From positions 1-64,000 of the forward strand of contig JBDRNT010000089.1 of assembly GCA_043810925.1 (NCBI GenBank): a stretch of 64,000 nucleotides of DNA, in the 5' to 3' direction. Below, in pieces: positions 1 to 64,000 of this stretch. Position 1 is the stretch's first letter. Every line of letters starts with the position of its first letter. Below the pieces are notes generated by a model that was given only the letters and a program-made list of their open reading frames with translations, was not told the origin of the DNA and made no database searches. The stretch is from Candidatus Eiseniibacteriota bacterium. GTDB taxonomy: Bacteria; Arandabacterota; Arandabacteria; Arandabacterales; Arandabacteraceae. The position numbers and the translations under genes were made by a program.

Positions 1-165
1 ATTTCCTCCTTGATCTGTTACCTCTACCAGTGTATCCTTCCTCACAAGGCGTATCCTTTCTGCCTGCATATAGCAGGGTCTTCTGGTTACAAGAAGGATA
101 CGCCTCTTCCTTATCCCGTCCACAACTTTCGGTTATACCCCTCGGCATAGAGAGGGACACTTCTC

Positions 166-198
166 AAGGCCCTTCAAGTGAAGGGCCTTTGCTTTTCT
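166..198 (+). terminator. Hairpin, possible intrinsic terminator
   Basis: Perfect 10-bp stem aaggcccttc (166-175) / gaagggcctt (180-189) followed by T-rich tgcttttct. Confidence 0.4.
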
Positions 199-200
199 GT

Positions 201-234
201 GTCATTGCGAGAAGCGAAGCGACGAAGCAATCTC
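201..234. repeat. Half copy of GTCATTGCGAG...GCAATC palindromic repeat
   Basis: gtcattgcgagaagcgaagcgacgaagcaatctc matches 13480-13514 with one substitution and one indel. Confidence 0.75.
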
Positions 235-294
235 CTGATTTCTGATGCAATCGCGGCGCGGCTGTGCTATGCTGCGAATCGGGAGGTGCGAGAG

Positions 295-1469
295 ATGAGA
301 CGAGAAATCTTGGTATTCGCAGTCATGATATTGGCTTTGGCCTGCTCATCTGCGGCGGAAACCTGGTACATCACGCCTGATGGAACCGGGGATGCGCCAA
401 GCATCCAGGCTGGGATAGACTCTGCGGCCGCGGGTGATTTGGTGTTGCTCGCAGATGGAGTCTACACGGGAACAGGTAACCGCGATATAGTCTTCTATAC
501 AAAGGCAGTCACAGTGCGATCGGAAAATGGGGACCCCGACCTTTGTATCATAGACTGCCAGGGAAGCGAATTGGACCCGCACCGTGGATTCGGATTCGGC
601 TCCGGTACGAGTTCGGCTTCTGCGCTTGAGGGGTCACAGTTCAGAATGGTCATTGGGAGGATGGTGGTGGGGGCGGTATAGATTGTTATGAAGCCTCGCC
701 GACGATCAGGGAGGTTGTGCTGCGTGACAACTTCGCCCGGTATGGAGGTGGAGGAATGGAGTGTCACACTCAATCATCTCCCGAGCTCACTAACGTGATC
801 TTTCTGCACAACTCTACCAGAGGTGGTGATATCGCGGGGGGTGGGGCTCTATACTGCTGTTACGGTTCCAGGCCGGTTCTTACTGACTGCCTCTTTGAAG
901 GTAGTACCAGCTACCGTTGGGGTGGTGCGATCCATTGCAGAAACGCCTCACCGTACTTCACCGGGTGCACGATAGCGAATAATAGCTCGGATACCTACGC
1001 AGGTGGCGTGTGGTTTCATGAGTGCTCCCCGGCTTTTACGAATGTGACATTCTACGGGAATAGCGCCCCTAACGCTTCAGACATATACGGCACCTCCCAT
1101 GAAGCCGGGTGGGTCGCCACCTTCGACAACGTGATTGTAGCAAGTGGTAAGCTTAGTCGCTCTGTAGGGCTCGGGTATCAGGCTGGGGCAGTATTCACCT
1201 GCTGTAATATATATGGTAACGAAGTAGATGACTGGCCTTCGGAAATACAGGATCAGTACGGAATCCGGGGCAACTTCTCTGCCTGCCCCTCGTTCTGCTT
1301 TGCCGATATGGGTGACTTTCATCTTTGTGATGAATCTCCCTGCCTGCCTGGGAATCACCCGGATGGCTATGATTGCGGCCTGATAGGCGCGTGGGGAGAA
1401 GGTTGCAGCTGTGGACCGACGCGAACGCAGCCTGCCACCTGGGGAGCGATTAAGTCGTTGTACAGGTGA
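295..1469 (+). pseudogene. Secreted right-handed beta-helix protein with TWGAIKSLYR C-terminus, split by a 1-bp frameshift (or sequencing error)
   Basis: RBS GGAGGTG, ATG 295, signal peptide, TWYITPDGTGDAPSIQAGID start. Adding one G to the G run at 630-633 gives LEGVTVQNGHWEDGGGGGIDCYEASPTIREVVLRDNF, joining ORF 178..681 to ORF 717..1469. Paralogue of 1614..2648. Confidence 0.8.
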
Positions 1470-1613
1470 TCCTGGTTTCTGCTGTCTGTAACAGATCCAT
1501 CTCATTCAGCCATTTCACAAGGCGGTTTAAACTCGGAATAGAGAGGGACACCAATTTAGCCCCTCTATCATGCCGCACCAATTTGGTATAGTCGTATCAG
1601 GGAGGTGCGAGAT

Positions 1614-2648
1614 ATGAGACGAGAGGTCCTGCTGTTCACGGTGACCATGCTGATTGCGTGGCACTGTGCTTCAGCCCGTACATGGTATATCAAGCCTGAC
1701 GGCACGGGTGATGTACCGACTATCAGTGCGGGTGAGGACTCCGCCGCATCCGGGGATACGCTTCTTCTCGCCGATGGCGTGTACACAGGGGCCGACAACA
1801 GGAGTACCAGTGTATACGCCAAGGCCATTAGAATCATCTCTGAGAGCGGGAACCCGGAAGCCTGTGTGATAAATTGCCAGTATGCCAGCGTTACCTGTAT
1901 CAACATCGCCAGCTGTTCTATGGGGGGCGGTGCGGGTGGCATAATCGAGGGCATAAAGATAACAAGAGCAAGTACCGCAGTCAATGCTTCCTGCAACGCC
2001 AGCGTGTCGGTTCGTAACTGCATACTCATTGACAATACAGGGATTGCGCTCAAAGCGAGTGGCTCTCCCGGTATGGGAGGATATCCCTATGTCTGGGCGA
2101 CAGACTGTGTTTTTGCAGATAATCCTGCAGGCGCGATCGAGAGCGGATTCAGGTGCGAAACCTATGGTTCGGGATGCACCTTCTGGGACAATGGATGTGT
2201 ACTCCATGTGTCCGATGAAGGCTATGGATCGCTGAGCGGCTGCACCATTGTCCGGAACTCGGCGAGCGCGGGACCTGTCATTTCAGTCGGGTGGTATGCC
2301 CGGGCCAATATTGAGACCTCCGTGATCGCTTTCAACAGTGGTAACGCTGTAGACGGTTGCTGTTACGGTGCGACCGTCAATATCGAATGCTGCGACGTGT
2401 ATGGCAACGGAGGCGACTACGTCGGTTACATCGCCGGAGAGAACGGGGTTAATGGCAACTTCCATGCTGATCCCATGTTCTGCGACCTGATCGGCGATGA
2501 CTACAGGGTACAAGGGATCTCGCCCTGCCTGCCGGGGAATCACCCTGATGGCGTCGACTGCGGCCATATCGGGGCAGAGCCCGAAGGCTGCGGCGAACCG
2601 GCAACCGAACCGACCACCTGGGGTACGATCAAGTCGATGTACAGGTAA
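1614..2648 (+). CDS. Secreted right-handed beta-helix (pectin lyase-like fold) protein with TWGTIKSMYR C-terminus
   Basis: RBS GGAGGTG before ATG 1614; signal peptide; Cys/Asn-rich beta-helix repeats; shares N- and C-terminal blocks with the upstream gene. Confidence 0.85.
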   Translation: MRREVLLFTVTMLIAWHCASARTWYIKPDGTGDVPTISAGEDSAASGDTLLLADGVYTGADNRSTSVYAKAIRIISESGNPEACVINCQYASVTCINIASCSMGGGAGGIIEGIKITRASTAVNASCNASVSVRNCILIDNTGIALKASGSPGMGGYPYVWATDCVFADNPAGAIESGFRCETYGSGCTFWDNGCVLHVSDEGYGSLSGCTIVRNSASAGPVISVGWYARANIETSVIAFNSGNAVDGCCYGATVNIECCDVYGNGGDYVGYIAGENGVNGNFHADPMFCDLIGDDYRVQGISPCLPGNHPDGVDCGHIGAEPEGCGEPATEPTTWGTIKSMYR

Positions 2649-2825
2649 CCTTCCGGCGCAGCCCGGTCTATCTGAATCATTCCGTGAGGCGGTTTAGAAT
2701 CGGTATAGACAGGGTCACCGACTGAAGGTCATCGAGCAAGGGCTATTCCAGTTGAAGAACCAACCATTATGTGATAACATATAGTGCGTCCACGAAACGT
2801 CAGAATCGGCAATATGAGGGGCAAC

Positions 2826-5564
2826 ATGAGATACTCCCTGATTCGACCGGTCATTTGCAGCGTCATGTTCTTGGGGCTCATCGCCTCATGGGCACAGTCA
2901 GGCATCCTGATCTCAGAGATGTGTGATCCCCGGTATAACTACAACACCGACCGGTTCATCGAGATCTTTAACTCAGGCAGTGTCGCAGTCGATCTTACAG
3001 GCTGGTCACTGGTTGCCGTGGGCAACACGGCCGACATATTCACGTGGGACCTCTCGGGCGTGATCAATCCCGGTCAGGCTCTTGTTGCGGGCGATCAGAC
3101 CACAACCATAGTCTTTCAGGTGGATTTTCCTCTTGAGGCCTGGTCTTCCAGCAATGGCGATTGGAACGGGAAGGTCGGTGACGGCGCCAAGTTGCTCGAC
3201 TCAGCCGACGTCATCATCGACTATGCCGTTGTCGATGCCACCAGGTTTGAGAACGGCGACTACGTCCGCAATTACGGTGTCACGGCCCCGAACACGACCT
3301 ACACTCCTTCGGAATGGACCGCGGTACCTGCGAATTACCCGACCGATGGCAGCCCGGGCGTTCATTATGCAGAACCTCCACCGCCGGCCCCTTCCATATC
3401 AAACATCGTCACGGATCCCGCGTTTCCCGCCGCTGGAGTCGATATTGACGTCTACGCCGATGTCACCGATTCTGTCGCGACCATTACCGCAGTGGTGCTT
3501 CGCTGGGGAACAACACCATCGCCGCTTCCGAATGAAATTGGGATGTCGTTGGTATTGGACAGCACGTATGGGACGGACACGCCCATACCCGGGCAGCCCG
3601 AGGGGACCGTGATCTCATTCGAGATCCAGGCAAGCAATGACTCGGCCGGCACAAGCACCTCCGGCCTTCGGAGTTACTCTGTACCGTACGCGCTCACGAT
3701 TCATCAGATCCAGGGTGAAGTGCCCGCATCCCCGTATGATGGGAACACCGTCATCACACACGGAGTCGTAACCGCCCAATATGGTTCCTACTTCACAATG
3801 CAGGATGGAAGTGGTGCGTGGAACGGCATCTGGGTGGAGAGTGAGGCCGCGCCGGCAATCGGCGATTCAGTCAGTGTTCGAGGCATGGTGACGGAAAACG
3901 ACGCGTCCGGCCATGCGGGTAACACGCTCCTGGTGGGTGCGCTTGTTGTGATTGATTCCTCGGGAGTGACTCTGCCCGAGGTTGTAATCGTCTCGACGGC
4001 CGGTGCTGCCTCAGAAGCCTACGAAGGCGTGCTTGTAAGAGTCGAGGGCGCCGTCTGCACGAATCCCCACGCGGGTCTTGGAGAATGGGAGATAGACGAC
4101 GGGAGCGGAACCTGCCTGGTAGATGACATGGGATACGGTTTCGCACCTACACTCGGCACGTCATATGACGTCATGGGCCCCGTCGCGTTAACCTACGGGA
4201 CTTTCAAGATTGAGCCGAGGGATGAGAACGATGTTGTTTGGGTGGCGGATGGTTCGCCACCGGTCATTGACTGCGTTGCCGCTATGAGTGATACGACGGT
4301 TCTCGTTACGTTCTCTGAAGAAGTGGAGCAGACGAGCGCCGAAACGAGCGGCAATTACACGGTCGACAGCCTGGGCGTTGTGGATGCAGAGACAGGTGGG
4401 GGACCACCTGATCAAGTCCTTTTGACGGTGTCGATCATGTCCGAGGGTGAGCATACGCTCACGGTAAACGGTGTCGAAGATCTCTACGGGAACGTCATGG
4501 TTGACGTGAGTGAGGTCTTTAACTTCATGGACACCGGCATTCCCGAGGGTTACTACGACAGCGCTGAGGGTCTCGGTGGCGAAGCTCTGAGGGCTGCGCT
4601 TCATGACATCATCAAGAGCCATACCGCCTACAGCTATGACTATGCCTGGAGCGCTTTCTATACTACCGACGACAAGCCCAATGGGAAGGTGTGGGACATC
4701 TACTCCGACGTTCCGGGCGGGACTCCGCCGTATGAGTACACCTTTGGTGTTGATCAGGGTGGCGTCGGCGGCCAGGAAGGAATGGGCTACACTCGTGAGC
4801 ATTCGTGGCCCAAGAGCTGGTTTGGTGGGGACGTGGCGCCCATGAATTCCGACCTCTTCGCGCTGTACCCCTGTGATGCGCACGTAAACGGTAACCGCGG
4901 TGTTTACCCATACGGGGAGGTCACTTCGCCTGTGTGGGTGTCGCTCAATGCAAGTAAGGTGGGTCCGTGTGCCTACCCGGGGTATTCGGGGACCGTTTTT
5001 GAGCCGATCGACGAGTACAAAGGCGATCTTGCACGGACGTACTTCTACATGGCCACCAGGTACTACACAGAAGATGCCGCATGGCCGGGAAGCCCGATGA
5101 CGGATGGGGCAGACCTACTATCCTGGGCGATTGACATGCTGCTTGAGTGGCATGCTGAGGATCCCGTCAGCCGGAAGGAACTTGAACGAAACGCTACGAT
5201 CTACACAATGCAGGCTAATCGCAATCCCTTCATCGACCGCCCGGAGTTCGCGATCGATCTATATGTTACAGCCGGGGCAGGAGGGGCCGGGACCGGTGCC
5301 TTTGCTTCGGGACTCAACCGGGTCTATCCCAATCCGTTCAATCCCTCGACGACGATTCGATACTCGGTCGCGGAGGCCTGTTTTGTCAGCGTCACGCTGT
5401 ACGATGTTCTTGGCAAGAAGGTTGCTGCGGTCGTGAATTCCCACATGGTTGCCGGGGAGCACGTGTGCACTCTTGAGGTCGGCGATCTCAGTAACGGTGT
5501 CTACTTCTTGAGACTGCAGGCCGGTATTCACTCGGATACACGGAAGCTCGTCGTATTGAAGTGA
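2826..5564 (+). CDS. Extracellular endonuclease I family nuclease (lamin-tail, Ig-like and OB domains, endonuclease I, Por/T9SS-like C-terminal domain)
   Basis: Signal peptide; ILISE..RFIEIFN lamin-tail start; REHSWPKSWF, KGDLARTYFYM and NRNPFIDRPE motifs; YPNPFNP...GVYFLRL...KLVVLK terminus. Start could be 2814. Confidence 0.9.
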   Translation: MRYSLIRPVICSVMFLGLIASWAQSGILISEMCDPRYNYNTDRFIEIFNSGSVAVDLTGWSLVAVGNTADIFTWDLSGVINPGQALVAGDQTTTIVFQVDFPLEAWSSSNGDWNGKVGDGAKLLDSADVIIDYAVVDATRFENGDYVRNYGVTAPNTTYTPSEWTAVPANYPTDGSPGVHYAEPPPPAPSISNIVTDPAFPAAGVDIDVYADVTDSVATITAVVLRWGTTPSPLPNEIGMSLVLDSTYGTDTPIPGQPEGTVISFEIQASNDSAGTSTSGLRSYSVPYALTIHQIQGEVPASPYDGNTVITHGVVTAQYGSYFTMQDGSGAWNGIWVESEAAPAIGDSVSVRGMVTENDASGHAGNTLLVGALVVIDSSGVTLPEVVIVSTAGAASEAYEGVLVRVEGAVCTNPHAGLGEWEIDDGSGTCLVDDMGYGFAPTLGTSYDVMGPVALTYGTFKIEPRDENDVVWVADGSPPVIDCVAAMSDTTVLVTFSEEVEQTSAETSGNYTVDSLGVVDAETGGGPPDQVLLTVSIMSEGEHTLTVNGVEDLYGNVMVDVSEVFNFMDTGIPEGYYDSAEGLGGEALRAALHDIIKSHTAYSYDYAWSAFYTTDDKPNGKVWDIYSDVPGGTPPYEYTFGVDQGGVGGQEGMGYTREHSWPKSWFGGDVAPMNSDLFALYPCDAHVNGNRGVYPYGEVTSPVWVSLNASKVGPCAYPGYSGTVFEPIDEYKGDLARTYFYMATRYYTEDAAWPGSPMTDGADLLSWAIDMLLEWHAEDPVSRKELERNATIYTMQANRNPFIDRPEFAIDLYVTAGAGGAGTGAFASGLNRVYPNPFNPSTTIRYSVAEACFVSVTLYDVLGKKVAAVVNSHMVAGEHVCTLEVGDLSNGVYFLRLQAGIHSDTRKLVVLK

Positions 5565-5600
5565 GCGCCCGGCGTCATTTTCGGTGTGAATGGAGACATC

Positions 5601-7100
5601 TCAGCGCGTACGGGGTTTCGCACGCTCATTGATCGCCTTTATGATGCTCTCGGCCGCCCCCGCACCGGCGCCCGCATTTGCAAGAACGACTATCGCGCGG
5701 TTCTCGTCAGGATAGAGTTCAACCGTTGCGTAGAAGGTCCCGGCGCTGCCGCTGTGGGTATGCACGGTTCGCAGGCCTTCCTTTTCCACGATCATCCAGC
5801 CGCAGGCGTAGCGCAACCGGTCGTCTGGCGTCTCCGGATCCGCGTGTAGCTGCCTGATCGTGGCAGCTCTTAGCGGGCCGTCGTGACCGGCGAGTCCATC
5901 GAGATGCATCTTGGCATACAGAGCAAGATCACCTATCGATGCATGGATGTCACCGGCAGGAGCCAGGAAATCCCCTAATCGGTACTCACCGATACCCTGG
6001 GCGCGAAAGGCCGATTCCTCATAGTAGTGGCCTCTCGGCTGGTCCGGCCGAGCCTCGGTCGCCGGCCAGCCGAAGCCGGTGTTCTTCATCCCTGTCGGCT
6101 CAAACACATGATGACTCACGAGTTCTTCCCAACTGCTCGCGCTCGCATCCTCAGCCATCAGCGCGGCAACCACGTAACCCGCGTTCGAGTAATTCACTGC
6201 TGAACCAGCTTGCGCAATCGGTTCGCTCTGCAAAACGTCCGCGACAAACGCCCTCCGCTGCTCGGTCGGCGTCCCCGGGAGCGAGACGAGGCGGGCATCC
6301 GTACTATCCTCGAACGTCAGGTAACCGGGGAGACCGCTCCTGTGCTGGAGGAGTTGCATGAGCGTCACGTCGCGATATTCCACCCGGATGTCCATGTCAC
6401 CAAGAGCCTGAGCAATAGTCATGTTCCAGTCCAGGAGACCTTCCTCCACGAGCCGGCCGATCATTGTGGCGGTCACAGACTTCCCGACAGAACCTATGTG
6501 GAAACCGTCGTCGATCCCGGCCGAATCGGTCGTCCCAACCTGCCTCACACCAACCACGGCTGCGTCCGTGACCAGACCATCCTCGATGATGGCTGCTGCG
6601 ATGGCCGGGATGCCCGTCTCGGTCCGCACCTGTGTCAAGAGATCTGCAAGGTCTGTCCACTCCTTAACTCCGCCGGTCGCCATCTCCGGTGGAGATGCCG
6701 GCTGGATCATCAGGAGAGCCAGCTTGTGCGGTTCCTCCTTTTCGAGCTGAAAAGCGCAGCCAACCCACATCCCGATCTTCTCCGCATGGGCGGTGATTGT
6801 AATACTGGATTCAGTTTCATGTATTACGGCAACAGGTGTGAGCGGGCCCGTCTGTTCGTAAAGACCCATGGTCCGTTCGGCCCTTTCATCGGGTGAGGTT
6901 TCGGCAAGGGATGCATCAGAGCGATAAAAAGCGTAGTGCCGGCGCAACCTCTCGACATCACCGGAATTGTATGCCTCGAAGTAGTCCATGGCGATCTCAC
7001 CGGCGCGCGTCTCAGGGAAGACGAACTGCTCACCCGCCCGGGCGAGACCACTTACAAGCAGGGTGAGCGCGAGTAAGAATACAGATGTTGTTCGAGACAC
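5601..7100 (-). CDS. Serine hydrolase, beta-lactamase class C / peptidase S12 family, secreted
   Basis: SVGK (SxxK), YSN and HSG motifs, LLQHRSGL; GTG start at 7100 after AAGGAG; signal peptide. Confidence 0.88.
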   Translation of the reverse strand: MSRTTSVFLLALTLLVSGLARAGEQFVFPETRAGEIAMDYFEAYNSGDVERLRRHYAFYRSDASLAETSPDERAERTMGLYEQTGPLTPVAVIHETESSITITAHAEKIGMWVGCAFQLEKEEPHKLALLMIQPASPPEMATGGVKEWTDLADLLTQVRTETGIPAIAAAIIEDGLVTDAAVVGVRQVGTTDSAGIDDGFHIGSVGKSVTATMIGRLVEEGLLDWNMTIAQALGDMDIRVEYRDVTLMQLLQHRSGLPGYLTFEDSTDARLVSLPGTPTEQRRAFVADVLQSEPIAQAGSAVNYSNAGYVVAALMAEDASASSWEELVSHHVFEPTGMKNTGFGWPATEARPDQPRGHYYEESAFRAQGIGEYRLGDFLAPAGDIHASIGDLALYAKMHLDGLAGHDGPLRAATIRQLHADPETPDDRLRYACGWMIVEKEGLRTVHTHSGSAGTFYATVELYPDENRAIVVLANAGAGAGAAESIIKAINERAKPRTR

Positions 7101-7310
7101 GGTCACACTCCTTTCGAAGAACCAATGGATACACCTGCCGATCACTATACAGAGACGACGAAAGCCGGTCAAATGTTACGTTTGCGAGGATGACCTGCCA
7201 CATGTGACGGCAGTACTTATATCTACAGTCTCTCGGTATCCTCCTTGAATAGGGTTGACCAGCCATCAATTGAGAGTACAATCTAAATGCAACGTCCGAG
7301 GAGGTAGAAC

Positions 7311-8453
7311 ATGAAGACTTCGAGTTTGCTGGTAGCCGTGTTTGTTTTGGTCTTTCTTCTTGTTGGCACAAGTGCACATGCCCAGTTCGGCGATCTGCTG
7401 AAGAAGAAGGCGGAGAAGAAGGCGGAAGAGGAAGTGGAGAAGGCTATTGATGAAGCCCTGAGTGAAGACGAGAGCAAGGCTGAGGAAGAGACGAGCAGTG
7501 CAGAAGGCGAAGCGAATGTCGAGAATGAGAAACTGAAGGTGTGGTCGAAGTACGATTTTGTCCCCGGGGACAGAATCATCTTCGAGGATGATCTTGCCGG
7601 CGAGCAGAATGGAGAGTTTCCCTCCAAGTGGGACTTGATAAAGGGAAATGCGGAAAACGCGGTGCTGGGTGAAGAAAACGTAATAAGCTTTGCCCAGAAT
7701 CAGACTGAAATCGCTCCGCTGATGACGGTTGAGGATTATCTTCCGGAGGTATTTACGATAGAGTTTGATGTCTATTTCTACAACAAATACAATGAAGCCT
7801 ACATGCTGAACCTCAAGAACCTTGACAAAATGACTATTCGAGCCAGCAAAGTCAGTATGGGTCAATTCATTGGTGACCCGGGTGAAGGTTCTGCGGAGAC
7901 CGGATGGCATCACATCGCTATATCGTTCAACAAGAGAGCGCTGAAGGCCTATTTCGACCAGACGCGGGTCTTGAACATACCAAGCGTGACGAGCAAACCG
8001 ACAGCCTTTTCAATCTCAGCACTCAGCCATGGGGTACGATCCGGTGATCCGGCTTTGATAAAGTACATCAGGATAGCTGAAGGCGGAGTGGACCTGTATG
8101 ATCGTCTGCAAACAGAGGGGGAAATAGTAACAAGAGGTATCCTGTTTGATTCCGGCAAGGCGACGATCAAGCCGGCATCTATGGGAGTAATCAATGAAAT
8201 CGTCAAACTGATGAAGGATCATCCCGAGATCATGTTCAGCATAGAGGGGCATACTGATAGCGATGGTGAGGAGGCTTTTAACCAGGGACTATCGGAACGG
8301 CGTGCAGCAGCGGTAAAAGTCCGGTTGGTTGACTCGGGTATCGAGGAGTCCAGGCTGAAGACTAAGGGTTGGGGTGAGAGCAAACCGGTTGATGAAAATA
8401 CCACTCCTGAAGGTAAGGCAAACAACCGGAGAGTAGTGTTTGTGAAGATATAG
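7311..8453 (+). CDS. OmpA-family peptidoglycan-binding protein
   Basis: Signal peptide; IEGHTDSDG..FNQGLSERRA..NRRV motifs; RBS GAGGAGG. Confidence 0.92.
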   Translation: MKTSSLLVAVFVLVFLLVGTSAHAQFGDLLKKKAEKKAEEEVEKAIDEALSEDESKAEEETSSAEGEANVENEKLKVWSKYDFVPGDRIIFEDDLAGEQNGEFPSKWDLIKGNAENAVLGEENVISFAQNQTEIAPLMTVEDYLPEVFTIEFDVYFYNKYNEAYMLNLKNLDKMTIRASKVSMGQFIGDPGEGSAETGWHHIAISFNKRALKAYFDQTRVLNIPSVTSKPTAFSISALSHGVRSGDPALIKYIRIAEGGVDLYDRLQTEGEIVTRGILFDSGKATIKPASMGVINEIVKLMKDHPEIMFSIEGHTDSDGEEAFNQGLSERRAAAVKVRLVDSGIEESRLKTKGWGESKPVDENTTPEGKANNRRVVFVKI

Positions 8454-8461
8454 GCTCGTAG

Positions 8462-9298
8462 CTATCCGGGAATACTGTCCAGGAAGCGATCGAGATGACT
8501 GTGGAATTCTTCCGGGTTGTCGGTGTGGACCATATGATCGGAACCCGTGATCTCACAGTAGTAGCTGTTGGGTATCGCCTTCCGGATCTTGTCGGCCTCT
8601 TCCACTGAGAGACACCAGCTTTCCGTGCCTCTCGCGAGCATTACCGGGCACTTGATCTTATCCAGGAGATCGTACCAGTTCCTGTAGTCACGACTTATTG
8701 CACCCATCGCATAACGGGAAAAGAGGTAGTCATAGCCGGCGGGGGTCTCAACGAGACTGTCAAGGAAATAGCGGACGTTTGTCTCCCGCTTGAATCTCTC
8801 GCGTAGATGGTCCACTGCGTCTTGATATGTCGGGTAGGGAGTGGGCCAATCATTCGTCAGGGGATCGACAGGGATTCCATCCTCCGGCTGGGCATTCTTA
8901 TGATCAGGCTCGCCGGCTGGTTCATCCAGGATGGCAAGGGCCCTTACGGTATCGGGATGAAAGGCTGCAAGCGCGGCGGCCATACGGGCGCCCATCGAGT
9001 GACCGATTACGATGGCAGGTGCGCAATTGAGCTTCGTCAGAAACTCGTGCATGTCCTGAGCGAAGTCCGTGGCGGCATACCCACCCCGGGGTCTGTCACT
9101 CAAACCATGTCCTCGCTGATCCGGGGCGATGATGTGGTAGCGGTCGTGGTATTGCCTTATCATCTTCACCCAGGTTTCACCTCGCCCCCATCTCCCGTGA
9201 AGACAGAGCACCGTTTCCGAACCCGCGACCGTGTCTCTATAGAACGTGTTGATGCCATTCACATTCACAAAATCCCGTTTGAGTGTCATATGTCCCAC
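8462..9298 (-). CDS. Alpha/beta hydrolase
   Basis: LHG, DQRGHG, GHSMG nucleophile elbow, C-terminal His (SDHM). Confidence 0.9.
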   Translation of the reverse strand: MGHMTLKRDFVNVNGINTFYRDTVAGSETVLCLHGRWGRGETWVKMIRQYHDRYHIIAPDQRGHGLSDRPRGGYAATDFAQDMHEFLTKLNCAPAIVIGHSMGARMAAALAAFHPDTVRALAILDEPAGEPDHKNAQPEDGIPVDPLTNDWPTPYPTYQDAVDHLRERFKRETNVRYFLDSLVETPAGYDYLFSRYAMGAISRDYRNWYDLLDKIKCPVMLARGTESWCLSVEEADKIRKAIPNSYYCEITGSDHMVHTDNPEEFHSHLDRFLDSIPG

Positions 9299-9412
9299 AG
9301 TATCCTCCGATCGCCCGGCTGCGTTTTCTGGACCAGTCCCGCGTTGACACGACGATGATCCTACCTTTAGACTATAATGCGTGTGGTGACCATGACAAGG
9401 AGGTGTTTGGAA

Positions 9413-10174
9413 ATGAGAACCACGCCTGCCGGTCGACTATTACTCGTAATGGTACTGATGTGGCTCTGGTTTTTGAGTTGCGCGGACGAAAGCGTTGTGG
9501 ATTCGAACAACAGTGTCGCCAACACCAACTTTGCCGCCGAAGCCTCTTTCCACCAGAGGATTGATGTCGCGGCTCAGATCAGGCTGACACTTGATGGCAT
9601 TTCAGGCGGCATCACCGTCACTGCGGTGGCTGGCTCTGATTCCATTGTGATTGATGGTGTAAGACGTGTTCGATCGGAGAGCATTCAAGATGCTGAGACG
9701 CATCTCGAATCGCTTACCGTCAATATCGGTGACTCCGCCACCGAGGTTGCGGTGGAGACAGTCCAGCCTGAGAAGTCGCTCGGGCGTATCTATGAGGTCC
9801 ACTATGACATCGTTGTTCCTGCGGGCCTGGACCTCGACATAAACAACATAAACGGGCAGATCATCCTTGAGGACATGACCGGAAATGTCCACGTGAATCT
9901 GGTGAATGGCCAGGTGGTTACTGAGGCAACGATGCCCTCGGGCGGCATGATAGATGTCAACGTCGTGAACGGGGGAATCGAGCTCAGCATCCCAAAGACG
10001 ACTTCATCTGAATTCTCCGCTGCACTGGTGAATGGTTCAATCAGCATGTCCGGTCTGGTACTTCAGGATTTCGTGAGCACATCCGTCTCACTGACCGGTA
10101 CCCTGGGGCTCGGGGACGGAACGATCGCACTTAATCTCGTTAACGGCACAATCAGCGTTGAAGGATTCGACTGA
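9413..10174 (+). CDS. DUF4097-like beta-strand repeat lipoprotein
   Basis: RBS AGGAGG; lipobox FLSC; repeated VNG/ING beta-strand units. Confidence 0.75.
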   Translation: MRTTPAGRLLLVMVLMWLWFLSCADESVVDSNNSVANTNFAAEASFHQRIDVAAQIRLTLDGISGGITVTAVAGSDSIVIDGVRRVRSESIQDAETHLESLTVNIGDSATEVAVETVQPEKSLGRIYEVHYDIVVPAGLDLDINNINGQIILEDMTGNVHVNLVNGQVVTEATMPSGGMIDVNVVNGGIELSIPKTTSSEFSAALVNGSISMSGLVLQDFVSTSVSLTGTLGLGDGTIALNLVNGTISVEGFD

Positions 10175-10238
10175 TTCGTGTAAGATTGCAGGGTCATAAC
10201 GCAACAACACCTGTTGGAAATACAAAGGCCATCGTCAG

Positions 10239-12650
10239 GTGAATCGGGTACGGGAGTCGGTGGCGCCCGAAGCCGAGGGGCGGTTGATGAAGACAGGTGC
10301 TAAATCGAAGCAGGACCAGGCCCGGCAACGGCTTGAAGAGCATCTCCGGTTTGAGTCCCTTATCGTGGAGATGACTACGAATTTTCTCAAAGGACCGATC
10401 TCTGAGGTCGACGAGGAGGTCCGCACCTGGCTCCGCCGCCTGGGTGAGTTCTTCAATGTCGATCGCGTCACCCTTTGGTGGCCGGTTGAGGAAGAAAGAA
10501 CGTACCGGGTCACGCATGCGTGGGCCGCTCCCGGTCTGCCGGACGCCACCGGTTTCGAAACCAGCAAAATACCGTGGACCGACGCGCGGGTGGGACGTGG
10601 TGGGGTCTTTTCATTCAGTCGGCTTGCCGATCTGCCGGAGACGGCGTCAAGCGACAAAGAGGTCTATAAGTCACTCGGCACAAAATCACTCGTCGCCGCT
10701 CCAACGGAGGTGCACGAGTCCATGTTCGCAGGGCTCACGATTGCCACTCTCAGGAGTGAACGGGACTGGGGCTCCGACGTGCCCGATCAGGTCAAGCTGG
10801 CTGCGGAGATCCTCGCCAGCGCACTTCTTCGCAGGCGGACCGAGCAGGAGCTCGTGGAGAGCGAGGAAAGGCTGCGGCTGGTGTTTGACGGTAGCCATGA
10901 TCTGATAACGATTACTGATGCACAAGCCAGGCCTTTGTGGGCAAACAAGGCCTGGGTCGAACTCTTCGGCCCCGTCTCAGAATATCAGGAAGAGCCGCTG
11001 CACCTTATCCATCCTGAGGACCTGGACCGAGCCGCTGCAGCGTGGAGTGCTTTGGTAACAGCGGAGACCAAGAGAATAGACCTGGAGTATCGGTACCGGT
11101 TGGCGAGTGGAGAGTGGCGGACCTTTGACTCATCCGGATTCAAGATGGTGCTTGATGGGAAAGACAGGTTCTGCATCGTTGCGCACGACGTCACCGAGCG
11201 GACGCTGGCGCGGGAGCGACTCAAGCGCGAAACGGAAAGGGCGCAGACGTATCTGGATATTGCAGGTGTCGTGATGGTAGTCATAGAAAGTGATCAGACG
11301 GTGTCCCTCATCAATAAGCGTGGTTGCGATCTACTCGGTTGCAGCGAGAAGGACATCATAGGGAAGAACTGGTTCGAAACAGCTGTGCCGGAAGGGGAGA
11401 GGGACAGGGTGCTGAACACGTTCAGGAAGATAATGGCGGGAGAAATAGAGCCTGTTGAGTACTTCGAGAATCGGATAGTAACCAGGAGTGGTGAGGAGAG
11501 GATCATCGCGTGGCACAATTCAGCGATAAGAGATGAAACCGGGCAGATTACCCGGACGCTGAGCTCCGGAGAGGACATCACGGAGCGCAAGCGGGCCAAG
11601 GCGGAACTTGAAAACGCGCTCCTCGAGATCAGTGCGCTTAAGGAGCGAGTACAGGCAGAGAATATCTACCTGAGGGAAGAGATCAGAATGGCCCACCTGC
11701 ACGGCGACATCATGGGGCAGAGCGACGCTATGAAATCCGTCCTGGTCCACGCCGAGCAGGTTGCGCCTACGGACTCAACGGTCTTGATTCTGGGTGAGAC
11801 CGGTACCGGCAAGGAGCGGCTTGCGCGTGCCATACATGACATGAGCCCAAGGAAAGACCGGCCGCTCGTCATCGTAAACTGCGCTGCAATGCCGGCAACG
11901 CTTGTTGAGAGCGAGCTCTTCGGGCGTGAGAAGGGTGCTTACACAGGTGCCACGACCAGACAGATAGGGCGCTTCGAGGTCGCCGACGACGGCACGATCT
12001 TTCTTGATGAGATCGGAGAGCTCTCACGGGAGACGCAGGCCAAGTTGTTGCGGGTGCTCCAGGAGGGGGAGCTTGAGCGCTTGGGTAGCACAGAAACCAT
12101 CTCCGTCGATGTCCGCGTGATCGCTGCAACGAATCGCGATCTTGAGAACGCGGTCAGGGACCGGGAATTCAGAGATGATCTCTTCTATAGGCTGAATGTC
12201 TATCCCATAGCCATCCCGCCGCTCAGGGACCGCAGGGAAGATATCTCTCCTCTTGTTCAGACTTTTATCAAAGAGTTCAATGAAAAGATGGGCAAACGGG
12301 TAGAAAGCGTATCTCGCAGAAGCATGAACGAACTTGAGTCATACTCCTGGCCGGGCAATGTAAGAGAGCTCAGGAACATTATCGAGCGCGCCATGATTCG
12401 GGCGACTGACAAGACTCTTCGCGTAGACGTGCCCAGAAGGAAGTCCCAGCCGGGAGCGGAGGATCAGACCCTGATCATTATGGAACGGCAGCACATCATG
12501 CGTGTGCTCGAGCAGACCGGTTGGCGCGTGAGGGGGAAGGGGGGAGCGGCCGAGGCCCTCGGGCTTAAGGCAACCACCCTTGAATCAAGGATGAAGAAGC
12601 TGGGTATCAAGCGCCCGGGCCCCGCGAAGCCCGGGAGCGATCCCATCTGA
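10239..12650 (+). CDS. Sigma-54-dependent activator (GAF-PAS-PAS-AAA+-HTH, FhlA-like)
   Basis: GETGTGKE Walker A, ESELFG..GAYTGA, FLDEIGE, WPGNVREL, C-terminal HTH. Start may be ATG 10286 region. Confidence 0.93.
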   Translation: MNRVRESVAPEAEGRLMKTGAKSKQDQARQRLEEHLRFESLIVEMTTNFLKGPISEVDEEVRTWLRRLGEFFNVDRVTLWWPVEEERTYRVTHAWAAPGLPDATGFETSKIPWTDARVGRGGVFSFSRLADLPETASSDKEVYKSLGTKSLVAAPTEVHESMFAGLTIATLRSERDWGSDVPDQVKLAAEILASALLRRRTEQELVESEERLRLVFDGSHDLITITDAQARPLWANKAWVELFGPVSEYQEEPLHLIHPEDLDRAAAAWSALVTAETKRIDLEYRYRLASGEWRTFDSSGFKMVLDGKDRFCIVAHDVTERTLARERLKRETERAQTYLDIAGVVMVVIESDQTVSLINKRGCDLLGCSEKDIIGKNWFETAVPEGERDRVLNTFRKIMAGEIEPVEYFENRIVTRSGEERIIAWHNSAIRDETGQITRTLSSGEDITERKRAKAELENALLEISALKERVQAENIYLREEIRMAHLHGDIMGQSDAMKSVLVHAEQVAPTDSTVLILGETGTGKERLARAIHDMSPRKDRPLVIVNCAAMPATLVESELFGREKGAYTGATTRQIGRFEVADDGTIFLDEIGELSRETQAKLLRVLQEGELERLGSTETISVDVRVIAATNRDLENAVRDREFRDDLFYRLNVYPIAIPPLRDRREDISPLVQTFIKEFNEKMGKRVESVSRRSMNELESYSWPGNVRELRNIIERAMIRATDKTLRVDVPRRKSQPGAEDQTLIIMERQHIMRVLEQTGWRVRGKGGAAEALGLKATTLESRMKKLGIKRPGPAKPGSDPI

Positions 12651-12716
12651 TCTGGCCTGACCCGGATATAGCCACCCTGGTACTCCAATGCCGGGTATGT
12701 CAACCGCATTATTTTT

Positions 12717-12748
12717 CCGATATGTCGTGCCCTACCCGATATTTCGTG
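12717..12748 (+). promoter_or_regulatory. Candidate enhancer (UAS) for the sigma-54 activator
   Basis: Direct repeat ccgatatgtcgtg / ccgatatttcgtg with 19-bp period, about 100-130 bp upstream of a sigma-54 promoter. Confidence 0.5.
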
Positions 12749-12846
12749 TGTAAATCTTAGATACAGTTGCCACCCGGAAGGAGTATGACAGCACTAACTC
12801 GTTGTAAACATATCTGTTATGACTCTTGATACACGTGACCCGAAAC

Positions 12847-12862
12847 TGGCACACCTCCTGCA
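12847..12862 (+). promoter_or_regulatory. Sigma-54 promoter (-24/-12)
   Basis: TGGCAC-ACCTC-CTGCA with exact GG-N10-GC spacing. Confidence 0.75.
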
Positions 12863-12938
12863 ATTAGAAGTGTACAACCGCCTGCGGATCGGTTCGTGAG
12901 AGCCGATCGAGCAGGATCGAAGCGACCGGAGGATACAG

Positions 12939-13313
12939 ATGATCGACTTCAGAGTGAATCAACCGGTAAGAAGGACGAAGCAAGTCCGGCCCTGCGCCGT
13001 CCGGAATATCCCGCTCGACGGGCAGGTCCGGAGGCCGAAGGGGAAGGAGCATGAGGAAATGCATGAATGTACCGGTACCATCAAGAGACTGCTGAACGAT
13101 GGTGAGGTGACACAGCTTAAGAGTCTGTTTGCGATGGTAGAGAGACAGGGGCCGCGTGGTGATATGCTGGGGGTAATAGACCTGACTGAGTCGCCCGATT
13201 GTGCCGCCTGTCCTGATAGGCTTTCATGGGGCTATTCATCGTACTGCCAGAATCCTGAGAAGCTGGGAGATATTGAATCCCAGGCAGACACGCAGTCCCA
13301 ACCTGAACCTTAG
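12939..13313 (+). CDS. Small hypothetical Cys-motif protein
   Basis: RBS GGAGG before ATG 12939 (alternative start ATG 13059); CAACPDRLSWGYSSYCQNP; downstream of a sigma-54 promoter. Confidence 0.6.
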   Translation: MIDFRVNQPVRRTKQVRPCAVRNIPLDGQVRRPKGKEHEEMHECTGTIKRLLNDGEVTQLKSLFAMVERQGPRGDMLGVIDLTESPDCAACPDRLSWGYSSYCQNPEKLGDIESQADTQSQPEP

Positions 13314-13379
13314 CGCCAGGTAAGTTACTTCCCCTTTGTCGCCAGAGCGCTTTCTCAGTGTCCCCAGGATGCCTGACTC

Positions 13380-13479
13380 GTAGGGGTAGAGATCGTGGCC
13401 GGTCGGACTCGGCGTTCGACCGGCTTTCTGGCTTCACGTCACATACCGTCGGGCACAGATGACCCGGAGCTACCCCTAT
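13380..13479. repeat. GTAG-type REP/REPIN-like element
   Basis: Ends gtaggggtag...ctacccctat; internal hairpin gccggtcgga...ttcgaccggc. Confidence 0.5.
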
Positions 13480-13590
13480 GTTATTGCGAGAAGCGCAAGC
13501 GACGAAGCAATCTCTAAAGACCGCCACGGCTCGCCCGCGATGATGCTCTCGTGTGGGATTGCAGCACTTCCTTCGGTCGTTCGCAACGAC
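13480..13590. repeat. Complete GTYATTGCGAG-type palindromic repeat element
   Basis: Left arm gttattgcgag...gcaatctc; right arm gggattgc...tcgcaacgac. Confidence 0.7.
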
Positions 13591-13651
13591 AGCGCTATGC
13601 CGCCCTGGACGAGTTTCGAGCTTGAATCATGGCAAAGGTGTGATAGGTTGA

Positions 13652-13701
13652 TTGACACGTTCTTAAGTGCGTGATATATTAAAAGTAATCTGGGAAATTA
13701 C
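13652..13701 (+). promoter_or_regulatory. Sigma-70 promoter and candidate Rrf2 operator
   Basis: TTGACA-N17-TATATT (13652-13680) followed by inverted repeat gtaat-N7-attac just before the Rrf2 gene. Confidence 0.6.
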
Positions 13702-13710
13702 CATTGAGGT

Positions 13711-14145
13711 ATGAGCGAAATGAAGCTGCCAACTAAGATCAGATACGCGGTCAGGGCGGTGGTGGAACTTGCCGAGCGGGAGGGCAGGGTACCCGTTCCT
13801 GTGAAGACTATTGCGGAGGCCCAGGAGGTCTCGCCCAAGTATGCCAAGCAACTGATGAACCGGCTTCAGAAGGCGGGCATAGTGCGAGGTTACCCGGGTA
13901 TACACGGCGGGTATGTCCTGGCGAAGGACCCCGGCGGCGTAAGTGTTTACGATATCTACCGGGCGATGGGCGTGGCTCTCGATCTGGCACCCTGCGTGGG
14001 GCGGAATGCACACTGTACAAGGGAGGACGAATGCTCGGCGAGCAGGGTATGGAAGCGGCTGAGGACGGCGCTGGAGAAGACCTTGAGGGAGGTCTCGATA
14101 GAGCAACTCGCCGCGGAAGAACGGTCGCTTCGAGCAGGGGGATAA
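13711..14145 (+). CDS. Rrf2 family regulator (IscR-like, three Cys)
   Basis: RYAVRAVVELA, GGYVLAK winged helix; C-x6-C-x5-C (CVGRNAHCTREDEC). Confidence 0.9.
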   Translation: MSEMKLPTKIRYAVRAVVELAEREGRVPVPVKTIAEAQEVSPKYAKQLMNRLQKAGIVRGYPGIHGGYVLAKDPGGVSVYDIYRAMGVALDLAPCVGRNAHCTREDECSASRVWKRLRTALEKTLREVSIEQLAAEERSLRAGG

Positions 14146-14149
14146 AAGT

Positions 14150-15304
14150 ATGATCTATCTCGATCACAGTGCAACGACACCCGTTGACTCAAGGGTGTTT
14201 GAGGCGATGACGCCGTATCTCACAGAACACTTCGGTAATGCCTCATCTATATACAGGGCCGGGCAGGACGTCAGGAAAGTGGTGGAGGATGCACGAGAGA
14301 AGACTGCGAAACTGCTCGGTGCACGGCCGAAGGAAGTCATTTTCACAAGCGGAGGGACCGAGTCGGACAACACCGCAATCAAAGGTGTGGCTCTTAACCG
14401 CGGCAGCGGTCACATAATCACCTCGTCGATCGAGCACCCGGCAGTCCTGAAGGTGGTCGGGTGGTTGGAGAAGCAGGGGTTTTCAGCGACATATGTTCCT
14501 GTGGACTCGGATGGGCTCGTTGATCCGGATGAGGTCAGGAAGGCTGTGAGACCGGACACAATCATCATCTCGATCATGCATGCGAACAACGAGATCGGTG
14601 TTATCCAGCCCATCGAGGAGATATCCGCCGTTGCACATGAGAAGGAAATACTGTTTCACACGGACGCTGTTCAGACGTTCGGCAAGATCCCGATAGATGT
14701 GGAGAAGATGGGAATAGACTTGCTGTCACTCTCGGCTCACAAGATCTACGGACCCAAGGGGACCGGCGTGCTCTATGTGAAGAAGGGTACGAAGTTCGAC
14801 CCGTGTGTGCACGGCGGGCACCAGGAGTGGGGCAAACGTGGAGGGACCGAGAACGTTGCGGGTATTGCAGGACTCGGCCGGGCGACGGAACTCGCATCAT
14901 CTGAAATGGAAGCGGACGAGAAGCGTATCAGGAAGCTTCGTGATAGGCTGGAGGACGGATTGAAGAACAGCATCAGTGATCTGCTCTTTAACGGTCACCG
15001 GGAAAGCCGGCTCTACAGCCTCGCAAATGTATGTGTCAAGTATGTCGAGGGCGAAGCCATGCTGCTCAATCTTGACTTTCATGGCATAGCGGCATCGTCG
15101 GGTTCGGCCTGCACCTCCGGGTCGCTGGAGCCGTCGCATGTGCTGCTTGCGATCGGTCTCCCTGCAGAGATCGCCCACGGGAGCCTGAGGTTCAGTCTCG
15201 GACGGCAGAACACTGAAGAGGACATCGATAAGGTGCTTGAGGTGCTGCCCCCGATAGTGGCAAAACTCCGGGAGATGTCAGCGTTCCCACGGCCATCCTC
15301 ATAG
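14150..15304 (+). CDS. iscS: Cysteine desulfurase (IscS/NifS)
   Basis: IYLDHSATTP, SAHKIYGPKG, SSGSACTS. Confidence 0.95.
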   Translation: MIYLDHSATTPVDSRVFEAMTPYLTEHFGNASSIYRAGQDVRKVVEDAREKTAKLLGARPKEVIFTSGGTESDNTAIKGVALNRGSGHIITSSIEHPAVLKVVGWLEKQGFSATYVPVDSDGLVDPDEVRKAVRPDTIIISIMHANNEIGVIQPIEEISAVAHEKEILFHTDAVQTFGKIPIDVEKMGIDLLSLSAHKIYGPKGTGVLYVKKGTKFDPCVHGGHQEWGKRGGTENVAGIAGLGRATELASSEMEADEKRIRKLRDRLEDGLKNSISDLLFNGHRESRLYSLANVCVKYVEGEAMLLNLDFHGIAASSGSACTSGSLEPSHVLLAIGLPAEIAHGSLRFSLGRQNTEEDIDKVLEVLPPIVAKLREMSAFPRPSS

Positions 15305-15315
15305 GTCAGGTGTGA

Positions 15316-16233
15316 TTGGATATGACGGAGAACGGTCTTAAAGAGCGGGTTCTTAAGCTCAAACGGAAGAAGGATGCACTGATCCTCGTCCACAACTACC
15401 AGGTGGCCGAAGTGCAGGAGGTAGGCGATTACATCGGTGATTCACTCGAACTGGCGCGGAAGGCGACCGAGGTCAAGACGAGCGTCATCGTTTTCTGCGG
15501 GGTCCGCTTCATGGCCGAGACCGCCAAGATCCTGAATCCCGATGTCAAGGTGCTTATCCCGAGGAGTGATGCCGGCTGCCCCATGGCGGACATGATAACC
15601 CGGGATGATGTGATCGATCTTAAGAAGAAGTACCCTGGTGCCGTGGTCTGCTCCTATGTAAACACGAATGCCGATGTAAAGGCCGAGACCGATATCTGCT
15701 GCACGTCTGCGAATGCCGTAGAGGTGATTGAGAGCATCGATTCCGATCGTGTGGTGTTCACGCCGGACAAGAACCTGGCATCGTACGTCGGCCGAAAAGT
15801 CAGCACCGAGATCATACCCTTTGACGGTTACTGCTATGTCCATACGCGGTTCAGCCCTCAGGACATAGAAAGATCAAGAGCGGCCCATCCCGGTGCTGTT
15901 GTTCTGGTACATCCGGAGTGTAATCCCGAGGTCGTCGATCTGGCCGACGAGGTTTTGTCGACAAGCGGGATGCTCAGGTTCGCGAGAGAATCTGATGCAT
16001 CCGAATTCATAGTCGCTACTGAAGAGGGCCTTATAGGGCGGATGAGCCGGGAGATACCCGGCAAAGCCTTCTATTCTGCGGGTAGAGCTCATTTCTGCTT
16101 CAACATGAAGAAGATCAGACTTGAGGACGTTTATAGATCGCTTGATGAGGAGATCTACGAGGTCGTTGTGGACCCGCCGATAATGGAAAAGGCCAGAGTC
16201 TCCCTCGAACGCATGATTGCCGTCAAACTCTAA
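15316..16233 (+). CDS. nadA: Quinolinate synthase
   Basis: HNYQ, GDSLELA, FCGVRFMAETAK, AGCPMAD, HPEC, CFNMK. Confidence 0.96.
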   Translation: MDMTENGLKERVLKLKRKKDALILVHNYQVAEVQEVGDYIGDSLELARKATEVKTSVIVFCGVRFMAETAKILNPDVKVLIPRSDAGCPMADMITRDDVIDLKKKYPGAVVCSYVNTNADVKAETDICCTSANAVEVIESIDSDRVVFTPDKNLASYVGRKVSTEIIPFDGYCYVHTRFSPQDIERSRAAHPGAVVLVHPECNPEVVDLADEVLSTSGMLRFARESDASEFIVATEEGLIGRMSREIPGKAFYSAGRAHFCFNMKKIRLEDVYRSLDEEIYEVVVDPPIMEKARVSLERMIAVKL

Positions 16234-16248
16234 AGGAACCCTTGGACC

Positions 16249-16986
16249 GTGGACAGGTACGCAAGACACACAGCGCTGCCGTGGTTTGGCGATAGGGGAC
16301 AGGCCACCCTGCGGGCGAGCACTGTCCTCGTGGTCGGCTGTGGAGGCACCGGCTGCGCGTGCTCTTCCTTCCTGGCCCGCGCGGGCACAGGTAAGATCCG
16401 GATAGTCGATCCCGATGTCGTGAGCGCGACCGACCTCCACCGGCAGGTCCTCTTCATCGAGAAGGACGCGGATGGACGGCGGCCTAAGGCCGAGGTAGCT
16501 GCCGAGCGACTCAATCAGGCCAACAGCGAAGTCGTGATCGAGCCCGTCATTGAGAGGTTCAGTCCGGAGAATGCCGAGTCGCTTGTCGCGGATGCGGATC
16601 TTGTCATGGATTGCAGTGACAACTTCGAGACCAGGGTGCTCTTAAACGAAGTCTGTACCAGGTTGTCCACGGCCTGGGTGCATGGGGCATGCGTCGGCAC
16701 GGCCGGCATCATCGTACCGTTCCCTCTGGACAGGATCGCCTGCTACCGGTGCATCGTGGATCATATCCCGAAGCGGCCCGCCGTCCCGACATGTGAGGAG
16801 GCCGGTATCCTGGGGCCTCTTGCCGGTGCCGTCGGATGTGTAGAAGCTGCTGAAGGTATAAAGATGCTTGTGAACCCACAGGTCTTTAGGCAACGTCTCA
16901 TCTATATCGACATTACGTCGAATACGTACGAGGCGATAGAAGTCAGGAAGAGGAGTGACTGCCCCGTTTGCGGAAGCGGAGTGTGA
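16249..16986 (+). CDS. ThiF/MoeB-family adenylyltransferase
   Basis: RYARH, GCGGTG, LHRQ, DCSDNFETR, CYRC and CPVC zinc motifs. Confidence 0.9.
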   Translation: MDRYARHTALPWFGDRGQATLRASTVLVVGCGGTGCACSSFLARAGTGKIRIVDPDVVSATDLHRQVLFIEKDADGRRPKAEVAAERLNQANSEVVIEPVIERFSPENAESLVADADLVMDCSDNFETRVLLNEVCTRLSTAWVHGACVGTAGIIVPFPLDRIACYRCIVDHIPKRPAVPTCEEAGILGPLAGAVGCVEAAEGIKMLVNPQVFRQRLIYIDITSNTYEAIEVRKRSDCPVCGSGV

Positions 16987-16994
16987 GGTCAGGC

Positions 16995-18032
16995 ATGTCA
17001 CGAGTCGCGGTTCTTATGAGTGGTGGGGTGGACTCCTCCGGTGCAGCTGTTCTACTCACCCAACAAGGACACGATGTAACGGGTATCACCGCGAGGATGT
17101 CAGGGCCGGCATCGGCGTGCTGTGATGACGACGATATCTACCGGGCCAGACGGGTCTGCCACCGTCTGGATATTCCCCACATTGTGCTCGATCTTAGAGA
17201 GGACTTCGACCGCCGTGTTCTATGTCCCTTCATCGATGCCTACCTTCAGGGGACCACCCCCAATCCATGTGCCATCTGTAACAGGGAGATCAAGCTCGGG
17301 AAGATGCTCGGCCTGGCCGTAAGATCCGGCTTTGATCGCGTGGCAACAGGACACTACGCGGCGATCGGTTGGATGGGGGGCAGGCCCGTGCTGTGTGAAC
17401 CCGCCGAAGCACGTAAGTCTCAGGTCTACTTCCTCGCACTCGTCCGACCTGAGGTTCTCGACAGACTTGAGTTTCCCCTTGAGCGGACTCAGAAGCGCGA
17501 GGTAAGAGAGATCGTGGCGAGTCTCGACCTGGCCGTGAGACAGGGCGAAAGCCAGGATCTTTGTTTCGTACCGTCGGGCGGTTACCAGCAGATACTGAGC
17601 GACTGCTGGGCCGGCCCTCCGGAGGGAGATGTGCTCGATCTGGAGGGGAGTGTGGTCGGAAGCCACAAGGGGCACTTTGCCTACACGGTGGGTCAGCGTT
17701 TCGGCATAAAGGGCCGGCGGTACTACGTTATCGAGAAGCGTGCCCGGACCAACGTGATCGTGGTCGCGGAGAGGGAGGAGGCCTTGAAGTGGAGGATCAC
17801 GATCGCGGGCGTCAACTTCTTCGTTCCGCTTGAGGATCTCGGGGACGGGGATCTCACGATAAAGTACAGGTACAACTCGCCTCGGATCGCCGCAAGGATA
17901 CTGGAAGCCGGTGATGGTCACATCACTTTTCTTACGGACGGAGCATGCTTTGCGCCTGCGCCGGGCCAGATAGTGGCGTGCTACCGGCGTGACTGCATGG
18001 TGTGTGCGGGTGTCATAGAGTCGGCCGCTTAG
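16995..18032 (+). CDS. mnmA: tRNA 2-thiouridylase
   Basis: SGGVDS PP-loop, TPNPCAICN, ATGHYA, ESQDLCF, YTVGQR. Confidence 0.9.
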   Translation: MSRVAVLMSGGVDSSGAAVLLTQQGHDVTGITARMSGPASACCDDDDIYRARRVCHRLDIPHIVLDLREDFDRRVLCPFIDAYLQGTTPNPCAICNREIKLGKMLGLAVRSGFDRVATGHYAAIGWMGGRPVLCEPAEARKSQVYFLALVRPEVLDRLEFPLERTQKREVREIVASLDLAVRQGESQDLCFVPSGGYQQILSDCWAGPPEGDVLDLEGSVVGSHKGHFAYTVGQRFGIKGRRYYVIEKRARTNVIVVAEREEALKWRITIAGVNFFVPLEDLGDGDLTIKYRYNSPRIAARILEAGDGHITFLTDGACFAPAPGQIVACYRRDCMVCAGVIESAA

Positions 18033-18047
18033 ACCGGGCGCGACCGG

Positions 18048-18263
18048 CTACATCACTCCGTCCCAGGTTGGTTCCTCGAGAGGCTCCGTTGCCTTCTCTT
18101 GCGGTTTGTCAGCGGCAGGGGCGCGATCAATCGCGGCGGGCCTCGAGATCCTCTCGGGCTCTTCCGGTGAGAAGGACCTCACGGCTGTAGATACCGTGAC
18201 GGCCAGTAGCGCTACCACCACCGCAAGCAGGACATAGCCTGTGAGGGTCTTGTTGTCCTTCAT
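18048..18263 (-). CDS. Small single-pass membrane protein ending the pilin operon
   Basis: ATGA overlap with the pilX-like stop; one hydrophobic helix. Confidence 0.65.
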   Translation of the reverse strand: MKDNKTLTGYVLLAVVVALLAVTVSTAVRSFSPEEPERISRPAAIDRAPAADKPQEKATEPLEEPTWDGVM

Positions 18264-19885
18264 GCCTCTCTCCATGAGGTCGTGTGAGGTACGGGTTTGT
18301 CGACCTTGAAGACATTTGTGAGCGGGTAGTATGGTGGTGAGATGCCACGCCTGTCATATCTGAAATCCCTGCCGTAGCCTGTCTGGGCTCCGTTCTGGCC
18401 AAATGTCCCAAACGGACCGTAGTACTTCTCCACGACTCCACCGCGCAGGTGAACCTGGCCCCTGTATGAGCCGCGGTTGTAGTTGTCCACCGTAAATGCT
18501 CCGCGGCTGCCTGCGGCCAGTATGTATGCATCCAGCATGAGCTCGTCCGGTGCGGCTGTCGTTATTCTGATGTCGCCGCCTGCGGAATAGACTCCGAGAA
18601 CGCAATCAGTGGAGACAAAGTCCTCGTACACAATGTCCCTGTCTATGAGGATATCGTCTTTCGCGGTTATTGTTACCTGGGTGTGTTCTTCAAGCGCTGG
18701 CGGGGGTGTGCCGGCGACTCGCGCCTTGCCTCCGATGCTCGAGATGCCCCCGGTTACGTAGACCATCCCTCTCGGAAGACCTGCGTAGATAGTAGAGTCA
18801 CCACCACTGTAAATCTTGGTAACCAGGTTTGTCCTGTCGAGCACCACGTGGCTTGTCACCCCGTTCTCGTCGGTCACTTCATAATCCTGGAAACCGTAAT
18901 GGTTGATGGAGAGTGTCACGTCCCTGGCGTCGCCCACGATGTAGATGCCTCCGGTCACGGATACGCTGTCATTGGGCACATAGAGGCCATTCGGCACGGC
19001 CCCGGGAGCTGCAGGATCAAGCCCCAGCGCCTGCTTGATCTCTCCCGTCGAGAGTTGTGTCGTATCGACGGCTGCATAACCCAGCGCAGCTCTTTCCTGG
19101 CTGAAAGAGTTTGAGGGAAGATCGACACGGTCGGCGCCGCGTTCAAAACCACCATAGAAGTTGGGGACATCGATATTGCCGTTTCTGTCCGCATCGAGGT
19201 CTTTGGGCTTCCCGTTGTTGTAGTAGGACGCCTTCTGTGGCACGCACGTGACAAGGTCTTCAAACGTCGGGAAGTACGCGAACCGGAGTTTGTCATTACT
19301 GTGGATCCGCCCGTCGAAGTAGCCGCTTGTGTGGAACCAGATTGGGCTTCCGCTAGGGGTGTAGTGGGTATCGGTGAAGAGCAGAAAGTCCGAGAAACTC
19401 CCTCGTGACGCGCTCAGCCTCAGGTTGCCTTCAGCGACCACATGTTTCTCTCCGCTGATGTAGGACGTCCCTTTAGCCAGTGATCTGTAGCGGAAGTTGA
19501 AGGTCTGGCTCGTCGCCAGGAGTGTGCTGTCTGCAAACTCGAATGTGGTTACTACCTCGAATTCATGTTGATTGCTGTTGAAGGTGAGTCCGCCGGCAGG
19601 AAAGAAACTGAGCGGGTTCGTGATTATTGCCCCGACACCGGGCCAGACAGTTCTGAGGGTCTCCATCTTCGCCTGGCTGAATGTGGCCATCTGCTGCTTG
19701 GCCACCTCGACGGCAGCGTCTGCATTGAAAAGGGCCTGCGCAGCCACCTTCTGGTTGACCGGTATGCCCTTCTCGGTTATTGACAGCGTCGCGATTGCGA
19801 GTGCCATAGCGGATATCACCATTGTGACAGCGATCGCGATCACCAATGCGATACCTGATTCGCTACCCGCTCTGACAATTCTCAT
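18260..19885 (-). CDS. PilX-like minor pilin / DUF4900-like protein, copy A
   Basis: G|IALVIAI pilin-like N-terminus lacking E5, ALFNADAAVE; paralogue of 21853..23478. Confidence 0.8.
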   Translation of the reverse strand: MRIVRAGSESGIALVIAIAVTMVISAMALAIATLSITEKGIPVNQKVAAQALFNADAAVEVAKQQMATFSQAKMETLRTVWPGVGAIITNPLSFFPAGGLTFNSNQHEFEVVTTFEFADSTLLATSQTFNFRYRSLAKGTSYISGEKHVVAEGNLRLSASRGSFSDFLLFTDTHYTPSGSPIWFHTSGYFDGRIHSNDKLRFAYFPTFEDLVTCVPQKASYYNNGKPKDLDADRNGNIDVPNFYGGFERGADRVDLPSNSFSQERAALGYAAVDTTQLSTGEIKQALGLDPAAPGAVPNGLYVPNDSVSVTGGIYIVGDARDVTLSINHYGFQDYEVTDENGVTSHVVLDRTNLVTKIYSGGDSTIYAGLPRGMVYVTGGISSIGGKARVAGTPPPALEEHTQVTITAKDDILIDRDIVYEDFVSTDCVLGVYSAGGDIRITTAAPDELMLDAYILAAGSRGAFTVDNYNRGSYRGQVHLRGGVVEKYYGPFGTFGQNGAQTGYGRDFRYDRRGISPPYYPLTNVFKVDKPVPHTTSWREA

Positions 19886-19886
19886 A

Positions 19887-20756
19887 TCACAAACTCCTCG
19901 GTCTGGCGGCGGATACAAGTCTGGTCACGTGTTGCTTCGACGGTTCCCCCGACCCGGCTTCGATCGTTACGATGACCTTCCTGATGTCCGAGAAATCATC
20001 GGGTTCAGCGACAATACTGCGGTCCTGGAGTTCGTAGTCGAAGCTCAGGAGGTTGACGTATTCGCTTAACACCCTCGGGGAGTCGACCCCTATCTGTCTC
20101 ATAATGCGAGGCCGGGTGCTGTCAGAGTGGTCGACGTAGTAGGTTACGAGCTCAGCTGCAAAGACACTTGTGTCGACCGGATAACCCCCCGGCGGCCAGG
20201 GTCGATGTCCGGCGGCCAGGTTGAACGGGGAAGTTGCATCATGATGGATTGACGTTCCCTGTATATCTGTGATCTCAAAGAGGTTCGCAAACGAGCCCTC
20301 CGCCACGACGATAAGGTTTCCGACCGCGAAGCCGGCTACGCTGTTTACGTCTGTGACCTGTCCGGCAAGGATCATCTTGCTCCTCAGAGTGGTTTCCGCG
20401 TCACCGAATTTCCCAAGAATCGTAAGTTTCTCATTTGTGTTCACCGTCGTATCCGGATTGACGGGATACAGTATGATCGAATCACCCAACGCCGTTGATG
20501 TGACAACCGGAACCTGGATTGCGCTGCCTGCCATCCTTATCTCCGAGACCAGGAAGTCGAGTGTCGATCTCGCGTTCTGCCTGGCCTGGGTTACGTGATA
20601 GGAGGTGTCTCGTGCTTCCTCGTTTCTCGACAGGAATGTCAGCATGACCCCGACTGCGCTCACGAAGATAAGCCCGGCGATCAAGAGTTCGATCAACGTG
20701 AATCCGGCCTCCCGGTTTCCCAGGATCGGCCCGGACCTGTGCAGCCTTCTTCTCAC
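19887..20756 (-). CDS. PilW-like minor pilin, copy A
   Basis: G|FTLIELL, EIRMAG, terminal ARPR. Confidence 0.85.
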   Translation of the reverse strand: MRRRLHRSGPILGNREAGFTLIELLIAGLIFVSAVGVMLTFLSRNEEARDTSYHVTQARQNARSTLDFLVSEIRMAGSAIQVPVVTSTALGDSIILYPVNPDTTVNTNEKLTILGKFGDAETTLRSKMILAGQVTDVNSVAGFAVGNLIVVAEGSFANLFEITDIQGTSIHHDATSPFNLAAGHRPWPPGGYPVDTSVFAAELVTYYVDHSDSTRPRIMRQIGVDSPRVLSEYVNLLSFDYELQDRSIVAEPDDFSDIRKVIVTIEAGSGEPSKQHVTRLVSAARPRSL

Positions 20757-20760
20757 AAGA

Positions 20761-21150
20761 TCACCGTCCCGCTCTCGCGATTATGGTCCAGAGTTTGAGT
20801 GAATCCTGGTCATATGTGTCCCAGGTCACCCTGACTTCTATGCGTTTGCATCCGGCGATGGGCACGTCTGCATAAGTTTCCCAGGTCCTCGTGTATGTGC
20901 CGTCTATCGGGTTGAGGGTGTCCGCATGGGTGTACCCGGGCGCAAGTTCGGCGGCATCGTAGGCCATCATGTGACAGTCCTCTATCTTCTCCTGGCAGAG
21001 CTCTACTGCTTTTGACATTATGCCCGATTTCCCCACATCTCTTGTGGCTGAGGGGAAGACGATGGAAAGACCGACAATGCCAATGGCGATGACTATAAGT
21101 GCCACAATGACTTCAACCAGCGTGAAGCCGTTTTCTTCTCTCTTCGACAT
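20761..21150 (-). CDS. PilV-like minor pilin
   Basis: G|FTLVEV, EVRVTW; RBS GGAGGAG. Confidence 0.85.
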   Translation of the reverse strand: MSKREENGFTLVEVIVALIVIAIGIVGLSIVFPSATRDVGKSGIMSKAVELCQEKIEDCHMMAYDAAELAPGYTHADTLNPIDGTYTRTWETYADVPIAGCKRIEVRVTWDTYDQDSLKLWTIIARAGR

Positions 21151-21164
21151 CGGCTCCTCCAGTT

Positions 21165-21656
21165 TCAATCAGTTCTGCTGAGGCCGCTCGGTCTTATGAA
21201 AACCGTGCGGGAGCGGTTGCCTCCATCTGAAACGGTAACCGACCCTCCGGTTGTCCCGTTCTTGAGCATGCCCTTGGGAACAAAAATCACTGTGGCGGCC
21301 GGGTCGAGGTCGATGTCGGAGAACTCGTACCTGTCATCAAGTTCCCGTGTCCTTACAACCTGCTCTCCTGCATCGATCGCCCCGTTGGCCTCATTGAGCG
21401 GATTGCCGCCGCCGTCATCCTCGAAAACCGAGTAACTTCTCTGGCCTTGATCGAACACGATGGAGTGCGTTATCGACGTGGCTATTGCTTTCTGCCGCGC
21501 CAGCCACATATCTGCCATGATCTGCTTCGCGGTGGCCTTAACACCCGTTGAGTGCCCGAAGGACTTGAATGCGGGGATACCGACTCCTATCAATATCCCT
21601 ACGACGGCCACCACCACAAGGATCTCAATCAGAGTGAAACCCGGGCGTTTGCTCAT
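21165..21656 (-). CDS. FimT/GspH-like minor pilin, copy A
   Basis: G|FTLIEIL, LARQKAI, FVPKG; RBS AGGAGGAG. Confidence 0.87.
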   Translation of the reverse strand: MSKRPGFTLIEILVVVAVVGILIGVGIPAFKSFGHSTGVKATAKQIMADMWLARQKAIATSITHSIVFDQGQRSYSVFEDDGGGNPLNEANGAIDAGEQVVRTRELDDRYEFSDIDLDPAATVIFVPKGMLKNGTTGGSVTVSDGGNRSRTVFIRPSGLSRTD

Positions 21657-21682
21657 GATACTACTCCTCCTGGTACTTATCT

Positions 21683-21700
21683 TTGCACCATCCATGCCAG
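21683..21700 (-). promoter_or_regulatory. Sigma-54 promoter of pilin operon A
   Basis: Minus strand CTGGCAT-GGATG-GTGCAA, GG-N10-GC, directly upstream of the fimT RBS. Confidence 0.7.
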
Positions 21701-21785
21701 TTTGCCCGGTTCCGGAGACGCAGTACGAGCGCGGTCGCCTGATGTGGGTTGAGGTGGAGGCTTGATCCAACGTTGCAGAGTGCAC

Positions 21786-21814
21786 GGGTAGGCTTGCCGA
21801 ATGCAAGCCTACCC
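21786..21814. terminator. Perfect 12-bp hairpin between the two pilin operons
   Basis: gggtaggcttgc-cgaat-gcaagcctaccc; no clear U tract. Confidence 0.45.
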
Positions 21815-21852
21815 TCGACGCAGGTTACGTCACCTGGCGCTCCTGGCCGTGC

Positions 21853-23478
21853 CTACGTTTCCATCCAGGTTGTCATGTGGGGCACGGGCTGGTCTGTTTC
21901 AAAAACCATGGTGAGTGGGTAGTAGGGTGGAGAGATGCCCCGTGTGTCGTAATTGAAGTCCCTGCCGTAGCCCGTCTGGGATCCGTACTGGGAAAACGTG
22001 CCGAATGCGCCGTAATATCTTTCAACGACGCCGCCTCTGAAGTGGACCTGGCCCCTGTATGAGCCGAGGTTGTAGTCATCGACCTTGAAGGCGCCCCTGT
22101 TTCCGGCGGCCAGTGCGAACATGTCCAGGACGAGATCATCGGGGGCCGTCGTGGTTATTCGAACGTCACCGCCCGATGAATAGGCTCCGAGAATGCAGTC
22201 TGAGTTGTCGTAGGACTCATAGGTTATGTCCCTGTCCACCAGGATGTCATCGATGGCCGTTATCGTCACCTGCGTGTTCGCCTCGATGGCCGGTGGCGGC
22301 GTGCCGCCGACCCTGGCCGGGCCGCCCAAGCTCGATACCCTGCCGGTCACATAGATCATACCTCTTGGGAGCCCGTTGTAGATTGTTGAGTCGCTGCCGG
22401 TGTAGATCCTGGTTCTTGAATTCGTCCTGTCGAGCACGATGCGTTTTGTGACGCCGTTTTCATCTCTGATCACGTAGTTCTGGTCACCGTATTGATCTAT
22501 CGACAGTCTCAGTCTACTCGCGTCACCCGCGACATAGATGCCCCCTGTCACTGAGACGCTGTCGTTGGGCACATAGATGCCCTTGGGCACCGGGGCCGGA
22601 TCCAGGGGATCAAGCCCCAGTGCCGCCTTGATCTGCGAAGTGGCGAGGGCTGTAGTGTCAAGCGCCGTGAACCCGAGAGCCGCTCTTTCCTGGCTGAACG
22701 AGTTCGATGGCAGAAATATGGGGTCGACCCCGCGTTCGAAACCGCCGTAGAAATCGGGTACATCCCTGTCACCGTTACGATCGGCGTCGAGGTCTATGGG
22801 TCTACCGTAGTTGTAGTACGACGCAACCTGCGGTACGGATGTCACAAGGTCTTCGAAGGTAGGGAAGTAGGCGAACCGCAGTTTGCCGTTGCTGTGTATC
22901 CGGCCGTCGAAATAGCCGCTCGTGTGGAACCAGATCTGCTGGCCGTCCGGGGTGTAGTGGACATCTGTGAAGATCAGGTAGTCGGCGAAGGAACCCCTCG
23001 AGGCACTGAGCCTCAGGGTACCCTCGGAAATCACACGTCGCTCCCCGCTGATGGCTGCGGTCCCCGTCGCCACCGACCTGTATCCGAAGTTGAACGTCTG
23101 GCTCTGCGAATGAAGGACACTGTCGATGAATGTGAATGTGGTTGAGACCTCCAGCCCCAAGCCTGCATCCTGGTAAAAAAGACCGGTTGTGGGGAAGAAG
23201 TTCAAAGGATCGACGATTATGGGGCCCGTGCCTATCCAGACCAGGCGCAGACTGTCCATCTTGGTCCGGCTGAACCCGGTCATCTGCTGCTTCGCGACTT
23301 CGACCGCCCCGTCGGCATTGTAGAGGGCCTGCATGGCGATCTTCTGGTTAAGGGATACCCCTTTCTCAGAGATCGACAATGTCATGATCCCGAGTGCCAT
23401 CACGGAGATGATCATGGTGAGTGAGATTGCTATAATCAACGCGACGCCGGATTCGCTTCTACACATGTTCTTAATCAT
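21853..23478 (-). CDS. PilX-like minor pilin / DUF4900-like protein, copy B
   Basis: G|VALIIAI; long blocks identical to copy A such as IWFHTSGYFDGRIHSN. Confidence 0.82.
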   Translation of the reverse strand: MIKNMCRSESGVALIIAISLTMIISVMALGIMTLSISEKGVSLNQKIAMQALYNADGAVEVAKQQMTGFSRTKMDSLRLVWIGTGPIIVDPLNFFPTTGLFYQDAGLGLEVSTTFTFIDSVLHSQSQTFNFGYRSVATGTAAISGERRVISEGTLRLSASRGSFADYLIFTDVHYTPDGQQIWFHTSGYFDGRIHSNGKLRFAYFPTFEDLVTSVPQVASYYNYGRPIDLDADRNGDRDVPDFYGGFERGVDPIFLPSNSFSQERAALGFTALDTTALATSQIKAALGLDPLDPAPVPKGIYVPNDSVSVTGGIYVAGDASRLRLSIDQYGDQNYVIRDENGVTKRIVLDRTNSRTRIYTGSDSTIYNGLPRGMIYVTGRVSSLGGPARVGGTPPPAIEANTQVTITAIDDILVDRDITYESYDNSDCILGAYSSGGDVRITTTAPDDLVLDMFALAAGNRGAFKVDDYNLGSYRGQVHFRGGVVERYYGAFGTFSQYGSQTGYGRDFNYDTRGISPPYYPLTMVFETDQPVPHMTTWMET

Positions 23479-23479
23479 G

Positions 23480-24352
23480 TTACAGGCACCTCGGCTTGGC
23501 GGCTGAGACCAGCCTGGTCACATGCCGCTTGGAAGGTTCATCGGATGACGCTTCAATTGTCACGGTGACCTGTCTTATGAGCGACGGATCGACGGGCATA
23601 GCGACTGCAGTCTTATCCTGAAGCTCATACTGCATCTCAAGCAGGTCTATATGATCCCCTATGACCCTGGGAGGCTGACTTCCGTCCTGTCTCATCACCA
23701 CGGTGCGGCTTGCGTCGCTTCGGTCTACATAGTAGGTCACCAGGTTGGCCTTGAATACCTGGCTGCCGCTGTCGTAGCCACCCGGCGGCCAGGGTCTGTG
23801 GCCACCAGGCCAGTTATAAGGTGAAGTTAGATCATGCAGGAGTTGTCCCGTTGAATAAGATATTCCGGTCACCTCGAACAGGTTCGCAGCCATCCCGCTT
23901 CTTACCACTACCAGGTCGCCGACCTCAAAACCATTGAGGCTTGCGACCTTGATAGCCGTGCTTGCGCCGGGCATGGGGGCATCGAGAGTGGTTTCGAGAT
24001 CAGTGAACTTGCCGAGCACCGTGATCTTCTCAGGATTCCCGCCGACCAGCTCGGGATTGACGGGATGGAGAATCACCGAGTCGCCCGCTGCGTCTGATGT
24101 GACGACCGAGGCGATGAAGCCACTGCCGGCCATTCTGATCTCTGAGACCATGAACTCGAGCGCGGATCTGGCACTCTGCCGCGACTCAAGAACGTAGTAG
24201 GACGTCTCCCGGGCCTCCTCATTTCTTGCCAGGATAGACATGAGCACCCCCACGGCCGTAACAAAGACCAGGGTGGCGACCATCAGCTCGATCAGGGTGA
24301 GGCCCTTCTGTTTGTCATCGCCTGTGAACATCGATTTACTCAGTCCCATCAT
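23480..24352 (-). CDS. PilW-like minor pilin, copy B
   Basis: G|LTLIELM, EIRMAG, GHRPWPPGGY shared with copy A. Confidence 0.85.
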   Translation of the reverse strand: MMGLSKSMFTGDDKQKGLTLIELMVATLVFVTAVGVLMSILARNEEARETSYYVLESRQSARSALEFMVSEIRMAGSGFIASVVTSDAAGDSVILHPVNPELVGGNPEKITVLGKFTDLETTLDAPMPGASTAIKVASLNGFEVGDLVVVRSGMAANLFEVTGISYSTGQLLHDLTSPYNWPGGHRPWPPGGYDSGSQVFKANLVTYYVDRSDASRTVVMRQDGSQPPRVIGDHIDLLEMQYELQDKTAVAMPVDPSLIRQVTVTIEASSDEPSKRHVTRLVSAAKPRCL

Positions 24353-24358
24353 AGCCTG

Positions 24359-24656
24359 TCACCTTCCTGCGCTTGCGATTGCGGTTTGCCCGGTTGAGAG
24401 TGTTTCCGCCCCCATCATCCCTGAAAGCGACATAGCGATTCTCTCCCGATTGGAAACGGATAGAGTGGGGAGAAGAAGTCGTGATGGCCTTTTGCCGGGC
24501 AAGCCAGAGGTCGCCGGCGATCTGTTTGGCGGATGCTCTGACACCGGTAGATTGGTCAACGGTCTTCGGAGCCGGAACGCCGGCTAATACGAAGATCCCA
24601 GCGATTGCCAGTACTGTCAGAAGTTCTAGGAACGTAAAGCCTGCTTGCGTCCGCAT
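24359..24656 (-). pseudogene. fimT'-'pilV fusion remnant (internal deletion)
   Basis: FimT N-half (GFTFLEL...DDGGGNTLNRAN) joined out of frame to TAIASAGR*, which matches the PilV end TIIARAGR*. Confidence 0.8.
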
Positions 24657-24787
24657 ACAAAAAAGACCCTCCCAACCACCGCACGACACAGACCTACAAG
24701 CAGGTCTCTACCAGGTAGTCTGAGGGCTTGAATCTAGTGTATCAGACGCAGCTGGTTGTGGTCAAGCACTTTCTGCGCACAAAGTGG

Positions 24788-24815
24788 TCAAGTCGACCGC
24801 ATTTTGGGACGATCA
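24788..24815 (+). promoter_or_regulatory. Sigma-28-like promoter
   Basis: TCAAG-N15-GACGATCA. Confidence 0.45.
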
Positions 24816-24851
24816 CAGGAATAGAGACGATATCAGAAAGGAGAACCGCGA

Positions 24852-25292
24852 GTGGCTGTCGGAAACAAGGTAGCAATCAGATATAAAGACGGCAAGGTGG
24901 CCAAGGGGACCACCCATGACTTCGTACCGGGGAGACCGGTATTTCACATTCAGTCAGGTGACTCAAGTCAGCCGTCGGAAGTGAAGATGGATGATCTCAA
25001 AGCGATCTTTTTCGTCAAGGACTTCTCGGGAAAACCGGATTACTCGGAGACCAAGAAGTTTCCGGACAGCACGCCGGCATCAAAAGGCAGGAAGATCGCG
25101 GTGCTCTTCAATGATGGGGAGCTTCTGACGGGATACACCCTCGCGTACGATCCGCGTCGCCCGGGTTTCTTCGTCATGCCCACGGACGAGATGTCGAATA
25201 ACGACAGAGCCTACGTGGTAAGATCCGCGGTCAAGGACGTCGGCATGGGTCCGCAGGCCGATGAGATCCTGAAGAAGAACCTGCCGGCCTGA
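24852..25292 (+). CDS. DUF6982-like protein (internally duplicated beta domain)
   Basis: RYKDG..KG.T.DF, LKAIFFVKDF, F.DGE...G...Y....GFF..P.D..SNN.R pattern. Confidence 0.75.
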   Translation: MAVGNKVAIRYKDGKVAKGTTHDFVPGRPVFHIQSGDSSQPSEVKMDDLKAIFFVKDFSGKPDYSETKKFPDSTPASKGRKIAVLFNDGELLTGYTLAYDPRRPGFFVMPTDEMSNNDRAYVVRSAVKDVGMGPQADEILKKNLPA

Positions 25293-25317
25293 ACGCCGCC
25301 GAAGCAGCCTTTGCTCG

Positions 25318-26487
25318 TCAGGATTGTGGAACTGAAGCCATGGTCTGCTTGGAGCCCACGACCGCGTCGCCGCCCTGTGACTTGCACTGCTCCAGCCTCT
25401 TTACGAGAGTGGATATGATGGTCTCACGATCGTCACCATCTTCGGGGCAACCGGCAATGGCGATCGACACGGTGGGCGGATCAGCGAGTTGAGAGTCCTT
25501 GAGTTCCTTGATTCGGGATACGTACCTGCCGGCGAATACAGTCGCACCTCTGGCATCCGTCTGGGGCAGCAAGAGCACAAAAGCGTTTTCGTCGAATAAC
25601 CCCTGCAGGTCGACGCCCCTGGTCTCTCCCTTGAGCACCGACGACATCAGTTTTATGAGATGGGATGCCGCCACGTGTCCCTTCTTCTCGACCCACTCCG
25701 GATACTGATCAACCGATATGAGGGCAGCCGAGAAACCGGCTCGGTAGCGCAGGTATCTGTTGATCAACTCCGAAAGTCGTCCCTCAATGTAGGCACGGGT
25801 GTACAGATTGCACTGACCCTCGATTATGCCCTTAAGCAGAGGGACCCCATCGAACGACTGCTTGCTTGCCGCTTGCGCGCCGACCGGCGTCATGGCATAC
25901 CGGTAGATCGGGTGTATCATTGTCCCGTCTTTGGGAATCTGTCTCCCACATGGGACGCTGAGGAACTCCTCAACAGGATGAGCGAATATCTTCTTGCAGG
26001 TGGTGCAGTAGTATGATTCTGCGGATCTCTCATAGTCCACACCGACGTGCCGCATGTGCTTCGAGCATTTCGGGCAAATGAGATCGGTTCCATGTCCCGC
26101 CTCATCCTCGATTCCCACCCACCCGCATCGGAAGTGATGGACGACTTCCTTCTTGACTATCAGGCTCGATCTGCAGTACGGACAGAGTCTTCTGAGCCTG
26201 AGGTTGTTGCGGAGACAGTACGGGCAGAGATCGACCTTGTCGAAGATCTCTCTTGACAGGCAGCCCGACTCGGCAAGTGATTCAAGCAACTCCAGCTCGT
26301 CTCCCGGCTTGCAGTCCAAGAGCCTGTGGATGTCGGGATACGAGTAACCCACCCGTGCCTCGTTGGAAATCACGGGCTCGATCTTTGCTTGGCACCCGGA
26401 CTCGGCCAGGCACGTTAATACCTTGAGTCCGTTCTCAGGGTTGTTCAGCATGTTGGGATGTCCACGATCGGTCTCTCGGTCAGCCAT
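25318..26487 (-). CDS. Zn-ribbon (TackOD1-like) protein fused to a degenerate GGDEF domain
   Basis: CPYC, CPYC, HFRC, CPKC, CTTC motifs; GGDEF position reads DENAF; RGVD I-site. Confidence 0.8.
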   Translation of the reverse strand: MADRETDRGHPNMLNNPENGLKVLTCLAESGCQAKIEPVISNEARVGYSYPDIHRLLDCKPGDELELLESLAESGCLSREIFDKVDLCPYCLRNNLRLRRLCPYCRSSLIVKKEVVHHFRCGWVGIEDEAGHGTDLICPKCSKHMRHVGVDYERSAESYYCTTCKKIFAHPVEEFLSVPCGRQIPKDGTMIHPIYRYAMTPVGAQAASKQSFDGVPLLKGIIEGQCNLYTRAYIEGRLSELINRYLRYRAGFSAALISVDQYPEWVEKKGHVAASHLIKLMSSVLKGETRGVDLQGLFDENAFVLLLPQTDARGATVFAGRYVSRIKELKDSQLADPPTVSIAIAGCPEDGDDRETIISTLVKRLEQCKSQGGDAVVGSKQTMASVPQS

Positions 26488-26679
26488 TTCTTCCCCCCCG
26501 GTACCTTGGCACTGTGATTGGTTTCAAGTCAGTTGATCGGCAGCCGGTAAGGTGAAATCAAGTCTTTTCGGAACTCCCGAATAAGTGTTGTGACCCGGGC
26601 ACAAAGACTTGCAAAAACGGGTCGAATAACGCTATTATCTGCAAAACGTGAGGCCCGGATCAGGGAAAGGTGTTCGGTC

Positions 26680-27768
26680 ATGAAGAAGACGATTGCGATG
26701 TTGACCGCCGGCGGCGATTGCCCCGGAATAAATGCGGTCATAAGGGCCGTTGTGAAAACGGCCATAAACGACCACGGTATGGATGTGGTCGGAATCGAAG
26801 ACGGTTTTCTCGGACTCATCGAAGGCCGGTGGCGACAGCTCGGCTACGAGGACGTTTCCGGGATCATCACTCTCGGCGGTACGATTCTTGGCACATCGAA
26901 CAAGTCCGATCCTTTCGGCTATGTGGTCGACCGGGAATCGGCGAAAGCGGAGCGCGTCGATGTATCGGACACCGTCATCAAGAACTTCGAAAGGATCGGA
27001 GCGTCGTCACTCATAGCGATTGGGGGGGACGGTACGCTCAGTATTTCCGAGAAGCTCTCCCAGAAAGGTCTCCCGGTGATCGGTATTCCCAAGACAATAG
27101 ACAATGATGTGCGCTGCACGGACTACACATTCGGCTTCGACTCTGCCGTTGCGACGGCCACGGACGCTATCGATAAGATCCACACGACGGCGCAGTCCCA
27201 TCACCGGGTGATGATAATCGAGGTCATGGGACGGTACGTGGGCTGGCTGGCCCTGTGTTCCGGGACCGCCGGAGGTGGTGACATCATTTTGATCCCGGAG
27301 ATTACCTGCGATATCGACATCGTGTGCAAGCGGCTCCTGGAGAGAAGCAGAAAAGGCAAGAGGTTCACGATCGTGGTTGTCGCAGAAGGGGCGAAGGAAC
27401 TGGGCGGCGATCTGGTCGTAAAGAGGGTCGTCAAGGACAGTCACGACCGGATCAGACTTGGCGGAATCGCCGAGGTGTTGGCGGCCGAAGTCGAAGAGCG
27501 AACAGGGCTTGAGACCCGCGTGACTGTGCTGGGCCATCTTCAGAGGGGCGGGACGCCCACCGCTTTCGACCGCGTGCTCGCAACCCGGTTCGGCAGAGAG
27601 GCCGCTACGCTGGCCGGTGAGGGCCGCGAAGGGATAATGGTTGCACTGAAGTGCGGCGACATCGTCACCGTCGCCATCAAGGATGCCATCGCGGATCTCA
27701 AGTGGGTTCCGCGTGATCATCACCTGATTGCAACCGCGGAGTCGGTGGGAATGAGTTTCGGCATCTAA
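26680..27768 (+). CDS. pfkA: 6-phosphofructokinase (probably ATP-dependent)
   Basis: GGDCPGIN, GGDGT, PKTIDND, EVMGR, LGHLQRGG. Confidence 0.95.
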   Translation: MKKTIAMLTAGGDCPGINAVIRAVVKTAINDHGMDVVGIEDGFLGLIEGRWRQLGYEDVSGIITLGGTILGTSNKSDPFGYVVDRESAKAERVDVSDTVIKNFERIGASSLIAIGGDGTLSISEKLSQKGLPVIGIPKTIDNDVRCTDYTFGFDSAVATATDAIDKIHTTAQSHHRVMIIEVMGRYVGWLALCSGTAGGGDIILIPEITCDIDIVCKRLLERSRKGKRFTIVVVAEGAKELGGDLVVKRVVKDSHDRIRLGGIAEVLAAEVEERTGLETRVTVLGHLQRGGTPTAFDRVLATRFGREAATLAGEGREGIMVALKCGDIVTVAIKDAIADLKWVPRDHHLIATAESVGMSFGI

Positions 27769-28835
27769 CGGGGCCCAGCTGTGAGCACCGCGCGGAGCGC
27801 TTCCGCCATCCTGCTTTCTTCAATCATCTCCATGCAGTCGAAGTACGCACACTTGTCACCCTTACAGGTCGGACATTCGGGAACGGGCGGCATGACAATC
27901 GAGGCCGTGCCGCCGATGGGACCCCATCGTCTGGGGCTGCATGATCTAACGGGGGAGAAGAAGGAAAGCGTCGGAGTTCCCATGGCGGCTGCCAGGTGCA
28001 TCGGGCCCGTGCTGCCCGATACGAACAGTTTCGCCTGCGCGATAACTGCCGCGAGATCGAGAAGACGCGGGATACCCGTAAGCCTGAGCGATTCTCCGGA
28101 CCTGTGATTGTCCATCTCATCGACGAGCGGGATCTCGTCCTCTCCGGCCGTTACAAGAACCCTGAGAGCGAATTCCGACTCCACCATGTCCGCAAGTTTG
28201 GCGAAGGACCTCAGGGTGAGATTCCTTGCCGACCCTCCGGAGCCGGGGTGGACGATCACGAAACCCTTGTGTTGAAGACCTCTTTGGTCAATAGCATCCC
28301 TTGCGAAACTCTCGGCGCTTTCGTCCACGCCTATCACCGGTGTGTGACTACGCTTCTTCAGGTCAAGGACCACACGGACACAGCTGAGATTGTACTCGGC
28401 CTCATGCTGCTCTGCGAATTTGCGGTGCTCCTTAACCGGCCTGTTGAACAGGAAGCTATATAAACGGTAGGCGGTCCCGACCCGGCGGCGCACCCCTGCC
28501 AGGACAAGCGCGACAGCAACCCTGAACGTGGGCCGCAGGATCAGTACTGTCTCCGCCTTGAGGCTTTTCACGGCGCGCGCAAGCTTAAGGACCTGCCTGA
28601 TACCTCCCGACGTCTCATCGTATTCGATCACTCCGTCAACGTACGGGCAAGCGCGCGCGATCTCCGATGTCCGGGGTGACGTGACATAGTAGACCTCAGC
28701 ACCCGGGTGGCTTTCCTTTATCGCCTCGGCAACCGGAAGCGACAGGATGAGGTCTCCGATCCGGTCGGTTCTAACGACTATGTATCTGGCCAAAACAAAC
28801 CTCGCCTGTGTCTTCCCTGAACGTCCATAACTCAA
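27765..28835 (-). CDS. GT9 (heptosyltransferase-like) glycosyltransferase
   Basis: DRIGDLIL, HPGSGGS, STGPMHLAAA. Confidence 0.9.
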   Translation of the reverse strand: MSYGRSGKTQARFVLARYIVVRTDRIGDLILSLPVAEAIKESHPGAEVYYVTSPRTSEIARACPYVDGVIEYDETSGGIRQVLKLARAVKSLKAETVLILRPTFRVAVALVLAGVRRRVGTAYRLYSFLFNRPVKEHRKFAEQHEAEYNLSCVRVVLDLKKRSHTPVIGVDESAESFARDAIDQRGLQHKGFVIVHPGSGGSARNLTLRSFAKLADMVESEFALRVLVTAGEDEIPLVDEMDNHRSGESLRLTGIPRLLDLAAVIAQAKLFVSGSTGPMHLAAAMGTPTLSFFSPVRSCSPRRWGPIGGTASIVMPPVPECPTCKGDKCAYFDCMEMIEESRMAEALRAVLTAGPR

Positions 28836-30094
28836 TGACCCTGCGTGCGGGCACTATCGTCTCTGTGCTGGGTCGACCCCTCCGACCGGCGCATTCTCAC
28901 CAGCAACCCGAGCGTGCCGACGATGAGCCAGGCCTGGACAGCAATCTCCGAATCCGTGAGGTTGCATTGAAAAAACCCCGAAACCACTATGACAACAATA
29001 CCTCCGCAGGCTGCGGCGGCAAGCGTTCGCGTCACGGAATCCCGCGCACCACCATACACTTCGAGGGCGGCCCTTAAGGCAGTTATGACTATCGCGACCA
29101 TGATCGCAAGACCGATCAGCCCGCTTGTAACGGCGTAGTTTACGAAATCGTTGTGGGGATGGCAGGTGGTGCTGTAGTCTCCGGGGACCTTGAAATCGTC
29201 AAACTCCGCCGTGAAGGTACCGGGGCCGATACCGAAAACCGGGCGGGCCCTTATCATGCGGAAGGATGTCTTAAGAAGCAGGACCCGCGTTGCATCACTT
29301 CTGGACGCCTGCTCACCACCCGTGGGGACCGTTGCCCTTTCGATTGCGGAGGGTTCGAGTATGACCGCGACCACCACAACGGCAAGAACCACGAGTACCA
29401 GATAGCCGACCCTGAAACGCTTAAGCGCGGCGATTGCAAGCAGTGAGAAAGTCGCGCCGAGCCATGCAGCCCTTGAAAAACTGTAGAGTACCGCCAGGGC
29501 CGGAAGACAGGTGAGTACGGTCCAGGTTATCTTCGAGCGCAGGTTGCCGGATATGAAGACGAGGAATGACAATGAGATTGAAAATACCCACGCATAAAAG
29601 ATGCCGAAGGTTATGTGGTGTCCGAGGAGTCCCAGGGCCTTGTATGTGTGTCTCCAGGCGTGGACGTGCTTGTGTTTTATGTAGTCGACGCCCGTGAAGT
29701 GCTGGATGATGCCGTAGATCGCAAGTACCGACGCAACGATTGCAAGCAGCCTGAATATCCGCCGGAGCTGGCCTGAGGATTCTATCCCGAAAGATATGAG
29801 GAAGTAGGTGAGAACAAGCCACTCGCTCCGGAACGCCTTAAGACTCGTCAGACGGTGCGGAGAGGTCAGGGCGGTTATGAAAACCCATACCAGAAGCGCC
29901 GCCACCAGGTAGTCAAGAAGGATCATGTTCCGGCCGCGACCGGGCGCCCTCCACCTGAGTACGAAGCCCACCCAGGCCAGGAGAACGCCGCCCTCTGTGA
30001 GGCTTATGCTGAAGGATCCCGAGACAGCAAAGATCGAGAGTCCCGATATGAAGAGAACTCTGCCCACCTGCTCGATTCTACTTCGTCCCTGCAC
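28832..30094 (-). CDS. O-antigen ligase family (WaaL/Wzy_C)
   Basis: Multi-pass membrane protein; SRAAW, PVFGIGPG, HPHND. Confidence 0.88.
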   Translation of the reverse strand: MQGRSRIEQVGRVLFISGLSIFAVSGSFSISLTEGGVLLAWVGFVLRWRAPGRGRNMILLDYLVAALLVWVFITALTSPHRLTSLKAFRSEWLVLTYFLISFGIESSGQLRRIFRLLAIVASVLAIYGIIQHFTGVDYIKHKHVHAWRHTYKALGLLGHHITFGIFYAWVFSISLSFLVFISGNLRSKITWTVLTCLPALAVLYSFSRAAWLGATFSLLAIAALKRFRVGYLVLVVLAVVVVAVILEPSAIERATVPTGGEQASRSDATRVLLLKTSFRMIRARPVFGIGPGTFTAEFDDFKVPGDYSTTCHPHNDFVNYAVTSGLIGLAIMVAIVITALRAALEVYGGARDSVTRTLAAAACGGIVVIVVSGFFQCNLTDSEIAVQAWLIVGTLGLLVRMRRSEGSTQHRDDSARTQGH

Positions 30095-30956
30095 GCAACC
30101 CGTCCTCGTCTAAAGGCACATAGTTCCTGTATTCACCAAACCGGTCGAAGACGGATGCAAGCCGTCTCAAGAGAGGCCGCTTCAGACGGCTTCTTAGGGC
30201 GGGGTCCCGGTAGCGGTCCCAGGTCGCCAGGTCGATCCTCCGGTCCATGACGGAAGGGTGTGTCGCCGTGAAAGGCGCGACCCCCATGACCGGTATCGGC
30301 ATCCCGCGTTTGTACCGTTCATCGATCCACGAATCGTCGTGCCAGAACCGGTCGAGGTTTTTCTGTTTCGAAAGCATGATCTCAGGGTCCCTGGCCCAGC
30401 CGTAATGATAGATTTCAGCCCCCGCTTTGACCACCCGGAGCTTACGCCCGTTCAGCCTGAAGCCCTGGGCGTCCTTCCACGAGGTGATCCCCCTGTGGTT
30501 TCTTATGATCCTTATTTCCTTCCTGTACCATCCGCGTTCATCCTTTGTGAGGAAGTAGCTCCCGTAAAAGTGGCTGAAGTCGAAGAGTAGTCCCTCGATT
30601 TCATTGAGATCGAGGCAGATCTCCATCCTTCTTTGCAGGGTGTCAAGGTACCGTTCATGGAGCACTTCATCTGCCTGGATGTAGAAGATCCAGTCTCCCC
30701 GGCACTCCTTAAGCGCGATGTCCGTCTGCCGGCTTAAGATACGCCCTCCCGTGCGAAGCGCATCGTCCCACGTGCTCTTGATGATCCTGATCTTCTCACT
30801 TGGAATCGACTGTATGATCTCAAGTGTGCGATCCTCCGAATCGCCTACGTTCACGATGAACTCATCACAGAGAGGCAGCACGGACGTGATCGATTCCTTC
30901 ACAGGATAGTCGAACCTTACTGCATCTCTAACGAATGTCGCTCCGCTCACCCTCAT
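30078..30956 (-). CDS. GT2-family glycosyltransferase
   Basis: MRVSGATFVRDA..FDYP, YIQADE, YHYGW. Confidence 0.85.
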   Translation of the reverse strand: MRVSGATFVRDAVRFDYPVKESITSVLPLCDEFIVNVGDSEDRTLEIIQSIPSEKIRIIKSTWDDALRTGGRILSRQTDIALKECRGDWIFYIQADEVLHERYLDTLQRRMEICLDLNEIEGLLFDFSHFYGSYFLTKDERGWYRKEIRIIRNHRGITSWKDAQGFRLNGRKLRVVKAGAEIYHYGWARDPEIMLSKQKNLDRFWHDDSWIDERYKRGMPIPVMGVAPFTATHPSVMDRRIDLATWDRYRDPALRSRLKRPLLRRLASVFDRFGEYRNYVPLDEDGLRAGTK

Positions 30957-31710
30957 CAGGCAAGATACCTTTCCCGTCGACGAGTCCCCAGAGCTTGACA
31001 TACTTGGTGAAGACATAGCAGGCAGAGAACACACAGAGGATGAATCCCTGAAGTCCGTCAAGCAACCCCAACTTGATGATATACATCTTGAGGAATTGAG
31101 AAGGCGGCCGCAGCAGGATGTCCGCAAGCCCTGCCTTCTTGCCCTTAAGATGGCTCTCCTTCGCGGCAAGGCTCGTGTACCTGTTGAATCTGTCGAAGTA
31201 TGCCTCGGCCGTACGATACGTGTAGTGCAGAATATGGTTATTCAGGGTCCCGACCCGCCCATCGACCCGTATACCTTCATGTACCATCTTCTCAGTCACG
31301 CGCGCCCTGTCTTTTCTGAAGAGCCTGATGACGTGGCCGGGATACCACCCGCAGTGTCTTATCCACCTGCCCAGGAAATACGCTTTCCTCGGGATCAGGT
31401 ATCCGTCGGCGTCCGGAGCGGCCAGATGTGCCTCGATCTCGGCCCTGAGCTCGGGCGTCACCCGCTCATCCGCGTCGAGGGAGAGTATCCATTCGGAACC
31501 CGCCGCGGCGATCGCGTGTCTCCTTGCAGCGGCGTATCCTTCCCAGGGTTTGCGCAGTACCCTGTCTGTGAAGCCCGCGGCGATCTCAAAGGTCCTGTCG
31601 GTGCTCATCGCATCAACCACTACTATTTCATCAGCCCAGGCTACACTCCTGAGGCACTCCTCGATGTTGGCCTCTTCGTTGTGAGTGATAACGATTGCTG
31701 ATATACGCAT
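30928..31710 (-). CDS. GT2 LPS beta-glucosyltransferase-like (KdtX/WaaE family)
   Basis: ITHNEE, LDADE, GWYP, VHE, YTSLAA. Confidence 0.88.
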   Translation of the reverse strand: MRISAIVITHNEEANIEECLRSVAWADEIVVVDAMSTDRTFEIAAGFTDRVLRKPWEGYAAARRHAIAAAGSEWILSLDADERVTPELRAEIEAHLAAPDADGYLIPRKAYFLGRWIRHCGWYPGHVIRLFRKDRARVTEKMVHEGIRVDGRVGTLNNHILHYTYRTAEAYFDRFNRYTSLAAKESHLKGKKAGLADILLRPPSQFLKMYIIKLGLLDGLQGFILCVFSACYVFTKYVKLWGLVDGKGILPDEGERSDIR

Positions 31711-31807
31711 ACTTGGGTCCTGTGCGATTTCGCTTGAACCACGATTCTAAGTGAGTATAGTTGCAAGGGCAAATGGTATTTCTCGGACCTTGGGAAGGAG
31801 GATTCCA

Positions 31808-32869
31808 GTGAAAAGAACGGTGTTGGTTTCTCTTGCGGCGGTTATCCTGTTGGGTGGTGCCTCATACGGGGCAGACGTCAATTTCAGCGGTCTCGTCCAG
31901 ACCCGTTACGTCGATGTCCGCGACGAGGACGCGACCTTCTTTGCGAAGGCCGCGAGACTCGGAGCCCGGGTCAACGTTACGGATAAGGTCTCGGTAGAGG
32001 CTATGTTCGAACTTGCCGGGGAGCCCAATATGCTGGAGGCTGTTGTCGACTATGCGCTTCCGTGGGGGGGACTCCACGCGATGGTCGGGCAGTTCAAACT
32101 CCCGTTCGGTTTTGAGACGCAGATCTCCAGGTTCGATCTCGAAGCGATGGACCGGTCGCTTGTGATCTCGCACCTCTGGTATAACGGTGTATCACATCCT
32201 TACCTGAGAGATGTCGGTGCCCAGATTGCCGGCAGGTACAAGATCTTCGAATACAAACTCGGTGCCGTAAATGGTGTGGGCTATAACTACACCCCTGATC
32301 CCGACGGGGATGGTATGCAGGCTTTCCCATCCTGGGGTCGCGACAACAACAACAGCAAGGACATCGTCGGGAGGATCGGGGCGGGCATTCCCATGTTCGC
32401 AGGTCTGGGTTTCTCGCTTTATGAAGGCAAGTGGCCCGTCGATTACTCTCCTCAGGTCTGCAATGAGAACCGTTCGGCAAAGGCACTCGACATCTTTCTT
32501 GATACGGGCAAGATGCTCTTCCAGTACGAGCACGTATGGGCCCAGGGGCGGCTGTCTGATGCGGGCATCGCAGCCCCCGGCGGCCTCGGGGCCGGCTCTG
32601 CCTTGCCGAGTGAGTGGCAGGGCAGCAAGTATGGTGGCTACTACATCGTACTGGGTTACAGGGTCAATGCCCTGATTGAGCCCGTCTTCAAGGTGGACAT
32701 GTGTGACCCCGACAAGGACACTGATACCGACAGGTTGAAGGATACGTATCTTGGTGTGAACCTCAACTTCGAGCGGAAGGCCAGGTTCCAGGTCTTCTAC
32801 CGGGAGAGCAAGGTAGCCGGGCGGTTCGACGACAGCGCCTTTCTTGCACAGGCCTCGGCGAGGTTCTAG
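31808..32869 (+). CDS. Outer-membrane porin (OprO/P-like)
   Basis: RBS AGGAGG; signal peptide; GQFKLPFG; terminal Phe. Confidence 0.8.
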   Translation: MKRTVLVSLAAVILLGGASYGADVNFSGLVQTRYVDVRDEDATFFAKAARLGARVNVTDKVSVEAMFELAGEPNMLEAVVDYALPWGGLHAMVGQFKLPFGFETQISRFDLEAMDRSLVISHLWYNGVSHPYLRDVGAQIAGRYKIFEYKLGAVNGVGYNYTPDPDGDGMQAFPSWGRDNNNSKDIVGRIGAGIPMFAGLGFSLYEGKWPVDYSPQVCNENRSAKALDIFLDTGKMLFQYEHVWAQGRLSDAGIAAPGGLGAGSALPSEWQGSKYGGYYIVLGYRVNALIEPVFKVDMCDPDKDTDTDRLKDTYLGVNLNFERKARFQVFYRESKVAGRFDDSAFLAQASARF

Positions 32870-32906
32870 CCGGGTTCAGAATGCCGGGCGTCCGTTTCCA
32901 AAACGC

Positions 32907-32934
32907 TCAAGTCGCCACAGGGAGGTGCCGAAAT
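32907..32934 (+). promoter_or_regulatory. Sigma-28-like promoter
   Basis: TCAAG-N15-GCCGAAAT; overlaps an RBS-like GGAGGT, so ambiguous. Confidence 0.5.
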
Positions 32935-32941
32935 GATCGCC

Positions 32942-33334
32942 ATGCTAAGACAGCCCTGGATTAAGTCACACCGCAACAAGGGCTTCACCCTCATAGAGTT
33001 GTTGGTTGTCCTGATCATAATCGCAATACTGGTGGCGATCACCATAGCCAACTACATAAAGATGAAGCGGCATGCTGAGATGGCTTCATGCATAGCAAAT
33101 CAGAGAAACATCCTTGAAGCGGCCGTGACCTACTCGATAGAGACCGCGGTACCTGACGGCGACATGAACGTCAGCACGCTTCTGGCCGCAGGGATTGTGG
33201 GCCGTTCGTTGTGTGATTGCCCGGCGGAGGCACTCAAGGATGCGGACGATTACGTGATAACTTGGCTCGACGGTCATCCCCGGGATGTGAAGTGCGAGGT
33301 AAAGGGCCCGGATCATGACTGGGAGCCCAACTGA
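32942..33334 (+). CDS. Type IV pilin-like protein 1
   Basis: KG|FTLIELL; four Cys. Start 32942 or 32933. Confidence 0.88.
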   Translation: MLRQPWIKSHRNKGFTLIELLVVLIIIAILVAITIANYIKMKRHAEMASCIANQRNILEAAVTYSIETAVPDGDMNVSTLLAAGIVGRSLCDCPAEALKDADDYVITWLDGHPRDVKCEVKGPDHDWEPN

Positions 33335-33407
33335 CCCCGTACCTGCGTCGCCGCGGTACAACTCAGCCATCGTCGATCCGACACCTGAACCCTGCAGGTT
33401 CATATGC

Positions 33408-33435
33408 TCAAGCATAACGCATCCCGTGCCGAAAC
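33408..33435 (+). promoter_or_regulatory. Sigma-28-like promoter
   Basis: TCAAG-N15-GCCGAAAC. Confidence 0.55.
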
Positions 33436-33442
33436 TAGACGT

Positions 33443-33832
33443 GTGGAACGACAACGACGAATAGGTGAATCCGGCCAGATGGGCTTCACACTGATCGAGC
33501 TCATGGTGGTGGTCGTCATAATCGGTATCCTGGCGGCCATCGGAGGCGCGAATTTCATCAGGATGCAGAGCAACGCCAAGAAGGCTGCCTGCACTGCGCA
33601 TCAGCGGGGAGTGTTCGAAGCTGCCTATGCCTACCAGATCGATCGCGTGGTAGCCGACGGTGCCATGAATGTCGATGTGCTCTTCGGGGGCGGGTTCGTC
33701 TCGGAGAACATATGCGAATGCCCGGCGAGTCCGGTCGCCGATCACGATGACTACGTCATAACCTGGCAGGACAACCTTCCTATAGACATCACCTGCACGG
33801 TCAAAGGCGGCGACCACGAATACCAGCCGTAG
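33443..33832 (+). CDS. Type IV pilin-like protein 2
   Basis: MG|FTLIELM; paralogue of pilin 1 (CxCP..DDYVITW..C.VKG.DH); GTG 33443 gives the same 14-aa leader length. Confidence 0.85.
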   Translation: MERQRRIGESGQMGFTLIELMVVVVIIGILAAIGGANFIRMQSNAKKAACTAHQRGVFEAAYAYQIDRVVADGAMNVDVLFGGGFVSENICECPASPVADHDDYVITWQDNLPIDITCTVKGGDHEYQP

Positions 33833-33847
33833 ACCGGGCTCAGCCCA

Positions 33848-36800
33848 TCACTTCCGCAGCTTTTGTCTGGCTTCCTCGATGTTGTCTATTATGTTGCGGT
33901 TACCCGGATCGCGCCCGAGAGCCTTTGTCCAGATACGAATTGCCTCCCTGTAGAACCCCTTCTCTGCAAGCACGGTCGCATAGTTGTTGAGGGCACCGAG
34001 ATGGTCAGGGTCGAGAGCAAGGATGCGCTTGTAGAGTCTTTCAGCTCCGGCAAGATCATCCTCCATGAACCGCAAATAAGCGAGGGCATCCATGGCCTCG
34101 ATATTCTCCGGATCGGTGTCCAGCACAGTCCCGAGCACAGCTGCTCCTTCATCCAGCATGTTTCGCTCAATCAGACTCAAGGCCCTCAGGTGAAGTGCGG
34201 ATGTATTGAAAGGCTCGATTGAAAGCACTTCACCCACGGTTCTACCGGCCCCTTCCGCGTCTCCGGAGGCAAGTTCTCCTTCGGCCTTAAGCAGGTATGC
34301 AGGCACATAACCCGGGTTGAGCTCGGTAGCTCTGCGGAGAAGAGCAATTGCCAGGGGACCGTTCCTGCTCATCTCGATGGTCGCGAGGTTGTAGAATGCT
34401 CTGTGACTGAGCGGATGCGCCTCGACTGATTTCCTTGCCGCATTCACGGCTTCTTCCTGCCTCCCGCCGGCGGCAAGACCTCGTGAAAGCATGATGTAAT
34501 AATCAGACAGTCTCAGCATGAAGATACCGTTTTCAGGTGAGAGCTCCGTAGCCTGTTCAAGAGCGGCAATGGCGTCGGACAGTCTTCCGGTCCACGCGAA
34601 CACCAGCGAGTTTACGTAGAGCGTCCTTGCCCGCATGAACCTGTCAAGCCTCTTACCGAGCAATGTTGACTGTCCCGACGACTCATCGATGCCCGCAACA
34701 ACCGTGATGGGATTCTGCTTGGCCAGATCGACGGACTTGAGTATCTCGGTTGGATCATGCCCGACCGACGCCATGGGTACGCGGTGGTCGATGAACGCAT
34801 TGTCATCGGTGTTAATCGGTACATCTCCCGCGAGCTCCACAAGAGCTGCTCTGTCCGCGGTGTAGCAGCCGAGAATGCCGACGTGATCCGTTATTCTTAT
34901 CCTCGCCAGGTCTTCAGCGATTCGGGGCCGGGACATCCTGTGGTCGAGGGATTCGAGGTCGAGATTCAGGGGTTCCATGCTTCCTATGAGAAGCATTTCA
35001 CCTCCACCGGCCCACCACAGGCTGACATTGGGGAAGTTGAGGGCAAACGCTCTGACTGCCGCCCCGAAGGCGTCCGCAGGAAGCTGTGTCGCGCTGAGAC
35101 GCTGGCACACGATCCCCTTCTCCGCCAGGCTTGTGCGTACACGTGCGACGTAATCGGCCGAGAGAAACCTTCCCGGCCTGCCGGAGCGGGCAGACGGTGA
35201 CTGGAGAATAACGACATCGAATGATCGGTCCGACAACAGGTAGTTCATGGGATCAGCCGTGAGAAGCCTGAGTCTGTCGTCTCTGAGTGCATCTCGATTG
35301 TAGTGTGAAAACGCACCGGCCGCCCTCCTCATGGAGGCCACCGGTTCCACGCACACAATCTCGGCAACGTCGTGAGTCTCGATCGAGCCCAATGTCACAC
35401 CCGCACCCAGACCGACGAGCAGTACCCGCCCGGGTGCGTCATGGATCAGCATGGGGATCTGTGCTGTAAGGATCTGGGACACTACATCTTCACCGGTGGA
35501 AGCAGCTATGTGCCCGTTGGTCCTAAGCGCCATACCGTCAGGGCTTCGATCCACCGACGTTATATTGTCACCTTTCTCGTTGTAGAAGATGATATCGCCT
35601 CCACGGAGTGCTCCCCGGATGTCTTCCATCGCCGTAAGTTCGCGGAGACGGTTGAAAACCCCACTCGTGACCACCTCGCGTCTCCAGTGCGGGAGACTCA
35701 GACTTGCGGCTACGCCTGCAACGATCACGACAAGTGATACCACAAGTTTGAACCATGCCGGTCGTCTGCTGACCGTCATGAAAGCCAGAGCAGAGGCCAG
35801 GCAGAGCCACGAAGCGAAGGTCAGTGCAACTCTGAAGCTCAGGTCACCGGCCGGCAGGGCCCTTGTAAGTGCAAATGCGAGGAGTCCGCCGAGGGCGGCC
35901 GGGCATATCGCGGTCCGGCCCGAACCCCGGCCTTCGAGAAGCGGCAAAGACAATCCGGTCAGGATACCCGGCACAGCCATCACCATGAGAGCTACCCGGA
36001 ACTGTCCGGTGAGGAGCCTGCCCCATGTAAGCGGTCCCGATCCTAACGCGTCGAGGAAGAGGGAGGGGGTATGGTTTAGAACATGACTTATGACCAGCCA
36101 GTAGATGCCGCCTGCAGCTGCAAGCCACATCAGCGAGACCGGGGTTCTGCCCGATCTGCGGGCAACAAACGATGAGACGATACTACCTATTGTGACGCCG
36201 GCGAGATAGACCGAGGGGACCGCCGCGCCCGCGTATATGGACTGGCCTATGATCTGCGCTAGTAGTCTTGCCCAGAGAATCACACACACGAGGGTGGCGG
36301 TGATGAAGATTGTGGAAGCAACTCCGGCCACCCGGACATCGGTCTTAGCCGCGTCCTGGTCGGCTCTCCCGGCAGTTTGAGGTGTCTCACTCTGCGCGGG
36401 ACCCCTGAGAACAAGCCCGATCAGACCGGTCAACGCAATCATGGCTGCACCAACGAGGAGTGTCCGCCAGTACCCAAGCAAAGGTACCAGTATGAATGTT
36501 GAGAACAGCACCCCGGCGGTGGCGCCCAGGAACAGAGGCGCGGTAAGATTGCCTACCCGTGTATGCTCTGCATAGAATGCCACGATCCCACCGAGAAGGA
36601 AGCACGGGACAAAGAACACGCCGAAGGTGAGTAACCCTGCCATGACTGTCGCACCTGCTGTTGAGCCCGCACCGCCCACAGCACCGGCTACCGCACCGAC
36701 GGCCGGTAGAATCTGAACAGCGACCAGACCGGAGATACCCGCACCTATCTGCATATACGCCAGAAATCTGAGTGGTGAAGGTACGGCCAAGGCCCTCGGG

Positions 36801-36991
36801 CCGAAGTAGATGTTGCCGATGAGGAGGCAGAGGAGCAATGAGCTGACGACCCAGCCGTCCGTGATCAGCCGGTTCCCGGAGAATCCGGGTACCATCTGTG
36901 ACCATGCCGATACAAACACCACACTTACGAATCCGGCAATCACGCCGACCGCAATGACGTAGCCTGCACGCGATGACGTCTGAGTCTTCAA
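33848..36991 (-). CDS. Fused membrane domain / spermidine-synthase-like methyltransferase fold / TPR protein
   Basis: Many TM helices, VLLVGLGAGVT Rossmann motif, C-terminal TPRs. Confidence 0.82.
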   Translation of the reverse strand: MKTQTSSRAGYVIAVGVIAGFVSVVFVSAWSQMVPGFSGNRLITDGWVVSSLLLCLLIGNIYFGPRALAVPSPLRFLAYMQIGAGISGLVAVQILPAVGAVAGAVGGAGSTAGATVMAGLLTFGVFFVPCFLLGGIVAFYAEHTRVGNLTAPLFLGATAGVLFSTFILVPLLGYWRTLLVGAAMIALTGLIGLVLRGPAQSETPQTAGRADQDAAKTDVRVAGVASTIFITATLVCVILWARLLAQIIGQSIYAGAAVPSVYLAGVTIGSIVSSFVARRSGRTPVSLMWLAAAGGIYWLVISHVLNHTPSLFLDALGSGPLTWGRLLTGQFRVALMVMAVPGILTGLSLPLLEGRGSGRTAICPAALGGLLAFALTRALPAGDLSFRVALTFASWLCLASALAFMTVSRRPAWFKLVVSLVVIVAGVAASLSLPHWRREVVTSGVFNRLRELTAMEDIRGALRGGDIIFYNEKGDNITSVDRSPDGMALRTNGHIAASTGEDVVSQILTAQIPMLIHDAPGRVLLVGLGAGVTLGSIETHDVAEIVCVEPVASMRRAAGAFSHYNRDALRDDRLRLLTADPMNYLLSDRSFDVVILQSPSARSGRPGRFLSADYVARVRTSLAEKGIVCQRLSATQLPADAFGAAVRAFALNFPNVSLWWAGGGEMLLIGSMEPLNLDLESLDHRMSRPRIAEDLARIRITDHVGILGCYTADRAALVELAGDVPINTDDNAFIDHRVPMASVGHDPTEILKSVDLAKQNPITVVAGIDESSGQSTLLGKRLDRFMRARTLYVNSLVFAWTGRLSDAIAALEQATELSPENGIFMLRLSDYYIMLSRGLAAGGRQEEAVNAARKSVEAHPLSHRAFYNLATIEMSRNGPLAIALLRRATELNPGYVPAYLLKAEGELASGDAEGAGRTVGEVLSIEPFNTSALHLRALSLIERNMLDEGAAVLGTVLDTDPENIEAMDALAYLRFMEDDLAGAERLYKRILALDPDHLGALNNYATVLAEKGFYREAIRIWTKALGRDPGNRNIIDNIEEARQKLRK

Positions 36992-37026
36992 TGCAGATTT
37001 CCCCCGATCAGATAGTAGTCATGGGG

Positions 37027-37056
37027 ATTATACAGACGGTACGACAGTCGTGTCAA
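37027..37056 (-). promoter_or_regulatory. Sigma-70 promoter
   Basis: TTGACA-N18-TATAAT on the minus strand. Confidence 0.7.
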
Positions 37057-37118
37057 TCCGACGATCGGGCAGATATGGAAAAGGGGCCCTGGTGGGCCCC
37101 TCAAAGCCGCTGATACCA

Positions 37119-38483
37119 TCATGCGGCATTTGCCACACGCCTTGTCTTGGCCGCGTCCTCTTTGGCCAGCTCTTCTCTCATTCTCCTTGCATAGTCGTCC
37201 ACCTTGGGAGCCAGGGTGGTCACCAGTGATTCTGCACCCGGATGAGTTGGACGGGCCCCGGACTTCTCGACCACTTCTCTCAGGATCTCCGGGTTGTCGA
37301 TCAACATGCACGGCATCCTGTGATCATGGTTAAAGGGTTGCTTGGCCCGGATACTCCGGAAGAACGGCGAGTTGATCACTTCCTTAAGACTCTTGCCCTT
37401 TATGTTGTCCACCGCGAAATGCGCAAACACACATGGTTCGACATCGCCATGACAGTTGATGTGCAGGTACTTCTTGGCGCCTGCAATGCAGCCGTCAACA
37501 TAATCCCCGTCATTCCAGAAATCGGCTACGAAGATCGGCCTGGTCTTTCTGAAGTAACGTACCCGCTGTCCTACCCACCGTCTCTGTTCCGGTGTCGGCA
37601 TGAGGTCGACGTCCGGGTTCTTCCCGATGGGCATGTAGATAAACACCCAGCCCAGGAAGCACCCTCTCGCGACCCATTCATCGATGAACTCATCGGTCGT
37701 TACGAAGTCGGCGTTCTCGCGTGTTACAGTAAGCGAGAAACCGAAGACACCCTTTCGCCTGTTGAGGTTTTCCATGGCCTCGGTTATCTTCTTGAAGGTG
37801 CCTTTGCCTCTGCGCTTGTCGGTCTCCTCCTCGAAGCCCTCGACGCTGATACACGGCCAGACGTTTCCCAGCTCGACCAACCGTCCGCATGTAGCGTCGT
37901 CAAGAAGGGTCCCATTGGTGTAGACCTGAAAAACACAGTCATTGTGCTTCTCGAAGATGTCCATCAGACCGTCCCAGACGAACGGCTCGCCTCCCGAGAC
38001 GATGTAAAGGAAGATGCCGAGTTCCTTGCCCTCCGTGACGATTCTATCGAATTCTTCGAAAGGAAGATCCTCCTCTTTTGTATAATTGCCAGCATAGCAG
38101 CCGTAGCACTTAAGATTGCATCTCATTGTAGGACTTATGACAAGTAATGATGGGGGATAGAATCCTTCCGTCTCATTCATTCGATGTCTTCGGTTGGGAG
38201 CGATCAGCCCTTCCTTGACGATGAGATTCCGAAGAAGCTTGTTCCGGACACTCGGATTGATGTCCCGCAGGAATCTCATGGCCAGCTTGGCTCCGGGGTG
38301 ACCGTCCTGGAACTTCTCACGTGCGCTCTTTATGACGCCTGACCAGTAATCGTTGGTTGTTATCTTCTCAACAACCGATACGACCTTGAGCAGTGCATCA
38401 TCGGAACCCCGGGCGGCGATGGCGACCATCTTCTCAAACGCCTTCTGGATGGTCTTCTCCTCGATCTGCTCCAGAATGCTCAT
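37119..38483 (-). CDS. Radical SAM protein with SPASM/twitch domain
   Basis: CNLKCYGC, GGEPF, GCIAG...GDVEPC; RBS GGAGGTG. Confidence 0.92.
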   Translation of the reverse strand: MSILEQIEEKTIQKAFEKMVAIAARGSDDALLKVVSVVEKITTNDYWSGVIKSAREKFQDGHPGAKLAMRFLRDINPSVRNKLLRNLIVKEGLIAPNRRHRMNETEGFYPPSLLVISPTMRCNLKCYGCYAGNYTKEEDLPFEEFDRIVTEGKELGIFLYIVSGGEPFVWDGLMDIFEKHNDCVFQVYTNGTLLDDATCGRLVELGNVWPCISVEGFEEETDKRRGKGTFKKITEAMENLNRRKGVFGFSLTVTRENADFVTTDEFIDEWVARGCFLGWVFIYMPIGKNPDVDLMPTPEQRRWVGQRVRYFRKTRPIFVADFWNDGDYVDGCIAGAKKYLHINCHGDVEPCVFAHFAVDNIKGKSLKEVINSPFFRSIRAKQPFNHDHRMPCMLIDNPEILREVVEKSGARPTHPGAESLVTTLAPKVDDYARRMREELAKEDAAKTRRVANAA

Positions 38484-38610
38484 TTTCTCACCTCCCTTCG
38501 TACCTGAATTGCACACTCCTAGATGCTGCGCCAATGATACAAAACCCCTGCTACAAGTCAATGATAAAGTTGGTTATGGCGAACCCCGGGCCAAACGGTG
38601 TTCAGGTGGC

Positions 38611-38639
38611 TTGACAAACCGGTGGTTGCGCCATACCAT
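38611..38639 (+). promoter_or_regulatory. Sigma-70 promoter
   Basis: TTGACA-N17-TACCAT. Confidence 0.6.
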
Positions 38640-38668
38640 TGCCTCCTGAGCGACAGGAGGGATATGCC

Positions 38669-39358
38669 GTGGGGGACTTCGGTCCGTGTGAGACTTCACC
38701 TGATATCGTCGTATTGGACTTCGATGGGACAATTCTTGACTCGATGCCGTTTCTGACCGAGCTGGCAGCTTCGCTCCTTTCCACCCGCTATGGGATGGCG
38801 CACGAGGAGGCGAGGCAGGCATACATAAAGACCACGGGTCTTCCGTTCGTCCAGCAGATTGAAATCGTCTTCCCGGGGGACTCGCGCAACCCGGTCACAG
38901 TGGAGGCTTTCGAGGAGGAGAAGCGCCGGCGCATGATGGAGTTTGAGCTTTTCCCGGATGTCCATCCCGCCGTTGGCGAGATCAGACGGAACGGCATAAA
39001 GGTCTGTGTCTCAAGCGGCAACTTCGAGAGACTCATTGAAAGGTTTCTCAAACTCAGGAAGCTCGACGTTGACCTCGTCCTGGGATACCGGCCCGGGTTC
39101 GAGAAAGGGCCCGATCACTTCAAGTTCATTATAAAGAGGTTCGGCTCGGCATTCGACAGGATGGTCTTTGTAGGGGACAGCCACAAGGACTGGCTCTCCG
39201 CAGAGGCAATGGGTGTCAGGTTCATAGCGCGAGCGGGGCTGCATACCGCCCGGGAGCTCGGTGTCCTGCTTCCCGGAGTGCCCGTAATCAATTCGCTTGA
39301 TCAGGTGATGCCTCTTGTGGGCATAAAAATAGCCCCAGAGGATTCTGGGGCCGGGTAA
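38669..39358 (+). CDS. HAD-family hydrolase
   Basis: DFDGT, SSG, K, GDS..D motifs; RBS AGGAGG. Confidence 0.9.
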   Translation: MGDFGPCETSPDIVVLDFDGTILDSMPFLTELAASLLSTRYGMAHEEARQAYIKTTGLPFVQQIEIVFPGDSRNPVTVEAFEEEKRRRMMEFELFPDVHPAVGEIRRNGIKVCVSSGNFERLIERFLKLRKLDVDLVLGYRPGFEKGPDHFKFIIKRFGSAFDRMVFVGDSHKDWLSAEAMGVRFIARAGLHTARELGVLLPGVPVINSLDQVMPLVGIKIAPEDSGAG

Positions 39359-39372
39359 TCCTCACAGACTTC

Positions 39373-39591
39373 CTAGATGTTCGGCAGGAGATCGACTACC
39401 TTCTGGATTATACTGCCCTCGAAAACGAAAGCAACCCTGTCATCGAAGTAATACCAGGTGTAAACCTTTCCGTTACGTAAGGTTTCGTCGGGTTTGCCGT
39501 AAATCCTGGCTACGGAATACTGCAGGCTTGCTTCTCCGTGTTCCCCGGCAATTTCCAGAGCGAAGTCACGATTCCCGGAAATTTCCACCAT
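39373..39591 (-). CDS. Small hypothetical protein
   Basis: RBS AAGGAG; upstream TTGACT-N18-TATAAT (39663-39692, minus); YGKPD...WYY...AFVF pattern. Confidence 0.6.
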   Translation of the reverse strand: MVEISGNRDFALEIAGEHGEASLQYSVARIYGKPDETLRNGKVYTWYYFDDRVAFVFEGSIIQKVVDLLPNI

Positions 39592-39780
39592 GTCTTGTCT
39601 CACTCCTTAATGATGTTTTCTCTCGAGCCAAGGCACGGGGCTTTCCCTTTCAGACTGAGAACATTATACCATAGGCATCCGGGAAAAGTCAAGATTTATC
39701 ACATGCGGGTTAAGGTCAACGCCTGTAAACTCAATGGATTCCCTCCTTACGGGCGACCCCGTCCGGGCGCCTGAGCCACG

Positions 39781-39863
39781 CGACTGCCCGGGGTCATGCC
39801 CGGGGTCAGAGCTCGAAAATCGCACCGACTGCCCGGGGTCAGAGCTCGAAAATCACACCGCGG
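39781..39863. repeat. Tandem GGGGTCAGAGCTCGAAA repeats
   Basis: One partial and two full copies of tgcccggggtcagagctcgaaaatcRcacc. Confidence 0.85.
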
Positions 39864-40110
39864 CCCCTATGGGATCCTTATTGAAGCCACTCGGCCTAAA
39901 GGTGTGGTGCTTACTGACCGATGATCCTGGTAACAGGAGGTCGTCGCTCTTCAGCAATCTATCCCGGCAGGCCGGAGTTTCAGCACTTGCCAGGGGTCAC
40001 AGCCATGTGCAATTACCGGCAATACGGCTATAGTGGCTTGCTCGACCGTCACCAAATAGAAGTACCGGCACAAGAATTCGAGACATCGAATTCTCAGAGG
40101 AGACCTGCCG

Positions 40111-42078
40111 ATGAACGCGAGACGTGTTTGCATTACCGTACAGGTGGTTGTCTGGTGCCTTGCCGGCATGATCCACTCACCGGCCCTGGCCCAGGACGTG
40201 CTCCAGGTTGAGGACTTAATGAACATGGACCTCGAGGATCTTCTCAACGTAGAGATTTCGGTGGCCTCGAAGAGGCCGGAGTCACTGTTTGAGGCGCCGG
40301 GAGTTGTCGTGGTCGTTCCCCGCGATGAGTTCGAAATCTACGGAGATAGGAACCTCCACCAGGTACTTCAACGTCAGGCCAGCGTCTATACGCGAAGTTC
40401 CTTTGTGTATTCGGATAACCTCGCGGCATTCAGAGGTGATATGTCGACCCATGCGGAGATGCACACGCTGCTTCTCTTTAACGGACGGCCGATCCGGGAG
40501 AGCGCACAAGGCCACAATGTCAACATGTACATGGCGTTTCCACTGGCCGGCATTGAAAGCATCGAGCTGATTCGCGGACCGGGATCCGTGCTGTATGGAA
40601 CCAATGCTTTCACAGGCGTGGTCAATCTTAATTCCCGGACGGTTCCCGAGCAACCCGGACTCACGGTCTTCTCTGCCGCAGGCAGCAACCGATACTATGA
40701 GACGACCGTCTCGGGGGGAGGCCGCTTCGGTGACCTTGGCTTCGTCGCAGCTGCCCGCGTCGCCGGCCAGGGCGGATACACATACTCGCTGTTCGATCAG
40801 GCGGGCGTCCACGGTACCGACAAGAAACATGATAGGAGCATCTCGGGAGTGGGGCACCTGGCCTATCGGGACTTCACTCTGGACTTCTTCGGGTCCCACG
40901 TAGATGCCTTCACCCTGGGTGTCCAGCCGTTCTGGTCCAACCCTCATCACTCAATCTGCAACAAGAAGCTCTTTGCAAACGCCGGGTATCGAGCCAGAGT
41001 GCACGATCGAATGACCCTGGATCTGAACGTCACTTATAACATTCAGGAGAACAGCCTCTCAAGTCCGGCCCCCATGATGATCGGCACCAATACCTCGGAC
41101 TTGCTCGGCGAGATGACGCTCTTCGCCGATCCCCTTGACAACCTGAGCGTAGTCCTGGGTTACCTGCAGGAGTACCGGATGAACTACGAGCCAGAGGCCG
41201 ACCACTTCCAGTCCATCCCTCCATATCATTATTCGCCGAAGAGTGCGTACGCGCAGGGTGACTACAAGGTCGGCACGTATCTTAAGCTGATTGCCGGTAC
41301 CCAATGGAACGAATCATCACAGGACTATTCGGATTTCGTGTCTCGATACGGGGCAATTATCACCCCGTTTGACAGGTGGGGTGTGAAGTTCCTGCGTGGG
41401 CAGGCCTTCCGTGCTCCTGTGACGCTGGAGTCGGACCTCAATGACCCGCCGATCCTTGTCGGTAACAAGAATCTTAAACCCGAGACGATCGTCACCTATG
41501 ACGCACAGCTCTTCTATAACGGCGCAAGCACCCACGCCGCAGTCACCTACTTCAACAGTGCCATTGATGGTCTGATCATCTATGACGCCGGCGTGAGCCC
41601 CATGTCATATATGAATGGGGGCGAACAGAAGTTTGACGGGATCGAGGTTGAAGCCACGCACTACTTCACACCGGACTGGCATGTGCTGGGCTCATACACG
41701 CACCAGGAGAACGAAGCCGATGTCGGTGTCAATCCGAGTGTAGTACCGAAGGACATGGCCAAGATAGGTACCGGGTACGCGTCGGCGTGGTGGGATGCCT
41801 CGTTCTTCTACAGCTACTTCGGCAAGCCGCCCACTATCGAGTCACCACTTGTCGTCAACCCGGCCCCGGAGGCTCTGAATCTGGTTACGCTGAATGTCCG
41901 TACGGATCCGTCCGGATTGCTGGGTCTCGACAGGGGTAGGATGATCCTGAGTGTCCGCGTCGAAAACGCCTTGAATGAGGAAGTCCATGTTCCGACGTTC
42001 GCCTACACAGGTTCGCCGAACTCCTTTCCCTACGGCCCGGGTACGGCAGTGTATGCGGACGTGGCAGTCAACTTCTAA
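40111..42078 (+). CDS. TonB-dependent receptor
   Basis: Signal peptide; LEDLLNVEISVASKRPE; IELIRGPGSVLYG plug; LKPE; terminal Phe. Confidence 0.93.
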   Translation: MNARRVCITVQVVVWCLAGMIHSPALAQDVLQVEDLMNMDLEDLLNVEISVASKRPESLFEAPGVVVVVPRDEFEIYGDRNLHQVLQRQASVYTRSSFVYSDNLAAFRGDMSTHAEMHTLLLFNGRPIRESAQGHNVNMYMAFPLAGIESIELIRGPGSVLYGTNAFTGVVNLNSRTVPEQPGLTVFSAAGSNRYYETTVSGGGRFGDLGFVAAARVAGQGGYTYSLFDQAGVHGTDKKHDRSISGVGHLAYRDFTLDFFGSHVDAFTLGVQPFWSNPHHSICNKKLFANAGYRARVHDRMTLDLNVTYNIQENSLSSPAPMMIGTNTSDLLGEMTLFADPLDNLSVVLGYLQEYRMNYEPEADHFQSIPPYHYSPKSAYAQGDYKVGTYLKLIAGTQWNESSQDYSDFVSRYGAIITPFDRWGVKFLRGQAFRAPVTLESDLNDPPILVGNKNLKPETIVTYDAQLFYNGASTHAAVTYFNSAIDGLIIYDAGVSPMSYMNGGEQKFDGIEVEATHYFTPDWHVLGSYTHQENEADVGVNPSVVPKDMAKIGTGYASAWWDASFFYSYFGKPPTIESPLVVNPAPEALNLVTLNVRTDPSGLLGLDRGRMILSVRVENALNEEVHVPTFAYTGSPNSFPYGPGTAVYADVAVNF

Positions 42079-42102
42079 GCATCACAGCCCCATGCAAATT
42101 CC

Positions 42103-42133
42103 CCGGGGTCAGAGCTCGAAAGTTGCGCCGCGG
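42103..42133. repeat. Single GGGGTCAGAGCTCGAAA repeat
   Basis: ccggggtcagagctcgaaagttgcgccgcgg. Confidence 0.8.
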
Positions 42134-42301
42134 TGAGCCGCTTCCTTCCTTGAATCAGGGCGGGACAAGCGCTATGCTTGGATGGTCCCGGCCTCGGAGC
42201 GGACGAGAAAATCATCCTTACCCTGATCGGCAACTCGGGTGAGGCCCTGTGGCCGCTGGTGAGAGAGACTGAAGACCTTCTAGCTCTGTGAGAGACTGGT
42301 C

Positions 42302-42371
42302 TCAGGTAATATCTTTATAGTGCCGATAAGACTGTTGAAATCTTGACAGTTCGCGGTGCGGTGCTTACCCT
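42302..42371 (+). promoter_or_regulatory. Tandem sigma-28-like and sigma-70 promoters of the galE operon
   Basis: TCAGG-N15-GCCGATAA (42302-42329) and TTGACA-N17-TACCCT (42343-42371). Confidence 0.5.
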
Positions 42372-42406
42372 GTGTGCACACAGTGATGCTTCACAAGGAG
42401 GAATAG

Positions 42407-43393
42407 TTGGCGGAGAAGATCCTTGTTACGGGCGGAGCGGGATACGTTGGGTCGGTGTGCGTCTCGCTGCTCATAGAGAAGGGCTATGAGGTCGTGATCT
42501 ATGACAATCTATCGGCCGGGCACAGGGAGGCTGTTACTGGGAACGTATTGCTCGAAGTCGGCGACCTCGCCGATCGCGCGAGACTGTCGGAGGTCTTTGA
42601 GTCCCACGCCCCGGATTTCGTCATGCACTTCGCGGCAAGCTGCCTCGTCGGGCAGTCCTATCATGAGCCGATACTCTACTACAGGAACAACGTAGCCAAC
42701 GCCGCCAACCTGGTCGACGTTATGCTTGAGCACGATGTTCGTGCCATCATCTTCTCCTCTTCCTGCGCCGTCTATGGCGAGCCTGTGCGTGTACCGATGA
42801 CCGAAGACGATCCCAAGAACCCGATAAATCCCTATGGTAGGACCAAACTCACGTTCGAGCATCTGCTTGAGGATTGCGATTCCGCACACGGCCTTAAGAG
42901 CGTGGCGCTGCGCTACTTCAATGCTGCAGGAGCAACAGACGAACTCGGGGAAGACCACGATCCCGAGACCCATCTTATACCCATAGTCCTTAAGGTCCCG
43001 CTCGGATTACTTGAAGGGGTGGAGGTTTTCGGGGATGACTACGCGACTCCCGACGGAACCTGCGTAAGAGACTACGTACACGTGAGCGACCGGGCCGCCG
43101 CGCATGAGAGCGCGCTTGAGATTCTGAGACAGGGCAAGTCGGACAGGATCAATCTCGGCAACGGTAACGGTTTCTCGGTCCTCGATGTCATACGGGCATC
43201 GGAGCAGGTCACAGGCAAGAGCATACCGTCCAGGGTCTCTCCGCGGCGGAAGGGCGACCCGGCCACTCTCGTCGCCGGTGCCGCGAGGGCCGCCGATGTA
43301 CTGGACTGGCATCCGTCATACACTTCGCTTGAAGCCATTATTGAGACCGCCTGGAAGTGGCACAAGGAGCACCCGCATGGGTACCGACGTTGA
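42407..43393 (+). CDS. galE: UDP-glucose 4-epimerase
   Basis: GGAGYVGS, YGRTK, LRYFN, DGTCVRDYVHV. Confidence 0.95.
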   Translation: MAEKILVTGGAGYVGSVCVSLLIEKGYEVVIYDNLSAGHREAVTGNVLLEVGDLADRARLSEVFESHAPDFVMHFAASCLVGQSYHEPILYYRNNVANAANLVDVMLEHDVRAIIFSSSCAVYGEPVRVPMTEDDPKNPINPYGRTKLTFEHLLEDCDSAHGLKSVALRYFNAAGATDELGEDHDPETHLIPIVLKVPLGLLEGVEVFGDDYATPDGTCVRDYVHVSDRAAAHESALEILRQGKSDRINLGNGNGFSVLDVIRASEQVTGKSIPSRVSPRRKGDPATLVAGAARAADVLDWHPSYTSLEAIIETAWKWHKEHPHGYRR

Positions 43394-45371
43394 CAGGACC
43401 GCCGATTCAGGCGAGCTTTCAAAGATGGTCACCGATCTCGAGACAAGGAGCAACCATCTTGAACAGTCGAACCAACACATGCGGCTGCTTCTTGAGATCC
43501 TGGGTCTGGTCCAGGGCGCTGACGATCTTGAAGCGATGCTCAGCATCATACTCACGTGTGTGACGTCAGGCTATTCTCTGGGCTTTAACCGCGCGTTTCT
43601 CTTTCTCCTGGACAAGGGTGGGAGGTCCCTGCGCGGTTCGCTTGCAGTTGGACCGAAGAGCGTCGAAGAGGCGCAGGAGATCTGGAAGAACGTAGAGGAG
43701 AAAGCCGGCGGGCTTGAAGAGATGGTGTCGGCGTCGAGTGCCGGTGGACTTGAGGGTGACAGGGAACTGACGGAAATGGTACGGGACATCCGGATCTCGG
43801 TAGGCGATGGTGCTTCGCTTCTTGACACGTGTCTTTCGGATGGCGAACCAATCGTTGTCACCGACCTGTCCGTTGTGAACGAGACGGATGTTCTGAGGAG
43901 GCTTGGTTCGAGCTCGTTCGTCTGCGCTCCGATAGTGACCGATGGACGCCCCATTGGAGTTGTGGTTGCAGACAATATGATCACGGGCCGTGTGCCGTCC
44001 GGGGAGCAGGTCAATCTCCTTAGAATGTTGGGGAACCAGGTCGGCGAGATCGTCACACACGCAAGTCATCATGATGACATCGAGCGACGGCTGCGCGAGC
44101 TATCCACTCTCAACGAGGTCTGCAAGGGCATTCTCTCAACGACGGATCTCGAAACCGATCTTGCGTTGATTGCAAGGATCTCGGCCCAGGTCCTCAACGC
44201 AACAGGCGCGGCACTGAGACTTGTTGAAGACGATACGGGTGCGCTGGTCATACAGGCTTTCTATGGCGCGACAGCCGATGAAGAGGCATCCGAAGCGGGT
44301 GCTCAGGCGATTGCCGAGACGGTTGCCCGGGATGGAAAGCCTCTCCTGACGGGGAGCGGTACTACCGGCACGGAAACGGACGGCGGGATTGTGCCGGCCA
44401 TGAGTCTTATATGTGTCCCTCTTACAAAGGCCGACCGCGTGATAGGCACACTGACGGTTTTCGGAAGAGGCGAGACCGACTCGTTCAGATCCGGGGGATT
44501 CGGTCAGGACGATCTCCGGTTCCTCAGCGTACTGGGCGGTCAGGCCGCCATAGCCATTGAAAATGCAAAACTATTCGGCAGTCTCAGGAAGACACAGCAG
44601 AGAATCCGCGAGCTGCATGAACACCTCCTGCGATCGGAGAGGCTTGCCGCGCTTGGTGAGTTGAGCTCCCAGGTCGCACATGAAATAAGGAATCCACTCA
44701 CTGCAATCGGCGGTTTTGCCAGATCGATAGAACGGCAGATGGATTCGGACGATCCGGAGCGCGACTCCATAGAGACGATAATAAGGGAGACTGAGAGGCT
44801 TGAGCGAATCCTCACGGAGCAGCTCTGCTTTGCCCGGATATCCCCGCCGGAGTTCGAGTCCGACGACATAAACAAGGTGATCCGGGAAACCGTCAACCTG
44901 TTTGCCGAGAGGATAGAATCGAGGAATGCCGGTCTTGAGATGGATCTTGCCGAGGACATACCGATGATGAGCATCGATCCCGGCAAGATTAAGCAGGTGC
45001 TTGTGAACCTGGTTCAAAACGCGATTGAGTGTATCTCAGACGGTGGAAACATCAGGATTTCAAGTAACAAGTGTGACCGGGTGGCGGAAGTGCGCGTGGC
45101 CAATGACGGTCCGCCGATTCCACCGGAGATTCTCGACAGGTTGTTTGTGCCGTTTGCGACGACCAAAGCCAGCGGTACGGGTCTCGGTCTTGCAATCGCG
45201 TCTGAGATCATCTACGAGCACGGCGGGACGATCGATGTCTCAAGTGGGGCGGAGTCCGGTACGGTGTTTCTGATATCGCTTCCGCTCACACTGGAAGGTG
45301 ACAGACGCAGGGGTCCGATAGACAGAAGAAGCGTAATGCGGGACAGACGGAGATTTAGTAGAATTCCTTAG
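43377..45371 (+). CDS. Cytoplasmic GAF-GAF histidine kinase
   Basis: AHEIRNPL H-box; N, G1, F and G2 boxes; two GAF domains. Confidence 0.92.
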
Positions 45372-45389
45372 ACAGTACGGGGGTAGGAT

Positions 45390-45746
45390 ATGGCAAGAGT
45401 GCTGGTGGTAGATGACGATGCCAGTCTGCGCGCGCTCTATACCAAGGAGCTGACGTACGAAGGCCACGAGGTTGCGGTGGCAGCGTCGGGCAACGAGGCT
45501 CTTGAGAGCATAGGCGAGAGCCGGCCGGACATCGTAGTGCTGGACATAAAGATGGAGGGTATGGACGGGCTTTCTGCACTCGATGAGATCATGAAGATCG
45601 ACAGGACAATACCGGTGATTCTTAACACCGCTTATTCGACTTTCAAGTCGGACTTCACAACGTGGAGCGCGGACGCATATGTCGTCAAGTCGAGTGACAT
45701 GAAGGAGCTTAAGGAGACCATCGACCAGATCCTCCAGGCACACTAA
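45390..45746 (+). CDS. Single-domain response regulator
   Basis: VDDD, VLDIKM, TAY, YVVKS. Confidence 0.93.
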   Translation: MARVLVVDDDASLRALYTKELTYEGHEVAVAASGNEALESIGESRPDIVVLDIKMEGMDGLSALDEIMKIDRTIPVILNTAYSTFKSDFTTWSADAYVVKSSDMKELKETIDQILQAH

Positions 45747-45757
45747 AGATGTTTCAC

Positions 45758-45786
45758 TTGACATGGCTCAAGCCTCAAGATAACTT
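45758..45786 (+). promoter_or_regulatory. Sigma-70 promoter of the tRNA pair
   Basis: TTGACA-N17-TAACTT. Confidence 0.6.
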
Positions 45787-45797
45787 GAATTTGTGTA

Positions 45798-45873
45798 GAC
45801 GCGGTAGCTCAGCAGGTAGAGCACAGGACTGAAAATCCTGGTGTCCTCGGTTCGATTCCGAGCCGCGTCACCA
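45798..45873 (+). tRNA. tRNA-Phe(GAA)
   Basis: 76-nt cloverleaf; anticodon loop CT-GAA-AA; GGTTCGATTCC; CCA. Confidence 0.97.
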
Positions 45874-45880
45874 CGGTCTT

Positions 45881-45956
45881 GCTGGTGTAGCTCAGCTGGT
45901 AGAGCAACGCACTCGTAATGCGTAGGTCAGCGGTTCGATTCCGCTCACCAGCTCCA
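45881..45956 (+). tRNA. tRNA-Thr(CGT)
   Basis: 76-nt cloverleaf; anticodon loop CT-CGT-AA; CCA. Confidence 0.97.
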
Positions 45957-45972
45957 TCTTGAGGCTGGGTAA

Positions 45973-48717
45973 TTGCGTCGTATAGCCATCTTCGTTGTCC
46001 TCATCTTAGCCACCGCGGCTATGCTTGCACTTTTTTCCCTCAGAGTTGTAGGTGACAATGAGGTCGTGCTTGTGGGAGAGGGCGGCGATACGAGGGAACT
46101 CAAGTCGGGCATAAACTTCCTGAAACCCCTTGCCAAGGTCAGACGGTATAACCTGACCGACACATACGAGCTCCGGGGTGACAACGCTCTTTCAGTCAGG
46201 TTGGACCGGAAGACGAGCGCCGTCTTTGACTGTGCGGTGGATGTGAGCCTGGCGAGAGACCGTATCCGGGACCTCGATCGCGACTATGGTGACAGGGTCT
46301 TTGAGAAGTTACTGAGACCGTTGCTCGAAAGAGAGATCACCGGTCATCTTGAGGAAGCGTTCGACTCGAGCCGGCAGTTCCTCGATGCGCTGGGGGGTGA
46401 GCTCTCCGCGAGTATCAACGAGACGACGGTAGGGCTCGGTGTGACCATCTCGTCCATCCGCCTGGACAAAGTCACAGAGCGTCTGAACCAGGTCCACGAT
46501 CTCAAGCGCGGCGACGGGGTCAAGGTATTCGTCCTCGGGCTGGACGGCTATGATTGGATGATCATGGACAAGGTCTCCGAGACCCACGGTCTGGCCAATA
46601 TCCGAAGCATTCAGCGTGAGGGCGCGTGGGGTAACCTGCGATCGATGGAGCCCCTGATATCCCCGTTGATCTGGACTACCATGGTGACCGGGGTTACACC
46701 CGATGTGCACGGTATAACGGACTTTCTTACCAAGGACGAGAGCACGGGTGAGGACATCCCCGTCACGAGCAGCATGCGCAGGGTCCCGGCCCTATGGAAC
46801 ATAACCTCGTTGTTCGATCTCACCTCGGGATTCGTCGGGTGGTTTGCATCTTTTCCGGCCGAGGAAATCGAGGGCTTCATTGTCAGTGATAGATTCGCCT
46901 ACCATATGTTCGATCCACAGGGGCGCCAGGCGGGCAGGCACGCGGAGGGGGAGGGTTTGACGTACCCGCCGGGGCTCTATGACGAAGTCGGGTACCTCAG
47001 GGTCTCACCCGATGAGGCTACGGGTGATCTTAGCCTCTACACAAAGGGCCCCATAGGCACGCTCAGGGATGAATACAGCCCGGATGATACGGACAGCAAT
47101 CTGCGGCTGATCATCTCTGCCTACCGGACATATGAGAATGTGATGGCGGCTCTCTATAAGACTCATGCGCCCGATCTCTTCGGTATCTACTTCGAGTTCA
47201 CCGACAGCATCGGTCACCTGCTCATGAAGTACATGAAGCCACCGATGGCGGGGGTGAGTCAGGAAGAGCATAGGAGATACGGGGGCGGCATCATGGCAAC
47301 CTATGCCGAGGCCGACCGGATCATAGGCAACGTCCTGGATCTGGTGGATGAATCAACGGTCGTCATGATCGTGTCGGATCACGGTTTCAAGTCGGGTGAC
47401 ATGAGGCCGCTGACCGATTCGCGAATGGGGTTCGGCCAGGCAGTGGAATGGCACAGGATCGACGGCTCGATTGCGCTCTATGGCGGCATAGTCAAGCAGG
47501 GCTACCGGATAACCGACGCGAGCGTTCTGGATGTGGCTCCCACCATACTCCATCTACTTGGGCTGCCCGTCGACAGGAAGATGACCGGCAAGGTGCTCCT
47601 GGATGCGTTTGATGATTCCTGGGTTGAGAGTCACCCGGTGACCTACACGACCAAGTATGATTCACTGATTTCCGGAGAAGAATACACCCCGGCCGCCTCC
47701 GGTGGGGACAAGACACTCAGGGACAAACTGGTCTCACTCGGTTACGTGGCCGGCGGTAACAAGTCGCTTGTCAACCTTGCCAACTACTATCACAGAAACG
47801 GCAAGTTTGCCGAGGCCCTCGACGTGTGGAAAGAGATTGTCAGAGAGGATCCCCGCGATCTTGGTGCTAGGATTGGAATGAGCAACGCTCATTTCGAGTT
47901 GGGCCGGGACGACCTTGCGATTCGGGGACTGCTTGAGGTGATCGAAGACGATCCGGGTAATCTCCAGGCCTTCCAGAGTATCTCCACCATCCATATCAAG
48001 CGTGGAAGGGCGGGAGAGGCCCTTGAGTTCGCCGAGAGGGGACTTGAGGTCGATGGCAACGATGGTATGTCCTATCTCAACAGGGGCAGCGCGCTTCAGC
48101 TCATGGGAAGGGTGGATGAGGCCGCTCAGTCTTTTCGCCGGGCGATCGAGCTCGCTCCCGATCTTCCTGAGGCATACGCGAATCTGTCCCAGATATACGT
48201 GTCAAGCGGGCGCGAGCATGAAGGCCTTGAAATGGCGCAGCGAGCGGTTGCGCTTGCCTCGGGGAAATCCGAGATGCACTACGTTCTTGGAATGGCACTC
48301 AACGCAAATGGCAGGACACAGGAGGCTCTGGACGAGTACCTGACAACGATAAGGATCAACGACAGGTTCGTCCCGGGTTACATAGGTGCATGCGGGATCC
48401 TGTTTGCTGAAGGCAAGACCGACAGTGTCCTCATTCTGTGTGAGCACGCGCTTGAGTTTCCATCACCGTACGCGGCGCATGTTCACGGCCTGATAGGAAG
48501 CGCACACATGGGCCGTGGGAACCTGCGGGACGCTGCAAAGGAGTTTCAAACGGCGATTGAGGCCGATCGCTCTTATGTAGCGGCCCACGTGAATCTTGCC
48601 AGGATATACGGCCGGGAAGGCAAGAAGCGGGAGGCGATCGCAGAGCTTGAAACGGCGCTTTCGATCGACCCCGACGATCCCGAGGCGCGACGCCTGCTTG
48701 AAAGTCTCCGGCGCTAG
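45973..48717 (+). CDS. Membrane-anchored SPFH-like / alkaline phosphatase superfamily / TPR protein
   Basis: LGLDG, SPLIWTTMVTG, SDHGF, LVSLGY, then TPRs. Confidence 0.85.
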   Translation: MRRIAIFVVLILATAAMLALFSLRVVGDNEVVLVGEGGDTRELKSGINFLKPLAKVRRYNLTDTYELRGDNALSVRLDRKTSAVFDCAVDVSLARDRIRDLDRDYGDRVFEKLLRPLLEREITGHLEEAFDSSRQFLDALGGELSASINETTVGLGVTISSIRLDKVTERLNQVHDLKRGDGVKVFVLGLDGYDWMIMDKVSETHGLANIRSIQREGAWGNLRSMEPLISPLIWTTMVTGVTPDVHGITDFLTKDESTGEDIPVTSSMRRVPALWNITSLFDLTSGFVGWFASFPAEEIEGFIVSDRFAYHMFDPQGRQAGRHAEGEGLTYPPGLYDEVGYLRVSPDEATGDLSLYTKGPIGTLRDEYSPDDTDSNLRLIISAYRTYENVMAALYKTHAPDLFGIYFEFTDSIGHLLMKYMKPPMAGVSQEEHRRYGGGIMATYAEADRIIGNVLDLVDESTVVMIVSDHGFKSGDMRPLTDSRMGFGQAVEWHRIDGSIALYGGIVKQGYRITDASVLDVAPTILHLLGLPVDRKMTGKVLLDAFDDSWVESHPVTYTTKYDSLISGEEYTPAASGGDKTLRDKLVSLGYVAGGNKSLVNLANYYHRNGKFAEALDVWKEIVREDPRDLGARIGMSNAHFELGRDDLAIRGLLEVIEDDPGNLQAFQSISTIHIKRGRAGEALEFAERGLEVDGNDGMSYLNRGSALQLMGRVDEAAQSFRRAIELAPDLPEAYANLSQIYVSSGREHEGLEMAQRAVALASGKSEMHYVLGMALNANGRTQEALDEYLTTIRINDRFVPGYIGACGILFAEGKTDSVLILCEHALEFPSPYAAHVHGLIGSAHMGRGNLRDAAKEFQTAIEADRSYVAAHVNLARIYGREGKKREAIAELETALSIDPDDPEARRLLESLRR

Positions 48718-48739
48718 CCTCGAACACCTCTGAAAGAGC

Positions 48740-48767
48740 TAATGCCCCCGCCTCAGCCAGCCGAACT
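48740..48767 (+). promoter_or_regulatory. Sigma-28-like promoter
   Basis: TAATG-N15-GCCGAACT. Confidence 0.4.
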
Positions 48768-48803
48768 ATACCTCCGGGCGCGGCTCATAATGGAGGTGCA
48801 GAT

Positions 48804-49049
48804 ATGGCCACGAAACGTCAGACCAAGAAGCACTTAAGCCCTAAGGACTACACGCGGCCCCTGTTCAAGGGAACGTGGGAAGGAATGTACACATTCTGGA
48901 AGAATCCGGCAATGTGGTCCGACCAGGTTGTTTACAAGACTCTCAAGGAAATGGGAGGCAAGCCCTACACGGCACGTGACGTTCGTTCCATGATCAAGAC
49001 CTATTGCACGATCATGAGAGAGTACGTCGAGAAGACCAAGAACTGGTAA
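48804..49049 (+). CDS. Small basic hypothetical protein (81 aa)
   Basis: RBS GGAGGTG; GC3-rich codons. Confidence 0.8.
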   Translation: MATKRQTKKHLSPKDYTRPLFKGTWEGMYTFWKNPAMWSDQVVYKTLKEMGGKPYTARDVRSMIKTYCTIMREYVEKTKNW

Positions 49050-49095
49050 GTAGCCTGTAGGTTTGTAAGTTGATCCGAGCCGCGGTTGCAATTAC

Positions 49096-49128
49096 GGGGA
49101 GCCGGCCTGATGGGCGGCTCCCCTTCTC
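49096..49128 (+). terminator. GC-rich hairpin, possible terminator or mRNA-stabilising stem
   Basis: ggggagccg...cggctcccc followed by ttctc. Confidence 0.4.
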
Positions 49129-49148
49129 ATTGACAAGCACGGGATGAC

Positions 49149-49610
49149 ATGGCAAGCATGAAAGGCATACGGATTGTAAGTTCGGGAATTTCGGTCTACG
49201 AGGTCGAAGTCGATCTTGGCGGATACAGTTCGCTGAGGACCGACAGACTGGACGGATTCATCCCCAAGCTGCTTCGGATGTTCCCGGCCATGCGCAAGCA
49301 TGAATGCTACGCAGGCGAGGCGGGTGGGTTCATACGTGAGCTCAATCTGGGTACGGACCTTGCTCACGTCATGGAACATCTGACACTCGAGATGCTTAAG
49401 GTGGCTTCGAAGCAGCAAAAGAGATTCAGCGGATGGACCCGGAAGAAGGGCAAGAACTATGTGATTCACTTTCAAGCGCCGGACGGAGCCACGGGACGAT
49501 GTGCAGCCCGGAGCGCCATAGAGGTGATAGAGGGTATCCTTGAAGGGCGGAATCTGAGCAAGCGGGCCTTGATAAGGGACATCAGAGCATGTATGGAGGG
49601 CGAACAATGA
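49149..49610 (+). CDS. Stand-alone cyanophycin synthetase N-domain-like Zn metalloprotein
   Basis: HEC-x19-HVMEH; GGF..L..GT.LAH..EH..LE pattern; no ATP-grasp or Mur domain follows. Confidence 0.8.
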   Translation: MASMKGIRIVSSGISVYEVEVDLGGYSSLRTDRLDGFIPKLLRMFPAMRKHECYAGEAGGFIRELNLGTDLAHVMEHLTLEMLKVASKQQKRFSGWTRKKGKNYVIHFQAPDGATGRCAARSAIEVIEGILEGRNLSKRALIRDIRACMEGEQ

Positions 49611-50056
49611 GACTGAAGACTCTCTTTGTGGGTTTGCCCCGGGCGAGGGTGCAGAAGGTGGTCTCGTCGGTTGAGGCGGCCTCATCGCTCAGGCTGGGTG
49701 TGACGGTGTGCAGCGATCCCGGTGATAGACTGGGTGAACTTGTCTCGAGGTGTGACGCCGTCTTCATGAACAGACATATCGATGATGCTCGCCTGGACCT
49801 CTCATTGAGTGCGATTCGCGAGCATCGCGACGACGTACCGGTGACGCTCGTGTACGAGTCCGAACCCGACGGAAAGGCTTTCGTCTTCGCGAGAAAATAC
49901 GATTGCTGGCTCTTCAGCGAGAACGACCGGCGGAACAGAACGCTCACACCTGCCGAGGTCGGCGAAGGGTTGCTCAGGGAGTCGGCAAGGGACGAAACCA
50001 AGAAGCGGCTCATGGAGATATCGTTCTCGACCGGACCCTGTTCCACCGGGGAATAG
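49607..50056 (+). CDS. Pseudo-receiver (atypical REC-like) protein
   Basis: ATGA overlap with the previous gene; CDAVFMN and VPVTLVY align with REC beta3/beta4 but phospho-Asp, Thr and Lys are missing. Confidence 0.6.
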   Translation: MRLKTLFVGLPRARVQKVVSSVEAASSLRLGVTVCSDPGDRLGELVSRCDAVFMNRHIDDARLDLSLSAIREHRDDVPVTLVYESEPDGKAFVFARKYDCWLFSENDRRNRTLTPAEVGEGLLRESARDETKKRLMEISFSTGPCSTGE

Positions 50057-50062
50057 CCCGGG

Positions 50063-51907
50063 CTAAGGCATTCTGCGTTTCACAAACCCGATCAGCCGGT
50101 TCTTGGCGTCGCTGCAGTCTCCTCCCTCGATTACGCTCGCGACATAGGCATCAAGGTAGGACAAGCTTATCCGTGACTTTTCCAACATCCTGCCGGCTGC
50201 GGTGTAAGATGCGAAGAAGAATGGATCCCGCTCCAGCGAATCCAGATAGTAAATCAATGCTGCTTGGGTGTCGCCCTCAGCCTCTGCCACCGCCCCAAGC
50301 TGGTGGAAAGCGGCTGCGTTCTTAGACTCAATCTCAAGGGCAGCAAGCGCGAGCCGGCGGGCTTCATCCATATTGCCGTCGAGTCTCTGGACATAGGCCT
50401 TGTTCACCGTTATGGACGGGAACTCCGTGTGCGAGACGTCAAGGAAGTCGATATTTGAGGCAAGGCCGGCCACAAGAAGAACAGTGACCGGAACCACCAC
50501 GTCGCGTGCCTTCCTCAGCCTTATGTCGCCAAGCAGACCCGCGGCCCCCGAAGCGGCGAGTGGAATGAGGAATGCTATTGCGGGAAGCCTGAAGCGCTCG
50601 CAGGCAAAAAAGATTATGCTGACGAGAAGCATGCTCGCATAACCGAGCGTAAGCACCCACAGGTCCCTGTTACCTCTGGCGGCGTAGATCACCCCGACCA
50701 TGGCGAGGGGAAAGATGATTCCGAAATGTATCACAGGCAGGAACAGGTGATGCCATGCCGATCGACGTCCGGAGATGTCCGCGTTGTTGTCGACCTCGTA
50801 TCTGCCTATAGAAATCAAGAGCTTCCTGCCGGCAAGTTTGAGCCACCTGTCCGGACTTTCACTGATGAATCTGAGTGCGCGGTCCCGGAAGAAGGCAGAT
50901 CTCGCAGCCCCGCCGAGTGCGAGTCTGTCGGCCTCGATTCTCACGTGGTCGCCTTCGCCGAAGCGAAACGGATCCATGCCGTCGGTCGCTGCATTGTTAC
51001 CGATGAAGAGGTTGACTCCGAAACTCGAGGTGACCGGGATGATCTCACCCGATACGAGGTAGTTGTGTGAAAGACTCGCGGCTATCGGTATCAGGGCACC
51101 CAGAATGAAGACCGCCGCCTTCGCGTATGCGCGGGACCTGTCAAGGAGCAGTCTCAGTGTCATGAGACCGATCATCAGGATCGTTCCGCCCCAGATGAGT
51201 GTGCTCACGCCGAGAACGGCGCCTGAGGCGATCAGGTTGCCCCGTCTTCTGGCGACTGCGACGCCGATCACGAAGACGAGAAAGGCGACTATTGTCGCGT
51301 AGTACGCACCGGCCGGAGCGGGCAGCTCCCGGCCCCTAAGCACGCTCACCGCATTCATGGTGAACGGCACCGCATGAACATAGAAAAGCCCCATCGCACC
51401 GAGTAAGAACGCCTTACCTATGACGGCCATACGGGTTTCGTCACGCCGTATGAAGAGCAATGTACCGGCCAGCAGGAAAGACATGCACAGTGTCGTCGGA
51501 AGAATCTCGCCCGCGAAGTGATAGAAGCTCCAGTAAAAGGTCATTAGCAGCGACGCAACCAGCGCCACGGACCGGGAGAAGAGTTTCCCGGCAATCATCC
51601 CCATGAGCAGGACGTTGATTGCCAGCAGCATGCTCTGGCAGATCATGACGGCGAATCTGCTGGCTCCCGACAAGTAGTAAATGGCCGCAAGAAAAGCCGG
51701 GTAAAGGGGGCTCAGGAAGAAGGGTTGAGCAGGTGGCGTACCGGCCAGGATTTGCTTGGCCTGGCTGTCATAGACAAGCGGGTTGGCGACAAGATACCTG
51801 ACAAACGCCTGATCCCGGATCTGTAACATGTAGATAACAGACAGTGCAAAGGCGAGGATGGGCGGTACGTATAAGAGCCACTTCGGCAGCCTGTGTTCTT
51901 CCGGCAC
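50063..51907 (-). CDS. GT-C (ArnT/PMT-like, GT39) glycosyltransferase with TPRs
   Basis: PLYPAFLA, NLFIGNN, ERFRLP, multi-pass membrane, C-terminal TPR. Confidence 0.85.
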   Translation of the reverse strand: MPEEHRLPKWLLYVPPILAFALSVIYMLQIRDQAFVRYLVANPLVYDSQAKQILAGTPPAQPFFLSPLYPAFLAAIYYLSGASRFAVMICQSMLLAINVLLMGMIAGKLFSRSVALVASLLMTFYWSFYHFAGEILPTTLCMSFLLAGTLLFIRRDETRMAVIGKAFLLGAMGLFYVHAVPFTMNAVSVLRGRELPAPAGAYYATIVAFLVFVIGVAVARRRGNLIASGAVLGVSTLIWGGTILMIGLMTLRLLLDRSRAYAKAAVFILGALIPIAASLSHNYLVSGEIIPVTSSFGVNLFIGNNAATDGMDPFRFGEGDHVRIEADRLALGGAARSAFFRDRALRFISESPDRWLKLAGRKLLISIGRYEVDNNADISGRRSAWHHLFLPVIHFGIIFPLAMVGVIYAARGNRDLWVLTLGYASMLLVSIIFFACERFRLPAIAFLIPLAASGAAGLLGDIRLRKARDVVVPVTVLLVAGLASNIDFLDVSHTEFPSITVNKAYVQRLDGNMDEARRLALAALEIESKNAAAFHQLGAVAEAEGDTQAALIYYLDSLERDPFFFASYTAAGRMLEKSRISLSYLDAYVASVIEGGDCSDAKNRLIGFVKRRMP

Positions 51908-51949
51908 GCATACCTCCTCAAGCAGTCTCCGGCCTGGAGAATCGCGACG

Positions 51950-51978
51950 ATGTTAGCAGAAGCGCCCCGAACCGTCAA
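51950..51978 (-). promoter_or_regulatory. Sigma-70 promoter for the GT-C gene
   Basis: TTGACG-N17-TAACAT; the -35 lies inside the left arm of the palindrome. Confidence 0.6.
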
Positions 51979-52063
51979 TAATGGGGTCAGAGCTCAAAAG
52001 GTGACTCTTGTGGGGTCAGAGCTCAGGTTTGCACCTTTTGAGCTCTGACCCCATTATTGACGG
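51972..52063. repeat. 32-bp perfect inverted repeat (GGGGTCAG family) with an internal half copy
   Basis: ccgtcaataatggggtcagagctcaaaaggtg (51972-52003) and its exact reverse complement (52032-52063). Confidence 0.92.
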
Positions 52064-52085
52064 GGACCGGTGCGAGCAGTAGTAT
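52057..52085 (+). promoter_or_regulatory. Sigma-70 promoter for the glmS operon
   Basis: TTGACG-N17-TAGTAT; the -35 lies inside the right arm of the palindrome. Confidence 0.62.
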
Positions 52086-52296
52086 GTAGTACACGCAAGC
52101 CCCCGTTAGAAGGCGCTGGTTGATGGCAATAGATAACGTGGCATCAGGAAACCTGACCCCGCCGGGGGTGTTTCATATTTCATGGATAGTTTTCTCAAGT
52201 ATGATATACTCATTTGGAAGAACATATCTGATGGTCGGGTCGATAGTGGATCCACCGGAGCTCTCTATGCAGTGAGAGAGCAGGGAGGACTTTGCT

Positions 52297-54129
52297 TTGT
52301 GTGGAATAATAGGTTACGTAGGCAGTAAAGACGTACTACCCCTCTTGATCGAGGGACTCAAACGCCTGGAATACAGAGGCTATGATTCGGCCGGAGTCGC
52401 CATCCATAGTGGCGGCAAGGTTCTCGTTGAGAAGGTAGCCGGGAAGATCAGCGCACTCGAAGAGAGGCTCGCCACGGTTGACCTCAAAGGCTCAAGCGGA
52501 ATCGGCCACACGCGATGGGCGACCCACGGAGTGCCGTCCCAGACAAACGCGCACCCGCACGTCGACTGTGCCTCCAGAGTAGCTCTGGTTCATAACGGGA
52601 TAATAGAAAACTGCAATGTCCTTCGGAGTATGCTCACGAAGGAAGGCCATTCGTTCAGGACCGATACCGACACCGAGGTGCTGGCCCATCTGATCGAGAG
52701 ATTCTGTGAACGCGGCAAGCCGCTTGAGGAATCTGTTCGGGGAGCACTTCGCATGGTCAAGGGAACCTACGGGCTTGCAGTCATATCGGCCGATGAACCC
52801 GGAAAGATAGTGGCGGCCAGACATGGAAGTCCCCTGGTGATCGGCGTCGGTGATAATGAGAACTTCGTGGCATCGGATGTGCCGGCAATCTTAAGTCACA
52901 CCCGGGATGTGGTTTACCTGGATGACGGTGAGGTGGCTGTCCTTACCAAGGACGGTTTCAGCACGGTCACGAGCGACGACCAGGAAGTGATCAAAGAAGT
53001 CGAGAGAATCACATGGGACCTCGAGATGGCCGAAAAGGGCGGGTTCCCGCATTTCATGCTGAAGGAGATCTTCGAGCAGCCGCAGAGCATCATGAATGCG
53101 ATGGCGGGCAGGACCGTACCCGAGACGGGACAGGCACACCTGGGTGGTGTCACTCTGACAGATGACGAGATTCGTAACATCTCGAGAATCGTGATCACGG
53201 CTTGCGGCACTTCATGGCATGCTGGGTTGATCGGTGAGTATATGCTGGAGGAGTACACGCGAATACCGGTTGAGGTCGAGTACGCATCCGAGTTCAGGTA
53301 TCGCGATCCCCTGGTCGACCCCTCTTCCGTCGTGGTGGTGATCAGCCAGTCAGGGGAGACCGCCGACACGCTCGCTGCCATGAGGGAAGCTCAGCAGAAG
53401 GGTTCCAAGGCAGTCGGAATATGCAACGTGGTGGGCAGCACGATTGCCAGAGAGTCCGACTGCGGTACGTATGTCCACGCCGGACCCGAGATAGGGGTCG
53501 CCTCGACAAAGGCCTTTACGTCCCAGGTGATAGTCGAGATGCTGCTCACACTGCACCTCGCAGAGACCCGGCTCGGACGGTTCGAAGCCGGGCGCGAGAT
53601 AGTCAGAGCGCTCCAGAGGCTGCCTGAGCAGGTCCAGGGTATCCTTGAAAGGAGCGAGGAGATCAAGAAGATCGCGCTCGAGTACGCGAGCAGCAACAAC
53701 TTCCTCTACCTGGGCAGGGGTTCCAACTTCCCGGTTGCCCTGGAGGGCGCTCTTAAGCTTAAAGAGATAAGCTACATCCATGCGGAGGGCTACCCCGCGG
53801 CCGAAATGAAACACGGCCCCATCGCTCTGATTGACGATAAGATGCCGGTGGTCGTTATCGCTGTGAAGGACAGTGCCTACGATAAGATCATGGGTAACAT
53901 CGAAGAGGTGAGGGCCAGGGGCGGCCGGATTCTGGCCATAGCAAGCGAGGGAGACGGGGAGATCGCCAAGAAGGTCGACCGCGTTATCTATGTCCCGATG
54001 ACCTTGCCGGCGTTGACTCCCATTCTGTCGGTCATTCCCCTCCAGTTGCTTGCCTATCATATAGCGGTCAGCAGAGGGTGTAACGTAGACCAGCCAAGAA
54101 ATCTTGCGAAGAGCGTAACAGTGGAATAA
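52297..54129 (+). CDS. glmS: Glutamine-fructose-6-phosphate transaminase
   Basis: MCGIIG, LEYRGYDSAG, GHTRWATHG, terminal PRNLAKSVTVE. Confidence 0.98.
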   Translation: MCGIIGYVGSKDVLPLLIEGLKRLEYRGYDSAGVAIHSGGKVLVEKVAGKISALEERLATVDLKGSSGIGHTRWATHGVPSQTNAHPHVDCASRVALVHNGIIENCNVLRSMLTKEGHSFRTDTDTEVLAHLIERFCERGKPLEESVRGALRMVKGTYGLAVISADEPGKIVAARHGSPLVIGVGDNENFVASDVPAILSHTRDVVYLDDGEVAVLTKDGFSTVTSDDQEVIKEVERITWDLEMAEKGGFPHFMLKEIFEQPQSIMNAMAGRTVPETGQAHLGGVTLTDDEIRNISRIVITACGTSWHAGLIGEYMLEEYTRIPVEVEYASEFRYRDPLVDPSSVVVVISQSGETADTLAAMREAQQKGSKAVGICNVVGSTIARESDCGTYVHAGPEIGVASTKAFTSQVIVEMLLTLHLAETRLGRFEAGREIVRALQRLPEQVQGILERSEEIKKIALEYASSNNFLYLGRGSNFPVALEGALKLKEISYIHAEGYPAAEMKHGPIALIDDKMPVVVIAVKDSAYDKIMGNIEEVRARGGRILAIASEGDGEIAKKVDRVIYVPMTLPALTPILSVIPLQLLAYHIAVSRGCNVDQPRNLAKSVTVE

Positions 54130-54130
54130 G

Positions 54131-55900
54131 GTGATAACGAAGTTGAATCTCGCCCACCTTCTGGTTGCCTGTCTTCCGGTTTTCGTGATTGCGTACCTCG
54201 TCTATGGGCGCTTCATCAGCCGTGTCTTCGGTGAGGACGGACGCAGAATAACCCCGGCCCGGGCAATGGAGGACGGAAAGGATTACGTCCCCGCCAATCC
54301 TCTGGTTCTTTTCAGTCATCACTTCGCATCAATAGCCGGTGGTGGTCCCGTGGTAGGGCCCGCGGTTGCGCTTGTCTTCGGATACGGACCCGCCTGGCTC
54401 TGGATCGTACTTGGTGCTGTTTTCATTGGTGCGGTTCACGACTTCTCATCACTCTTTGTCAGCATACGGGAAGGTGGGAAGTCCATTGCAGAGGTGGCGG
54501 AGCGCTATCTTGGAAGGCGAGGCTTCGTTCTTTTCATATCATTCGCGGTTGTCTACATACTGCTGGTCACATCTGCTTTTCTCCAAATGACGGCCACGGC
54601 TCTGACCTCGCTTGTGCCGGTTGAATCTTTGAATCTTCAGGGTACCGAGACGCTGCTCAAGACAACCGTGTCTGAGGGCAAGACCTTTGTAAGGATCGGA
54701 GGCATCGCCTCCACATCGGTCATATTCATCACCTGCCTGGCGCCGCTTTTGGGCTGGCTCCTCTACCGGAAATCGCTCAGGGCTTCGCTTGCCGCCGTAT
54801 TCGCCATAGCAGTTGCGGTGGGGTCGATAAGAATCGGGCTCAAGTATCCTGTAAGCATAGGGCCCTCTACGTGGATGCTGATTCTCTCGGTCTATGTTTT
54901 CTTTGCCTCAGGCATTCCTGTCTGGGTGATCCTCCAGCCGCGAGACTTCACCAACGCCTTCATTCTCTTCGGTGGGATCATAGGTCTGGTGACTGCGACT
55001 ATTGTCGGGGGACTGAAAGGTATGACGCTCTCCGCCCCGTCGTTTGACCTCGCCTCCGGGCAGGATGCACTGGGCAGCCTTTGGCCCTTTCTCTTCATAA
55101 CCATTGCCTGCGGTGCGATCTCAGGCTTCCACGCGCTCGTTGCGAGTGGGACTACATCGAAACAGATATCAAGCGAGACACATGCGAAGAGAATCGGTTA
55201 CGGTGGTATGCTCCTGGAGGGCGTGCTTGCGGTTTGTGTGGTGACGGCGATTGCCGGGGGGATCAAGTTTGCCGCATACAAGAGCATCGTCTTTCCGGAA
55301 GTGGGAAGATCCAATCCCATCCTCGGCTTCGCAATGGGAATGGGAGGGTTGCTTTACAGAAGTCTCGGCGTAAACCAGGCCTACGGCACCGTATTCGGTA
55401 TCCTCATGGTCGAGGGTTTCGTGGTGACGACGCTTGATACAGCCGTCAGACTCAACAGGTACCTCTTTGAGGGTTTGTGGAAATCGGTATTCAGAGAGCC
55501 GCCCCGCATCCTGAGGAGTTACTACTTTAATTCGCTCTTGTGCGTGGTATTGATGTTGATACTTGCGAAGACAAATGCCTTTCTCTCGATCTGGCCGATA
55601 TTCGGTACCGCGAACCAGCTTCTGGCCGCGCTGACCCTGACGGTCGTCACCGTCTGGTTGATGAGAAAGCGGAAGCCCTTCATCTTTGCCCTTCTGCCTG
55701 CCGGGTTCATGATTGCCACAACTACGGCGGCACTCATAAAGCTACTCTTCACGAAGTACCTGCCCCAGCGTAACATCACGCTGACGATTGCCGACATCCT
55801 GCTCCTGGGGCTCTCGATCGCTTTTGTCCTGCTGGCGGTGTCAATCTTAAGAAAGAGAGGGGACAGAGAAAATGAACCTGTACGAGGTGAAGTCGCCTGA
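54131..55900 (+). CDS. cstA: Carbon starvation CstA-family transporter
   Basis: HHFASIAGGGPVVGP, GAVHD, TIACGAISGFH, WPIFGTANQLL. Confidence 0.93.
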   Translation: MITKLNLAHLLVACLPVFVIAYLVYGRFISRVFGEDGRRITPARAMEDGKDYVPANPLVLFSHHFASIAGGGPVVGPAVALVFGYGPAWLWIVLGAVFIGAVHDFSSLFVSIREGGKSIAEVAERYLGRRGFVLFISFAVVYILLVTSAFLQMTATALTSLVPVESLNLQGTETLLKTTVSEGKTFVRIGGIASTSVIFITCLAPLLGWLLYRKSLRASLAAVFAIAVAVGSIRIGLKYPVSIGPSTWMLILSVYVFFASGIPVWVILQPRDFTNAFILFGGIIGLVTATIVGGLKGMTLSAPSFDLASGQDALGSLWPFLFITIACGAISGFHALVASGTTSKQISSETHAKRIGYGGMLLEGVLAVCVVTAIAGGIKFAAYKSIVFPEVGRSNPILGFAMGMGGLLYRSLGVNQAYGTVFGILMVEGFVVTTLDTAVRLNRYLFEGLWKSVFREPPRILRSYYFNSLLCVVLMLILAKTNAFLSIWPIFGTANQLLAALTLTVVTVWLMRKRKPFIFALLPAGFMIATTTAALIKLLFTKYLPQRNITLTIADILLLGLSIAFVLLAVSILRKRGDRENEPVRGEVA

Positions 55901-56258
55901 CGCTCCGCGGGCGCTCGGCCCATACAGCCAGGCCGTAGAAACGGAGGCCGGCCGGTACATCTTTGTCTCCGGTCAGCTCGGGATCGACGTCGCATCGGGT
56001 GAGTTGATTGCCGATACGATAGAGGAGCAAACGAGGAAGGCTCTCGAGAACCTGATGGCAGTCGTCGGGGCGGCCGGGTGCGGCGAGGGTTCAATTGTAA
56101 AGACGACGATCTATCTTAAGCGAATTGAGGATTTTGCTGCGGTCAACGAGGTTTACGCTGATTTTATGAAACCTCCGTACCCGGCGCGTGCGTGTGTCGC
56201 GGTCGCCGGGCTGCCCAAGGGGGCGCTCGTAGAGATAGACGCGATTGCCGTGAAATAG
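55872..56258 (+). CDS. ridA: RidA-family enamine/imine deaminase
   Basis: GPYSQA, SGQLG, PARACVAV..LPKGALVEID. Confidence 0.93.
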   Translation: MNLYEVKSPDAPRALGPYSQAVETEAGRYIFVSGQLGIDVASGELIADTIEEQTRKALENLMAVVGAAGCGEGSIVKTTIYLKRIEDFAAVNEVYADFMKPPYPARACVAVAGLPKGALVEIDAIAVK

Positions 56259-56269
56259 GGAGAGGTACA

Positions 56270-57316
56270 ATGGCAATGAAAGATGTCAGACTCACAGAGC
56301 TCGTAAGCTGTGCCGGTTGAGCCTCAAAGGTAGGTCCGGGTGACCTGCAGGAGATCTTAAAGGGGCTCGACCTCGGTACGAGCAGGCGACTGCTTGTGGG
56401 AAGAAACACACTGGACGACGCCGCGGTCTACCGGCTCGATGGTGAAGAAGCTCTGGTTTCGACAGTCGACTTCTTCACTCCCGTCGTCGACAACCCGAGA
56501 AGCTACGGGAGGATTGCGGTCAGTAACGCCCTCAGCGATGTATATGCAATGGGGGGGAAGCCGGTGCTTGCCCTCAACATACTCTGCTTCTCGGAAGAGA
56601 GTATTGCGAAGCGTGTAATACGGGAAATCCTCAGAGGGGGTGCCGAGAAGGCGAAGGAGGCAGGAGTGGTTATAGGCGGGGGACACTCCATTGAAGATAA
56701 GGAACTTAAGTACGGACTCTGTGTTTCAGGTACTGTGAGGCCCGACCGTGTCGTACGCAATTCGGGCGCCCGGGTGGGCGATGTGGTGATACTCACCAAA
56801 CCGCTCGGGATCGGGCTGATGACTACCGGCCTTAAGTTCGGCCTCTTGAAGAAGTCGGCGATTCGCAAGGTCACTCGAGTTATGGAAGAGCTCAATGCCG
56901 TACCGTCGAAGATCATGATGCGTCTTGGTGTCCACTCATGCACCGACATAACCGGCTTCGGGTTTCTCGGACATACCTCGGAGCTGGCCGACGCGAGCAA
57001 GGTGGATATTGAGATAGATTTCACGAAACTGCCGATTATGCCGGAGGCCTACGAGATGTTGAAAGCCGAGGCGATCGCCGGTGGTCTCTGGACCAACAAG
57101 ATGTTCGTATCTCCGAGGGTCGTGGCAAAAAACGTCTCGGATGCGGAACTCAACGTCCTTTACGATCCCCAGACCTCGGGTGGACTTCTGATCACGCTTG
57201 ACGGCAGGAAAGCCGGTATGATGCTCGAGCAACTCCACCGGGCGGGTGTCAAGCAGGCACGAGCAGTCGGAAAAGTCTTTGCCGAAGGCAGGGGTCGCAT
57301 TATAGTTAGGAAGTGA
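56270..57316 (+). CDS. selD: Selenide, water dikinase, selenocysteine-containing (UGA at 56318-56320)
   Basis: MAMKDVRLTELVSCAG-U-ASKVGPGDL in frame with ORF 56396..57316; DFFTP, TDITGFG, DPQTSGGLL. Confidence 0.95.
56330..56348 (+). promoter_or_regulatory. Bacterial SECIS-like hairpin
   Basis: gtaggtc-cgggt-gacctgc starting 10 nt after the in-frame UGA; G-containing loop. Confidence 0.7.
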
Positions 57317-57330
57317 GCAATGTCGAGTGA

Positions 57331-57427
57331 GGGAATGGATGGGTTCTGGTGGACCTCAAGGACTTCAAATCCTCTGTCGGGTGCTAGTACCATCCGAGGT
57401 GGGTTCGATTCCCACACATTCCCGCCA
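57331..57427 (+). tRNA. selC: tRNA-Sec(TCA)
   Basis: 97 nt; anticodon loop CT-TCA-AA; long variable arm; GGTTCGATTCC; GCCA end; follows selD. Confidence 0.95.
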
Positions 57428-57444
57428 CGAAGCGAGGGTATGAT

Positions 57445-57957
57445 TTGAAACCAGGAATGGTATTCCTTCTGAGCGGGATCGCCCTCCTTCTCCTTGCATC
57501 CTCGCTCCTTGCGGATGACGGAAGCACCGAGATTGATGAGGCCGCTCGACCCGATACGACCACCACCATGCCGATCTCGCTTATCGGCGTCGGAAACGGC
57601 TTCCACCTGGAGAACGAGCCGGACTTCAAGCATTCACCCCAGAAGAGCGTTCTTTTCTCCACGATACTTCCCGGCCTGGGCCAGGCCCAGAACGGGAGAT
57701 GGACCAAGGCATCGGCGTTCGTTGTCGTGGGTTCGCTTCTTGTCACCAAGATAATCGTCCAGTCCGAGAGGGCGGACAGGTACCTCTATCTCTCCAGACA
57801 GGCCACGACAAATGACGAGGCCGAAGTACTCTATGGCAGCTACATCGACCACTTCGACCGGAGGGATAGGTTGATCTGGTGGGCGGTAGGGTTCTGGGTC
57901 TACAACATGATCGACGCCTACATCGACGGCCATCTCTTCGAGTTCTCAAGCCAGTAG
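57445..57957 (+). CDS. DUF5683-like membrane protein
   Basis: SP.KS..FS.ILPGLGQ..N..W.K; NMIDAYIDGHL. Confidence 0.78.
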   Translation: MKPGMVFLLSGIALLLLASSLLADDGSTEIDEAARPDTTTTMPISLIGVGNGFHLENEPDFKHSPQKSVLFSTILPGLGQAQNGRWTKASAFVVVGSLLVTKIIVQSERADRYLYLSRQATTNDEAEVLYGSYIDHFDRRDRLIWWAVGFWVYNMIDAYIDGHLFEFSSQ

Positions 57958-57993
57958 AGGCATTTGTTTCAGTGACGGTTCCGGAGGTTCAAA

Positions 57994-58605
57994 ATGACAG
58001 CCAAGAAAAGCAAGAAGACGACAAGGAAAGACACAGCGAGAGAGTGGATCAAATCCATAATAATCGCGCTGATACTCGCGCTGGCGACCAGGGCCACGGT
58101 CGTACAGGCTTTTCGAATACCGACCTCATCGATGGAGGAGACACTCCTGGTGGGGGATTTTCTGCTTGTCAACAAGTTCATCTACGGATCTAAAATACCC
58201 TTCACGAACTTCAGACTTCCAAAGCTCCGGCAGCCCAAGACAGGCGACATCATCGTCTTCAAGCACCCGAGCGAGGGGAAGGATTTCATCAAGAGATGCA
58301 TAGGCATGCCGGGGGACAAGGTCGAACTCAGGAACGATGTGGTCTACGTGAACGATTCCCCGCTTGATGAGCCTTACAAGATACTGCACGGATACGGCGG
58401 ATCGATGTCAAACTTCGGGCCGGTGACGGTCCCCGAAGGGCACCTGTTCATGATGGGGGACAACCGTCACAACAGCTATGACAGTAGGTCCTGGGGGCCG
58501 CTTGACCAGACCTATGTCAAGGGGAAGGCGATGGTCATATACTTCTCCTGGAACAAGGATTCGCACTTCCCCCGGTGGACGCGGTTCGGGAAGATTCTTC
58601 GCTGA
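57994..58605 (+). CDS. lepB: Signal peptidase I
   Basis: IPTSSME, IKRC.G.PGD, MGDNRHNSYDSR. Confidence 0.95.
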   Translation: MTAKKSKKTTRKDTAREWIKSIIIALILALATRATVVQAFRIPTSSMEETLLVGDFLLVNKFIYGSKIPFTNFRLPKLRQPKTGDIIVFKHPSEGKDFIKRCIGMPGDKVELRNDVVYVNDSPLDEPYKILHGYGGSMSNFGPVTVPEGHLFMMGDNRHNSYDSRSWGPLDQTYVKGKAMVIYFSWNKDSHFPRWTRFGKILR

Positions 58606-58712
58606 GACCCACTCCGGGCTCGATGTGAGGAGAACTGAAGGCTCGTAGGGACGCGTGCGGCGATAGCCCTGCAAACCGGGGCTAATCGGCCCATATAATG
58701 CCCAGATTCCCA

Positions 58713-58740
58713 TAAAGATCGAGCATTCAGGAGCCGATAC
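58713..58740 (+). promoter_or_regulatory. Sigma-28-like promoter
   Basis: TAAAG-N15-GCCGATAC. Confidence 0.6.
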
Positions 58741-58803
58741 AGGTGTTAAACGGCAGACTTATAACATAGGACTCGTACCAAGTTAAGTACCTTTCGGAGG
58801 AGA

Positions 58804-59781
58804 ATGGTGACATCTGGGAGGGGCATGTACGGATGCGTGCTCGTGTGCCTTGTTCTAGTGATATGTTCAATTCCCGCGCTGTTTCCCCGGGCTGTCCTGG
58901 GGCAGGACATCACGGTTGCGGTTGTTGAGAGCAGACGCATAAAGGCATACGATCTTGCGCTCGATGGCTTCAAGGAAGTCATGGCAAGGCGGGGATACAC
59001 CGCCACGTTTGTCCGCTACGTGGTGGATGTCGACCTGCACACACCCGATGATCTGGAGGCGGCGATGGATAGAACCGGCGCTGCAGTAATACTCGCTCTC
59101 GGAACCGATGCCGCCAAACTAGTCAAAGAAGCGCACACCGCAGTACCGACCGTTTTCTCGATGGTCTCCGAACCCGGTCAGAGCGGTCTATTAAATGCCG
59201 GTACCAACGGCGGCTCGCCAATGACCGGTGTGTGCCTTGATGTACCCGTTGAAACCCAGTTCTCATCGCTGCTTGATGTTGTACCGCGGGCGAGCAAGAT
59301 CGGCGTGGTGTACAATCCGGATGAAAGCCAGTTCATTGTCGATGCCGCACGGAGTGCTGCCAATCGCATGAACCTTGGTCTTGTCACCTATCCGGTGCAC
59401 TCAGAGGCCGAAGTCCCGGAGGCTTTGACTGCGCTCAGGCCGAGGATAGATGCGCTCTGGCTCGTGAGTGACCGGATGGTACTGACCACCCAGTCGCTCC
59501 AGTATGTCTTCCTGTTCACGTTCCAGACGAATCTCCCGCTGATGGGTCTTTCCGAGCACTTTGTCAAGATGGGTGCCCTGTGTGCGGTGGGTCCCGACTA
59601 CAGAGACATCGGTATGCAATCGGGCGAGTTTGCAGTACAGATTCTGGGTGGCCGCGACCCCGAGGAGCTTCCCATGGCCGCTCCAAGAAAAGTCCTGCTG
59701 TCTCTGAATCTCAGGACGGCCGAGATCATAGGCCTCCGCATCCCCGAGGGCGTAATCCGCCAAGCTTCTTCAATTTACTGA
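58804..59781 (+). CDS. ABC_sub_bind-type periplasmic binding protein
   Basis: Signal peptide; PTVFSMVSEP, IGVVYNP, DALW, NLRTAEIIGL. Confidence 0.85.
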   Translation: MVTSGRGMYGCVLVCLVLVICSIPALFPRAVLGQDITVAVVESRRIKAYDLALDGFKEVMARRGYTATFVRYVVDVDLHTPDDLEAAMDRTGAAVILALGTDAAKLVKEAHTAVPTVFSMVSEPGQSGLLNAGTNGGSPMTGVCLDVPVETQFSSLLDVVPRASKIGVVYNPDESQFIVDAARSAANRMNLGLVTYPVHSEAEVPEALTALRPRIDALWLVSDRMVLTTQSLQYVFLFTFQTNLPLMGLSEHFVKMGALCAVGPDYRDIGMQSGEFAVQILGGRDPEELPMAAPRKVLLSLNLRTAEIIGLRIPEGVIRQASSIY

Positions 59782-59969
59782 TGGGGTCAGGCTTTGAATT
59801 CTGGAATTCCCGTCTCATCTGAAGCACTGCAATTCTCAAGGGGTCAGAGCTCGAAAATTGCACGGTCGGTTTCACCGCACGCAATTTTCGAGCTCTGACC
59901 CCAGGCTTAGGTGCTATGCACTGGAATCCCAGAATTCAAAGCCTGACCCCATCTGTTGACCCCATCTGT
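59780..59969. repeat. Nested GGGGTCAG palindromes with a 13-bp tandem duplication
   Basis: Outer 31-bp arms (59780-59810 / 59923-59953, one mismatch); inner perfect 22-bp arms (59840-59861 / 59881-59902); tgaccccatctgt twice at 59944-59969. Confidence 0.92.
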
Positions 59970-61666
59970 TACTTGGTGTCGTCGAGTCTAAAAGCGACAG
60001 GTATGGCGATAGTCATGTCGATCGGCTTGCCGTCCCTGGTCGCGGGTTTGAATTTCCACGTGCTGAGAGCTTCGATTGCACTCTCAGAGAGTGAAGGATA
60101 ACCTTCAACTCCCTCCGTGACTTCTATCTTGCCGGTCGAGCCATCCTTCTTGACCTGCACCTCGAGGACTACTTTGCCCGAGATCCCGGCCTTCCTTGCG
60201 TCCTCCGGGTACACGGGTTTGATAGTGGGCTGATCGATCAGTTCCGGCGGGCTCTCGACCCCGAGGGGCTTCTCCTTGCCATCCAGCCTGAACCTGACCG
60301 GTATTACGATAGTCATCTCTATGGGCGTACCGGCTTCGGTCGCGGGTTCGAACTTCCACTTGCGCACCGCCTCTTCCGCGCTCTTGTCGAGTGCGGGACA
60401 TTCGGGAACTCCCTGCTTGAGCGCCACCGCACCGACGCTGCCGTCCTTCTTCACCGTGACATCGAGCAGCACCTCGCCGCCAATCCCACCCTTGCGGGCA
60501 ACTTCCGGATACTCGGGGAGTACATAGGATCCCTTCACGAGTTTGGGTGGTTGGGTGAGGTCCTTATCGCCGACCTCCATATTCACTTCCATCGCTTTCT
60601 CGGGTGGAGTGGAAGTCTTGACCTCCTTGTCTTCCCCTTCGGTTCCCGCAAGGGGAGGGAGGGGAAGAAGTGAAACGGCCAGGACAAATGCAACTGCCGC
60701 GCTAAGTGCCAAACGATGTCTCATCATGGTGACATACCTCCCGTTGTGGCTCAAACGACTGAGACGTTGGTGAAGGAGTGATGACCTGGGTGTACCGATC
60801 CCTGCCGGCGAACAAGACGGCAGGAGGCCGATATTGACCGTACGCGCAAGTGCTCTGGCGTATGCCCGCGGGGTGACCCCACCGTCGACGGCTGCCTCAT
60901 CGCATGCGATCTCGCACGAGGAAGCGAGTCTGCCGAGGACCACCCACAGAAGCGGGTAGTAGAAGAAAACAGCCAGTGCGCACCTCTGTATGACCGATCT
61001 TAACGGATCGAAACGCCGCCGGTGCTCGTTCTCGTGGAGAAGGACCGCCCGAAGTTCGGGTGTCGTCAGTTCGGCGATCATCGCTTCGGATATCATGATC
61101 CTCCGGCGGAGAACACCCTCAACCGCAGGCATTGCCGAACCGGATACGATCCGTATTACGCCAAGCGGTACTCCTGTTTCCTTAAGAGCCTCTGCCACGC
61201 GGTGGCCCAACTCCTCCCGGACTCCAGCGACAGACACGGCCTCAACAAAACCTCCAGCCTGTCTTTGCCTCGCCCAGCGAACCCCGAGATATATAGCGCC
61301 CCCCATCCAGGCACCAGTGAGTAGCCCCGGCAGAGCTGCTCCGAACCACCGTCCACTTGACTGCCCGGAGACCGCAAGTACCGTGGGGTCTATAACCGCA
61401 TAAGCATGTCCCAGCCATGCTGATGAACCTCCGCCGCCGAAAACAGAGGGGATGACCCGCTCAAGCAACGGCAGCACGGTTCTTCTTGCCAGCGGCAGGA
61501 GGACCTTGACGAGTCCGATCGTCCAGAGCCCGTTGACCAGCCGGGCAGGCGCGCTTCTCATGGCCCGGGCCAGGAGAAAGAGCGGCAACAGGACCAGGGT
61601 CGTTTGCCAGAGATGAGCGGCAACCGCCAGCCAGAGTTCTCCAAGCAGACTGCTGTCAGGAATCAT
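59969..61666 (-). CDS. BlaR1/M56 peptidase fused to two TonB C-terminal domains
   Basis: HENEH..R.D, EIACD; two P.YPE.ARK.GI.G.V...WKF.PA repeats. Confidence 0.9.
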   Translation of the reverse strand: MIPDSSLLGELWLAVAAHLWQTTLVLLPLFLLARAMRSAPARLVNGLWTIGLVKVLLPLARRTVLPLLERVIPSVFGGGGSSAWLGHAYAVIDPTVLAVSGQSSGRWFGAALPGLLTGAWMGGAIYLGVRWARQRQAGGFVEAVSVAGVREELGHRVAEALKETGVPLGVIRIVSGSAMPAVEGVLRRRIMISEAMIAELTTPELRAVLLHENEHRRRFDPLRSVIQRCALAVFFYYPLLWVVLGRLASSCEIACDEAAVDGGVTPRAYARALARTVNIGLLPSCSPAGIGTPRSSLLHQRLSRLSHNGRYVTMMRHRLALSAAVAFVLAVSLLPLPPLAGTEGEDKEVKTSTPPEKAMEVNMEVGDKDLTQPPKLVKGSYVLPEYPEVARKGGIGGEVLLDVTVKKDGSVGAVALKQGVPECPALDKSAEEAVRKWKFEPATEAGTPIEMTIVIPVRFRLDGKEKPLGVESPPELIDQPTIKPVYPEDARKAGISGKVVLEVQVKKDGSTGKIEVTEGVEGYPSLSESAIEALSTWKFKPATRDGKPIDMTIAIPVAFRLDDTK

Positions 61667-61682
61667 AACGTTCACCTCACGC

Positions 61683-62075
61683 TCAGGTCTTTCGCTTCTT
61701 TTTTCCAGGGTTCCCGGTGCCGATCTGGCGTTCGAGCTCCTTGAGATCCTCAAGGGTGACCTCTTTCATGTCGGCCAGCTGGGCGACGAGTGGAGCCGCG
61801 GCACCGTCGAAAGTGGCTTCCAGGAATCGCCGGATCTCCTTGCGGATCATCGCTGAAGGCTTGATCGCCGAGCGATAGACCCAGGCCCTTTCCCGCTTCC
61901 GCACCCTGACAACTGCGCCCTTTTCCTCGAGGCGCTCCACGATCTTGCGGACCGTGGAGTAGGTCGGAGGATCGTGGAGGTCCTCACAAATCTCTCGTAT
62001 CGTCGCCTCGCCTCTGTCCCAGAGTTTTCTCAGGCACTGGAGCTCGAAACGCGACAGGTCGGGCAGTTTTCGCAT
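61683..62075 (-). CDS. BlaI/MecI/CopY-family repressor
   Basis: LSRFEL..L..LW, YSTV..IVERL.EKG. Confidence 0.92.
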   Translation of the reverse strand: MRKLPDLSRFELQCLRKLWDRGEATIREICEDLHDPPTYSTVRKIVERLEEKGAVVRVRKRERAWVYRSAIKPSAMIRKEIRRFLEATFDGAAAPLVAQLADMKEVTLEDLKELERQIGTGNPGKKKRKT

Positions 62076-62097
62076 TGTGAGAGTCCTCCTTATTCTA

Positions 62098-62146
62098 GTG
62101 CGACATCTGTCACATTTACTCTAAGACAAGTGTCGCACTTTGTCAA
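62098..62146 (-). promoter_or_regulatory. Promoter with two BlaI-type operators
   Basis: TTGACA-N17-TAGAGT (minus, 62146-62118); GACA-N2-TGTC boxes at 62102-62111 and 62125-62134. Confidence 0.75.
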
Positions 62147-62382
62147 GGGGTCTGATTATCCGGGTGTCGAAATAACCCTGAGTCCCGCCCTGCGGTTCAA
62201 TCCGGAGTGTGACGGCGGTTAAGCACCGTATTTTGCCAAGCGATGCGACCGGCAAGCCGGTATGTGTCGGACAGGATGTCTCAGCACTTCTCTCCTTATT
62301 ACCGTGTCCAGCCCAATGGTCGGCACTTGGAGGAGGGGTTTTGACCGGCTTGCCAGATCGCCCGCAAACATATTCACGACTA

Positions 62383-62775
62383 TCATCTCTTTCGTTTTGC
62401 CTTCTTGCTCAGTGTCGCCTTGAAGGTTCGCGCGATTTCCCCGGCGCTCAATCCTTCAGATGATGCAGCCCGCAGGAGCGGACCAAGGTCTTCGATGAGC
62501 CTCTGTCTTGCCATAGCCTTTCTTCTGTCATCACGTATCTCTGATACGAAGAAGCCCTTGCCGCGTCGGGAGTGAATGAGCCCATCGCGCTCAAGGTTTT
62601 CATAGCCGCGCTGGACCGTGATAACGCTGACACGCTCTTGCCTGGCAAGTGAGCGGATCGACGGGAGCATCGTCCCGGCGGGTGCGTCACCGGCCAGTAT
62701 CAATGCCCGTATCTGCCGCGATATCTGGCTCTGCAAGGGTTCGTTTGATACGTCGGACAAGTTGAGCAGCATCAC
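62383..62775 (-). CDS. GntR (YtrA subfamily) regulator
   Basis: LPSIRSLA...VSVITVQRGY..LE.DG...RRGKGFFV. Confidence 0.92.
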   Translation of the reverse strand: MMLLNLSDVSNEPLQSQISRQIRALILAGDAPAGTMLPSIRSLARQERVSVITVQRGYENLERDGLIHSRRGKGFFVSEIRDDRRKAMARQRLIEDLGPLLRAASSEGLSAGEIARTFKATLSKKAKRKR

Positions 62776-62779
62776 ACCC

Positions 62780-64000
62780 TCAAGAGTCCACGCTGTTGAC
62801 TCTCACAAGCAGCAGCGTTCTATCGTCATCCGGCAACTCACCGGGACTGAACGTATGGAGATCGTTTTTTATGACCTGTATGATCTCGCCCGGATCGAGA
62901 TGGCGATTGCGAATCAAGAGGTCCTTCAGACGGAGCTCGCCGTAGGGCTTTCCATTGCTGGCCACGCTTCGGGTGACGCCGTCCGTGTACAAGAGGATGG
63001 AGTCCCCTTCGCGGATATCTATGCTCTCGGCCCGGCGGTCGAGGTCCCCGGCAGCACCCAGTACCGGTCCCGTCGTCTTCAGGACAATGATTTCCCCGTT
63101 ACGTCTGACGAGAAGGGGGGAGACATGCCCGGCATTTGCAAACTCGAGCTTGCCGCGGGCACGATCAATGATGCCGTAGAAAAGCGTGGTGAAGGATCCG
63201 TCCGAACCATCTCGCGCAAGACGGCCGTCGAGGTCGCTCATGGTCTGCCGTATGGTATTACCGTTACCGATGTCGCCCTTGACGATGGTCTGAATCTGGG
63301 ATATGAGAATCGCTGCCGGAATTCCCTTACCGCACGTGTCGGCGATCACCAGTCCCAACCGGGTCTCCCCGATGGGGAAGTAGTCATAGAAGTCCCCGAC
63401 CACGGTGTGAGAGGACGTGCTGGAGGTGGTGATGTCGAAGCCGCCCTGAAGGGCACGGCCCTCCCGGAGAAGGTTTGCCTGGATCTTCTGGGCTATCCTG
63501 AGCTCGTCTTCCATCCGCCGTTTCTCCACGGCCTTGATGTAGTCGCGTGCGCTCGCAAGCGCATCGGCAAACTCGCGCACGAGAATCACCAGGAGTTCCA
63601 GACTCTCCTCCGCGTAATCGCCGCCACCGGTCCGCTCACCGAGGGTAACCACACCGTCAAGCCTGCGGTCTTTCTTAAGCGGCATGACAATCCTTGCACC
63701 GAGTCTCGAGAATACTTCAAGCGGATCACCCGACGGATCGTCGCCGGATGGAGATTCAACGCGGAGTGGCGCGTTCGCATCGATCAGGGCCCTGACGAGA
63801 GCGTCATCGCTTCTCACCACGAAGGCGATGTCGGCCCCCGGGGATAACGCTTCGGCAAAACGATACTCGTTTCCGTCATAGAAAAAGACCTGGATGTCTC
63901 CCGCACCCGTGAAGGTGCGGATGTTCTGTGAGAGCATTTCGCAGAGATTGGGAATGCTCAGGGCCGAAAGCAGGTCGTGTGAAAACGAATCTATGGCGCT
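62780..64000 (-). CDS. PP2C/SpoIIE (RsbU-like) phosphatase with GAF-like region; 5' end lies outside the window
   Basis: VGDFYD, ADTCGKG, NAGH, YTDG, DDRT; frame stays open to position 64000. Confidence 0.9.
   Translation of the reverse strand, partial: SAIDSFSHDLLSALSIPNLCEMLSQNIRTFTGAGDIQVFFYDGNEYRFAEALSPGADIAFVVRSDDALVRALIDANAPLRVESPSGDDPSGDPLEVFSRLGARIVMPLKKDRRLDGVVTLGERTGGGDYAEESLELLVILVREFADALASARDYIKAVEKRRMEDELRIAQKIQANLLREGRALQGGFDITTSSTSSHTVVGDFYDYFPIGETRLGLVIADTCGKGIPAAILISQIQTIVKGDIGNGNTIRQTMSDLDGRLARDGSDGSFTTLFYGIIDRARGKLEFANAGHVSPLLVRRNGEIIVLKTTGPVLGAAGDLDRRAESIDIREGDSILLYTDGVTRSVASNGKPYGELRLKDLLIRNRHLDPGEIIQVIKNDLHTFSPGELPDDDRTLLLVRVNSVDS

Follow-up and report, generated by a model that had tools for sequence, protein, structure and literature searches.

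In ImmA/IrrE systems, the gene of a metalloprotease adjoins that of a small helical repressor (ImmR or DdrO), which is the dedicated substrate of the enzyme in a signal-triggered switch; these enzymes carry an HExxH motif and a fold other than the one considered here, and their partners are Xre-type HTH repressors. Closer in the enzyme itself is the N domain of the cyanophycin synthetase CphA1, a domain of about 150 residues (PF18921; structures 7lg5, 7txu, 7txv and 7wac) whose peptidase was first found in 2022 (Sharon et al. 2022, PMC9262961). According to that account, C59, H79 and H83 of CphA1 bind the metal, E82 is the base, and H57, E87 and F67 form a second shell that orients H83; Cx19HxxEH is the motif of active, primer-independent CphA1, the side chains of R70, E90, S60 and Y110 contact cyanophycin in 7txv, and the product carboxylate sits at the metal. 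The Discussion of the same paper describes the site as a slow enzyme. The N domain and the M16 inverzincins, such as pitrilysin and insulin-degrading enzyme, also have in common the active-site helix, a sheet beside it and a backing helix (PMC9262961).

The locus described here lies in a window of 64,000 nucleotides, the whole stretch of DNA that was analysed (contig JBDRNT010000089.1 of a Candidatus Eiseniibacteriota assembly), and it carries as a stand-alone protein an enzyme otherwise known solely as a zinc-peptidase domain hidden within cyanophycin synthetase. The three open reading frames of the original prediction were confirmed, all on the forward strand: orf81 (48804–49049, from the ORF list), encoding an 81-aa helical protein; the gene of a free-standing, CphA-N-type (PF18921) C-H-H metallopeptidase-like protein of 153 aa (49149–49610, assigned by homology and alignment to 7lg5); and orf149 (49607–50056), a pseudo-receiver gene as judged by its AlphaFold2 model, Foldseek and alignment A3. 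Reading the sequence placed a Shine-Dalgarno motif GGAGG at 48792–48796, 7 nt 5′ of the orf81 ATG, and this motif showed no variation across alignment A10. The peptidase stop codon TGA (49608–49610) overlaps the orf149 ATG at 49607 to form the ATGA that had been claimed, and a second GGAGG (49595–49599) is located within the 3′ end of the peptidase gene, 7 nt 5′ of that ATG, with which the first residue of eight full-length close database homologues aligns (A3). By this arrangement, orf149 is predicted to be translationally coupled to the peptidase gene.

The 153-aa protein matched PF18921 (Cyanophycin_syn) with an E value of 4.1e-22 and 78.8 bits against a cut-off of 27, over profile positions 2–114 of 115. 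A search of the PDB returned the CphA1 chains 7lg5 (E 1.9e-9), 7txv and 7wac, with E values up to 1.4e-8. As judged from these comparisons, the match to the CphA1 N domain reflects genuine homology and not a chance motif. The cyanophycin synthetase equivalog TIGR02068 reached 87.4 bits against a threshold of 850 and matched at model positions 18–154 only, which bears out the claim that the protein, unlike CphA1, stands alone without an ATP-grasp (G) or Mur-ligase-like (M) domain. H51, E52, C53, H73, E76 and H77 are all as stated for the motif Cx19HxxEH. In the alignment with 7lg5, the predicted metal ligands C53, H73 and H77 correspond to C59, H79 and H83 of CphA1, the predicted general base E76 to E82, and the second shell H51, E81 and F61 to H57, E87 and F67; all seven of these residues were invariant in 95 of 95 homologues. 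We infer from them that the protein binds a metal and has hydrolytic activity. It would belong to a fold of small 'inverted zincin-like' hydrolases, which hold their metal through Cys-His-His. An active-site helix with HxxEH is common to this protein and the M16 enzymes, whereas the third ligand is an upstream Cys here and a downstream Glu, Asp or His in M16, and the 153 aa of the protein compare with at least 200 aa for an M16 domain, in proteins of up to about 1000 (PMC9262961). No M16 family of Pfam matched the peptidase at E ≤ 1, and PADLOC gave no match for the peptidase, orf81 or orf149.

The groove of the enzyme differs from that of CphA1. Three of the four side chains that contact cyanophycin are replaced, two with inverted charge, and Y110 is retained as Y104. 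CphA1 R70 aligns with E64 (E in 95 of 95 homologues), E90 with K84 (K or R in 95 of 95) and S60, in the 7lg5 alignment, with Y54; in addition, R100 aligns with W96 (W in 94 of 95). The replacement of two Arg residues, part of the original prediction, thus stood for R70 and R100, but the Synechocystis string GGFLAR given there was slightly wrong, since the solved CphA1 reads GGFLER and FGRTR, and R100, called substrate-binding in that prediction, was the sole mutant without effect in CphA1 in the account of PMC9262961. The alignments support a free CphA-N-type domain with all catalytic residues kept and the cyanophycin-contact side chains changed. Because the groove is rebuilt with two charge inversions, the peptide bond that the enzyme hydrolyses most likely belongs to a molecule other than cyanophycin.

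These substitutions mark a clade. With E64 and W96, residues E18 and H107, which are invariant extras relative to CphA1, form a signature whose bearers were monophyletic in the tree (support 0.999). Among the best 147 representatives aligned, out of 150 listed, E64 and W96 occurred together in 20 (21 including the protein itself), with lengths of 153–482 aa, and no ligase domain was found among the listed clade members. Arg occupied position 64 in about 115 other representatives, including CphA forms of about 880 aa. Most homologues that bear a source name are labelled 'cyanophycin synthetase' (JGI annotation); on these homologues the label is a systematic mis-annotation, which would wrongly imply cyanophycin metabolism in Eisenbacteria-like genomes. 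Within the phylum, the peptidase gene was present in 10 of 18 genomes, orf81 in the same 10, and both were unfound in the other 8. A scan of genome contigs returned just eight relatives, all already known, so that the spread of the clade outside the phylum rests on metagenome contigs.

We then counted the neighbours of the peptidase gene. Of the 31 clade loci whose upstream sequence spans 300 nt or more, 26 had orf81 directly upstream and on the same strand, down to 32% peptidase identity; of the 10 cphA-type loci, 0 had it upstream. Every locus with the pair had a single small-protein gene of this kind. The five clade loci without an orf81 match comprise four receiver fusions and one locus cut at a contig end. 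In a relative from another family of the class (L019), the pair is retained in other surroundings and orf149 is missing. The linked loci often come from related organisms or duplicated assemblies (L038/L016, L047/L018, L062/L019 and L064/L065 are identical, L049/L061 alike), so that these counts overstate independence. Among close loci, meaning those of the Eisenbacteria-type group at 55% identity or more, all 13 with 170 nt or more of downstream sequence had the third gene, against 0 of 21 distant loci of the clade. Co-occurrence of the neighbours in other genomes therefore agrees with the three-gene cassette that had been proposed, but the conserved core is two genes, orf81 and the peptidase, reaching far beyond the source lineage, and orf149 belongs to the close group only. 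No paper describing a peptidase/orf81 module was found in the literature.

The orf81 product is basic, as had been noted together with its strong ribosome binding site (pI 9.9; 17 K+R against 7 D+E). Alignment A6, with 42 rows, revealed invariant P35, W38, T46, D59 and Y67; 18 homologues came from the database. The isoelectric point was 9.9–10.9 in the 29 Eisenbacteria-type rows and 4.5–6.9 in 13 of 13 distant ones, from which the basic N-terminal tail is missing. No family of Pfam, NCBIfam or PADLOC matched orf81, and Pfam searches across all A6 members produced scattered matches below the cut-off. The AlphaFold2 model was poor (pLDDT 67.7, pTM 0.43; three to four helices), Foldseek found nothing in the PDB for it at E ≤ 0.001, and the ESM Atlas offered only small helical look-alikes at low confidence. 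Complex prediction of the peptidase (A7) with orf81 (A6) scored 0.00 in two runs, the fold of the partner being uncertain, a score that speaks neither for nor against binding. By analogy, a small metallopeptidase gene fixed beside the gene of a small helical protein may recall ImmA/IrrE. Unlike ImmR and DdrO, orf81 matched no HTH family in Pfam, and its basic charge is not conserved. A DNA-binding repressor was considered for orf81 and is not favoured, because only proteins of the Eisenbacteria-type group carry the basic charge. Together with orf149, orf81 constitutes one of two protein families without a Pfam model that are defined by the present alignments.

The message of orf81 is framed by two RNA elements. 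The sequence CGCGGCTC (48779–48786, forward strand), 5 nt 5′ of the orf81 Shine-Dalgarno motif, is perfectly complementary to GAGCCGCG at 49077–49084, 27 nt 3′ of the orf81 stop. Both halves of this predicted long-range helix recurred in every one of the 17 Eisenbacteria-type loci aligned, 90% of the cells being paired compared to 41–51% when the partner was slid, and one pair switches from G-C to A-U in three loci. Within the 3′ half, GCCGC was identical in all 19 aligned intergenic regions, and the flanking letters were conserved at 90% or more. Between orf81 and the peptidase gene, a terminator-like hairpin, GGGGAGCCG ... CGGCTCCCC followed by TTCTCATT (49096–49123, forward strand), stands in the minimum-energy fold of 49047–49151 (−42.3 kcal/mol, z −2.8). 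Its consensus over 19 loci has eight pairs, three of them with compensatory changes; on A10, nine pairs were 97.4% paired and three were changed on both sides. A scan of 48600–50300 for consensus promoters and terminators gave 0 sites of either kind, the hairpin going uncalled as a terminator because its T run is short, and Rfam had no match at E ≤ 1 on 48650–49250. An anti-terminator, in which GAGCCGCG would pair with the 3′ arm of the hairpin, was discarded on visual inspection: the arms differ from locus to locus, whereas the 8-mer is constant.

For orf149, the AlphaFold2 model (pLDDT 87.3, pTM 0.81) alternates strands and helices and ends in a long helix, and it gave 34 matches against the PDB at E ≤ 0.001, mostly receivers. 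The model accordingly has the CheY-like (beta/alpha)5 fold and shares this five-stranded fold and the long helix with the atypical receivers CpaE/TadZ (4dn6, 4dad, 4lda) and with WspR (3bre), PorX (7pvk) and DctD (1qkk), which Foldseek returned at E values of 2.8e-5 to 1e-3 and TM scores of 0.54–0.62. At the level of sequence, none of the 18 orf149 members matched Response_reg (PF00072) at E ≤ 1, other Pfam matches were scattered and below the cut-off, and no acidic residue is invariant in the modelled beta1 and beta3 strands, where only G9 and F53 are (A3); nor does an invariant Asp follow directly after either strand. A comparison with the fused receivers described below by hhalign was not significant (E 0.11); in this in-register alignment, the acceptor D402 meets the variable N55, and K452 meets the invariant R111. 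Thus the REC-like third frame of the original prediction keeps its receiver fold but not a conserved phospho-acceptor, and by its alignment orf149 is a pseudo-receiver without the conserved phospho-acceptor Asp. What further sets it apart from CpaE/TadZ and canonical receivers is its own C-terminal tail, G143-P144-C145-S-T-G148, modelled as disordered, in which G143, P144, C145 and G148 were invariant in 18 of 18 rows.

Relatives of the peptidase connect the domain to signalling. Eleven fusion relatives of about 470 aa (alignment A4) carry invariant D356, D358, D402 and K452 (11 of 11), and each of the four scanned with Pfam contained PF18921 and Response_reg, at E values of 7e-19 to 1.8e-22. 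The signalling link claimed at the outset is hence backed by relatives in which the peptidase domain is fused to a canonical receiver. The middle domain of the fusions matched the sensor globin 2w31 weakly (E 0.006) and had no usable match in the ESM Atlas. Another PF18921 relative carries IclR_C. A profile comparison of orf81 with the fusion family gave an E value of 0.06, which is not significant, and neither a histidine kinase nor any other recurrent third gene was seen beside eight fusion genes, as judged by ORF lists.

Taking these results together, we tentatively favour a dedicated module of metallopeptidase and small protein, linked to signalling and having nothing to do with cyanophycin, with orf81 as the target and control of the receiver type. 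orf81 would be the substrate that the enzyme processes or turns over, or a regulator tightly bound by it. Its mRNA is bracketed by the 5′/3′ helix and closed by the terminator-like hairpin, an arrangement by which the small protein could exceed the enzyme. In the source lineage, control might be exerted via the translationally coupled pseudo-receiver orf149, and in distant relatives via the fused globin-sensor-like domain and the canonical receiver.

The nearest alternative keeps the hydrolase active on another cellular peptide, a polymer or a small amide, and makes orf81 a specificity factor, inhibitor, chaperone or anchor that is not cleaved. The invariance of the catalytic residues agrees with it, and the conservation of orf81 along its full length, with no evident conserved cleavage site, fits a folded partner better than a cleavable precursor. 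The last residue of orf81 is aromatic or hydrophobic in the A6 rows shown and, given the position of the product carboxylate at the metal of CphA1 (PMC9262961), docking of the orf81 terminus is thinkable. We nevertheless consider such a role somewhat unlikely, since no alternative substrate or biosynthetic gene recurs beside the pair; an excess of orf81 obtained through the hairpin also fits a consumable better, although this is a weak point.

It is improbable, in our estimation, that the domain is non-catalytic and that its Cys-His-His site binds metal or senses redox, as a sensor or scaffold signalling to orf81 and to the receiver-like partner. Fusion of the domain to a globin-like domain, IclR_C or a receiver would suit a sensor, structural or sensory zinc sites typically use Cys ligands, and slowness is a property of CphA1's own site (both points in the Discussion of PMC9262961). 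However, all 95 homologues, and the fusions as well, retain E76 together with the H51-E81 network by which H77 is oriented, and metal binding alone would not require these residues; besides, the fusions have no plausible output domain other than the N domain.

About as improbable is an obligatory three-part machine in which the GPCSTG tail of orf149 would dock at the metal site of the peptidase, either to latch it in the manner of a cysteine switch or to be cleaved there. The ATGA overlap with its GGAGG ribosome site, the presence of orf149 in every close locus with room downstream and the four invariant residues in a tail modelled as disordered are what such a machine would predict, and the receiver fusions of relatives point the same way. 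Against it, none of the 21 distant loci of the clade has orf149, nor does the class-level relative L019. In two relatives without the pair (G005 and G010), the syntenic site holds a divergent orf149-like gene by itself, with a different tail, so that orf149 may be a mere neighbour, and one relative has neither gene at this site.

The lack of cphA and cphB in the window, as originally claimed, extends to the whole assembly, which is 91.7% complete. PF18921 had a single match in the genome, cyanophycinase 0, and the other matches to the cphA model were MurE, MurF and short, weak ATP-grasp stretches. The genome search for split cphA G and M domains that had been suggested thus detected neither, and a split cphA, of which the frame would be a piece, was rejected. 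As the bacterium is unable to make cyanophycin, the enzyme probably cuts something else. That the gene still acts in cyanophycin metabolism, as a split cphA fragment, a primer maker working in trans or a degrader of imported cyanophycin, is scarcely credible: the JGI name of most homologues and the Cx19HxxEH motif of primer-independent CphA1 (PMC9262961) speak for it, but neither a G or M domain nor cphB was found in this genome, where MurE and MurF are the best other matches, the downstream frame has a receiver fold and not ATP-grasp, Lys replaces CphA1 E90, no listed E64 and W96 representative (20, or 21 with the protein itself) exceeds 482 aa, and inspection of the sequence showed no signal peptide.

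Returning to the favoured module, in which orf81 would be the target of a signal-linked peptidase, the differences from CphA1 (E, K, Y and W in place of R70, E90, S60 and R100, an obligate small partner gene, and genomes without cphA or cphB) acquire a wider meaning. A sister clade with its own groove, partner protein and receiver fusions indicates that the fold lives outside cyanophycin metabolism, and makes the clade a testable candidate ancestor of the third active site of cyanophycin synthetase. The module likewise hints at proteolysis as an unstudied output of two-component-type signalling. A bolder and, to us, unlikely version would see in it a new signalling switch, where a miniature Cys-His-His peptidase, restrained by a receiver or pseudo-receiver and fused in relatives to a sensor-globin-like domain and a phosphorylatable receiver, cuts or releases the effector orf81 on a signal, and in the clade the free-living source of the third, primer-making site of CphA1.

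Finally, sequences from two RNA-library runs, in which DNA may be present, touched the locus. Contigs of run X1 were identical to 48938–49097 and 49635–49771, and contigs of run X2 were about 92% alike over 48784–49059. The sequences covered small shares of the stretch, the uncovered parts carry no weight, and at best the contigs suggest faintly that orf81 and orf149 undergo transcription in nature.

Three small ORFs lie on the forward strand between two larger genes, one for a membrane-anchored phosphodiesterase/TPR protein of 914 aa (45973-48717, forward strand) and one for a glycosyltransferase-like/TPR protein of 614 aa (50063-51907, reverse strand). The ATG of orf81 (81 aa, 48804-49049) has a GGAGG 7 nt ahead. 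The 153-aa ORF, hereafter the peptidase (49149-49610), shares an ATGA between its stop codon and the start of orf149 (149 aa, 49607-50056), which has a second GGAGG 7 nt upstream of its ATG. The 914-aa protein combines an N-terminal membrane anchor with a PF01663 type I phosphodiesterase/nucleotide pyrophosphatase domain (E 7.9e-23) and a long TPR array, and its gene was syntenic with the cassette in every relative examined.

The peptidase is homologous to the N domain of CphA1. PF18921 matched it with 78.8 bits (cut-off 27 bits) over 113 of 115 profile positions, TIGR02068, the cyanophycin synthetase model, matched over its first 154 positions only (87 bits; cut-off 850 bits), and a phmmer search of the PDB returned only CphA1 chains (7lg5, E 1.9e-9; 7txv; 7wac). 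According to PMC9262961, the CphA1 metal, tentatively Zn, is held by C59, H79 and H83, E82 is the general base, H83 is oriented by H57 and E87 and stacked on by F67, R70, E90, S60 and Y110 touch cyanophycin through their side chains, and R100A is the sole mutant described without effect. Alignment to 7lg5 placed C53, H73 and H77 at the metal ligands, E76 at the general base and H51, E81 and F61 in the second shell, so that the predicted catalytic set is complete; all six residues singled out in the original prediction (H51, E52, C53, H73, E76 and H77) were present. By the same mapping, R70, E90, S60 and Y110 correspond to E64, K84, Y54 and Y104, so that three of the four contact side chains differ, two of them with opposite charge, and R100 corresponds to W96. 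The earlier conclusion that two Arg positions, R70 and R100, are replaced stands, although the CphA1 string given there as GGFLAR actually reads GGFLER.

A word-index search gave 95 clusters of peptidase homologues (120-207 aa, 50-100% identity), most of the source-named ones labelled 'cyanophycin synthetase'. H51, E52, C53, G59, G60, F61, E64, G68, T69, A72, H73, V74, E76, H77 and E81 were invariant among them, and W96, T97, R98 and H107 almost so. Profile search of 1.84 billion representatives produced 1075 matches at E <= 0.001, and from the best 150 of these, 147 were aligned with the window's own protein. Within this set, E64 and W96 were combined in 20 proteins (21 with the window's own; 153-482 aa), 19 of the 21 keeping the full motif, and about 115 others, including synthetases of ~880 aa, carried R at position 64. 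A tree built with FastTree from 211 domain sequences and rooted on a full-length CphA (4 of 215 were left out as covering <110 columns) recovered with support 0.999 a clade of 90 tips, 87 of them with E64 and W96, and it is to this separate clade that the peptidase belongs. Stand-alone forms occupied several deep, weakly supported branches within it, and receiver fusions formed one nested group (support 0.977). We also noticed a second, remoter lineage of stand-alone PF18921-like proteins of ~148-166 aa (L084, 3875-4321; L083, 812-1309), with HAC ... DLAHVFEH, no GGF motif and E ~1e-10 to 1e-13 against the clade profiles; no orf81 homologue was found upstream of these two genes. More than one lineage has thus evolved or retained free-standing N-type domains.

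The three-gene cassette originally proposed was found among close relatives, where the same pair of genes flanked all three in each of the 8 related genomes that have a close homologue, a synteny that reflects shared ancestry and is not independent evidence; it did not extend to 21 distant clade loci, where orf149 was absent from every one. A genome of another family in the same class likewise kept orf81 and the peptidase in a different context, without orf149. A metagenome scan gave 51 loci, which we searched with HMMs built from our own alignments; 36 are of the clade (L034-L069), and several duplicate one another or the genome loci (identical rows L038/L016, L047/L018 and L062/L019, identical L064/L065 and similar L049/L061). 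In 31 clade loci the peptidase domain has 300 nt or more of sequence ahead of it, and in 26 of these the next gene upstream, 54-170 nt away and on the same strand, encodes an orf81 homologue. These 26 included nine in which the peptidase domain, only 32-44% identical, is fused to further domains; of the five without orf81, four are receiver fusions and the fifth is a gene truncated by a contig end. No orf81 homologue was detected by the HMMs at ten cphA-type loci. Both genes occurred in the same 10 of 18 genomes of the phylum, and searches of the remaining eight found neither. What is conserved as a unit is orf81 together with the peptidase.

The data are consistent with a peptidase and a small protein forming a dedicated pair, unrelated to cyanophycin and connected to receiver-type control. 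orf81 matched no Pfam, NCBIfam or PADLOC family; across 42 sequences P35, W38, T46, D59 and Y67 were invariant, the last residue was aromatic or hydrophobic in the alignment rows displayed, and basic charge was confined to the Eisenbacteria-type group. We tentatively regard orf81 as the target of the enzyme; that it is instead a subunit which the peptidase does not cleave is a less favoured but serious alternative. A word-index search of proteins returned both neighbours at 100% identity and not the window's own orf81, so the source annotation may have missed the gene; its exact sequence is present in the ESM Atlas.

The connection to receivers was seen in eleven relatives of ~470 aa. All four scanned with Pfam carried an N-terminal PF18921 and a C-terminal Response_reg domain (E 7e-19 to 1.8e-22), and in 11 of 11 both the receiver's acidic pocket, acceptor Asp and Lys and the peptidase motif were invariant. 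It is doubtful that the peptidase domain serves as a non-catalytic metal or redox sensor. The middle domain of the fusions (~200 residues) showed weak likeness to sensor globins (2w31, E 0.006; 3pmc, E 0.04), and no kinase or other recurrent gene was seen in the ORF lists beside eight fusion genes. Among other homologues, P0143 (378 aa) has the clade domain fused to an IclR_C ligand-binding domain instead of a receiver, and P0135 (314 aa) keeps the fold with D and Y replacing H51 and C53 and L replacing E81, so that it is probably an inactive variant.

The AlphaFold2 model of orf149, from an 18-row alignment, showed an alpha/beta domain with five strands, followed by a long helix and ending in a disordered tail (pLDDT 87.3, pTM 0.81). 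Foldseek matched it to the atypical receivers of CpaE/TadZ and to WspR, PorX and DctD receiver domains (E 2.8e-5 to 1e-3, TM 0.54-0.62). The receiver Pfam model gave no match, and the family alignment had no invariant acidic residue in the modelled beta1 or beta3 strands; G143, P144, C145 and G148 of the C-terminal tail were invariant. orf149 is, on these features, a pseudo-receiver. Every one of the 13 close loci with room downstream had orf149 after the peptidase; one more locus gave a weak partial match and another ended at a contig edge. That orf149 docks its tail at the metal as part of a three-part machine is improbable, and conceivable for the Eisenbacteria-type lineage alone. Where the pair is absent, the same site held an orf149-like gene that is divergent and differs in its C-terminus (G005), a 169-aa ORF of similar sequence unmatched by tblastn (G010) or only ~50 bp (G007). 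In G005 and G010 the orf149-like gene stands alone between the same flanking genes (L030, 1031-1498, and L029, 3324-3833, minus strand) and encodes 155-169 aa ending in a WGGxxC-type C-terminus instead of GPCSTG. The orf149 family is thus older at this site than the peptidase pair, or independent of it.

A role in cyanophycin metabolism is very unlikely, since the assembly (185 contigs, 91.7% complete) gave no cyanophycinase match and a single PF18921 match, and besides the 153-aa ORF the best cphA-model matches were MurE and MurF of the cell-wall cluster and short ATP-grasp stretches. Full-text searching of the literature turned up no account of free-standing PF18921 proteins or of their partner, the 2022 CphA1 paper (PMC9262961) alone combining all topics searched.

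Around orf81, the forward strand carries two conserved RNA features. A hairpin (49096-49123), followed by TTCTCATT, lies between orf81 and the peptidase gene; eight consensus pairs were kept across 19 loci, three with compensatory changes, and in a 17-locus alignment nine pairs were 97.4% paired. A long-range helix joins CGCGGCTC (48779-48786), just ahead of the ribosome site, to the complementary GAGCCGCG (49077-49084). Both halves were kept in 17 of 17 aligned loci, with 90% of cells paired versus 41-51% with slid partners, controls that flatter the structure because it was derived from the same sequences; one pair switches from G-C to A-U in three loci, and 6 of 10 pairs never vary. Together, we infer, hairpin and helix would make the orf81 message stable and give it a termination point of its own. 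Some 12-20 nt ahead of the 5′ half of the long-range helix, a conserved GCCGAAC followed by T or A (48759-48768) recurs at the same place in L011-L018 and L034-L048; it may act as a promoter element, or the orf81 message may be processed there, and its GAAC can still be seen where the 17-locus alignment begins.
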